Source: Delftia acidovorans NBRC 14950 (GTDB taxonomy: Bacteria; Pseudomonadota; Gammaproteobacteria; Burkholderiales; Burkholderiaceae_C). Taken from it: 32,000 bases of DNA. The stretch covers positions 9,635-41,634 of the forward strand of contig NZ_BCZP01000038.1 of assembly GCF_001598795.1 (NCBI RefSeq), in the 5' to 3' direction. Position numbers and translations under genes: made by a program. Positions 1-32,000 of this stretch are shown here, one piece after another; positions within the stretch are counted from its first letter, which is position 1; each line of letters opens with the position of its first letter. Below the pieces are notes generated by a model, which saw only the letters and a list, made by a program, of their open reading frames with translations, had not been told where the DNA came from and searched no databases.

Positions 1-123
1 AAATGTGATCTGTCGGCAGAAGCAAAAGGCAGGTGGTTCACTGCCGTATAGGCAGCTCAGCAACTCTCCGCCAAGATGCAGGCCGCTTGAGCCCTCTTCA
101 CTGCCGCACAGGCAGCCAGGCCC
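1..123 (+). CRISPR. Trailer end of a type I-F-like CRISPR array (partial; continues upstream of the window)
   Basis: Repeat GTTCACTGCCGTATAGGCAGCTCAGCAA at 36-63. Degenerate terminal repeat CTTCACTGCCGCACAGGCAGCCAGGCCC at 96-123 keeps the CTGCC/GGCAG stem. Spacers of exactly 32 nt at 4-35 and 64-95. Bases 1-3 (AAA) fit the 3' end of a preceding repeat. Geometry and sequence match the type I-F repeat consensus GTTCACTGCCGTRTAGGCAGCTAAGAAA. Confidence 0.85.
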
Positions 124-143
124 GCCCAGCGGGCCTTTTTCTT
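119..143 (+). terminator. Intrinsic terminator closing the CRISPR array transcript
   Basis: GGCCCG / CGGGCC stem (119-124, 130-135) with a 5-nt loop, followed by TTTTTCTT, starting inside the last degenerate repeat. Confidence 0.6.
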
Positions 144-248
144 GGGCGCAGCTCACACGGGCCGCGTCCGCACCTCAGCGCTCCAGGGCGTCTTGCCACC
201 GTGCTGCTCGGCCTGCTGACGCTGCAGGTGCGCGGACAACCTGGAGAC

Positions 249-458
249 TCAGCGCTTGGCCTCGTCCTCCAGCGTGTATGCGTAGAACATGAGGTGCTCC
301 AGCGCTACAGCGTGCGGGTCACGACCTTCCAAGGGCGATTCCCTGGCAGAGTCGTCCGGCAAGAAGACCAGAAGCACGTCGCCACAGGCTTCGTAGTCTG
401 CGCTGAACTCAACGCCGTTGTGGGTGAAGACGCATTCGTGCATGCGGGGCATTGTCAC
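249..458 (-). CDS. Hypothetical small acidic protein (69 aa; GTG start, alternative ATG at 452)
   Basis: ORF on the track in high-GC context. No convincing SD and no recognisable motif. Lies between the CRISPR trailer and the low-GC two-gene operon. Confidence 0.45.
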   Translation of the reverse strand: MTMPRMHECVFTHNGVEFSADYEACGDVLLVFLPDDSARESPLEGRDPHAVALEHLMFYAYTLEDEAKR

Positions 459-495
459 AGGTGCGAGCTCGTGGCACCAGCGCCCAGAAACGACG

Positions 496-516
496 AAGCC
501 CGCACGGGGCGGGCTT
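496..516 (-). terminator. Possible terminator hairpin after the 326-aa gene
   Basis: AAGCCCGC / GCGGGCTT stem just downstream (minus strand) of the stop at 534. The following U-tract is weak (CGTCGTTTCT). Confidence 0.35.
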
Positions 517-533
517 GGTTGGAGTGCGGATTG

Positions 534-1514
534 CTACTTGGCAGGCTGTGTCGCAACAGTAGCAGGAGCCGCCGGCGGAGGCGGGTTCTTGGCCAGGTCG
601 TACTGCATGAGGCCAATGATGATTGCAGCTCCGCCAACTACTACGGTACCGACCACAAACTGGAGCATGTTGATCGAGGACTTCAGCCCATCAACCTTGC
701 CTTCCAGGCCTTCGACTTTTCCGCCAACGTTCGCAACAGCCACGCCAGTGGCTGACATTTCCTTGGTGACGTCCTTCAGCATGTGCGCGAAGTCAGCACG
801 CAGACCCTGCATCTCGGTCAGCATCTGCCCTTGCATGGTGGCCATCTGCGTGTTGAGCTGGCCCATGGCTGCGACGGTCTCCTTGGATGACTCGGCGATG
901 GACGCGCGGACCTCAGCGCGCACGCTATCGAGCTTGGCGTCGAGGAGTTCACGGGTCACGTCGGTCATAGGTCGATTGTGCGCTGTTTCGGGTTGAAGTG
1001 GTGCCTCAGACTTGGAGGCGGTCGTGTGGTTTTTCAATTCCCCAGAAGAAGTATTGCCTCGCACGCTTCCGCTAGGTTCAGCTATATTGCGGCTTTGGGC
1101 AGTGTGGCGTGGGTACACGCCTTCAATGTGACTTCCGCCCTCAAGCGCCATATCACTTGTTTTCCGGATGGCATCCTCACGCGAATACCCCTGGCGCATC
1201 ACCATGGAGGCGGCATCTAATATGCGCTTTTCCGAATCAAGTGCACTCGAGCTGCCAGAAAATTTAGAGGCCATTTGCCGTCCACGAGCAAGATGTTTCT
1301 CTTGCCGACGTAGGCTCTCCTCCAAGGACCTAACTGTTTCTGCAAACAAGCCCGCCACGGTGAAATCTGTGTAAGCGACGTCTCCAGCAACAGTGTTTCC
1401 CCCACTGATGGTTCGTACCTGTTGGGCAGGTTCCCGCTCGGTGCTCTCCGATTCCGCGCGAATCCTTACAAGTGCCAATTTTGGTCGAGGCTGAGAACTC
1501 ATAGCTTCAGACAT
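534..1514 (-). CDS. Hypothetical protein: polar N-terminal half, coiled-coil C-terminal half, single C-terminal TM anchor
   Basis: 326-aa ORF with ATG at 1514 overlapping the upstream stop (ATGTCTGA). Q/M/K/E heptad-like region (MGQLNTQMATMQGQMLTEMQGL...), then hydrophobic FVVGTVVVGGAAIIIGLM and a Pro/Ala tail. The 5' half is lower GC than the backbone. An internal start at 968 is possible but lacks an SD. Confidence 0.6.
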   Translation of the reverse strand: MSEAMSSQPRPKLALVRIRAESESTEREPAQQVRTISGGNTVAGDVAYTDFTVAGLFAETVRSLEESLRRQEKHLARGRQMASKFSGSSSALDSEKRILDAASMVMRQGYSREDAIRKTSDMALEGGSHIEGVYPRHTAQSRNIAEPSGSVRGNTSSGELKNHTTASKSEAPLQPETAHNRPMTDVTRELLDAKLDSVRAEVRASIAESSKETVAAMGQLNTQMATMQGQMLTEMQGLRADFAHMLKDVTKEMSATGVAVANVGGKVEGLEGKVDGLKSSINMLQFVVGTVVVGGAAIIIGLMQYDLAKNPPPPAAPATVATQPAK

Positions 1515-1890
1515 TTTTTGAAGCGTCAGCGGCAGGCGCCCCTGCGCTGCGCCGTTCGATGTCAGTTACAGCTATGGTCAGCATGTTCAAGAGACTTCTT
1601 GCACATGACGGGTGGATTGAGAGCGTTGCCAAAGCTCTCCGAACATACCTAATGCCATCTTCCCCAGCTGGAGGAGCGAAGGGTTCAACTTGATTCTCAA
1701 AAACACTCAGTATCAGACGCTCATCATCCGGACCAGATCCGACGAGGCCGAGAGTCAAAGAGTCTACGCGCAAGTACTTGAAGTCATTGGCCAACTCGAT
1801 CGGCTCAAGATCCACTTTTTGCAGCTCTATGTTTCCTGGCTCAACGTTATTCATACTTGGTGCTATCGAGGATTGATTGATACTAAACAT
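1507..1890 (-). CDS. Hypothetical acidic protein (127 aa), first gene of a two-gene overlapping operon
   Basis: ORF on the track. One hand-counted line (1561-1620) gives 47% GC. Its stop overlaps the downstream start by 8 nt. No recognised motif. Confidence 0.55.
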   Translation of the reverse strand: MFSINQSSIAPSMNNVEPGNIELQKVDLEPIELANDFKYLRVDSLTLGLVGSGPDDERLILSVFENQVEPFAPPAGEDGIRYVRRALATLSIHPSCARSLLNMLTIAVTDIERRSAGAPAADASKNV

Positions 1891-2068
1891 TACACCATCA
1901 CAAAACGCTCTCGTCCAATGCGCCGCACCCTCATGCTCCCCGGCCTCATCCTCTCCGCCCTACTCCTCGCCGGCACCGCCCTCACCTCCTGAGTTCTCCT
2001 GCGCGGTAGTACACCTCGCTCCCCATACATGCAGCCTACTGCTACATTGCCGCCAGGAGGTTCCACCT

Positions 2069-2251
2069 ATGAGCACCCCCGACATCAGAGCGATGGAGGA
2101 CATGCTGGACCATCTGCGAGCGAAGAAGGCGTTTGCAGAGGCGCAGCTGCAGGCATCCGAAGCCGAGGACCCCGACCTCAAGCTGGACTTGCGCCGCATC
2201 GAAGGCCGAATCGATGTGCTCAAGGAGATGCTGCGGGAAGCTCGTGAGTGA
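2069..2251 (+). CDS. Small coiled-coil protein (60 aa)
   Basis: ATG at 2069 preceded by AGGAGG (2055-2060). Charged helical sequence MSTPDIRAMEDMLDHLRAKKAF... It is the internal start of the track ORF 1877-2251. Confidence 0.5.
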   Translation: MSTPDIRAMEDMLDHLRAKKAFAEAQLQASEAEDPDLKLDLRRIEGRIDVLKEMLREARE

Positions 2252-2303
2252 GCACGGAAGGCCCTGATGCGGGCCCTGCTACATTTCCGCTCAGGAGGCT
2301 CTT

Positions 2304-2522
2304 ATGAGCGAGAACACATCCCCCGACGCATCCCCCGACGCATCCCCTGAATTGATCGAACGGTATCGCCAACGGGCGCGTGAACTGCGTGAAGACGCCA
2401 TTCGTATCGAGGACGAACTGCGGGCCGTCGAAGAGAAGAAGGCCGAACTCCAGACAGCCCTCGCGCGAGTCCGTGGAGCGGTGCAGGTGCTGGAAGAAAT
2501 CATTGACGAGAAGACCAGATGA
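2304..2522 (+). CDS. Small coiled-coil protein (72 aa) with an SPDA tandem repeat
   Basis: AGGAGG SD upstream of the ATG. 12-bp tandem repeat GCATCCCCCGAC x2.5 near 2316-2345 encodes SPDASPDASPE. The remainder is a charged helix. Confidence 0.6.
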   Translation: MSENTSPDASPDASPELIERYRQRARELREDAIRIEDELRAVEEKKAELQTALARVRGAVQVLEEIIDEKTR

Positions 2523-2887
2523 TCCTCCGCGCTCTCTTCCTCGCCGCCGGCCTCTGTATCGCAGGCCCTGCTCTGGCCGCCAACATGGCCACATGCCTGC
2601 TGGACAAGCTCCCGGGCACACAGAACGATGTCGCGGCCCAGGCCGTGTTCCAGGTCTGCAGCGCTGAGCACCAGGGCGGGATTCAGGCCGTGCCCCAGGG
2701 AGATGGCCGGGGCATGCTGGGGTTCAAGTCCGGGCCAGAGTGCACGGTGAAGAAGGCAGGCGACACGCGCAGCAACAGGGCGGCGGAGCTGATTGGGGTT
2801 GCGTGTCGGCGGCTGTATGACGAGCCCATGAAGCTGCGCCCTTTCAATGGCCCGCTGGATGGCGAGCCTGCGCCTACTCGCCAATAA
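2519..2887 (+). CDS. Secreted or periplasmic small protein (122 aa, 4 Cys)
   Basis: ATGA start-stop overlap with the previous gene. N-terminal signal peptide MILRALFLAAGLCIAGPALA-AN. The 3' end overlaps the convergent 440-aa gene by 14 nt. Confidence 0.65.
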   Translation: MILRALFLAAGLCIAGPALAANMATCLLDKLPGTQNDVAAQAVFQVCSAEHQGGIQAVPQGDGRGMLGFKSGPECTVKKAGDTRSNRAAELIGVACRRLYDEPMKLRPFNGPLDGEPAPTRQ

Positions 2888-4196
2888 ACCGATTGCCTTT
2901 GGCATCCTCGTAGACGGGCTTGCCGCCTGACATTCCAACCTGGCGCGACATTCCTGGCGGCACCTGCCCGCCACCCTGCCCCGGCTGCTGCACAAACAGC
3001 CCGCTCTGCCGATTGAACACCGTGGATGGGGTGTTGTAGGCCCGCTGGGACACCGGATCGATCTGCTGCCCCCCAGGCACCACCAGATACGGATCGGCCT
3101 GCGGCGTGCCGCCCTCGATATCCCGCATGTACTGCACCAGGCTGCGGCGCTTGGTCGGATCTTGTTCTCCGGCCACCTGGTTGCGCGCGGCCTCCACAAG
3201 CCGGTTGGTGCGGTTGCTGTATCCCTGCGTCTCGCGGTCCATGTCCAGGCGCTGCTGGGTCAGACCGGCCTGCATGCCGGCGCGCTGGTTCTGTCCCTGC
3301 TGCTCCATGGCTGCGCGCACGAGGGTATTGCCCTGGCGCATGCCCTCTGCCTGCAGGCCTGGGGCGGCCTGCTGCAGCGCCTGGTCCGTGGCCAGCATGG
3401 CCTGGTACTTCTGCACATCCGGGCTGTTCTCCGCGCCACGGCCGCCGAAGCGCCGCGTGTTGGTGATGGAGCTGGCCGACACCTCGGCATTGCGCAGCGC
3501 GTTGCGCGAGGCCCAGTCGTTGCCGCTGTGGGCAATGGCGGCCTGCACCAGGGGGTTGCCCAGCGAGGTTGACAGGCCGGGGGCGATGCCCTGCATCTGC
3601 GACCCTGGCACAGCACCAGCAGGCATCGAGTTCATGGTGCCGCCAGGAGGTTTGCCGTTGATGGTGATGTCGCCGCTGATACCAGCGGGGCCGCTGTAGC
3701 TATTGCCATCGCGCGTGATGTTGGCCGGGCCAGGAGGTGCGGCTGGTCCAGGCATGGGCGCAGCTGCGGCGCCAGGGGAGCCCGGAGCGCCGGGTGCGCT
3801 CGCTTGCTGCTCCATCGCGGCGGCTACCAGCGGATTGGATTGGCGCGTGATCGGGCTGGCAGGTGCTGGGCTCTGGGCACCAGCAGCAGTCGCCAGCGCA
3901 GCGCCACCACCCACCACGGGCGCATAGGGCGCTGCGGCCTGGGCGGCCTGGCCCAGCCCCGACATGGCCGGCTGCGATGCACCGAAGGCCCGGGAGATGA
4001 GGCCGGTACCGCGCAACGCGGCGCCAGGGATACCGCCCGCACTGGGCAGCGCGGCCAGGTTGCGGCCGAAGTCGTTGTTCAGGGGATTGCTCTGGGAGCC
4101 GTCGGCAGCGGGCGCCTGCGGATTGCCGCCCACCGGGATCTGGTTGATCAGCGCGTCACGCCGCTGGGCTGCTTCGAGAAGGGGATTCGTGGCCAT
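2874..4196 (-). CDS. Low-complexity A/G/P/Q-rich virion-associated protein (440 aa), possibly an internal or ejection protein
   Basis: Long ORF co-oriented with the head genes and last gene of the structural run. Composition-biased sequence with a Q-rich helical segment. Function inferred from position only. Confidence 0.6.
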   Translation of the reverse strand: MATNPLLEAAQRRDALINQIPVGGNPQAPAADGSQSNPLNNDFGRNLAALPSAGGIPGAALRGTGLISRAFGASQPAMSGLGQAAQAAAPYAPVVGGGAALATAAGAQSPAPASPITRQSNPLVAAAMEQQASAPGAPGSPGAAAAPMPGPAAPPGPANITRDGNSYSGPAGISGDITINGKPPGGTMNSMPAGAVPGSQMQGIAPGLSTSLGNPLVQAAIAHSGNDWASRNALRNAEVSASSITNTRRFGGRGAENSPDVQKYQAMLATDQALQQAAPGLQAEGMRQGNTLVRAAMEQQGQNQRAGMQAGLTQQRLDMDRETQGYSNRTNRLVEAARNQVAGEQDPTKRRSLVQYMRDIEGGTPQADPYLVVPGGQQIDPVSQRAYNTPSTVFNRQSGLFVQQPGQGGGQVPPGMSRQVGMSGGKPVYEDAKGNRFIGE

Positions 4197-4288
4197 GAGT
4201 GTTCCTTGCGGAGTTGCTCATGGCAGTGTGCGGATATGCTGTCGGCGCGTCGAACCCCAGTGGGGGCATCACATCATCAGAGAATGGA

Positions 4289-4774
4289 ATGACAATCTTC
4301 AACTCGGCACATCTTCAAGTTTTGCAGCCCTGGGCATCTGTAATTGCTGCTTTCATAGCTGCGTCAGTAGCCATCATTTTTGGTGCAGCCCAGGTTTGGA
4401 TTGCATGGCAGCAATCCAAAACGACAAGAAATAAGCTAAAACTTGACCTATTCGACCGCCGCCTTGAAGTCTACAAAGCTGCATCTGAAGCAATAGCTAC
4501 TGCCATACAAACCAACGACTTCACAGCCTCCGACGAGCGAGCATTTTTTCTGGGAATTCGAGGATCACGCTGGCTGCTTGATGCGGTTGCCGACGACTAC
4601 TTGCGAAGCGACCTATTTCACGCTTTTGATAGGCTTGAAAAAATTCGCCTCAATAAGGGGAAAGTAAAAGCCGATGAGCATCAAAGGCTCGTGTCCGAAG
4701 CCACCGACGCTGTCAGGAAGGAGTTGGCCCGGCTGGACTCTATGTTCGAACGATTCCTCCGCATCGACCACTAG
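4289..4774 (+). CDS. Hypothetical membrane-anchored protein (161 aa), opposite-strand moron in the head module
   Basis: Two hand-counted lines give 47-48% GC. N-terminal TM helix (WASVIAAFIAASVAIIFGAAQVWIAW) followed by a helical soluble domain. Start uncertain: the track ORF opens with GTG at 4199. Confidence 0.6.
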   Translation: MTIFNSAHLQVLQPWASVIAAFIAASVAIIFGAAQVWIAWQQSKTTRNKLKLDLFDRRLEVYKAASEAIATAIQTNDFTASDERAFFLGIRGSRWLLDAVADDYLRSDLFHAFDRLEKIRLNKGKVKADEHQRLVSEATDAVRKELARLDSMFERFLRIDH

Positions 4775-4786
4775 GCGAGCGAAAAC

Positions 4787-5446
4787 TCATGCCAGCGGCC
4801 CCGGCACACCCACCTCCCGCGACCTCACCCACTCCTCATTGCGACCACTGGCCTTGCGCCCGAACTCCGCTTCGAACTTGGCCAGGGCCACGGCGGCCTT
4901 GGCATCGTTGTGCATGTCGGTGTCTTCGCGACCATAGGCCCGGTACAGCATCCAGTGCACCAGAGCGAAGTGCAGCTCCGGCCGGATCTCGGGCTTGTCC
5001 ACGCAGGCGCGCATGGGCTTGAGCGGTAGCCGCTGCACGGTCAGACGCAGTTCACCGTCTGCTGCAGGCCTGGGCCACAGGTGCAGCTTGCCGGTGGTCA
5101 TTCCGGCCACCAGGCGCTGCGGCACGTCCTGGCGCTCCTGGAACTGCCAGCCCGGGTGGTAGCAGTCCATCTCGTCCACAGAGATCTCGCAGACCTCCTG
5201 GCCGTTGATGAAGGCGCGCAGGATGCGCACCACCCTGCTGTCCAGGTCCACCGTCTCGGCGCCGGCCAGGAAGGCGATGCGGCAGATAGGTGAGACCGAA
5301 TCGCGCAGCAGCTGGCCACGGCGGCAGGCCTCGACCTGGGCCTCGTTGGCGTAGATGGTCAGGAGGTCGTCCGAGCAGTACGGCTTCTGGTCATCCAGGT
5401 CGAAGCAGTCCTGACGGTACTGCTTGATCAGGTCGTCGAGGGTCAT
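4787..5446 (-). CDS. Putative head completion or head-tail adaptor protein (219 aa)
   Basis: Position downstream of the capsid and small head genes; ATG with a weak SD-like purine stretch (GAAGG). Function assigned by synteny only. Confidence 0.5.
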   Translation of the reverse strand: MTLDDLIKQYRQDCFDLDDQKPYCSDDLLTIYANEAQVEACRRGQLLRDSVSPICRIAFLAGAETVDLDSRVVRILRAFINGQEVCEISVDEMDCYHPGWQFQERQDVPQRLVAGMTTGKLHLWPRPAADGELRLTVQRLPLKPMRACVDKPEIRPELHFALVHWMLYRAYGREDTDMHNDAKAAVALAKFEAEFGRKASGRNEEWVRSREVGVPGPLA

Positions 5447-5460
5447 GGCGGGCCTTCAGG

Positions 5461-5916
5461 TCAGGAGGCGAGGATCGAGCGCAGCCAGGCCTGGCCCAGC
5501 CGGTTGTCGTCGCGGTTCACCTGGAACGGGTAGCGCAGGCTGTTGATGGGCTGCACCACGTTCATGCGCTCGCCCAGGCGGTCGTCCAACTCCTGGTCGT
5601 AGCCGGTCTCCTTGGCGCGGGCCAGACGCTCGACGAACTTGCGCTTGACCACGATGGGGCGGTTGCGGCGGAACATCTGGATGACGCCGTTCACCGAGAC
5701 CTGCACGAACGGTGCCTCGTTGTCGCGGCCGCCGGACAGCACCGTGACCATCACGGGCTCGTTCATGAAGGCTTCCAGCTCAGCGTCCTTGAGCGTCACC
5801 GGGGTGTCGATGATCTCAGCCGAGAAGTCGGGCACGATGCCGAACTCCATGGGAGGCGTGGCGCCCAGGTACTCGTTGGTGGCGTCCGTTTCGTTCTTGC
5901 GGGGGGTGGTGGCCAT
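5461..5916 (-). CDS. Hypothetical head-module protein (151 aa)
   Basis: ATG at 5916 with AAGGAC SD. It is the internal start of the track ORF 5461-5970. No motif recognised. Confidence 0.6.
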   Translation of the reverse strand: MATTPRKNETDATNEYLGATPPMEFGIVPDFSAEIIDTPVTLKDAELEAFMNEPVMVTVLSGGRDNEAPFVQVSVNGVIQMFRRNRPIVVKRKFVERLARAKETGYDQELDDRLGERMNVVQPINSLRYPFQVNRDDNRLGQAWLRSILAS

Positions 5917-5979
5917 GTTGATGTCCTTGCGGGGATGTGAGGTGGCCCGGGGCGGATACCCCAAGGCCACGGGGGTGCG

Positions 5980-6339
5980 TCAGGTGCGCGCTTCGTAGAC
6001 GCAGGTCTTGGAAGCCAGGACGGCCGCCAGAGTGGCGTTCTGCGACACGCGGAAGCCGCGTTCATCGACCGTGATGCCGTTGGCAGCGTCCAGGGTGCGG
6101 ACGCCATCGGCACCGGTCTTGAGGCACGAGCCAGCGGCCATGCCCTCGAACCACTCGATCTGCACGCGGTCGGTGACGTTGATCCAGCGGACTTGGCTGG
6201 GCTTGAAGCCGGTCTCGACGCGGGTGGTATCCCCTGCGACGATGGCGGTGGCGTCGTAGACCACCTTGCCCTGGGCGGAACTCTGGGAGTCCTGCTTGTC
6301 GGTCTTGGTGCGGGTTTGGCCCGCGGTGTTGTCGGCCAT
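5980..6339 (-). CDS. Small head protein directly downstream of the major capsid gene, possible decoration or cement protein (119 aa)
   Basis: GGAGA SD. Position immediately after the capsid gene. The functional guess rests on synteny only. Confidence 0.55.
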   Translation of the reverse strand: MADNTAGQTRTKTDKQDSQSSAQGKVVYDATAIVAGDTTRVETGFKPSQVRWINVTDRVQIEWFEGMAAGSCLKTGADGVRTLDAANGITVDERGFRVSQNATLAAVLASKTCVYEART

Positions 6340-6400
6340 GATGGGTTCTCCGTGGGAGTTGAGGTTCAGAGTGGAGGGAGGGCCGAAGCCCTCCCCGGCC

Positions 6401-7438
6401 TTACAGCGCGGTCACCCCGGCTTCGGCCACCGCCATCCAGCCCTCGTTGAGCATGGTGCAGGCCATGTAGAACTTGGCGCCAACGTAGCCGCGCTGGCCC
6501 AGCGGATCGCTCTTGTCCTTCACCCCGGGCGGGATGTAGGTCGGGTCGATGGAGTCCGAACCACGCAGTGCCAGCTGGCCCCAGGCGTCTTCGCCGACCA
6601 TGATGAACGGGTAGACGTCCACGTTGGTCGCGCCCGTCAGGCCGGTGCTGCCGATAGCTGCGCCTGCGCCGGCATAGGGCGCCAGTTCCGCACTGGTGAT
6701 GAAGCGGAAGTTCTCGCAGGAACCGATTTCCTGGGCGTGCACAGGCTTGCGGTTGCCGTAGGCGCTGACGTGCACGAAGCCCTGCAGGTCACGGATATCG
6801 GCCTCGGCATCCGTGTGCACGAAGACCAGGTAGCTGGCTTCCACGGGCTTTGTGGCGATCATTGCCGAGGGCGACAGGATGCCTGTGATGCGCTTGGCGT
6901 GGTTGGCCTGCAGATTGCGGCTGATCTTGCGCAGCAGGTTCAGGCTGATCTTCGCGTTCACAGCAGCGCGGCTGGCACCGCCACCGGCATAGAACACGTT
7001 GGTACAAGCCTTGAGCACGCCGTAGCGGATCATCTCGCGGACCAGGGCAATGCGCTCGCCGCACTGCTTCTTCATCTCGGCGGGCACGTCGTCCTCGTAC
7101 GTGTCCACCGTCTGGTCGGTGAGCTGGTAGAGGCAGCCGTATTGCTTGATGGTGACCTGGATGTCCTGTGGGACCAGCGTGTCTGCGCCAGGCGTGACGC
7201 CTTCGGTCAGCTCGTGGGCCACCGGGTCCGCCTTGGGCCGGTTGCGGGTGTTCCAGTCCGTGTTCGCCGCACCCCAAGGGAGGTAGCGGCGGTGCACGAT
7301 GGTCTTGCCCTGGTTCTTGGGAAGCGCGCGCTGCTGGCCGGTGATGCCCAGCACTTCGCTCGCCACGGCGTGGGCGAGGATATCGCCCTTGATCTTGCCG
7401 ATCCGCGGCGCCGGGTTGCCGCTTTCGTATTGAGCCAT
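6401..7438 (-). CDS. Major capsid protein, HK97-fold, N4-gp56-like family
   Basis: 345 aa with AAGGAGA SD. Recognisable conserved stretches (LPKNQGKTIVHRRY, SDPLGQRGYVGAKF) and position after the scaffold gene. Confidence 0.88.
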   Translation of the reverse strand: MAQYESGNPAPRIGKIKGDILAHAVASEVLGITGQQRALPKNQGKTIVHRRYLPWGAANTDWNTRNRPKADPVAHELTEGVTPGADTLVPQDIQVTIKQYGCLYQLTDQTVDTYEDDVPAEMKKQCGERIALVREMIRYGVLKACTNVFYAGGGASRAAVNAKISLNLLRKISRNLQANHAKRITGILSPSAMIATKPVEASYLVFVHTDAEADIRDLQGFVHVSAYGNRKPVHAQEIGSCENFRFITSAELAPYAGAGAAIGSTGLTGATNVDVYPFIMVGEDAWGQLALRGSDSIDPTYIPPGVKDKSDPLGQRGYVGAKFYMACTMLNEGWMAVAEAGVTAL

Positions 7439-7464
7439 GATGTTCTCCTTCGGGCCTGGCTATC

Positions 7465-8424
7465 TCAGCGCTGGCCCATGGTGGCCTGGAAGGCGGCCAA
7501 AAATTCTTCCTCTTCAGTGGGCGCGGCCTGGGGGCGCGGCGCGTTGCCGCTGGGCGTGACGGCCGCCTTGAGCCGTGCCTGCCCCTTCGCGGCCTTGTCG
7601 GCGGCGGTGGCGCGGGCGGTGGCCCATGCGTCGTATTTACCCAGTACGGAGCCCATGCTGTCGGCCGTGACCGCGTCAGCAAACTCCTGCTGCACCTGCT
7701 CCCCTTGCGCGGTGAGCCACAGGTTGAACTCCTGCGAGCCCACCTTGTCGCGCCAGCCTGTGTGCATGCGGTCCATCACGGCCAGCTCCAGCGCCATGGG
7801 GTCGTGCCCGGCCTGGACCTGCGGCGCTTCGCCCGTGGCCACGGGTTGCTGCGCTTCGGCTGGTGGGGCTTCCTGGCGAGGTTGCTGGTTGTGGAGACCG
7901 ATCAACGCCCGGGCGTACTCGGCAACGTCGGGATAGTCCTGCTCGAACTGCTTGAGTTGAGGTGGCAGCTCGGGCGTCACTGCGGGCGCCGGGGCTGCTG
8001 GGGCCGCAGGAGCTGGCTGTTGCGACTTGCGTAGCAGATCGCCAATGCTCCCGTGTGCTTTGTCCAACTGGCGTTTGAGCGTGTCCACCTCGGCAGCGTT
8101 GCCCAGCAGGCGGCGCAGCTCACTGCGCTTGAAGCCGGCGAACTCGACAGGATCGTCGTCCTCGGTCGTGGCCGGCTGCTGCTGGGCGGGCTGCCCTTCA
8201 GCACCGGCGGCGGCCGTGGCCTCCTCCTGCTGTTGCTCGCTGGCTTCTTGCGTCACCGCCTCCTTGCCGCCGTGCTCGGCCGCAGCACTTACCGGCGCTG
8301 CAGTGGATACGGGCGGCTCGGTGCCGGACGTCTCAGCGAAGGCGCGATGGAAATCGGCCTCCTCTTGAGCACGGGCCTCGGCCTGCTGTTGAGCCTGCTG
8401 TTCCTGCTGTTGTTGCTCGTCCAT
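7465..8424 (-). CDS. Scaffolding protein (319 aa)
   Basis: E/Q/A-rich helical protein between the portal and major capsid genes; AGGAG SD. Confidence 0.7.
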   Translation of the reverse strand: MDEQQQQEQQAQQQAEARAQEEADFHRAFAETSGTEPPVSTAAPVSAAAEHGGKEAVTQEASEQQQEEATAAAGAEGQPAQQQPATTEDDDPVEFAGFKRSELRRLLGNAAEVDTLKRQLDKAHGSIGDLLRKSQQPAPAAPAAPAPAVTPELPPQLKQFEQDYPDVAEYARALIGLHNQQPRQEAPPAEAQQPVATGEAPQVQAGHDPMALELAVMDRMHTGWRDKVGSQEFNLWLTAQGEQVQQEFADAVTADSMGSVLGKYDAWATARATAADKAAKGQARLKAAVTPSGNAPRPQAAPTEEEEFLAAFQATMGQR

Positions 8425-8455
8425 GCGTCATGCGCTCCTGTGTGTCGTGCCGAGG

Positions 8456-8677
8456 TCAGTAGCCGGGGCCACCGATGTCGGCGGTTTGTGCCGGGTCTGG
8501 TTTGTCCAGTGCCAGCAGTTCTTTCCAGGCCGCGATGCGCCCACGCAGTTCGGTGGTGCGCAGCGCGTCCATGGTTAGGCTGTCGTTCTTCTTGCGCAGC
8601 GTGTCGATCTGCGCGTTGGCATGGCGCTCAATGGCACGCCATGTCGGTGAGGTGAAGTCCAGGCCTGGGTTTGTCAT
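8456..8677 (-). CDS. Hypothetical small protein (73 aa) between portal and scaffold
   Basis: ORF on the track, co-oriented and tightly packed. No motif recognised. Confidence 0.55.
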   Translation of the reverse strand: MTNPGLDFTSPTWRAIERHANAQIDTLRKKNDSLTMDALRTTELRGRIAAWKELLALDKPDPAQTADIGGPGY

Positions 8678-8726
8678 GGCTGCAGTTTCCAGAGGAACGC
8701 CCTCTGGAGCGAACCCTGGCCGGGGG

Positions 8727-10961
8727 TCAGCCCCGCGCGCCGTCAGCGGCCGGCGTCTCGATGCCCTGGCGCACGCCCAGCAGCGGGCTGTCGGGGCGCA
8801 GCGGCGTCAGCGGGTCGGTGTTGTTGGGCACGGCGCCAGGGTCGGGCTGCTGCTGGGGCGTGATCCAGCCCGAGGGCTGCGGAACGATGGGCGCAGCATC
8901 CTGGTCGACATAGCCGCCCGAGCGCAGCAGCCCGTCGGCGACTGGCGCCGCGCCGGGGTTCAAGGCGAGGACTTGGGCGGCCTGGGTGCCGCTGTACAAG
9001 GTGTCCACGTTCACGCCCACGGTCTGTGCACGCGCCCTGCCCGCCTCTGCATCGGTCTTGCCGGCCTGAGCCTCCAGCAGCTTGGCCTTGGCCTGCAGCG
9101 TCGGGTCCTGGCCCTGCTGGGCGCGCTGAGCCTTCTGCTCGTCCGTGTACTGGAAGTTGGTGGGGTCCAGGCGCTGGCCCTTGCACAGCTCGGCCGCCAG
9201 CTTCGCCGGGTCCAGCTCGTAGACGGGATTGGCCGACACCTGCAGCAGCGTCATCAGGAACTGCTGCTGGGCGTCGCGCTCCACCAGAGCCGAGCTGGCG
9301 CGCACGTCGATCTGGAAGTCGCCCTTGATGCTCTCGTCGTCAGAGTAGGTCATCATCCAGTCGAAGTACCGCTGGATGTGGGGCCGCGTCATGTAGTCGT
9401 CGAACCGCTTGGCCAGGCGCCGCAGCACGCTGGTGGCGTTGTTGTTCTGCATCTGCATGCCGCCCAGGGTGTTGGGCGCATCGCCGCGGATGCCCTGCAG
9501 CATGGCCGGCATGCCCGTGGTGTCCTCGGCCATCTTCAGGGCGAACTGAATGGTGTTCATCAGCGTGACCTGGGCGCTGGGCACTGTGAAGGCGTTGAAT
9601 GCTCCGCGCACATCCGAAACGTCCGCATTCGCTTCGGCACGCCAGATCTTCCCCGGCCGCAGACTCCAGACGCCATCTTCCGGTGTCACACCGTTCCCGA
9701 TCACCACCTGAGGCGCTGCTGACAGGCCGTTGTTGTCCATCATGGCGCGGGCTGCACCATTGAGCATGCGCTGTGCCGTGCGGACCTGCCGGCTGATGCC
9801 GACACCCCAGGGCATGCCAGGGCGGCGCTGCCAGGCCAGCACGTCATAGGGGAACTCGCCATCGTCCTGGGGACTGAGCACGACCTTGACCAAGCGGTCG
9901 TTGATCATCACCGCCATGGTGGGCACGCGGTCCTCGTCGCCCTCTTCCATCTCCACCCCCAGGCGCGCCAGGTGCTCGCGTGCGCAGTGGCCGTAGAAGA
10001 TCCACATCTCAAACTCGTTCTCGCCCGGCCGGTAGACGGCTTCCGTGCCCTCGCGGGTGCGGGCCGGGCCTTCGCGCAGCACGGCCAGCAGTTCGGCAGT
10101 CTCGTAGCTGGGGTCGGCCAGCATCTCCTTGATCTGGCGCGGGCCGATGTTCTCGCGCTCCCACGTGTAGCTGCCGTTGTGGATGTTCTCCCCGCAGGAC
10201 GGGTCCGGGAAGAAGTTCCAGGCGTCAATGCGCTTGGAGCCGGGTTTGATCTCATCGAACTTGACGAACTGAGTGGTCTGCGTCACGGGATCCTTGATGG
10301 CCATCCGGCTGGTGCGCATCACGGGATAGGGTCCCTTGAAGACACCGGAGCCGATTCGCGCCGAGTCCTCGATCAGCTGCCGCATTTCCCCGTGCCAGTT
10401 GCTCTCGACCAGCGAATCCTCGATCGCGCGCTGCATACCCTTGGCGGCTTCGGCTGCATTGCGGATCTGCTCCTGGACGAATTCCTCCACGGTCTTCTGC
10501 TTGTAGATCCCGCCCATGGCGTCCATCAGCCGCTGGCGCAATGCTGGGCTGAGCGTCGGCAAAGGCGTGGCCTTGATCTCCCAGGCCCGATCATCCGTGG
10601 GCAGCAGCATGTCCGCCACGCGGGCGCTGGCCGCATCCGTGTAGGGGCGCGTGATGTTAAGGAACACCACCGACCGGGCCGGGCCCTGCTGCCTGGTCTG
10701 CCCACCGATGACGGCCGCCTTCCTGCTGCGGTACAGCTGGTTGGCGTTCTGGAAATTGCGGTTGGCGTCGTCGATGCCCTGGTAGTGCTCCTCGTCCTCG
10801 GTCCACTCCTCCTCGATGCCCGAGCCGGCACGGCCGGCAATGGCCTCGCGGCGCTTGGACAGGAGCGTCAGGACGAACTCGGCGCGCAGGTCGCGCTGGG
10901 GCTCGCCGCTGTCGTCGTGCTGCTGGGCCAGCAGGCCCCCATGGTTGGTGGTGGCTTGCAT
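8727..10961 (-). CDS. Portal protein (744 aa)
   Basis: Large ORF immediately downstream of TerL (TerL stop and portal start are 1 nt apart). Size and position are typical of podovirus-type portals. Confidence 0.85.
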   Translation of the reverse strand: MQATTNHGGLLAQQHDDSGEPQRDLRAEFVLTLLSKRREAIAGRAGSGIEEEWTEDEEHYQGIDDANRNFQNANQLYRSRKAAVIGGQTRQQGPARSVVFLNITRPYTDAASARVADMLLPTDDRAWEIKATPLPTLSPALRQRLMDAMGGIYKQKTVEEFVQEQIRNAAEAAKGMQRAIEDSLVESNWHGEMRQLIEDSARIGSGVFKGPYPVMRTSRMAIKDPVTQTTQFVKFDEIKPGSKRIDAWNFFPDPSCGENIHNGSYTWERENIGPRQIKEMLADPSYETAELLAVLREGPARTREGTEAVYRPGENEFEMWIFYGHCAREHLARLGVEMEEGDEDRVPTMAVMINDRLVKVVLSPQDDGEFPYDVLAWQRRPGMPWGVGISRQVRTAQRMLNGAARAMMDNNGLSAAPQVVIGNGVTPEDGVWSLRPGKIWRAEANADVSDVRGAFNAFTVPSAQVTLMNTIQFALKMAEDTTGMPAMLQGIRGDAPNTLGGMQMQNNNATSVLRRLAKRFDDYMTRPHIQRYFDWMMTYSDDESIKGDFQIDVRASSALVERDAQQQFLMTLLQVSANPVYELDPAKLAAELCKGQRLDPTNFQYTDEQKAQRAQQGQDPTLQAKAKLLEAQAGKTDAEAGRARAQTVGVNVDTLYSGTQAAQVLALNPGAAPVADGLLRSGGYVDQDAAPIVPQPSGWITPQQQPDPGAVPNNTDPLTPLRPDSPLLGVRQGIETPAADGARG

Positions 10962-10962
10962 G

Positions 10963-12267
10963 TCAGTACCCTATCTCGTTGTCCAGTGGCTGCCAGCCGC
11001 CGCCCCGAGGAGCGACGGGCCGCTGCTGCTGTGAGCGCAGCATGTGCTCGGCCGATTGAGCGATGTAGCGGAAGTTGTCGGCGCCGTGGCTGTACTGGTC
11101 GTGCAGCGGTCCCATGGCCTCGCCGGTCTTGGTGCTGACGTGGCGCTGATACCGCTTCAGGCATTCCAGCAGGCGCGCCGTCTTGGCGGCGTCGAAGTAG
11201 CAGCGCGGGAACAGCATGCGGGCGGCCTTGATGCCCTCTTCCACATCCAGCGGGGCCAAGCACAAGACCTGCCGGCGCCCCAGCTCGCGCAGCAGCATCT
11301 CTGCGTTCTTGCCGGTCTGCGGGTTCTTGGTCTTGCCGTCGTGCGGCAGGTAGTCGATGCCCCAGCGATACGGGCGCTTCTCCAGTTGGGTCACATACCA
11401 GTCATAGGTGTGGTGGCTGTCTTCCAGGTAGTCGATGACGCGCACGTCCTGCGGGCCGACCTGGACCATGGTGATGGTCATGGCGTCGTTCCAGCCCAGG
11501 TCCCAGACCGTGTGCACGGGCAGGCGCGGGTCGTAGGGGACGCGGCAGGCCCGGCCGTCGGCATAAAGGTGCTCCACCTCGTGGCGGTAGATGGCGCCGG
11601 CGGCCACCTTGCGGGCCTTACCCTCCCAGATGTGCTCGTAGTCGTCCTTGAGCATGGAGCGCTTAGCCTTCTGGCGCTCGTCCTCCAGCACGACTGGAAA
11701 CCAGGGGTTGTCGCGCCAGTTGATCTGGCAGACCCACGTGTCCGGGCTGGGCGTGGCGATGAACCGCTGGTAGGTCTCGTCCGTCTCCATGTCCGGGTTC
11801 AGGGTCAGCCAGATCTCGGAGCCTTCCTTGCGGATGGTCGGGATCAGCACGTCCCAGGACTTCTTGCTGACGCCGTGGGCCTCTTCCACCCAGACGATGT
11901 CCACGCCCTCGAAGGACTTGATGGTGTCCACCGTGTGGGACTGCAGGCCCGAGAACAGGAACAGCGAGCCGTTGATGCCCCGGATCTCGGAGTCCAGCAC
12001 CTCGAAGAAGGCTTCCAGGCCCAGGCGCGAGATGGTGTCCTTCAGCAGGCGATGCACCGAGTCCTTCATGGACCGCTGGATCTCGCGGGCGCACAGCACG
12101 CGCAGCGGCCGGTCGGCGGCCATGGCCAGGAGGACAGCAGCGACAGCCCAGGACTTGCCGCCGCCACGGCCACCGTGCATGACCTTGTAGCGCCTGGGCG
12201 AGAACAGGGGCTGCAGCTTCTCGGCCAGCTGCAGCTTGGTGAATGGGAGCTCGGCAGGCGCGTTCAT
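10963..12267 (-). CDS. terL: Terminase large subunit (PBSX/Terminase_3-like)
   Basis: 434 aa with Walker A HGGRGGGKSW and VWVEEA Walker B-like motif. ATGA overlap with terS. Confidence 0.93.
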   Translation of the reverse strand: MNAPAELPFTKLQLAEKLQPLFSPRRYKVMHGGRGGGKSWAVAAVLLAMAADRPLRVLCAREIQRSMKDSVHRLLKDTISRLGLEAFFEVLDSEIRGINGSLFLFSGLQSHTVDTIKSFEGVDIVWVEEAHGVSKKSWDVLIPTIRKEGSEIWLTLNPDMETDETYQRFIATPSPDTWVCQINWRDNPWFPVVLEDERQKAKRSMLKDDYEHIWEGKARKVAAGAIYRHEVEHLYADGRACRVPYDPRLPVHTVWDLGWNDAMTITMVQVGPQDVRVIDYLEDSHHTYDWYVTQLEKRPYRWGIDYLPHDGKTKNPQTGKNAEMLLRELGRRQVLCLAPLDVEEGIKAARMLFPRCYFDAAKTARLLECLKRYQRHVSTKTGEAMGPLHDQYSHGADNFRYIAQSAEHMLRSQQQRPVAPRGGGWQPLDNEIGY

Positions 12268-12962
12268 GCGTCGTCGTCCTCCCGCGCAGCAGGCCGCACG
12301 AACTCGACAGCGATGCGGGCTACGCCGCCCTCCCCTGGCCCTGTGCCCACGGGATCGACCTTGTCCATGCCGAAGGCGGTTCGCTCCATGTCCACAACGA
12401 TGCGCAGGCTCTCGGCCAGCACCTTCAGGGTCTTGGAGCGCTCAGGCAGGCTGATGACGGCCTCCAGCAGCTCGCCGTAGCGGTCGCGCCCGGGCTTTTC
12501 GCCAGGCGTCACCACGGCCGCAGCCAGCTCCTGCAGCTTGGCCAGCGTGGCCGGGTCGGTCTGCTGCTCCAACTCGTCCATGAGCCTGTTGGTGAGCTCG
12601 CGAACACGGCGCGCGTCCTTGCGATGGCCCAGCCGAACGTCAGCCACAGCCTGGGCATTGCCGTCGATGACAGCCCGTTCCCGGACTTTGGTATCCGCGG
12701 ATACCTGGCTGGATACCGCCGCCCTGGATACCAGCGCATCAGCCTTGGCCTGGATCTTCTGGGACAGGTCGCGCTCCCAGCCATCCCGCTTGGCGCGCTT
12801 GTTGATGGCGCCGTGGGTGATGCCGTTCTCGTCGGCGATCTGGCGAAGTGTCTTGATGCCGGCCCGGTAGTCCAGCTCTATGCGCTCCCAGTCAGGGGAG
12901 CGGGGGCCGGGGGCTGCGCCCCCTGCGCTGGGGGCTTGGTCGGGATGCGGTGAAGATGCCAT
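12264..12962 (-). CDS. terS: Terminase small subunit
   Basis: 232 aa. N-terminal HTH-like IELDYRAGIKTLRQIADENGITHGAINKRAKRDGWERD, typical of small terminases. Directly upstream of terL. Confidence 0.8.
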   Translation of the reverse strand: MASSPHPDQAPSAGGAAPGPRSPDWERIELDYRAGIKTLRQIADENGITHGAINKRAKRDGWERDLSQKIQAKADALVSRAAVSSQVSADTKVRERAVIDGNAQAVADVRLGHRKDARRVRELTNRLMDELEQQTDPATLAKLQELAAAVVTPGEKPGRDRYGELLEAVISLPERSKTLKVLAESLRIVVDMERTAFGMDKVDPVGTGPGEGGVARIAVEFVRPAAREDDDA

Positions 12963-13000
12963 GCCCGGAGTTTCCCGGGCGCGTGTCTTTTAGGCGAACC

Positions 13001-14062
13001 CTAGCCGGGGGACTTTGGAGTCGGTATTTTCTCTGTCAGCTTAGTAACGACTTCTATCAATCCAAAACTCGCGCTATCACAGCCGTGTTGTGTATCGGCA
13101 GGGGTAAATAACTTCTGCGCCAACTGCCCCTTAATAGTATTCTTAGACTCTTCAGGCATTGCAGCAAGATAGGGCGTTATTGCATTTAGATCCATTGCCT
13201 TGCGTAGATAGGAGTGCTCTTGGGAACGATGAAGCGCAGATTGCTTGGCCGTGTATGCTGCAATAAATGTAAAAAAAGCTGCCACGGCCAAACGAACCAA
13301 GACATGTTGAGTCGTCCGAAGATCAAATTCCAATATCACAAACAACAAAACCGAGAAAAATCCAATACCACACATAGTAATTAAAGAAACTCGTCGATAA
13401 AAATCCGCAGCCTTCTTTTCTATGGTTGCATTTTTCATATACTCCATCGTCAATCCACTGGAAGCCATCTCAGAGATCAAAGCATTTAAATGCTCCGACG
13501 ATGCAAGGACACCTGCTCTGTATTGTTCTATTTTCTCTAATGCTTCATCATTTTTATTTGATGCATTTTTCTCTAGCCTTTTCATTAAAGCGTCGAGACT
13601 TTTATCTGCATTATTGCTATATTCTTCGTATTTAGCTCTCCAGCCAGCGGCTTTCGACTCCAGCTCATCGATACGACTTAAAAGATTTCTTATTTTACCA
13701 TCTGCAACAATCGGAAAATTAATTGCCCCCAAGAATGACTCACAAAATTCTCTGAGTTGCTTCGCAGATTCAAATAGGCCACTTTTTTCAATATCAGCAT
13801 TCAATTTATTACTTTTGGAAAACAGCCTTTCAATTCCAGAACAAAAATTCATTGTATTGTGGACTAATTCTTTCTCCAAAATCCCCCTTGCATCAGAACT
13901 ATTCCGCTCATGATCTTTCGATAGAGATTTTTTTAGATTCAGACCATAATTAACATTCTCATGAAAATCACCAGGCAACCCCCTCAATTTGTCGAGTATT
14001 ATATCAATTTGACGATGTAAAAATTCCTTTTCAGTATCACTTAGAAATTTATCGTTTGACAT
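13001..14062 (-). CDS. Hypothetical coiled-coil protein with a C-proximal 2-TM hairpin (353 aa) on an AT-rich island
   Basis: Hand counts give 33-37% GC, against 72% for a terS line. SD AGAGG sits 7 nt before the ATG. About 225 aa of K/E/N/S-rich helical sequence, then two hydrophobic helices (VSLITMCGIGFFSVLLFVILEF, VLVRLAVAAFFTFIAAYTA), then about 70 aa. Confidence 0.75.
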   Translation of the reverse strand: MSNDKFLSDTEKEFLHRQIDIILDKLRGLPGDFHENVNYGLNLKKSLSKDHERNSSDARGILEKELVHNTMNFCSGIERLFSKSNKLNADIEKSGLFESAKQLREFCESFLGAINFPIVADGKIRNLLSRIDELESKAAGWRAKYEEYSNNADKSLDALMKRLEKNASNKNDEALEKIEQYRAGVLASSEHLNALISEMASSGLTMEYMKNATIEKKAADFYRRVSLITMCGIGFFSVLLFVILEFDLRTTQHVLVRLAVAAFFTFIAAYTAKQSALHRSQEHSYLRKAMDLNAITPYLAAMPEESKNTIKGQLAQKLFTPADTQHGCDSASFGLIEVVTKLTEKIPTPKSPG

Positions 14063-14171
14063 TTATCAACCTCTCTTTTTTACGAAAGCATAGCTCCAAT
14101 ACCTCATTGTAAAGAATGAAGCCAAACTGCGCAGCCAAATGATCGCAATGGATGCGACAGCTAGTCCCCTG

Positions 14172-14759
14172 TTAATTGATCGTACCTGTAGGGACTGTTG
14201 AATTTCGTGTCGACTGGATCATTGCACCAGCCAGCAGGTCCATCTGCGGGCTGGGCTCCACCCGGCGCCCCTCCAGCGCCTTGAGCTTGCCTTCCAGCTC
14301 CTTGATGCGCGCGGCCATCTCGCGGCGGGTGGCGGCCTGCTGGAGCTGCAGTTCCTGTGCCAGCAGGCCGACGTCGTGCTGCAGCTGAAGGTTGCTGTGC
14401 TGCATGGCGTTGCCCTGGGTGCGGAGGGCGATGATGCGCAACTCGCGGGGCCAGATCCGCAACTGCTGGTCGCCAACCTCGATCAGCGTCATGCCGTCAT
14501 CGAGGTCTGCGAAGTAGACCGGACGCGGCGCCCCGGGACCCTTGACCAGCTCGTACACACCATCGGTGGTCCGCCGCAGGATGCCCTCGACATCGATCAT
14601 CCGGGAGACGTGGTCGTCGATGATGTGATAGCTCTTGCCGGTCAGGTCCATGAGCCGCTGTCGTGTGATGTTCTGGCCGAGATGCGCCATCTCCAGGATG
14701 TGATCCCAGATGATTTCGCGTGTGGTGCGTTCGTCGTGCTGTGGCGTGGTGGTGGTCAT
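14172..14759 (-). CDS. Putative winged-helix DNA-binding protein with a C-terminal coiled coil (195 aa); candidate late-gene regulator
   Basis: GGGAGA SD. N-terminal wHTH-like segment (ITRQRLMDLTGKSYHIIDDHVSRMIDVEGIL) and a Q/L/E coiled coil. Last early-type gene before the packaging module. The regulatory role is inferred from position. Confidence 0.55.
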   Translation of the reverse strand: MTTTTPQHDERTTREIIWDHILEMAHLGQNITRQRLMDLTGKSYHIIDDHVSRMIDVEGILRRTTDGVYELVKGPGAPRPVYFADLDDGMTLIEVGDQQLRIWPRELRIIALRTQGNAMQHSNLQLQHDVGLLAQELQLQQAATRREMAARIKELEGKLKALEGRRVEPSPQMDLLAGAMIQSTRNSTVPTGTIN

Positions 14760-14831
14760 GGCGTTCTCCCGGTAAACTGTTGCTTGCTCAGGACATCAGT
14801 CCGGGATCGCCCGCCTCGCGCGGGCTTTCCT

Positions 14832-15287
14832 TTATCCGGGCCGGATCTGCCGGAACTTCAGCATCTCCTTCATCGACCAGTGCGCGGCCTCCACGGCGAT
14901 GCCGTTGCGGTCGATCTCCAGCAACTGGTCGAACACCTGGGTAGCTTGCAGCGCGATTTCCAGCTCTGGCTGCGTCAGCTGCACCTTCCCCCAGCGTGCC
15001 CAGCGGGCGCACACCGGTTCGTACAGTTCCAGCTGCGCATTGACGGTCTGGGCGGCCTCCTCGGTCAGCGGCTCGCCGTCCTGCTGGAGCAGCCACATCA
15101 TTCGGCTGTAGGTCGTGCCGGTCTCGATCCAGTCGAGTAGGTGCGCATAGGTGGCGCCTCCCTGGGCGATAGTCTGCAGCAGGTCGTGGTGCACGAGTTT
15201 GGCTTCGACCTTCGTGGACTCGGCCAGCTTGGGTCGCCAGAACTTCGGCAGTGGGGCCGGCGCGCGGTGTTGGTGATGGCGCTTCAT
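14832..15287 (-). CDS. Hypothetical phage protein (151 aa)
   Basis: ATG at 15287 in ATGA overlap with the NinB stop. It is the internal start of the track ORF 14832-15347. Confidence 0.6.
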   Translation of the reverse strand: MKRHHQHRAPAPLPKFWRPKLAESTKVEAKLVHHDLLQTIAQGGATYAHLLDWIETGTTYSRMMWLLQQDGEPLTEEAAQTVNAQLELYEPVCARWARWGKVQLTQPELEIALQATQVFDQLLEIDRNGIAVEAAHWSMKEMLKFRQIRPG

Positions 15288-15742
15288 GGCCGGTCGTCCC
15301 ACGGTTTGAACACCACGCCGGCCTCGGTGCCGAAGGCATAGAGCCATTCGACGAAGCCCTTGGCCAGCTTGTTCGAGAACTTCTTCGTGGGCACGCCCAG
15401 CATCACGACCTCACCGCGCAGGCCACGGCCCATCCGCATCTCGCCCAGGCGTACCCACTCGTCGCGAAACTGCACATCGTCCAGCGTGTCCACGCGGAAG
15501 GCGCTGATCAGGATGCGCTTGGCGTCCTCCACGTTGGCGAGGTCGCCACCCAGCTGCTGGCTGATTTGGCGGATCTGGCTGTGGAAGTGGCGGCTGTGGC
15601 GCTCCTCCCTGCACTCGGGCCGGATCTCCAGCACCAGGCGCTTTCCCTCGCGCAGCCAGCCTTTGATCTGCCGCCAGGCGCTGAGGATGGCGATATGCCC
15701 CTGCTCGGGCGTCTTGAGCAGGACGGTGAGGTGTTCGCTCAT
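15284..15742 (-). CDS. ninB: NinB/Orf-family recombination mediator
   Basis: 152 aa. Resembles lambda Orf, for example FVEWLYAFGTEAGVVF versus lambda FAELLELIQAFGTERGVKW. ATGA overlap with rusA. Confidence 0.8.
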   Translation of the reverse strand: MSEHLTVLLKTPEQGHIAILSAWRQIKGWLREGKRLVLEIRPECREERHSRHFHSQIRQISQQLGGDLANVEDAKRILISAFRVDTLDDVQFRDEWVRLGEMRMGRGLRGEVVMLGVPTKKFSNKLAKGFVEWLYAFGTEAGVVFKPWDDRP

Positions 15743-16215
15743 GCCAGCGCTCCCAGCAGGTCACCCTGCTCCGGCACGGGCGCGGTGGCCACGGCCAGCG
15801 ATGTGATGGTCACGACCAGCTTGCCGCCCTCCACGGGCTCGCCACGCTGGGCGTTGATGCTGCGCACCCAGCGGTCGTCCTCGATGGCCACGCCCTTGAG
15901 CGCGTCCAGCAGCACCTTCTGGGCGTTGTCCAGGTCGATGCACTGCACGGTGTCGTCCCATGCCATGGGGTCGCGCTTCGCGCGGCGCGCCCAGTCCTGG
16001 GGCCGGTGCGGGTGCAGGGTGTAGGCGATGGCCACGCGGCCGGCGATGGGGCTGCGCACGCCCGCGGCCCTGGCCAGCCAGCCCACCTTTTCCTTGAATT
16101 CCTTCGCCTCGGTCGAAACGTAGGTCATGGCCATGCTGGCCGAGCCCTTGCGGATCACGCGGGTCTGCCAGTAGCGGTTCGCGCTGATGGGGTACGGGAG
16201 AGTGAGGGTGATCAT
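15739..16215 (-). CDS. rusA: RusA-family Holliday junction resolvase
   Basis: 158 aa. Contains LPYPISANRYW and DLDNAQKVLLDALKGVAIEDD, which align with E. coli RusA motifs. Only the C-terminal part of the track ORF 15739-17133 is real. Confidence 0.9.
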   Translation of the reverse strand: MITLTLPYPISANRYWQTRVIRKGSASMAMTYVSTEAKEFKEKVGWLARAAGVRSPIAGRVAIAYTLHPHRPQDWARRAKRDPMAWDDTVQCIDLDNAQKVLLDALKGVAIEDDRWVRSINAQRGEPVEGGKLVVTITSLAVATAPVPEQGDLLGALA

Positions 16216-16226
16216 GGATGGGGCTT

Positions 16227-17621
16227 TCACTCGAAGTCGGCCGAACGGCCAGGGGTGGTGCTCGGCTTCTCGCCGTTCCAGTTCTCGAAGCGGACCAGGT
16301 GGCCCGTGTACTTGAGGTTCAGATCGCCCGTTGCGCCGCCGCGCTGCTTGGCCACACGCAGGCAGGCGTAGTACCGCCAGGCGTCGCCCAGGCTGGGCTT
16401 CAGGTGGATGGGGCGGTGCGGAAAAATGATGATGTCGGCGTCCTGCTCGACGTCGCCACACTCGCGCAGGTCGGACATCATTGGCATCTGGTCCACGCGC
16501 TTTTCGACCTCGCGGTTCAGCTGGACCAGCAGCAGCACGGTGATGCCCAGCTCCTTGGCCAGCTTCTTCAGGTTGCGAGAGATCTCCCCGAGTTGCGCCG
16601 TCCGGTTGTCCTTCGGGTTCGTGGGCTCCATCAGGCCCAGGTAGTCCACGATCAGCAGCCGCAGGCCGTGCCTGCGCTTCAGGGCGCGGGCCTTGGTGCG
16701 CAGCGTGTTGATGTTCAAGCCGGTGCGATCGTTGACGTAGAACGGCAGCTTTCGAATACGCTCGGCCGCAGCGGTCACAGCATGGAAGTCGTTGTCCAGC
16801 ATGCGCCCCTTGGGCCTGCGGATCAGGCTCAGGGAGACCTCGGACTCCATTGCGACCTGGCGCTCGTACAGCGATGCCCGCGACATTTCCAGCGAGAACA
16901 TGGCCACGGTCTGCCCCAGCTTGGCTGCGTGCATGCCGATGGTGGCCGCCAGCGCAGTCTTGCCCATCGATGGCCGCGCGCCGATCACGACGTAGTCGCC
17001 AGGCCGTGTCCCGCCATCGAGGATGTGGTCCAGATCGCGGAGGCCCGTTGGGAGGAACGGCTCCTCGATGCCGACACAGCGCTCGTCCAGCTCGCTCAGG
17101 AACTCGACCATGCCGGCGTCGGAGCTGACCCACTCGTCTCCTGGGCCGTCCTGCACCAGGCCTGCCAGCTGCGCCGACACCTGCTCGATCCGGTCACCGA
17201 TGGGCACAGCATGGTCGCGCGCCAGCTCGCGGGCCTTGTCCACCACGCCCAGCAGTTGGCGGCTCAGCGCACGCTCCCGGACGATTTCGGCGTAGCGTCG
17301 GGCCGAGGAGCCCGAGACGGAGCCGGCCTCCGTCAGGTCGTGCAGGTACTTCAGCTCCACCGCGCAGCGCAGCTGCTCGTGCACGGTCAGCGGGTCCACA
17401 GCCTTGGCGGCCACGGCCAGCGCGGAGATGGCGCCGTAGATCGCGCCGTGGGTCTCGTCGGCGAAGTCCGCAGGCTGCAGGATGTCGCCCACCACGTCGT
17501 ACAGGGCGCTGCTCAGCAGCAGGGAGCCCAGGACAGCGTGCTCAGCCTCGTAGCTGGCCAGCGGCACCGCGACGGCGCCGTCGAAATCTTCGTCCAGGGG
17601 GGGCATGGAGCGGGCGTTCAT
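16227..17621 (-). CDS. dnaB: Replicative DNA helicase DnaB
   Basis: 464 aa from the ATG at 17621 (ATGA overlap with the upstream gene). Walker A GARPSMGKTALA, a DnaB N-terminal domain (AEHAVLGSLLL) and LIVDYLGLM. Confidence 0.93.
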   Translation of the reverse strand: MNARSMPPLDEDFDGAVAVPLASYEAEHAVLGSLLLSSALYDVVGDILQPADFADETHGAIYGAISALAVAAKAVDPLTVHEQLRCAVELKYLHDLTEAGSVSGSSARRYAEIVRERALSRQLLGVVDKARELARDHAVPIGDRIEQVSAQLAGLVQDGPGDEWVSSDAGMVEFLSELDERCVGIEEPFLPTGLRDLDHILDGGTRPGDYVVIGARPSMGKTALAATIGMHAAKLGQTVAMFSLEMSRASLYERQVAMESEVSLSLIRRPKGRMLDNDFHAVTAAAERIRKLPFYVNDRTGLNINTLRTKARALKRRHGLRLLIVDYLGLMEPTNPKDNRTAQLGEISRNLKKLAKELGITVLLLVQLNREVEKRVDQMPMMSDLRECGDVEQDADIIIFPHRPIHLKPSLGDAWRYYACLRVAKQRGGATGDLNLKYTGHLVRFENWNGEKPSTTPGRSADFE

Positions 17622-18577
17622 GCTGTGGTCCTCGTTTTTTCGATGACGTGCTTCATGCCCTTTTCGCTGAGCAGGAAGTCGAGATCGCACTGCCAGCTGG
17701 CGTGCTCTCCGCTGCGGTAGCCGCGGCCCATAAGGAAGTCGTTGTCGCGGGCACGGCCGAAGTACTCGCGGAACCAGGTCACAGCCTGCTCAGCGGTCTC
17801 CGCGCGGGGCGTGTTGTCGGATTTCTTGCTTGTCAGGACGAACTTCCAGAGCTTGCCCACGGCCTTGCGGCGGCCATCGTTGAGCAGGCGAACCTTCGGC
17901 AGTTCGGGCAGGACTTCGTGGTAGAGGTCAACCAGGTCCTGAACCGGGCAGTTCGGCAGTCCAGGCTTGCCAGGTGCGGTTTCGCCGGGCTGGTCGTCGG
18001 CGCTGCCGACAGAGCCGTTAGGCTCTTTCTTTTCCTGTTCCTGTTCCTGTTCCTGTTCCTGTTCCTGTTCCTGATTAGGCATAGCCTTCGGGGAAGCCTT
18101 TCCGAAAGTCTCATCGAAAGCCTTCCCGAAAGCCTCTCCGAGCGCATGAACACTGGCTCTCAGGTGCTCCAGGGCCTCGCGCTTCAGGTCGCATTCGGGG
18201 ATCAGGTCGAATTCAGCAGCCCAGCTCTTGACCACGTTGGGGGACTCGGGCCGGTTGTGCTTGATGGCGTTCGGAACCCACATGACGCGGGCTTTGAAGT
18301 CGGCTTTCACCATCCCTTGTTGGAAGACTTCCCGGAAGGCTTTGTCAAAGGCTTCCAGATCCCAATCCAGTTCCTCGGCCATAGCAGCACGGCCAGCGCG
18401 GAACAAACCGGGAATGGGGCCTGTGTGGGGGCCGGTGATCAGAAAGAGCCACAGGCCCTGCCCGCAGGGCGGCATCGCTGACAGGCGGCGGAATTTCTCG
18501 TCGCCCCAGGTGCGCACCTCGACCTTGCGGTAGCGACTTGGCGCGCGGGCGGCTTTGGGGATATCGGTATCGATCAC
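17618..18577 (-). CDS. Putative replication initiator or helicase-loading protein (319 aa) with an (EQ)6 linker
   Basis: GTG start in GTGA overlap with the upstream small ORF. Lies directly upstream of dnaB. The C-terminal segment (WFREYFGRARDNDFLMGR...WQCDLDFLL) resembles phage replication proteins. Confidence 0.6.
   Translation of the reverse strand: MIDTDIPKAARAPSRYRKVEVRTWGDEKFRRLSAMPPCGQGLWLFLITGPHTGPIPGLFRAGRAAMAEELDWDLEAFDKAFREVFQQGMVKADFKARVMWVPNAIKHNRPESPNVVKSWAAEFDLIPECDLKREALEHLRASVHALGEAFGKAFDETFGKASPKAMPNQEQEQEQEQEQEQEKKEPNGSVGSADDQPGETAPGKPGLPNCPVQDLVDLYHEVLPELPKVRLLNDGRRKAVGKLWKFVLTSKKSDNTPRAETAEQAVTWFREYFGRARDNDFLMGRGYRSGEHASWQCDLDFLLSEKGMKHVIEKTRTTA
18034..18073. repeat. Hexanucleotide microsatellite (CCTGTT) x6.7
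   Basis: Perfect tandem CCTGTT units inside the replication gene. They encode NQEQEQEQEQEQEQE on the minus strand. Confidence 0.95.
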
Positions 18578-18723
18578 TGCGCGCGCCCTTCATAGGCGGC
18601 AGCGAAGGCCTGGCCAGCGGGTGTCGTGGCTGGCCAAGGGCATGCCTGTTCCAGGGGCTGGCCAGCAGCGCGCGCGGCAGCCGCCAGGGCCTTGATGCGG
18701 TCGAGGCTGACGACTTCAGACAT
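18574..18723 (-). CDS. Small hypothetical protein (49 aa)
   Basis: ATG at 18723 with GAGGAGGG SD. ATGTCTGA overlap with the upstream stop. It is the internal start of the track ORF 18574-18816. Confidence 0.4.
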   Translation of the reverse strand: MSEVVSLDRIKALAAAARAAGQPLEQACPWPATTPAGQAFAAAYEGRAQ

Positions 18724-19249
18724 TGCCGCCCTCCTCGCCCCGGGGAGCCGATGCCGCGCTGAATGGATTGCTGGGCACGCGGGCCATCGTGATACTGGAC
18801 CTATGCCATTGCTCAACAGCCCAGCAGTTCAGGATCTGACGAATCACCGCGCCGCGGCTGGCGTCGGGGTCCACGCTCTCGTTCAGGTTGCGAACGTAGG
18901 CCTCGATCACGTCCAGCGTGAACGTGCGCACCGAAGCCCGCACCTCGACATAGTCGCTCTCGACGTCCCGGCCCGGGCGCAGGCGGACCTGCACGACTTC
19001 GAAGGGGTTCTCGGGCACCAGGCCCACCTTCATCTTCGATTCGTTCCAGCAGCGGTTGGCCCAGTCGTCCAGGACCTCGGTGATGATCTGGTTGCGGCTG
19101 GTGCGCGGGTCGGCATAGCGCAGGCGGCTGTGCAGTTCGGCCTCCAGCATGTTGGCCGTGAAGCTGTGCAGGTTCACGCGCATGTGCGTGAAGTCCAGCT
19201 CTGGATTACGGCTGCGCGCGTACTGCGGCATGGGGTAGTTCTGGTTCAT
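18716..19249 (-). CDS. Internally duplicated protein (177 aa), possibly a tandem ribbon-helix-helix DNA-binding protein
   Basis: ATG at 19249. Two roughly 70-aa repeats: RYADPRTSRNQIITEVLDDWANRCW ... GLVPENPFEV versus SVDPDASRGAVIRQILNCWAVEQW ... ARVPSNPFSA. First minus-strand gene after cro. Confidence 0.6.
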   Translation of the reverse strand: MNQNYPMPQYARSRNPELDFTHMRVNLHSFTANMLEAELHSRLRYADPRTSRNQIITEVLDDWANRCWNESKMKVGLVPENPFEVVQVRLRPGRDVESDYVEVRASVRTFTLDVIEAYVRNLNESVDPDASRGAVIRQILNCWAVEQWHRSSITMARVPSNPFSAASAPRGEEGGNV

Positions 19250-19435
19250 GTCTTTGTCCTGGCTGTGGTGGTCGTGGAGGACGAGGCCCTGGACGACGAA
19301 TGGGACGTCAGCCGCAGGGAGCTGGATGCGTTGCTGTATGGGCTGGCGCAGCGGCGGGCCGGCAGCGAAGGGGTGCCCGCCACCTCTCGGGGCAGAATGG
19401 AAGTTCTTACACAACCATTCCCGAGAGGGGCGGAC

Positions 19436-19942
19436 ATGAACATTCCAGAGTTACTGGTTGCCGCGAAAGGCGCATACGAGCTTGTGGCCGTGGGCATCGC
19501 AGCACGCGACGATGCGAAGGTCAGCGAAGCAATGTCGGAGCTTCGGCAGAAGCTGTGGGATGCCTCAGCCATGGGCTTTTCCCAGATGGAGAAGCTGCAC
19601 GGCCTCGAATTCGAGGCGCAGGCACTCCGAATGAAGTTGGCCAATGCGGAAAGAGGTCTTGAAGACCTGAAACGCCAGATCGCTGATGACGCCAAGTACG
19701 ACTTGGCCGAAATACCAATTGGCAAATGGGTGCAGGTTCGTATAGAGGACGCGGAGAAGCCGGTGGAGCGCCGCCCCAACTTTTGTAGCTCGTGCCACAG
19801 CGCGGGCCGCAAAACGCCACTTCAGTACAAGGAGGCGACGGTAAGTGAGCCGAGCCGCCTCTACTGCCCTGTGGAGAGCAAGCACTCGATTTACTTTGGA
19901 GAACGGCTTCCGCAGGCCTCGACTCAGCCACTTCTCTACTGA
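19436..19942 (+). CDS. Hypothetical coiled-coil protein with a C-terminal Cys/His cluster (168 aa), encoded antisense to the early-right operon
   Basis: ATG at 19436 with GAGAGGGG SD. One counted line gives about 52% GC. Helical N-terminal region, then CSSCH-(x21)-CPVESKH. No plausible minus-strand gene occupies 19250-19973. Confidence 0.6.
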   Translation: MNIPELLVAAKGAYELVAVGIAARDDAKVSEAMSELRQKLWDASAMGFSQMEKLHGLEFEAQALRMKLANAERGLEDLKRQIADDAKYDLAEIPIGKWVQVRIEDAEKPVERRPNFCSSCHSAGRKTPLQYKEATVSEPSRLYCPVESKHSIYFGERLPQASTQPLLY

Positions 19943-19973
19943 AGCGCAGGCCGTTAGCATCTGGCGCCACGCG

Positions 19974-20237
19974 TCATGCATGGCCCGCCTCCTGAGTGCC
20001 TGGCTGGGGGGCGGGTACTGGCAGGGGCTCTCGCCCGTAGACCTGATCAAGGCTCACCACAAGCCCGCGACCAAGGGAGAAATCAATCAGCCGAAGCGCG
20101 ACATGCACGGGCATGGACTGCTGCCCGGATTCGTAGTTGGCGATGTTTCCTTGGCTGCATTCGATGCCAACGCCAAGCTCTTTTTGGGTCACCCCCAGGA
20201 GCGACCGGATGGGTTTGAGTGTCTGCATGACGCTCAT
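19974..20237 (-). CDS. cro: Cro-like HTH (XRE family) repressor; the true start is probably the ATG at 20228
   Basis: HTH LGVTQKELGVGIECSQGNIANYESG. The long track ORF 19974-20657 is antisense to cI over its first 140 codons. The first ATG (20237) lies inside the predicted -10 element. Confidence 0.8.
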   Translation of the reverse strand: MSVMQTLKPIRSLLGVTQKELGVGIECSQGNIANYESGQQSMPVHVALRLIDFSLGRGLVVSLDQVYGREPLPVPAPQPGTQEAGHA

Positions 20238-20301
20238 TATCAGCGCCGCTGGTTTGACAGTCAACCAGCGGCGCTGATCGATCAAAACCAGCGCGCCTGA
20301 T
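20236..20301. promoter_or_regulatory. OR-like operator cluster with divergent promoters for cro (minus) and cI (plus)
   Basis: 15-bp palindromic sites ATCAGCGCCGCTGGT (20239-20253), ACCAGCGGCGCTGAT (20264-20278) and degenerate ACCAGCGCGCCTGAT (20287-20301). On the minus strand, TTGACT (20259-20264) -17 nt- GATAAT (20236-20241). Confidence 0.75.
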
Positions 20302-20310
20302 ACTTGAGCC

Positions 20311-21018
20311 ATGAGTAGCAAGAAAGCCATAGTCACGGACGAGCACCGCGAAGAGGCGCGGGCCCTGCGTGAAATCTGGAACAGGGTCAAGCCCAGAAAC
20401 CAGAAGGAGTTCGGCGCAGAGTTCGGGATCGGCGGGCAGACCGCCGTCAGCAACTTCCTGAGCGGCACATCGGCCCTCAGCCTGAAAGCGGCGGCGGGCT
20501 TCGCTGCTGGCTTGGGCTGCCGCATCGAGGACTTCAGCCCCCGTCTGGCAGCCCCCGCAGCACAGATCGCCGAGCTGACGCCTCCCCCACCGCCATCAAG
20601 CGACGAATACACGTCAGTTCGATATGCAAACGTGCGCTTCGCAAATGGTTCGGGCAAGGTGGCCTACGTCGCTGCCGACAAGCCCGCCCTGGTGTTCCGC
20701 ACCGACTTCCTGAAGAGAGCGGGTGTCTCCCAGGCAAATGCCGTCGTGGTGGATGCCAAGGGACACAGCAACGAGCCGAAGATTCCCGACGGCTCTATCG
20801 TCTTGGTGGACCGAGGAGACAAAGAGCGTCTGAACGGAGACTTCTACGCGTTCCGTGCTGACGGCGAATTGCTAATCAAGCGCCTACAGAACGTTCCCGG
20901 GGCAGGCGTCCTTGCGATTGCTGAAAACCCGAGCTTCAAACCCAAGCAGGTCATGTACCAAGAAGGCGATGATTTCGAGGTAATTGGGCGGGCTGTCTGG
21001 GCCGGCATCATGCTCTGA
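20311..21018 (+). CDS. cI: CI-like repressor (N-terminal XRE HTH, C-terminal S24 LexA-like peptidase)
   Basis: 235 aa. HTH QKEFGAEFGIGGQTAVSNFLSG. S24 motifs GHSNEP (Ser153) and LIKRL (Lys190). Divergent from cro. No SD before the ATG. Confidence 0.9.
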   Translation: MSSKKAIVTDEHREEARALREIWNRVKPRNQKEFGAEFGIGGQTAVSNFLSGTSALSLKAAAGFAAGLGCRIEDFSPRLAAPAAQIAELTPPPPPSSDEYTSVRYANVRFANGSGKVAYVAADKPALVFRTDFLKRAGVSQANAVVVDAKGHSNEPKIPDGSIVLVDRGDKERLNGDFYAFRADGELLIKRLQNVPGAGVLAIAENPSFKPKQVMYQEGDDFEVIGRAVWAGIML

Positions 21019-21049
21019 ACCTACCGCCCCACTCGTTCCACTCCAGCTC

Positions 21050-21078
21050 AAAAGACCCGCACCTCGCGGGTTTTTTTT
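21050..21078 (+). terminator. Intrinsic terminator after cI
   Basis: CCCGC / GCGGG stem (21056-21070) followed by an 8-T run (21071-21078). Confidence 0.75.
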
Positions 21079-21096
21079 CGTCCATTCGCAAGAACT

Positions 21097-21160
21097 ACCA
21101 GCGCACAGGAAATAAAAATCAGCGGCGCTGGTTGACACACATACCAGCGCCGCTGATAAT
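21097..21160 (+). promoter_or_regulatory. PL-like promoter with an OL-like operator cluster
   Basis: TTGACA (21132-21137) -17 nt- GATAAT (21155-21160). Operator palindromes ATCAGCGGCGCTGGT (21118-21132) and ACCAGCGCCGCTGAT (21143-21157), plus a possible half-site at 21097-21111. Confidence 0.75.
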
Positions 21161-21538
21161 AAATCCCAGCAGCCCACACAGCGCATCAGCGCCAGGGCTG
21201 TTGGGCACCACGGCATCGACCGGCGCGCTCTGGCTCTTGCAGCAAGCACGGCTGGGTAAAGACAGGGCACCGCGGGCATGGCGCGGATGGATTCCTAAAC
21301 CTGCCGGTGCGAAGGCTAGTAGCGCTCTGCCCCTGGATGGGATCAGGCATCGCGAACGAGATATGGCGCCGCATGTATGCCGGACTTGAGCCGGCAGCAG
21401 GCGAGCTACCGCTGCACTGCGAACCGCCTCCTGGGTCAAGAAAACGGGAGTGAGGCATGAACTGGGATGCCAAGAAAAGAAAAGCCCAGATCAACGCCCT
21501 CCCCGAGCGCATCGGGGCGAAACAAAAGAGGCTTCTCG

Positions 21539-21946
21539 ATGCGGGAGGCCTTTTCTGTTTCCGCCACCACCACAGGAGAGACCACCGTGACCGTTTCAGC
21601 TCCCACAGGCCTGCGCCAAGCACAGGCCGCCCAATCCGCCCTCGCTACAGCAGGCATTGGAGCGCTCTATGAGGGCACCCAGGCAGCCGCCATTCCAGTC
21701 AGTCAGGTCGAAGCCGCGCTCAGCCGGATCGATGCAGGCATGGAGGACTTGCAGAACACTATCAGGCGCATTTCCGGCCGGTTGGAGCCTGTGCTGTCGG
21801 CGGCCGGCGTCTCTGCCGAGGGCAGTGCGCACGAAGCCGAGCCTGCATCCCCCACTCCTCTGGTGCGCCGACTCAATGACCTGGCCACCGAGTTGCGCGA
21901 GGACTGCGCGGCCCTGCAGGACCTGGAGCGGCGCCTGGCGCTGTGA
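21539..21946 (+). CDS. Hypothetical protein (135 aa), first clear gene of the early-left operon
   Basis: ATG at 21539 with AAGAGG SD. It is the internal start of the track ORF 21467-21946. No motif recognised. An alternative overlapping ORF at 21457 is discussed in findings. Confidence 0.55.
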   Translation: MREAFSVSATTTGETTVTVSAPTGLRQAQAAQSALATAGIGALYEGTQAAAIPVSQVEAALSRIDAGMEDLQNTIRRISGRLEPVLSAAGVSAEGSAHEAEPASPTPLVRRLNDLATELREDCAALQDLERRLAL

Positions 21947-22239
21947 TAGGGATGGCCAGGACCACCACCGCGCCCACCGGGCAGATTGCCCCGCTCGGCC
22001 TGCGCATGCTGCCGAAGATGCGGGAGCGAATTGAACAGGCGGCGCGGGAAAGCGGCCGCAGCCTCAACGCCGAGATCGTCCACCGCCTGGCCCAGACCCT
22101 GGGCGAGGACTTCGCCGCAGAGCAGCCGGAGGCGCAGCCGGTGCTGGCCGAGATGGCCGGCTACCTGCGAGAGCTGCGCGACATGGCGCGGGCGCAGGCT
22201 GAGCAATCCCGACAGAGCGCATTGACAGCGCTCGATTGA
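21943..22239 (+). CDS. Arc/MetJ-type ribbon-helix-helix DNA-binding protein
   Basis: LRMLPKMRERIEQAARESGRSLNAEIVHRL matches the Arc-family pattern. GTG start at 21943 or ATG at 21952. Confidence 0.75.
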   Translation: MIGMARTTTAPTGQIAPLGLRMLPKMRERIEQAARESGRSLNAEIVHRLAQTLGEDFAAEQPEAQPVLAEMAGYLRELRDMARAQAEQSRQSALTALD

Positions 22240-22461
22240 TACACCCCTCGGCCACGCGCCGAGGCCCATCACGCAGGCGCCCTGCCCCCAGGACGCCGCC
22301 GCGATGGAGCTGGAGCCATTTGGCAAATCAACCTAGGAGTGGGTTCTGACCCGGCTCCATCGACCTTCACCACCCTTTTCCAGCCGGGCCCTGGGGGACT
22401 ATCTCCTCCCTCCCCTTCCAACTCCCCAGGCGTGCCAGCAATGGCGCCGGCTTTTTCCATT

Positions 22462-22497
22462 GGCCCGCAGCTTCACCGCTCCGGGCCTTTTTCGTTT
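22462..22497 (+). terminator. Intrinsic terminator inside the early-left operon
   Basis: GGCCCGCAG / CTCCGGGCC stem with one mismatch and an 8-nt loop, followed by TTTTTCGTTTCT. Confidence 0.6.
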
Positions 22498-22524
22498 CTG
22501 GCCTGCGGGCCGCAAGGAGGTCGC

Positions 22525-22884
22525 ATGGACGACAAGGAATTGCAGATGCTGGCGGCCAAGGCGGCTGGCGTCGAGTTGCACGGCGAATTCTGCGAGGCGC
22601 TGGGATTCCCAGCGCGCCAGGAGCAACGCGGCTGGTGGTACCCGCTGGCCGACGATGGCGATTCGCTGCGGCTCGCCGTGAAGCTGCAGATGTTCATCTA
22701 CAACGACCACATCATGTCGGGCCAGGTGTTCGTGCGTGTGGGTGAGGAAACATTCGATTCAGTGTTCACTGGCTCCGATGACGGCAAGCCGGTGGAGACC
22801 GAAGGGGTGATTCCCAGCGACTACGCCAACACACGGCGCGCCATCGTGCAAGCCGCCGCAGAGATCGGAAGGGCCATGCCATGA
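22525..22884 (+). CDS. Phage protein, DUF2591-like (119 aa)
   Basis: AAGGAGG SD before the ATG at 22525. ELQMLAAKAAGVEL ... WYPLADDGDSLRLAVKLQM resembles this small phage family. Assignment is tentative. Confidence 0.55.
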   Translation: MDDKELQMLAAKAAGVELHGEFCEALGFPARQEQRGWWYPLADDGDSLRLAVKLQMFIYNDHIMSGQVFVRVGEETFDSVFTGSDDGKPVETEGVIPSDYANTRRAIVQAAAEIGRAMP

Positions 22885-23255
22885 ACGCCCGCCCCCAATG
22901 CCTCGATGCCCTGGCTGTGGACGCCCACGTGCAGCGCCAGGGCGACGACGAGGCTGCCAGCGACTACTGGTCTGTCCAGGCTGATCGCGAGATCCGCGCC
23001 GGCCTGCGTCTCAAGAAGCCCGCCGACTGGTTTGAGACCCGCATATCCGGCCCGCACGGCGGCTGGTCGCCCGACGAGCTGCTGCTGCACGCCCTGGACT
23101 GCGACAACGAGCCCGTGCGCGCCGTGTTCTCGCGGCTGATGGTCGGCCAAGCCAGCGCCGCCGAGCTGCACACCGCTCTGGTGGACTTCGCGCTCGAGCA
23201 CTGCAGCGAGGGCGTGGCCGCCGCGCTGGAACAGGAGGCCCGCAATGCAGGTTGA
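22881..23255 (+). CDS. Hypothetical protein (124 aa)
   Basis: ATGA overlap with the previous gene; ORF on the track. Confidence 0.6.
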   Translation: MNARPQCLDALAVDAHVQRQGDDEAASDYWSVQADREIRAGLRLKKPADWFETRISGPHGGWSPDELLLHALDCDNEPVRAVFSRLMVGQASAAELHTALVDFALEHCSEGVAAALEQEARNAG

Positions 23256-23442
23256 CCCCGCCCGCGCCGCGGCGAACCCGGCCATTGCCGAGTACCTGAT
23301 CGGCGAGCAGCAGGCCGAAATATCCCGGCTGCTTGCTCTGGTGGCCAGCCTCACCCCCGCCGCGCCGCTGGCCCCCGAAGCCCTGCGCGCCGCGCTCGCC
23401 CAACAACCCCAGGCGCTGGAGTTCAGCGCTGACGCTATCTGA
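23245..23442 (+). CDS. Hypothetical protein (65 aa)
   Basis: ORF on the track; 11-nt overlap with the previous gene. Confidence 0.5.
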   Translation: MQVDPARAAANPAIAEYLIGEQQAEISRLLALVASLTPAAPLAPEALRAALAQQPQALEFSADAI

Positions 23443-23449
23443 GGACGCC

Positions 23450-23971
23450 ATGGCCCACAGCCTGAAGGCATTCAAGGACCGGATCAGCCGGTTCTCCCTA
23501 TGGCTTGCTGAGCGCGGCGCGCAGGTGCAGGCCACCACGAACGAGTGGGAGCTGATCCGCTTCAAGTCGAACAGCAAGACCAGCATCGTCTATAGGACTG
23601 CCGCTGGCGCCCTGACGTTTACTGGAGAAGCTGAAGCGGCCTGGAAAAGCCACCTGTCCGCAGGCAGCTGGCGCGGATGCGATTCCACGAAGCGCAGCAA
23701 GAAGACGACCACCGAGGTCCGCTCTCTGCTGGCACGCGATGGCGATTGCTGTTTCCTCTGCGGCCAGCCGCTGGGCGACGACATCACCGTGGAGCATCTG
23801 GTCGCTGTCGCGCACGGTGGGCCCAACCACCTGTCGAACAAGGCGCTAATGCACCGCGCATGCAATGTGCGAGTGAATCACCTGTCTGTAGCGGAGAAGG
23901 TTCGCATGCGCGATGCGGAGAGAAGCAAAGCACAACCCCAGGCGCTCCAGCACTGCGCCGATGCAATCTGA
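23450..23971 (+). CDS. HNH endonuclease (173 aa)
   Basis: CCFLCGQPLGDDITVEHLVAVAHGGPNHLSNKALMHRACN contains the Cys pair and the H-N-H core. ATG at 23450 within the track ORF 23333-23971. Confidence 0.85.
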   Translation: MAHSLKAFKDRISRFSLWLAERGAQVQATTNEWELIRFKSNSKTSIVYRTAAGALTFTGEAEAAWKSHLSAGSWRGCDSTKRSKKTTTEVRSLLARDGDCCFLCGQPLGDDITVEHLVAVAHGGPNHLSNKALMHRACNVRVNHLSVAEKVRMRDAERSKAQPQALQHCADAI

Positions 23972-23980
23972 GGAGAGGTG

Positions 23981-24124
23981 ATGACTGAAGAACAGATGAA
24001 AGAAATCATTTCGCACGAGACGGGTTTCGAGTGGCTGCCTGGGGAGTTGATGCCCATGAGCGGTGACGAACTGCTCCGCATTGCCATCGCGATCGCCGCG
24101 CTGGCTGCAAAGGAGTGCCCATGA
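23981..24124 (+). CDS. Small hypothetical protein (47 aa)
   Basis: AGGAGAGG SD before the ATG at 23981. Its stop overlaps the next gene's start. Below the ORF-track length cut-off. Confidence 0.4.
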   Translation: MTEEQMKEIISHETGFEWLPGELMPMSGDELLRIAIAIAALAAKECP

Positions 24125-24936
24125 AAGAACGACCGATCCTGTTTTCGGCAAGTATGGTTCGCGCCCTGCTGGCTGGCACGAAGACCCAGACGCGCCGGAT
24201 CTGCAAGCCAGCGATGGCCCACAACTTGAGCCACGTTGTCGAAGTGCCAGACCCACAGGAGCGCGGCCAGGTCTACAACGGAACCACCTTCGGCGACGAA
24301 GAAGGCGCAATTCAGTTCACGTCGCCCTATGGAGGGATGCGCGACAGGCTCTGGGTGCGGGAGACCTTCTATGCCTGGGGCCGCTGGGAGACTCGCTTCA
24401 GCGCGAGGAAAGCCCGCGACGAGTGGCACTTCGTGGACATGACGCTGGAGTGCGGCAAGGCCTACCAATATGCCGGTGACCGTCCTCAGCCTCTCGCGGG
24501 CAAACGCGACGGCGGCACCCTGCCCAAATGGTTTAAACGACCAGCGATCCACATGCCCCGGGCTGCCAGCCGAATCTCGCTGGAGATCACCGGCGTGCGC
24601 GTGGAGCGCCTGCAGGACATCAGCGAAGCAGATGCTGACGCCGAGGGCTGTGAAAGGCTGGAAACGGAGCGCTACGAACGGGACTGGAAGCTGTGCCCGA
24701 AGTGTGGCGGCACCCGGTTGCACAACGCGCTGGGCGGAAATGGCGGCGTGATTCTCGATGTGGACTGTTGGGAGTGCGACACCTACGCGAAGCGCTACCG
24801 CCACCTGTGGACCGCCATCAACGGCCCCGACTCCTGGGTCCAGAACCCCTGGGTCTGGGTAGTCGAGTTCAAGCGTGTTCAGCAGGCCTCCTCCGGGAGG
24901 CCTTCTCAATTGGAGGACGCCCCATGCAGCGCGTGA
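24121..24936 (+). CDS. ASCH/PUA-like phage protein (KTQTRR family) with an inserted CxxC...CxxC zinc ribbon
   Basis: AAGGAG SD. ILFSASMVRALLAGTKTQTRR is typical of this phage family. The cysteine pairs are CPKCGG and CWEC. Confidence 0.55.
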   Translation: MKERPILFSASMVRALLAGTKTQTRRICKPAMAHNLSHVVEVPDPQERGQVYNGTTFGDEEGAIQFTSPYGGMRDRLWVRETFYAWGRWETRFSARKARDEWHFVDMTLECGKAYQYAGDRPQPLAGKRDGGTLPKWFKRPAIHMPRAASRISLEITGVRVERLQDISEADADAEGCERLETERYERDWKLCPKCGGTRLHNALGGNGGVILDVDCWECDTYAKRYRHLWTAINGPDSWVQNPWVWVVEFKRVQQASSGRPSQLEDAPCSA

Positions 24937-25226
24937 CCCCGGCAGAGCCCTTCAACCCCGATCCCGACGCCCGCTACCTGCGCGAGTGCTCGACCCCTGG
25001 CCCGGTTTACGAGCCGGATGCCGATGGCGTGCCAGGCGGCTGGCTGCTCATGGTGCTGGCCGCACTGCTCCTGCTGGCCCTCACAGGCTGCAGCCAAGCC
25101 GAAGCGCAGCAGCCCCAGCCCACGGCGCAGGAACAGCGCCTGGCGCGCGCAGCAGCACGGGCCTGTGAGGGCCTCACCCCTGTTTTTGATAACGGCAGCT
25201 TGGTCTGCCACAAGGAGATTCCATGA
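24924..25226 (+). CDS. Small putative lipoprotein or membrane protein (100 aa)
   Basis: Lipobox-like LALTGC after a hydrophobic stretch, but preceded by about 40 aa, so the start is uncertain. The mature part would be about 46 aa with 2 further Cys. Confidence 0.5.
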   Translation: MQRVTPAEPFNPDPDARYLRECSTPGPVYEPDADGVPGGWLLMVLAALLLLALTGCSQAEAQQPQPTAQEQRLARAAARACEGLTPVFDNGSLVCHKEIP

Positions 25227-25486
25227 GCAAAAAACTCAAAGACGGCGGCCCCGTCCATCCGGTGCGCCTCCCGATTCCTGGCGCACTCCACGCCTGCGGT
25301 GATCCCATCCCGACAGAACTGCACACGGGTATCAGCCTGCGCGACCACTTCGCCGGCTTGGCCATGCAGGCCGATGCAACCAGCCAAGACGCCTCCGAGG
25401 AGTTCTCGTTTGACGAGCGCGCTGAATGGGCTTACCAGCAGGCCGACGCCATGCTGCGCGCTCGCGAGAAGGAGCCCAGCTCATGA
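25223..25486 (+). CDS. Hypothetical phage protein (87 aa)
   Basis: ATGA overlap with the previous gene; ORF on the track. Confidence 0.6.
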   Translation: MSKKLKDGGPVHPVRLPIPGALHACGDPIPTELHTGISLRDHFAGLAMQADATSQDASEEFSFDERAEWAYQQADAMLRAREKEPSS

Positions 25487-25698
25487 AGCGCGAGCACCCC
25501 AACACCGACGAACTGCTGCGCATGGCCGAGATCAACGGCGGCCTCGCGCTCGCGCTCCAGCGCCTGCTGGAGGTCGCCCAGAGCAGCACAGGAATCGTCG
25601 GCTACCTCGGCAACCCAGAGCCCATGTCATGGGGGCATTTCTGGGAGGTCGATGTGGCCGAGAAGGCACTCAAGAAATTCATGGGAGAAAAAGCATGA
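25483..25698 (+). CDS. Hypothetical protein (71 aa)
   Basis: ATGA overlap at 25483. Internal start of the track ORF 25426-25698. Confidence 0.55.
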   Translation: MKREHPNTDELLRMAEINGGLALALQRLLEVAQSSTGIVGYLGNPEPMSWGHFWEVDVAEKALKKFMGEKA

Positions 25699-25979
25699 GC
25701 AAGTACTACGCCGACGACGACATCCAGCTGCTGGCCAATGGGGCAGTGAACCACCTCCTGCGCAACGTCTACATGTCCATCACCTTGCGCAACGGCCAGC
25801 AGCCCAAGGGCTTCCCTGTGCCCATCAAGCGCGTGCACGGTGAAGGCCACCTCACCCAGGAATACCGCCCCCTGGCCGTGCTGGAGTTCGTGCAGGACGT
25901 GGTCGCCAAAGAGGACGCGCAGCGTGTGGCGGCAGCCAAGAAGGCCGATGCGGAGGCCGAGGAGCAGGCCACGCCATGA
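25695..25979 (+). CDS. Hypothetical protein (94 aa)
   Basis: ATGA overlap at 25695. Internal start of the track ORF 25299-25979. Confidence 0.6.
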   Translation: MSKYYADDDIQLLANGAVNHLLRNVYMSITLRNGQQPKGFPVPIKRVHGEGHLTQEYRPLAVLEFVQDVVAKEDAQRVAAAKKADAEAEEQATP

Positions 25980-26062
25980 ACGCCCTGCTCCACCTCTTCC
26001 TCTGGCTCGGCCTGAGCGCCATCTGCGCAGGCCTGGCCGGCATCGCGGCGGGGCTGGCATGA
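25976..26062 (+). CDS. Possible 28-aa hydrophobic mini-protein
   Basis: MNALLHLFLWLGLSAICAGLAGIAAGLA. ATGA overlaps at both ends bridge the flanking genes. Confidence 0.35.
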   Translation: MNALLHLFLWLGLSAICAGLAGIAAGLA

Positions 26063-26865
26063 CCATGCTGGCCGACGCCCCCCAGTTCATCGTTCACTAC
26101 AGCGCCCAGGGCACGGACGAATGGAAGCGCGACCGGGCCGGCGTCATCACGGCCAGCATGTTCTCCACGGCGCGCGAGCGCGTTGGGGGCCTGACGGAGC
26201 AGCAGGCCGCCCTGGTGGCAGGTATGCGCGCCGGCATGGCCCTGGATGCTGCGGCGGCCCAGGCCGGCTACAAGACCCGCCCCAAGCTCACCGAGACCGT
26301 GCAGCGCGCCATCGCGGGTCTGCCCATCGGCGACTTCAGCGAGGCCGCCAAGAGCTACGCCCTGCGCCTGGCCATCGAGCGCGGAAGCCGCGAACCGCTG
26401 GACGAAGGCTTCGAGACCTACGCCATGCGGCGCGGGCACGAGCTGGAGCCCATGGCGCGCGCCGCGCACGAGGTGCATGCCGGCGTCGAGGTGCTGCCCT
26501 GCGGCTTCATCACGACGCCCGACCGCTTCTTCGGGGCCAGCGCCGACGGCCTGATCGAGCCGGACGGCGGCGCCGAATACAAGTGCCTCATCGACCCGCT
26601 GCGCCTGCGCGCCAGCCTGCTGGACAACGACATCAGCGAGTTCATGGACCAGGTGCAGGGCGGGATGTGGATCACCGGCCGCCGCTGGTGGGACTTCTGC
26701 ATCTACTGCCCGGCCCTGGCCCCCGTGGGCCGCGACTTCACCCGCTGGCGCGTGCCACGCGACGACGACTACATCGAAACCATGGAAGCCGAGCTGCTGC
26801 AGTTCAAGCAGCTGGTGGACCAGTACGAAACCGCCCTGCGCGGCAACACCCAGGAGCATGCATGA
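26059..26865 (+). CDS. YqaJ-type viral recombinase exonuclease (PD-(D/E)XK, lambda Exo-like)
   Basis: 268 aa. GTDEWKRDRAGVITAS, GHELEP and DGLI...EYKC are motifs typical of YqaJ exonucleases. Directly upstream of recT. Confidence 0.88.
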   Translation: MTMLADAPQFIVHYSAQGTDEWKRDRAGVITASMFSTARERVGGLTEQQAALVAGMRAGMALDAAAAQAGYKTRPKLTETVQRAIAGLPIGDFSEAAKSYALRLAIERGSREPLDEGFETYAMRRGHELEPMARAAHEVHAGVEVLPCGFITTPDRFFGASADGLIEPDGGAEYKCLIDPLRLRASLLDNDISEFMDQVQGGMWITGRRWWDFCIYCPALAPVGRDFTRWRVPRDDDYIETMEAELLQFKQLVDQYETALRGNTQEHA

Positions 26866-27920
26866 CCACCAACATCCCCCCGGCGCCCGCTGCCAACAAC
26901 CCAGTCCCGGCCGCGCCGAAAGACGCAATCGCCTATCACCTGAAGAAGCGCGGCGCCGAGATCGCCAAGATGCTGCCCAAGCACCTCAACGCCGAGCGGC
27001 TGCTCAAGGTTGCCCAGATAGCCGCCACCACCACACCCGACCTGGCGCGGTGCGATGTGGCCAGTCTGGTGGGCGCCATCGGCCAGTGCGCGCAGATGGG
27101 CCTGGAGCCAAACACTGTTCTGGGACACGCCTACCTCGTGCCCTTCAATACGAAGCGCAAGGACAAGGTCACGGGCGTCGAGCGCTGGGTCAAGAGCGTG
27201 CAGGTGATCATCGGCTACAAGGGCCTGATCGACCTTGCCCGGCGCAGCGGCCAGATCATGAGCATCGCCGCGCATGAGGTCTGCGAGCAGGACACCTTCG
27301 ACCTGGTCTATGGCCTGGACGAGAAGCTGGAGCACCGGCCGGCCATGGGCGAGCGCGGCGAGGTCATCGGCTTCTACGCTGTAGCCAAGCTCAAGGACGG
27401 CGGCCACTGCTTCGAGTTCATGAGCCGGTTGCAGGTCGAGCAGATCATGCGCGGCACCCAGAGCAAGGGCAACTATGGCCCCTGGAAGGACAACTTCACG
27501 GAGATGGGCCGCAAGACCGTCATCCGCCGCCTGGCCAAGTACCTGCCGCTGTCCATCGAGTTCCAGACCGCCGCCGCGCTGGATGGCATGGCCGAGGCCG
27601 GCAAGGACCAGAACCTGGACACCAGCACGATCATCGACGGCGAGTTCACGATGATGCCGGACGACATGCCGCACAGCGACGACCAGCAGCAGGACGGCGT
27701 GATCGAAGCAGGCGCCGACCCCGCGCCCGCCCAGGCCCCAGCCCAGCCGGCCGCCATCGGCTACAGCGCGCCCGAGCTGCTGCAGCAGATGCTGAAGGCC
27801 AAGACTCCCGAGCGCCTGGACGAGGTGGCCAGCTTCATCGGCGACCTGCCCGACCAGGAAGACCGGAAGAACCTCAACGCCAAGTACGAGGCCCTGCGCG
27901 CGGAAATGCCCGGGGCATGA
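26862..27920 (+). CDS. recT: RecT-family single-strand annealing protein
   Basis: 352 aa from the ATG at 26862. GLEPN...AYLVPF, IIGYKGLIDLARRSG and TVIRRLAKYLPLS are RecT signatures. The N-terminal 247 aa of the track ORF 26121-27920 are spurious. Confidence 0.92.
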   Translation: MTTNIPPAPAANNPVPAAPKDAIAYHLKKRGAEIAKMLPKHLNAERLLKVAQIAATTTPDLARCDVASLVGAIGQCAQMGLEPNTVLGHAYLVPFNTKRKDKVTGVERWVKSVQVIIGYKGLIDLARRSGQIMSIAAHEVCEQDTFDLVYGLDEKLEHRPAMGERGEVIGFYAVAKLKDGGHCFEFMSRLQVEQIMRGTQSKGNYGPWKDNFTEMGRKTVIRRLAKYLPLSIEFQTAAALDGMAEAGKDQNLDTSTIIDGEFTMMPDDMPHSDDQQQDGVIEAGADPAPAQAPAQPAAIGYSAPELLQQMLKAKTPERLDEVASFIGDLPDQEDRKNLNAKYEALRAEMPGA

Positions 27921-28141
27921 CCGCCGCCACCATCCCGGCCGCCGAGTTCGCCGCTCGGCTGGCTGGCCTGATCACGGGCCTGCCCATCGGCGCGGACAAC
28001 TTCACGCATGAGCAGGTCGCCCGCGCATTCCTGCGCGTCTCTCTGAAGGCCGAAAAGCTCGGCCGCGAGTACGCCGCCCAGGCCCTGGGCCAGCCCATCC
28101 ATGTTTCCACCACCACCACCGAGGACCACCATGGCCTTTGA
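27917..28141 (+). CDS. Hypothetical protein (74 aa)
   Basis: ATGA overlap with recT; ORF on the track. Confidence 0.55.
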   Translation: MTAATIPAAEFAARLAGLITGLPIGADNFTHEQVARAFLRVSLKAEKLGREYAAQALGQPIHVSTTTTEDHHGL

Positions 28142-28784
28142 AATCGAAGAGTTCACCAACGCGAAGCTCACGAACGTGAACGTGCGCAGCGAGAAAAACG
28201 GGCCGAACCAGCTGAATCCAGCTACCGACCTGTTCTTCAAGATCGATGCGCCCAACAGCATCCTGAGCCAGTTCGACGAGCACCTGCTGTCCGCCATCTA
28301 CCACCGCAGTGCTGCTGCAGTTGGCGACGGGGCGCAGCAGGCGCTGGAAGGGATCGAGCAGGTCTCGGATCTGCCGAACCTGCGTTTCCCCAGCATGCGG
28401 CCCATCGAATGGAGTTGGGATCTGGAAGGCTACACGCTCACCATCGGCCATGGCCTGGGCGGCGCGAGCGACATTCCGCTGGCCGACTGCAAGGTGGACC
28501 GGTTCAAGCTCACGCCGCGCGAGGGCGGCACCGTCGAGGTGAAGTTCCGCGTCCGCTGTTCCAACCACCTGACGGAAAAGGCCATGGGCAAGCTGGCCCT
28601 GCTGGTGCAAAACGAGGTGCCCATCATGCTGACCGCACCCGAGTTGGCCGGCGAGCAGCAGCCTCTGGACAACCCGTTCCCGGTCCAGGGTCGCGACGAG
28701 CCGCCTACCGATCCGTTCCACCCGGTCAACCAGCAGACGCCCGAAGACGCCTTCGCGGCGGCCGTGACCGGCGAACCGGCCTGA
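28131..28784 (+). CDS. Hypothetical protein (217 aa) downstream of the recombination pair
   Basis: ATG at 28131 within the track ORF 28101-28784. Beta-rich N-terminal region and an acidic, Pro-rich tail. No motif recognised. Confidence 0.6.
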   Translation: MAFEIEEFTNAKLTNVNVRSEKNGPNQLNPATDLFFKIDAPNSILSQFDEHLLSAIYHRSAAAVGDGAQQALEGIEQVSDLPNLRFPSMRPIEWSWDLEGYTLTIGHGLGGASDIPLADCKVDRFKLTPREGGTVEVKFRVRCSNHLTEKAMGKLALLVQNEVPIMLTAPELAGEQQPLDNPFPVQGRDEPPTDPFHPVNQQTPEDAFAAAVTGEPA

Positions 28785-28836
28785 ACCATCCACTGAACCA
28801 CCCACGGCGCCCGCGCGGCGCCACGAAAGGAAATCC

Positions 28837-29127
28837 ATGACCACCTATCAAGACCTGCTGCAGCAGAAGGCCACCCTCGACGCCCAGATCGCCCAGGCAC
28901 AGGCCGAAGCCAAGGCGAAGGCTGTGGCCGAAGCACGCGCGCTGATCCAGGAACACGGCCTGACCGCTGCCGATGTCTTCCCCCAGGGCAAGGCCAAGGG
29001 CAGCGTGGGCGCCCCGAAGTATCGCGACCCAGCCTCCGGTGCGACGTGGACCGGCAGGGGCAAGCCGCCGAACTGGATCGTGGGCAAGGACCGCGAGCAG
29101 TTTCTGATCGAAACAGCCAAAAGTTAG
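28837..29127 (+). CDS. H-NS-family nucleoid-associated protein (96 aa)
   Basis: N-terminal coiled coil plus a C-terminal KYRDPASGATWTGRGKPPNWI, which matches the H-NS DNA-binding motif (TW[ST]GRG..P.W). Confidence 0.8.
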   Translation: MTTYQDLLQQKATLDAQIAQAQAEAKAKAVAEARALIQEHGLTAADVFPQGKAKGSVGAPKYRDPASGATWTGRGKPPNWIVGKDREQFLIETAKS

Positions 29128-29186
29128 GCGAGGAGCTGCCGATACAACAAGCAAGGAGGTGCGCGCCAAGTCTAGGCGGTGCCTCA

Positions 29187-29220
29187 AGCCCCTGGGTGCG
29201 CGCCAGGGGCTTTTTCTTTT
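29187..29220 (+). terminator. Intrinsic terminator after the H-NS-like gene
   Basis: AGCCCCTGG / CCAGGGGCT stem with a 7-nt loop, followed by TTTTTCTTTT. Confidence 0.75.
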
Positions 29221-29273
29221 CATGCAGCCTTTAAACTGCATCTCGCTTGGAGGCATGGTTCCAAGGAATCGCC

Positions 29274-30131
29274 TTAATTCTGCTTTGTGTAAAAGCTATT
29301 TCCGCTGTGGAGGCAAGGGCTGGGGCCCAGGAATTCCGCGATAAAACGACAGGCACCGACAACGCTTTCGGTGCCGCCCAGGGGCTTTCCTGTCGAGTCC
29401 CATCCGGTCCAGGTAAATCGTCCGGCCAGGATGCCATACTCGTCAACCCGGAGGTTCTCTATTTTGTAGGAGCTAATACCCGGGCGAGAAGATGGGGCAT
29501 CGCAGGTAAGGCTACCCGCCGAATTTAGAGACTGCCCTGACATCTCAAAGTTGCCTTCATAAAAGCATAGGCGACCGTTTTCAAACACCTCATTCATCCG
29601 GAAAATTCCATTTTTTGCATAGATGAAGATCGATCGTGGCTTCACCTTGTAGACCATCTCCCGGGTAGTCAAGTAGCTGAATCCATGTTCAGTGAGGCGG
29701 CTCAGATGGTCTTCGAAGCGAAATCTCTTCATGACTTGAGTGGCTTCGCCAGGGAGTGTGATGGACGCTGATGCCTCGGTGTCGAAGACGATGCGAACAG
29801 GGCCCACGACTTGGACAACTTCGCCGTTCTGCGCCGGCCCTCCCAGCACACGACCGCCCTGGTATTCGGTCAACTCCCCCTCGAAGATCTTTTCGTCCTT
29901 CAACTGGCCTGCCGCTTGCAGGAAGAGTGCCGACCCGTCCGTCCTATAGCCGTAGTAGGTGACGATGACATTCAACCCGCTTTGCCTGTCAATCTGAATT
30001 CCGCGCCCTGGCTTGCCGTTCAGCTCTCCATCAATCGCCCACATACCCGAATCAGGCAGCGCCGCCATTGCAGGAGCAGCCAGACAAGACGCGAAGGCAG
30101 AAAATACCAAACTACGAACAAAGCGATTCAT
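29274..30131 (-). CDS. Secreted beta-rich protein of unknown function (285 aa), opposite-strand moron
   Basis: ATG at 30131 with GGAG SD. Signal peptide MNRFVRSLVFSAFASCLAAPAMA-AL. GC is lower than the backbone (one counted line 40%). Internal start of the track ORF 29274-30215. Confidence 0.7.
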   Translation of the reverse strand: MNRFVRSLVFSAFASCLAAPAMAALPDSGMWAIDGELNGKPGRGIQIDRQSGLNVIVTYYGYRTDGSALFLQAAGQLKDEKIFEGELTEYQGGRVLGGPAQNGEVVQVVGPVRIVFDTEASASITLPGEATQVMKRFRFEDHLSRLTEHGFSYLTTREMVYKVKPRSIFIYAKNGIFRMNEVFENGRLCFYEGNFEMSGQSLNSAGSLTCDAPSSRPGISSYKIENLRVDEYGILAGRFTWTGWDSTGKPLGGTESVVGACRFIAEFLGPSPCLHSGNSFYTKQN

Positions 30132-30286
30132 CACAACTCCATTGATATTTGAGCTACACAAAGTCGCCTGACTATAGCTGGCAACCCACGCAATCCGATA
30201 TCTGATTTCAAACACCTCAACGAATCGGATCTAAGCAACCTATCCGCCTGCCAACTCCGACAGAGCGAGTTAGGTCCTCCCCCGAA

Positions 30287-30319
30287 GCCCTCCCGGTCAT
30301 GCCGCGAGGGCATTTTTTT
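30287..30319 (+). terminator. Intrinsic terminator-like hairpin 21 nt upstream of the methyltransferase start
   Basis: GCCCTC / GAGGGC outer stem and CGG / CCG inner stem, followed by A + 7 T. Confidence 0.55.
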
Positions 30320-30340
30320 GGTCCAAATTAGAGGAGCCGC

Positions 30341-32000
30341 ATGCTCACCAATCAATTTCTCCTGCCCCTCGCGGCAAAGCTGGTGATCGACCTGTTTGCC
30401 GGCGGCGGCGGCGCATCGACAGGCATCGAGCAGGCCATCGGCCGACCCGTTGATGTCGCCATCAACCACGATGCTGACGCCATCGGCATGCACGAGGTCA
30501 ACCATCCGCAGACCAGGCACTACCGTTCCGACATCCGAGAAGTGGACCCCCTCGCTGTGACACGCGGCGAGCTTGTGGGCCTGCTTCACGCATCGCCCGA
30601 CTGCACGCACCACAGTCAGGCCCTGGGCGGCCAGCCCCGCAACGGGGAAGTCCGGTCGCTCGCATGGATCGTCATCCGCTGGGCCGGCAAGACCCAGCCC
30701 GATGTCATCACGCTGGAGAACGTCGAACAGATGATGCAGTGGTCCCCGCTGATTGCGAAGCGCGACCCCGCCACGGGCCGCGTCATCACGCTGGACCGCA
30801 TCACGGACCCTGCCACGGGCAAAGCCACCTTCCGCGTAGCCGAACCCGGCGAGGTGGTGCCGCGCGGCAATCAGTTCCTGGTGCCAGACCCCAAGCACAA
30901 GGGCCGCAACTGGCGCCACTTCATCCAGGCGCTGCGCGACCTGGGCTACAAGGTGGAATGGCGGGTGATCTGCAACGCCACCCTGGGCTCTCGCAGCACC
31001 CGCACACGGCTGTACCTGATCGCCCGCCGCGACGGCCTGCCCATCGTGTGGCCAGCGCAGACGCACTGGAAGCATCCGAAGGCGGGCCAGAAGCCATTCC
31101 GCCAGGCAGCCGAGTGCATCGACTGGAGCATCCCCGGGCAAAGCATCTTCGGGCGCAAGAAGGAACTGGCGCCGGCCACCATGCGGCGGATCGCGCATGG
31201 CCTGGACAAGTTCGTGCTGAACAGCCCCCAGCCGTTCATCGTGAACATGGCCCATGGCGGGAAAATCGAAAAGCTCGACCGACCCATGAGCACCATCGCC
31301 ACGGAGAAAGGCGGGTGCCGTGCCCTGGTGTCACCGACCCTCATCCAGATGGGCTACGGCGAGGCCAAGGGCCAAGCACCGCGCGTGCTGGATCTGTCCC
31401 AGCCCCTGGGCACGGCCGTGGCCGGCGGCATTAAACACGCCGTCAGCTCGGCATACCTGGTGCAGGCCGGGCACGGCGAGGGCAAGGACGGCGGCAAGCG
31501 CTGGAGCCATGGGGCCAACGACATCCGGGGGCCGCTGGGCACCGTGACGGCCAGCGGCGGCGGGCAGAGTCTGGCATCCGCGTTCATGGTCCAGGCCAAT
31601 GGCGGATTCAACAGCACGCCAGCACGCGACCTGCGCGACCCTGTAACGACCGTGACCACCAGCGGCAGCCAGCAGCAGCTGATCGCCGCCCACCTCACGG
31701 CGCTCGGCCAGAACGCGATAGGCAGCGATCTGCGAGACCCTGCACAGACAGTCCTCGCTGGTGCGACACGCTTTGGCCTGGTCCAGTACCACCTGTCGCC
31801 TGAGCAGGAAGCCGGCGCCCTGCGCTGCGCAGCCTTCCTGATGCGCTACCACGCCAGCGGCGGCCAGTGGGCGGACCTGCGCGACCCGATGACCACCATC
31901 ACCACGCGCGACCGCCTAGCGCTCGTGACGGTCTGGCTCAAGGGCGAGCCCTGGGTGATCGTGGACATCACGCTGCGCATGCTGGTGCCGCGCGAGCTCT
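30341..32000 (+). CDS. DNA (cytosine-5)-methyltransferase, 3'-truncated by the window edge
   Basis: My own translation; the ORF has no stop in the window, so it is absent from the track. GAGGAG SD. Motif I DLFAGGGG, catalytic region HASPDCTHHS, motif VI TLENVEQ, and C-terminal LRMLVPREL. Confidence 0.9.
   Translation, partial: MLTNQFLLPLAAKLVIDLFAGGGGASTGIEQAIGRPVDVAINHDADAIGMHEVNHPQTRHYRSDIREVDPLAVTRGELVGLLHASPDCTHHSQALGGQPRNGEVRSLAWIVIRWAGKTQPDVITLENVEQMMQWSPLIAKRDPATGRVITLDRITDPATGKATFRVAEPGEVVPRGNQFLVPDPKHKGRNWRHFIQALRDLGYKVEWRVICNATLGSRSTRTRLYLIARRDGLPIVWPAQTHWKHPKAGQKPFRQAAECIDWSIPGQSIFGRKKELAPATMRRIAHGLDKFVLNSPQPFIVNMAHGGKIEKLDRPMSTIATEKGGCRALVSPTLIQMGYGEAKGQAPRVLDLSQPLGTAVAGGIKHAVSSAYLVQAGHGEGKDGGKRWSHGANDIRGPLGTVTASGGGQSLASAFMVQANGGFNSTPARDLRDPVTTVTTSGSQQQLIAAHLTALGQNAIGSDLRDPAQTVLAGATRFGLVQYHLSPEQEAGALRCAAFLMRYHASGGQWADLRDPMTTITTRDRLALVTVWLKGEPWVIVDITLRMLVPREL

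Follow-up and report, generated by a model that had tools for sequence, protein, structure and literature searches.

Abortive infection by a prophage is exemplified by RexA/RexB of phage lambda, which are co-transcribed with cI and combine cytoplasmic sensing with an inner-membrane channel that collapses the membrane potential. Action via the membrane has also been proposed for the AbiZ-type abortive infection (Abi) proteins of Lactococcus. A further group, the SLATT proteins (SMODS and SLOG-associating 2TM), comprises CBASS effectors, the SLATT proteins of DRT10/UG17, ThsH of type VII Thoeris and accessory proteins of RADAR and DRT3. SLATT proteins are predicted to be pore-forming, cell-killing effectors (PMC9226505; bioRxiv 10.64898/2025.12.03.692087) and have been described as mobile accessory effectors (PMC9226505); in the published models of ThsH SLATT proteins, positively charged pockets were located between the protomers (bioRxiv 10.64898/2025.12.03.692087). 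In temperate phages, moron and defence hotspots have been described for P2 and P4 (Rousset et al. 2022, PMC9122126). In the present study, a stretch of 32,000 nt from Delftia acidovorans (hereafter, the window) was analyzed, and an island of low GC content was located upstream of the small terminase gene terS. Based on the analyses given below, we consider it somewhat probable that this island is exchangeable cargo in a prophage defence hotspot and that it encodes a putative stand-alone inner-membrane effector of phage-versus-phage conflict.

The island (13008–14212, minus strand) is variable among related phages and fills a slot that is flanked by the phrog_8117 gene on one side and by the leader of terS on the other. 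When the GC content was calculated in 200-bp windows, values of 0.33–0.47 were obtained over 13000–14200, against 0.61–0.72 on either side; the island is ∼1.2 kb long, and no second strong low-GC island was found in the 32-kb window. The 353-aa ORF that it contains has a GC content of 0.39 and a GC3 of 0.35, compared with 0.68/0.82 for terS, 0.66/0.92 for terL, 0.67/0.89 for the portal gene and 0.63/0.83 for the 195-aa gene. An AT-rich island had been claimed in an earlier note on this DNA, and the claim is borne out by the drop in GC and by the GC3 of the ORF. The bounds given there (12963–14171) are better placed at 13008–14212, since the homology with six cargo-variant phages broke off on the left flank at exactly 14213 and a conserved element was found on the right from about 13007 on. 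The break at 14213 lies within the upstream backbone gene, which encodes the 195-aa protein (14172–14759, minus strand); its last 13–14 codons (14172–14212) are therefore encoded by island DNA. The GC content of its final 15 codons was 0.42, so that the earlier statement that the composition break reaches into the end of this gene was correct. The sole match of the 195-aa protein was phrog_8117, a PHROGs family of unknown function, which lends no support to the ‘late-regulator’ label of the earlier note. The backbone gene on the downstream side is terS (12264–12962, minus strand; phrog_1206, E = 1.2e-64). A foreign insert with sharp homology borders and a conserved backbone on either side was thus found at a module junction, and its contrast in GC and GC3 agrees with the compositionally foreign moron that had been proposed.

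The islands of related phages were detected by anchoring on the terS match. Among 82 terS-related phage loci, 32 had terS directly adjoined by a low-GC island of 400 bp or more, and the slot was empty in 50. All seven loci with a terS at least 96% identical carried an island, and the cargo was different in each. The slot cargo of related phages included known defence genes, namely TIR-TM (1.8e-56), PD-Lambda-5_A (2.6e-67), PDC-S15/FRG (7.4e-33) and RelA_SpoT (2.5e-17), which supports the earlier idea of an exchangeable junction. Judged by these sequence comparisons, with varied cargo including known defence genes at one and the same position, the slot is a true hotspot, bounded by a gene of the early/regulatory side and by the conserved leader of terS. 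To our knowledge, neither the terS-leader position of the hotspot nor this cargo family has been described before. Several other cargo families of the slot are unannotated as well, among them a 221-aa protein with one transmembrane (TM) helix (seven loci) and a 300–356-aa protein with two TM helices.

The position of the gene, just upstream of terS in the window and inside the head module in Mu-like phages, brings up the alternative that it encodes an accessory lysis-timing, holin-like or assembly factor for the late programme of the phage itself. The gene is co-oriented with the packaging and head genes and separated from them by short gaps, its product carries a membrane hairpin, and lysis genes can sit upstream of terS in lambdoid phages. 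Nevertheless, we regard such a role as very unlikely. The gene was present in a minority of the terS-sharing phages, and because the slot is often empty and unrelated cargo occupies most of the other filled slots, it is dispensable for the phage. It also has a foreign composition, and family members were found at chromosomal sites and, in P2-like prophages, behind CI. Moreover, the product does not resemble a small, indispensable protein conserved in a lysis cassette: it is absent from most terS-sharing phages, and its 353 aa include ∼225 cytoplasmic N-terminal residues, unlike holins.

The right edge of the slot is fixed by a backbone element 5′ of terS (12960–13007, minus strand), which is composed of CCCCGGCTAGGGTTCGCCTAAAAGACACGC, the hairpin GCCCGGGAAACTCCGGGC and the ATG. 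The terS leader is 45 nt long and conserved, and the stop codon of the cargo ORF falls within the leader element. This element was found in 21 loci with up to three mismatches, whatever the cargo, and the GCCCGG/CCGGGC hairpin is therefore a backbone feature rather than a feature of the island. The earlier note was right about the presence of the hairpin, which lies at 12962–12981, but not in counting it as part of the module. A function as terminator of the cargo gene was ruled out, given that the hairpin belongs to the terS leader of the backbone and no U-tract follows on the gene strand.

The ORF (13001–14062, minus strand, ATG start) encodes a 353-aa member of a family of coiled-coil proteins with two TM helices, in agreement with its first description; an identical copy from Delftia acidovorans (DR66_4254) is recorded as a ‘hypothetical protein’. 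Of the statement that the island holds exactly one ORF, the essential part stands, in that conservation among relatives is confined to the 353-aa frame, although there are overlapping antisense ORFs (e.g., 13422–13913, plus strand). The Shine–Dalgarno sequence AGAGG, read from the sequence 7 nt before the ATG, was confirmed at 14070–14074 (minus strand), and the upstream spacer, formerly given as 110 bp, measures 109 nt (14063–14171). A relaxed promoter scan, combined with the comparison of two spacers, pointed weakly to a candidate −10 hexamer, TACAAT (14106–14111, minus strand), and TTTACAAT also occurs ahead of the paralogue in locus L001 (58% identity). No convincing −35 hexamer accompanied TACAAT in the relaxed scan of the 109-nt spacer, no promoter was returned within the spacer by the strict scan, and nothing credible emerged when the island and its flanks were scanned with Rfam. 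In the window, as in Mu-like phages, the gene is co-oriented with the late genes; this may be compatible with late-only expression, which counts against a role in defence. The coupling of distant Vibrio members to the CI operon, as judged from the gene arrangement described below, would fit expression in the lysogen.

According to the AlphaFold prediction (model m706f862e9f37), the protein is all-helical. The N-terminal helical head (aa 1–90; 13793–14062, minus strand, as for all segments given here) contains helices at residues 9–27, 31–36, 42–48 and 56–83, with pLDDT values of 55–88 and a column conservation of 0.1–0.25. It is followed by a long, heptad-periodic stalk helix (aa 92–225; 13388–13789; heptad contrast z = 4.6 versus shuffled controls), which runs unbroken into TM1: a single helix was predicted over aa 92–246, with pLDDT above 90 throughout the continuous stalk–TM1 helix and 96–98 over aa 130–200. 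TM helices, the prediction of which had been named beforehand as a condition of the membrane interpretation, were located by Kyte–Doolittle analysis at aa ∼226–246 (TM1; 13325–13387; up to 2.48 in a 19-residue window) and ∼255–272 (TM2; 13247–13300; up to 1.93). Between them lies a short acidic loop (aa 247–254) that is predicted to be periplasmic, and the AlphaFold helices at the hairpin span aa 92–246 and 251–300. TM2 is followed by ∼80 aa, with conserved, predicted cytoplasmic helices at aa 273–345 (13028–13246; column conservation 0.6–0.84). The Kyte–Doolittle peaks, the AlphaFold model and the heptad periodicity therefore agree on the architecture first suggested, a cytoplasmic helical N-part joined to a 2-TM hairpin. 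Among 125 sequences, the family signature of these helices consists of invariant or nearly invariant columns, namely Y270, R273, E274, S275, H278, R279, Q281, D291, P297, P303, K311 and F319, and E215, R223, M230, Y270, S275, H278, R279 and F319 are invariant.

The family-wide mean number of K+R residues was 0.5 in the loop, 2.9 before TM1 and 3.2 after TM2, and both termini are predicted to be cytoplasmic from these positive-inside counts. This topology bears on the question of whether the protein acts in non-abortive superinfection exclusion, that is, whether incoming phages would be stopped, without killing of the cell, as their genome enters or at an early step at the membrane (cf. P22 SieA, T4 Imm and HK97 gp15). 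An inner-membrane protein that is borne by a prophage in an accessory slot would suit such a function, as would the co-transcription of some members with CI (inferred from overlap) and the finding that no enzymatic domain was detected in a Pfam scan, in line with the earlier remark that an enzymatic motif is absent. We nonetheless hold exclusion to be unlikely, since only ∼8 residues are predicted to face the periplasm, against ∼300 in the cytoplasm, and the conserved residues are concentrated at the cytoplasmic side. In addition, the sub-threshold likeness of the family is to pore-forming SLATT effectors, not to Sie proteins, and the family also occurs outside prophages.

Word-indexed searches gave 3–7 relatives of the protein, but the orphan status that this implied was refuted by an exhaustive profile HMM search, in which 2,512 cluster representatives were recovered at E ≤ 1e-3 and 1,031 at E ≤ 1e-10. 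The members are mostly 360–380 aa long and none is annotated; the family is unnamed in Pfam, NCBIfam, PADLOC and the function labels of PHROGs, and its members in public sources carry only ‘hypothetical protein’ as a name. Residues 206–325 of the window protein were matched by phrog_29215 (E = 6e-9), a functionally unannotated PHROGs family that is restricted to the conserved domain and probably represents the Vibrio-prophage branch of the family. The conserved C-terminal 160 aa comprise the 2-TM hairpin and a basic juxtamembrane helix. Pairwise identity within the family was 47% in this C-part and 14% in the N-part, and the identity between the window protein and the Delftia paralogue was 76% and 42% in the same parts. 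The length of the N-part is tightly constrained (interquartile range 202–214 aa), while its sequence is variable. The N-part could be the ‘sensor domain’ that had been suggested, and its constrained length would suit a structural stalk as well.

The GC content of the gene was below that of the flanks in all 65 loci that were compared. No conserved partner gene was found in these loci, and the description as a ‘single-gene module’ is therefore fair. The family was found in beta- and gamma-proteobacterial hosts, where its settings include Mu-like head modules, chromosomal islands and positions next to integrases. In three P2/186-like prophages of Vibrio cyclitrophicus, the CI repressor gene ends and the gene of the family (E = 2e-24 and 1e-19 with the domain HMM) begins within one overlapping TAATG, and in one of these three prophages (PQ189333) a retron I-B-type ATPase/TOPRIM gene is located two genes downstream of the family gene. 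In eight Psychrobacter genomes, the gene is found at a chromosomal site that is conserved and surrounded by housekeeping-type genes (GNAT, methyltransferase and xanthine-dehydrogenase-type), which could point to a non-defence role. Such a role, as a mobile-element-borne lysogenic-conversion or housekeeping membrane protein (e.g., a CorA-like ion channel with a stalk running into TM1, or a stress protein), would also be consistent with the long stalk helix continuous with TM1 and with the absence of defence-model matches. It appears improbable, given that the GC content of the gene is always below that of its flanks, the slot otherwise holds defence genes, and Vibrio prophages carry it coupled to CI, in one case with a retron-type ATPase gene nearby; furthermore, the N-part diverges fast, as is typical of conflict genes. 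The family gene itself was found in the terS-proximal slot in at least five of the terS-related loci. Defence genes were present but sparse near members elsewhere, with a few among 147 neighbours within two genes, which counts against the defence interpretation.

The relation to SLATT proteins was analyzed with sequence profiles and predicted folds. The window protein matched the NCBIfam model SLATT_1 with E = 0.22 and 11.5 bits; the cutoff of this model is 41 bits. SLATT_1 was matched by 63 of the 125 members, more often than any other model (best E = 6e-6), and all matches were sub-threshold; the inspected members scored 12–21 bits, so that no curated SLATT model was reached above its cutoff, and no Pfam SLATT family was among the frequent matches of the 125 members. 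The register of the SLATT_1 matches was consistent, extending from before TM1 past TM2: in nine of ten inspected members, residues from ∼218 to 310–340 aligned with positions 12 to 100–124 of the 132 in the model. A two-TM hairpin with cytoplasmic flanks, as in SLATT proteins, was likewise found. When the domain model (pLDDT 76) was searched against BFVD, about eight of the top 30 matches were annotated as SLATT (E = 0.07–0.7, probability up to 0.99), at ranks including 4, 6, 9, 12, 18, 28 and 29 (E = 0.07 or worse); no solved SLATT structure was met in the PDB searches. For hhalign, one SLATT set was the SLATT-5 of DRT10 (PMC12632851, supplement) and the other consisted of ThsH proteins encoded beside a published type VII Thoeris TIR in metagenome loci. 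The family gave a probability of 0.7% with SLATT-5 and 0.1% with ThsH, but the positive control, ThsH with SLATT-5, reached 0.8% and the negatives 0.2%; as even two genuine SLATT families did not recognize one another, this comparison had no power and is uninformative. The likeness in profile matches and register may reflect remote homology.

If the family does belong near SLATT, its members might be non-autonomous effectors, receiving a nucleotide or small-molecule signal from an unlinked host or prophage system in a basic juxtamembrane pocket. The conserved cluster R223/R273/H278/R279 at the cytoplasmic membrane face, the charged pockets of the published ThsH models, the description of SLATT proteins as mobile accessory effectors and the sub-threshold SLATT_1 matches are in favor of this, and still we see little probability in it. 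No SMODS/CD-NTase, SLOG, TIR or RT partner was conserved in the 65 loci or appeared among the frequent Pfam or PADLOC matches of the 147 neighbours, no ncRNA family was found nearby, and in the window the neighbours of the gene are terS and the gene for the phrog_8117 protein; moreover, the length-conserved N-part of ∼210 aa would be left unexplained.

Other known systems were matched no better. No PADLOC model matched the window protein, and models for AbiZ and other Abi proteins were also absent among the most frequent matches of the 125 members. The PADLOC check that had been recommended thus brought no support, its only return being a PD-T4-6 match (E = 0.013) that fell on the coiled coil. 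The matches to PD-T4-6, LmuB, JetC, ZorA and LeoC in PADLOC, and to BREX_BrxC_helical, DUF4455 and others in Pfam, were all below the cutoffs and on the coiled-coil region, and they were rejected as compositional noise. The PDB sequence matches to GET1/2 and a cytochrome c555 trimer were spurious, and Foldseek against the PDB gave generic helical matches only (E above 0.9).

Returning to the cargo as a putative membrane effector of a defence hotspot, its most likely function would be to protect the lysogen from other phages via the membrane. The protein would form an oligomer in the inner membrane, held together by the coiled-coil stalks, and either the cytoplasmic N-terminal part (head and stalk) or the conserved basic pocket beside the membrane would receive a cue from the infecting phage. 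The signal would travel along the stalk helix that is continuous with TM1, and the TM hairpins might then rearrange to give a leak or pore. Loss of the membrane potential would stop the infection (abortive infection), or early steps would be blocked. More broadly, and only tentatively, the family may constitute a widespread (>1,000 sequence clusters) putative single-gene anti-phage system, with the present gene as its first example, in which an autonomous SLATT-like effector carries its own rapidly diversifying coiled-coil sensor or stalk in place of the usual separate signal generator, and which travels in beta- and gamma-proteobacterial prophages in the terS leader slot, the CI operon or the Mu head module. 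If a defence function is confirmed, a large protein family would be added to the anti-phage catalogue. Since the sensing part and the membrane part would be covalently linked, the protein could also serve as a one-protein minimal model for how SLATT-type 2-TM effectors are switched on, an open question according to the 2026 work on DRT10. The sharply bounded terS-leader slot is, in addition, a practical ‘fishing site’ when phages of Delftia, Acidovorax and the Comamonadaceae are searched for new defence genes.

Compared with the known systems, the slot is like the P2/P4 hotspots in having fixed flanks and interchangeable foreign cargo rich in defence genes, and differs from them in its position immediately 5′ of the terS leader hairpin in Delftia/Acidovorax-type phages. 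The protein shares with AbiZ and other single-gene membrane Abi systems of Lactococcus its organization as a single gene with TM helices and no enzymatic motif; unlike AbiZ, it has no Abi model match and its family resides in beta- and gamma-proteobacterial hosts. With RexAB it has in common that the Vibrio family members lie directly behind CI in the same operon, but it is one polypeptide with two TM helices, whereas RexAB consists of two proteins with a 4-TM RexB, and as no sequence similarity to RexAB was found in any library scan, the likeness would be one of analogy only. Like the SLATT effectors, which are mobile, defence-linked and predicted to permeabilise membranes, the family has a 2-TM hairpin between conserved cytoplasmic helices with charged residues; unlike them, it has no adjacent cyclase, TIR, RT or ncRNA and possesses a coiled-coil N-part of its own of ∼210 aa. 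The mechanism suggested here would follow the same logic as that proposed for SLATT effectors and for RexAB of lambda, in a single polypeptide.

An ORF scan located one ORF in the AT-rich island between terS and a 195-aa gene, as the earlier note had claimed; this cargo ORF (13001–14062, minus strand) encodes a protein of 353 aa and lies inside the one island in the 32-kb window where GC is strongly lowered. By composition count, its GC content was 0.39 and its GC3 0.35, compared with 0.68 and 0.82 for terS (12264–12962), 0.66 and 0.92 for terL (10963–12267), 0.67 and 0.89 for the portal gene (8727–10961) and 0.63 and 0.83 for the 195-aa gene (14172–14759), all on the minus strand, and this gap between the island and its flanks was far beyond chance. 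The Shine-Dalgarno sequence AGAGG 7 nt 5' of the ATG and the AT-rich upstream spacer were both present, the latter measuring 109 nt (previously about 110 bp), and the composition break was seen to extend into the final 15 codons of the 195-aa gene (GC 0.42). Every descriptive point of the note was thereby confirmed, and the borders of the island were corrected to 13008–14212. A marginal GC dip (0.48–0.49 against a window mean of 0.64) was also observed among the structural genes at 4201–4700; it may mark another, smaller insertion or simply lie between genes.

The window is a prophage with the minus-strand order DnaB, RusA, NinB, two small genes, the island, terS, terL (Terminase_3), an SU10-type portal and structural genes; the cargo protein is identical to DR66_4254 of Delftia acidovorans, which carries the annotation 'hypothetical protein'. 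In L001, a second Delftia prophage, a 58%-identical paralogue (P0002) occupies the same slot. The structural genes of the two prophages share ~93% nucleotide identity; their cargo DNA was alignable over the C-terminal half alone (76%), and the cargo proteins were 42% identical over aa 1–194 and 76% over aa 195–353. terL has been replaced: the window gene belongs to Terminase_3 and that of L001 to Terminase_6N/6C. When window 12264–12962 and 10963–12267 were compared with L001:11095–13238, a mosaic junction was found inside terS, with nucleotide homology spanning the cargo and the terS 5' end and ending at ~12730; beyond the swapped terL, the portal and structural genes were again ~93% identical.

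The slot was surveyed in 80 IMG/VR loci encoding relatives of the window terS, together with the window and L001 (82 loci in all). Islands were located by anchoring on the terS match and were defined as low-GC stretches of at least 400 bp directly 5' of terS. Such an island adjoined terS in 32 loci and was absent from 50, while all seven loci with terS at least 96% identical carried an island, with a different cargo in each. On the left, flank homology with six cargo-variant phages ended exactly at window position 14213, which accounts for the AT-rich C-terminal tail of the 195-aa gene, a phrog_8117 member: its last 13–14 codons (14172–14212) come from island DNA and end in …IQSTRNSTVPTGTIN before the stop, and relatives of the protein terminate in …QMSLIG. 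The native C-terminus and stop codon of the gene were replaced by the insertion. On the right, a conserved element of ~45 nt, consisting of CCCCGGCTAGGGTTCGCCTAAAAGACACGC, a hairpin and the terS ATG, was found in 21 loci whatever lay upstream. In the window this terS leader occupies 12960–13007 (minus strand; CTAGGGTTCGCCTAAAAGACACGC, an 18-nt hairpin and the ATG), and it recurs at L001:11040–11097 and in the comparison loci L077–L083 and L127–L150. It is almost invariant across the 21 phage loci, even with terS proteins only ~51% identical, and the stop codon of the cargo ORF lies inside it. Because the leader is kept whatever the cargo, the GCCCGG/CCGGGC hairpin (12962–12981), which had been correctly recognized but assigned to the cargo, belongs to the phage backbone; as a backbone element without a U-tract on the gene strand, it was rejected as a cargo terminator. 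It may act as a late promoter or leader, control translation, or anchor recombination at the hotspot. Between the 195-aa gene and a 171-aa gene, the strand that does not carry the genes holds a separate terminator-like hairpin, GCCCGCCTCGCGCGGGC, with a T-run after it (14809–14825, plus strand).

In other phages, the slot held a TIR-TM protein (PADLOC, 1.8e-56), PD-Lambda-5_A (2.6e-67), a PDC-S15/FRG protein (7.4e-33), a RelA_SpoT-domain protein (Pfam, 2.5e-17), a weak HEPN candidate and several unannotated membrane proteins, and the family of the 353-aa protein was present in it at at least five loci. Such contents between fixed borders are what a prophage defence hotspot should show, and the P2/P4 hotspots (PMC9122126) offer a comparison. 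Since most phages sharing this terS do without the family gene, the cargo protein is unlikely to serve in lysis or assembly. The commonest cargo was an unannotated protein of ~213–221 aa whose N-terminus holds a single TM helix and whose C-part is helical (L080, L127, L130, L132, L133, L145 and L148); Pfam and PADLOC scans gave no match for it, and it is a candidate for another defence gene. L077 and L082 carried a different unannotated 2-TM protein of 300–356 aa.

Word-indexed searches returned almost no relatives of the 353-aa protein. By exhaustive profile search, 2,512 cluster representatives were retrieved at E≤1e-3, 1,031 at E≤1e-10 and 209 at E≤1e-30, mostly 360–380 aa long; the family is large and unannotated. 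In an alignment of 125 sequences, eight residues were invariant (E215, R223, M230, Y270, S275, H278, R279 and F319), and the region after TM2 gave the consensus LSVPAAYLARESAKHRxQQYxHLQTSLDLKAIxPYxASLPxxEQHKxK. Mean pairwise identity was 47% in the C-terminal 160 aa and 14% in the N-part, whose length is tightly constrained despite its divergence (median 208 aa, IQR 202–214). Hydropathy agreed with the two hydrophobic helices and short loop read previously, placing them at ~226–246 and 255–272 with ~80 residues after. The AlphaFold model (125-sequence MSA, mean pLDDT 84) predicted a small helical head (aa 9–83), one helix (aa 92–246) forming a stalk straight into TM1 (pLDDT 96–98 at aa 130–200), a short loop, a helix at 251–300 comprising TM2 and the conserved juxtamembrane helix, and two short helices. 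The heptad periodicity of the stalk clearly exceeded that of shuffled controls (z=4.6). Family-wide K+R counts were 2.9 before TM1, 0.5 in the loop and 3.2 after TM2, so by the positive-inside pattern both termini are predicted to be cytoplasmic, which would bring the invariant charged residues together on the hairpin's cytoplasmic side; going by helix register, R223 may lie opposite E274 and E215 near R279. Non-abortive superinfection exclusion is a possible function, less favoured because nearly the whole protein and all conserved residues would be cytoplasmic.

Genomic contexts were surveyed at 65 loci, namely 42 genome loci (Pseudomonas, Psychrobacter, Pseudoalteromonas, Vibrio, Marinomonas, Massilia, Duganella and others) and 23 viral contigs. 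The family gene had a lower GC content than its 4-kb flanks in all 65, and no neighbour was conserved among them. Twelve loci were Mu-like prophages in which a gpG-like gene and the Mu I protease flank the family gene, and in many of them a second membrane moron comes after it. In Mu-like prophages of Pseudoalteromonas and Vibrio, a second low-GC membrane protein of ~260 aa, with N-terminal TM helices and a helical domain, was observed after the family gene, between the same two genes (L041:8714–9496, L047, L052, L062, L066, L073 and L074); it may form a two-moron cassette with the family gene or may have been inserted independently. One metagenomic relative lay near an integrase. In bulk scans, the 147 neighbours within two genes included recombinases, AlpA and S24 repressors here and there, as well as a few defence ATPases or MADS genes, and no partner gene was found among them. 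The most telling context was that of three Vibrio cyclitrophicus P2/186-like prophages, where the start of the family member overlaps the stop of the CI repressor (TAATG); these members matched the domain HMM at E=2e-24 and 1e-19. This coupling, of which lambda rexAB is the classical example, would imply expression in the lysogen. In one of these prophages, PQ189333, a retron I-B-type ATPase/TOPRIM gene lay two genes downstream of the family member. The Vibrio phages PQ189333 and PQ189357 (L010:6812–10020, L158:5722–7098) both carry a DUF3427 gene downstream of the CI-coupled member, and the stretch from CI to the integrase resembles a defence island of several genes. Eight Psychrobacter loci were chromosomal, amid housekeeping-type genes; this conserved locus suggests a membrane function unrelated to defence, a reading hard to square with the hotspot and CI-operon contexts.

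No Pfam, PADLOC or NCBIfam model matched the 353-aa window protein significantly, so the PADLOC check proposed earlier came back negative; phrog_29215, of no assigned function, matched the conserved domain (6e-9). The sole consistent match among the 125 members was NCBIfam SLATT_1 (63/125, best E=6e-6), a model of the SMODS and SLOG-associating 2TM effectors. In nine of ten members inspected the register was the same (residues ~218–310/340 against model positions 12–100/124 of 132), with alignments extending from before TM1 to well past TM2; scores in these ten were 12–21 bits, below the curated cutoff of 41 bits. When a domain-only model (pLDDT 76) was searched against BFVD, SLATT-annotated entries appeared at ranks 4, 6, 9, 12, 18, 28 and 29 (E=0.07–0.7), and PDB searches gave no relevant structure. 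Using alignments of genuine SLATT proteins from the DRT10 supplement (PMC12632851) and from ThsH genes adjoining a published type VII Thoeris TIR, hhalign detected no relationship of the family to DRT10 SLATT (probability 0.7%) or to ThsH (0.1%); the accepted ThsH–DRT10 SLATT pair itself reached just 0.8% and negative controls 0.2%, so the comparison lacked discriminating power. A link to SLATT is plausible, not proven: the architecture and the strongest of the faint signals favour it, while the scores stay below the curated cutoff and the usual partner genes are absent from the loci surveyed. In metagenome loci L159–L188, TIR genes akin to that published type VII Thoeris TIR were followed by a ThsH-like protein of ~290 aa with 2–3 TM helices or, in ~10 loci, by a protein of ~410–425 aa without TM helices, which suggests effector swapping downstream of one TIR.

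SLATT proteins are predicted pore-forming, cell-killing effectors that oligomerise on signal, and their activation mechanism has been called an open question (PMC9226505; bioRxiv 10.64898/2025.12.03.692087; bioRxiv 10.64898/2026.04.29.721553). The family may be an autonomous version of such an effector. It would form an inner-membrane oligomer kept together by coiled-coil stalks, and a phage-derived cue might be received by the variable cytoplasmic head and stalk or by the conserved basic pocket. The change would be transmitted by the stalk helix, continuous with TM1, and the hairpins would open a leak, so that membrane potential would be lost and infection aborted or blocked. The data themselves establish that the gene is foreign and sits in a hotspot, the family's conservation pattern and topology, the absence of a partner, and the coupling to CI in some members; oligomers, sensing, a pore and a defence phenotype are inferred. 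A non-autonomous, signal-responsive SLATT-type effector is also possible, but no linked signal generator was found in the neighbourhoods surveyed. The single-gene abortive-infection or exclusion moron first proposed is supported in part: the stand-alone membrane protein in a defence-hotspot moron stands and the hairpin assignment falls. The family is best described, by analogy, as a putative SLATT-like or Rex-like membrane effector in single-gene form.

Follow-up and report, generated by a model that had tools for sequence, protein, structure and literature searches.

A Rip1-family gene embedded antisense beside cro in a Delftia acidovorans prophage region and the conserved hairpin that precedes it

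The immunity region and its plus-strand gene

What does a lone plus-strand gene encode when it is lodged within the minus-strand early operon of a prophage, and what could such a placement mean for its expression? The question is raised by an open reading frame (ORF) at positions 19436-19942 of a 32,000-nucleotide stretch of Delftia acidovorans NBRC 14950 (NZ_BCZP01000038.1:9635-41634), hereafter the window, from the first letter of which all positions are counted. The window holds a lambdoid immunity region. The cro-like gene (19974-20228, minus strand) encodes an 84 aa helix-turn-helix (HTH) protein that matches Pfam HTH_31 (E=3.6e-6) as well as PHROG families of transcriptional repressors and regulators, and homologs of this gene occupy the same position at other loci. 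A PR-like promoter, TTGACT-17-GATAAT (20236-20264, minus strand, 10/12 matches), is the only promoter-like site found in a sigma-70 scan of 18600-20400; no sigma-70-type promoter for the plus-strand gene was recognized in this interval. The -10 hexamer of PR (20241-20236) overlaps an earlier in-frame cro ATG at 20237, and a transcript from there would be leaderless, so that cro most likely starts at ATG 20228. Even from ATG 20228, the cro transcript is probably leaderless or nearly so. On the plus strand, a CI-like repressor gene (20311-21018) encodes a protein with a Peptidase_S24 domain (PF00717, E=2.7e-16; phrog_4, E=4e-37), and its ATG at 20311 follows a GATACT-like -10 so closely that a leader would hardly fit. 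Three 16-nt operator-like repeats are located between cro and cI (20238-20253, 20263-20278 and 20286-20301; TATCAGCGCCGCTGGT, AACCAGCGGCGCTGAT and AACCAGCGCGCCTGAT), two of which form a perfect 16-nt inverted repeat.

After cro, the minus-strand genes follow in the order 177-aa gene, O/DnaD-like replication gene, DnaB, NinB, and then the genes for the small terminase (12264-12962), the large terminase, the portal (8727-10961) and the major head protein. The 177-aa gene (18716-19249, minus strand, GC3 0.87) is the first delayed-early gene and has no family match; its homologs follow the hairpin described below in loci L019, L025, L030, L033 and L060. By eye, its product appears to consist of two tandem ribbon-helix-helix-like units, and at other loci the delayed-early position is occupied by a 68-aa ribbon-helix-helix-like or a 142-aa protein, all candidate regulators. 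Midway through the replication initiator encoded by the O/DnaD-like gene (17618-18577, minus strand), a short tandem repeat in the DNA (about 17990-18040) gives rise to a (Gln-Glu)n run, QEQEQEQEQEQEQE, which may be a linker or an origin-associated repeat.

The ORF at 19436-19942 (168 aa, ATG start, TGA stop) is the sole plus-strand gene within the minus-strand run that follows cro. It is on the same strand as the CI-like gene and has no co-oriented partner gene, in a setting that is that of a prophage (cro/cI, replication, terminase, portal and head genes). An earlier note on this DNA had proposed a 168-aa plus-strand ORF embedded in antisense in the operon that leads from cro to the replication genes, and the ORF proved to be real, as judged from the frame itself, its translation, its relatives and the substitutions among them. 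The features attributed to it were recovered as well: a Shine-Dalgarno (SD) sequence, GAGAGGGG, at 19423-19430, 5 nt before the ATG; a GC content of 57.8%, lower than the 63.6% of the whole window; and a 31-nt spacer (19943-19973) between its stop and the convergent cro stop (19974-19976), with a weak hairpin (z = -2.1) and no terminator. A scan of 18600-20400 on both strands found no terminator-like sites.

The further statement that the gap lacks a credible minus-strand coding sequence stands only as far as coding signatures are concerned: three minus-strand frames (188, 149 and 161 aa) are open there, but they lack a coding signature. In two of them, the GC content by codon position is that of non-coding DNA; the remaining one mirrors the plus-strand gene and runs into cro. 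A PHROGs search with all three gave no matches. When the region was compared with its relatives, substitutions were most frequent at codon position 3, followed by position 1 and then position 2 of the plus frame, a pattern that fits coding on the plus strand.

In the public record, the gene starts at GTG 19274, yielding a 222-aa product. The N-termini of the homologs and the conserved leader show, at the sequence level, that this call is an over-extension and that ATG 19436 is the true start. The same stretch, about 18274-20942 of the window, is also represented by locus L068 (CP066006.1 3405831-3408499), the public record of which places a 106-aa plus-strand ORF (window about 19980-20300) over the minus-strand cro-like HTH gene.

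Relationship of the 168-aa protein to Rip1

Searches of Pfam and NCBIfam with the 168-aa protein (hereafter ORF168) produced nothing meaningful, no PADLOC (2023) model matched it, and tblastn of the ORF against 50,697 GenBank phages gave no match. The link to a characterized protein was found via Foldseek and profile searches. ORF168 falls into phrog_1244 (E=1.4e-11; a family of unknown function in PHROGs), which is also matched by Rip1 of phage HK446 (E=2e-53). A word-indexed search returned four relatives only; an exhaustive profile search collected 294 cluster representatives at E<=1e-3, nearly all of them 140-180 aa long. Compared with 177,635 PDB sequences, a profile of 64 relatives matched 9oox_L, which is Rip1, with E=1.3e-18 (70 bits) over profile positions 3-142 of 159, the next PDB match being at 0.028. 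The hhalign comparison of the family with Rip1 gave a probability of 98.6% (E=7e-16), and a pairwise BLASTP of ORF168 with Rip1 yielded 24% identity over 142 aa (E=6e-4).

The two proteins also agree in their finer features. HK446 Rip1 (gp37, YP_007111990.1) and ORF168, both members of phrog_1244, are of similar length (164 and 168 aa) and share the order of an N-terminal helix, a long helix and a C-terminal Cys-rich domain, along with the motif (Y/F)xCxxC..K..LQY..C. The earlier note had pointed to a C-terminal Cys/His cluster that could bind zinc; this zinc-type cluster is conserved among the 64 relatives, in which C117, C120 and C144 do not vary and the conservation of H150 is 90% or higher, and is a putative metal site. 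The family pattern FCxxC..G.K.PLQ..C.....H aligns with YLCAQCY..VKSILQY..C of Rip1, so the last metal-type ligands differ, being CxxC in HK446 Rip1 and C-x5-H in ORF168. The N-terminus and an ARDDAK motif are conserved across the family as well. This sequence evidence settles the assignment: ORF168 is a Rip1-family protein.

The AlphaFold2 model of ORF168 (pLDDT 82.5; 88.9 with 64 sequences in the alignment) is composed of helices 3-21 and 26-85, followed by a small beta/Cys domain. This agrees with the helical or coiled-coil N-terminal part described in the earlier note. The Foldseek comparison of the models with the PDB, a check already foreseen in the earlier note, gave 9oox_L/M as the sole significant matches (E=1e-3, then 1.8e-4 with the second of two AlphaFold models; probability 1.0), all others scoring 0.64 or worse. 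The 9OOX structure shows HK446 Rip1 in complex with the small terminase of T6. The global TM-score between the ORF168 models and 9oox is modest (0.34-0.49; 0.38-0.49 with the second model), probably due to a differently oriented long helix in the monomer model. A search of the BFVD viral fold library found nothing significant. In a Rip1 protein, an amphipathic helix at the N-terminus is expected to build the pore. Residues 1-24 of ORF168 are predicted to be helical and are hydrophobic (mean hydrophobicity 0.38), with a low hydrophobic moment (0.06-0.20); by this measure, the N-terminal helix is not clearly amphipathic.

Rip1, "ring interacting pore 1", of phage HK446 (PDB 9OOX) is described in the review PMC13434031, which summarizes Patel et al. 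(Nature 2026), as a prophage-encoded single-protein anti-phage defence that is not toxic alone. According to this review, Rip1 oligomerizes around the rings that an invading phage forms from its small terminase or portal, 12 Rip1 copies ringing the 11-mer small terminase, and the resulting membrane pore ends the infection prematurely. Escape mutations map to the portal in Pseudomonas phages and to the small terminase in E. coli phages, and defence was demonstrated experimentally for both the HK446 and the Pseudomonas prophage members (PMC13434031).

Taken together, these comparisons make it probable, at roughly three chances in four, that ORF 19436-19942 is a functional member of the Rip1 family of single-protein prophage anti-phage defences, and they lend support, through homology, to the earlier suggestion of a prophage-encoded defence gene. 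By analogy with HK446 Rip1, the protein would be made in the lysogen, where it would be harmless alone; its C-terminal Cys/His domain would bind the ring-shaped small terminase or portal oligomers of an invader, the N-terminal helices of the assembled ring would form a pore in the inner membrane, and the cell would die or lyse before the invader completes packaging. Because ORF168 is only about 20-24% identical to the characterized Rip1, the specificity of the trigger is not transferable. With this gene, the Rip1 family appears to extend to high-GC prophages at that level of identity (its host has a 64% GC genome of 6.8 Mb, whereas that of HK446 is E. coli), and a predicted mechanism-level function is attached to a gene publicly annotated as an over-long hypothetical protein.

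The leader hairpin and the cargo slot beside cro

The gene is preceded by a conserved leader element (19367-19438, minus strand; covariance model 98.9 bits) that covers about 65 nt before the ATG and is almost identical at loci where the proteins are only about 40% identical. The element is an interrupted 22-bp hairpin, in which 19374-19391 pair with 19420-19436 and 19396-19400 with 19415-19419 around an invariant 14-nt loop (19401-19414); its 3' arm, read on the plus strand, is the SD and ATG of the Rip1-like gene. One copy of the 23-nt core, ATGGRAGYTCYYAYACAACCATT, is present in the window, where the expected number is zero, and the core is also found in 33 IMG/VR and 22 metagenome contigs (55 in total); the L052 metagenome match consists of the core alone and was treated as a chance match. 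At nearly all other loci, an ATG 16 nt past the core marks the exact end of the element. It is absent from INPHARED phages and PLSDB plasmids, and an Rfam scan over 19367-19438 gave no match even at E<=10. At the HK446 locus, the covariance model did not detect it.

The hairpin is supported by covariation. Both-side changes are observed at 10 of the 22 pairs, compared with 4.7 in shuffles, 0 of 500 of which reach 10, and 88-95% of the cells pair in the proposed hairpin, against about 45% in slid controls. The two strands are not equivalent in this respect: 95.0% of the cells pair on the minus (cro-sense) strand, which has 85 wobble and 38 mismatch cells, and 87.9% on the plus (cargo) strand, with 14 and 109, respectively, most of the non-Watson-Crick cells being C.A on the cargo strand and hence G.U on the cro-sense strand. 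The folding energy in the window is -35.9 kcal/mol on the plus and -41.6 kcal/mol on the minus strand, and the cro-sense RNA is the more stable one in 42 of 42 versions of the element (means of -37.6 and -28.8 kcal/mol). Since pairing, wobble asymmetry and stability all favour the cro-sense strand, the structure seems to be selected on the PR transcript. On this transcript, the hairpin follows the antisense of the cargo gene and, at many loci, lies 21-50 nt before the SD of the first delayed-early gene.

Several more familiar readings of the element were considered. An SD-sequestering hairpin in the cargo mRNA is weakened by the same asymmetry, with 109 mismatched cells against 38 and lower stability in all 42 versions. 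For an intrinsic terminator, there is no terminator-like site in 18600-20400 and no conserved U-tract, the tails after the cro-sense hairpin varying from 0 to 4 U after a CC(C) spacer. A nut-type boxA/boxB element of a nutL and nutR pair was rejected because the other early arm has no second copy; a pattern search allowing 3 mismatches and the covariance model both found a single copy in the window. Motifs for sigma-54, ECF, IHF, DnaA-box and LexA, sought by eye in the element, were unconvincing and were dropped, and no protein family common to all element-bearing loci emerged as a candidate to bind the element. The inner inverted repeat has a two-turn spacing similar to that of the CII site of phage 186. 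However, with the 186-CII geometry (-38/-58), transcription would start after the cargo ATG. A fixed AATGG half-site operator is also weakened, by the second copy of the element at locus L059, where the otherwise invariant inner stem AAUGG/CCAUU is replaced by the compensatory GCUGG/CCAGC and the loop is unchanged.

Tandem copies of the element are present at two loci, L059 (8655-8726 and 9171-9242) and L055 (7908-7979 and 8424-8488), each copy immediately preceding an ORF start. In L059, the upstream ORF may be degenerate, since it overlaps an early-sense ORF that is conserved.

What follows the element differs greatly between loci. At least 17 unrelated families of small genes, mostly encoding proteins of 55-105 aa, occur in this position, the Rip1 family being one of them, and the order of element, cargo, convergent cro-like gene and cI-like gene is found at about 35 loci with at least four immunity types. 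Searches of Pfam, PHROG and PADLOC with the other cargo proteins found no function except for one KTSC domain. From the sequence comparison, this arrangement looks like a cargo hotspot bordered by a hairpin, nearly always next to cro/cI. The hotspots of P2/P4-like prophages and the phage "morons" resemble the slot in their fixed position, conserved flanks and many small cargo genes. The present slot belongs to another phage group, and it is bordered by a structured element of 65 nt that stops precisely at the cargo ATG, is tandem where a second copy is present, and is without a described counterpart. The conserved hairpin that marks a hypervariable slot beside cro is the most novel item of the present analysis.

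In the slot, the hairpin module is the upstream border and supplies a ribosome-binding site (RBS) and an ATG to whichever cargo is present. We tentatively entertain a broader reading, less probable than not, in which the 65-nt hairpin is an undescribed cis-acting early-right element, its complement a portable RBS and start codon, and the slot a reservoir of small anti-phage or lysogeny genes. If so, the hairpin would work within the early-right (cro-sense) RNA of a group of uncultured prophages, for example, as a checkpoint for processing, stabilization or termination/antitermination just ahead of the first delayed-early gene. Of the 17 or more families in the slot, nearly all of them without annotation, the Rip1-like one would be the first to which a function can be assigned. 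The genes of the slot are candidates for new defence or lysogeny functions, and ATGGRAGYTCYYAYACAACCATT provides a sequence handle for finding this hypervariable slot full of small unknown genes.

Antisense placement and alternative readings

The arrangement of a Rip1-like gene, convergent cro-like gene and cI-like gene is shared by loci L001, L005, L006, L008, L012, L015, L044 and L065, and by a relative with only 26% identity (L070). In the relatives, the stop of the Rip1-like gene is 1-4 nt from that of the cro-like gene and the cI-like gene is next on its own strand, and this layout is kept although the Cro and CI types differ. Because the stops are 1-31 nt apart and no terminator intervenes, a transcript of the gene must run antisense into cro. 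Conversely, the sequence is consistent with PR transcription having to read antisense through the Rip1-like gene to reach the lytic genes, because all of these are located downstream on the minus strand and no promoter-like site separates the Rip1-like gene from the gene that starts at 19249. In a search for a Rho rut site in the antisense stretch, the C/G ratio was only 1.14, which is not distinctive, and this candidate was rejected.

Antisense placement recurs elsewhere in the family. HK446 rip1, like ORF168 a single prophage-borne gene, runs toward gene N of the PL operon and overlaps its end. Each of the two genes is embedded in antisense immediately behind the leading gene of an early operon, which is N in the PL arm of HK446 and cro in the PR arm here, and the stop of each almost touches that of its convergent neighbour. 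The homologs in Pseudomonas Mu-like phages (D3112 orf25, DMS3, JBD and MP phages) belong to the same family as ORF168 and are likewise on the strand opposite to the surrounding lytic genes. Their location differs, being in the late region between a small-terminase-like gene and terL rather than at the immunity switch; in D3112, orf25 is oriented opposite to its neighbours, between orf24 (small-terminase-like) and terL. Another Rip1 relative converges on a capsid gene. Embedding after N, after cro, between terminase genes and near a capsid gene suggests a general way to keep a weapon on in the lysogen and off in the phage's own growth, and by analogy among these loci, such an "on in lysogen, off in lytic growth" regime is plausible for the gene described here. 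Being located in the cargo slot just downstream of cro and opposite to the PR lytic operon, the gene would be expressed when CI represses PR; after induction, converging PR transcription would damp it, and the terminase and portal rings of the prophage itself would thereby be spared as well. ORF168 thus adds to a family published in 2026 a member for which, given the recurring layout, regulation by mutual exclusion is plausible.

Exclusion genes expressed from the prophage at the immunity region are well known in lambda (rexAB, sieB) and P22 (sieA/sieB). Similar to the Rip1-like gene, these are accessory genes at the immunity region directed against other phages. The rexAB and sie proteins are unrelated to ORF168, and rexAB is co-transcribed with cI, not antisense in the PR operon.

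An alternative that we consider unlikely assigns the gene mainly to an establishment transcript similar to those from lambda PRE and 186 pE: a promoter downstream of cro would fire toward cI, producing RNA antisense to cro and extending into cI. In this case, the ORF would not be a defence gene but a passenger, or else would modulate lysis and lysogeny through transcriptional interference. In lambda (PRE/oop) and in 186 (pE), transcription indeed starts downstream of cro, toward cI, from a CII-activated promoter convergent to pR (PMC6593788). At the present locus, the gene is on the cI strand with cro antisense in between, no terminator precedes cro at a distance of 1-31 nt between the stops, and the inner inverted repeat of the leader is spaced by two turns, as in the 186 CII site. 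Against this reading, the protein is a clear homolog of a demonstrated defence protein, and Rip1 genes are also antisense in late and PL operons, where the logic of establishment fails. Furthermore, the 186-type geometry discussed above misplaces the transcription start beyond the cargo ATG, the compensatory inner repeat in the second L059 copy argues for structure rather than for a fixed protein half-site, and the next early gene, which would be the CII candidate, lacks conservation across the loci. The known systems also differ in that the lambda and 186 promoters make cI mRNA or a small RNA in a CII-dependent manner; here, a protein-coding gene fills the interval and no fitting CII-type site was found at the locus. 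The two readings are not mutually exclusive. The protein can be explained without the earlier proposal of a lysis-lysogeny modulator that acts by transcriptional interference, although this may describe a side effect: because the transcript is antisense to cro, in the geometry of lambda PRE and 186 pE, a contribution to the stability of the switch is possible.

Distinctly improbable is the possibility that the Rip1 fold is kept but serves another job here, such as superinfection exclusion at DNA entry, regulation by a zinc ribbon, or control of the phage's own packaging. The low identity to the characterized Rip1 (20-24%) and the different last metal ligand relative to HK446 Rip1 would be compatible with such a change, and the roughly 294 diverged cluster representatives suggest a functional spread. 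The defence reading is nevertheless favoured by conservation over the full length, with the same motifs and the same size, and by the single-gene prophage setting and antisense placement that ORF168 shares with the validated members. Virtually no weight is left to the notion that the ORF is a chance open frame in a region that is non-coding or coding on the minus strand: although 64% GC DNA gives long ORFs in several frames and the three minus-strand ORFs (149-188 aa) do overlap it, this is refuted by the PHROG family match, the homologs in 294 clusters, the PDB profile match, the confident AlphaFold model and the codon-position pattern of substitutions in the plus frame, along with the lack of coding signatures and family matches in the minus-strand ORFs.

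Two further loci illustrate other surroundings of the family. In Verminephrobacter aporrectodeae (NZ_QZCX01000003.1, locus L007), a Rip1-family gene at 6001-6501 has only a partial leader (36.6 bits) and no cro/cI nearby, and adjoins urease accessory genes and a 368-aa minus-strand ORF; this locus may be a prophage remnant or an island. In Escherichia phage ev099 (L010), a 99%-identical copy of HK446 Rip1 is located at 3073-3339, downstream of an N-like gene, and the public record annotates only an ORF on the opposite strand at this site.
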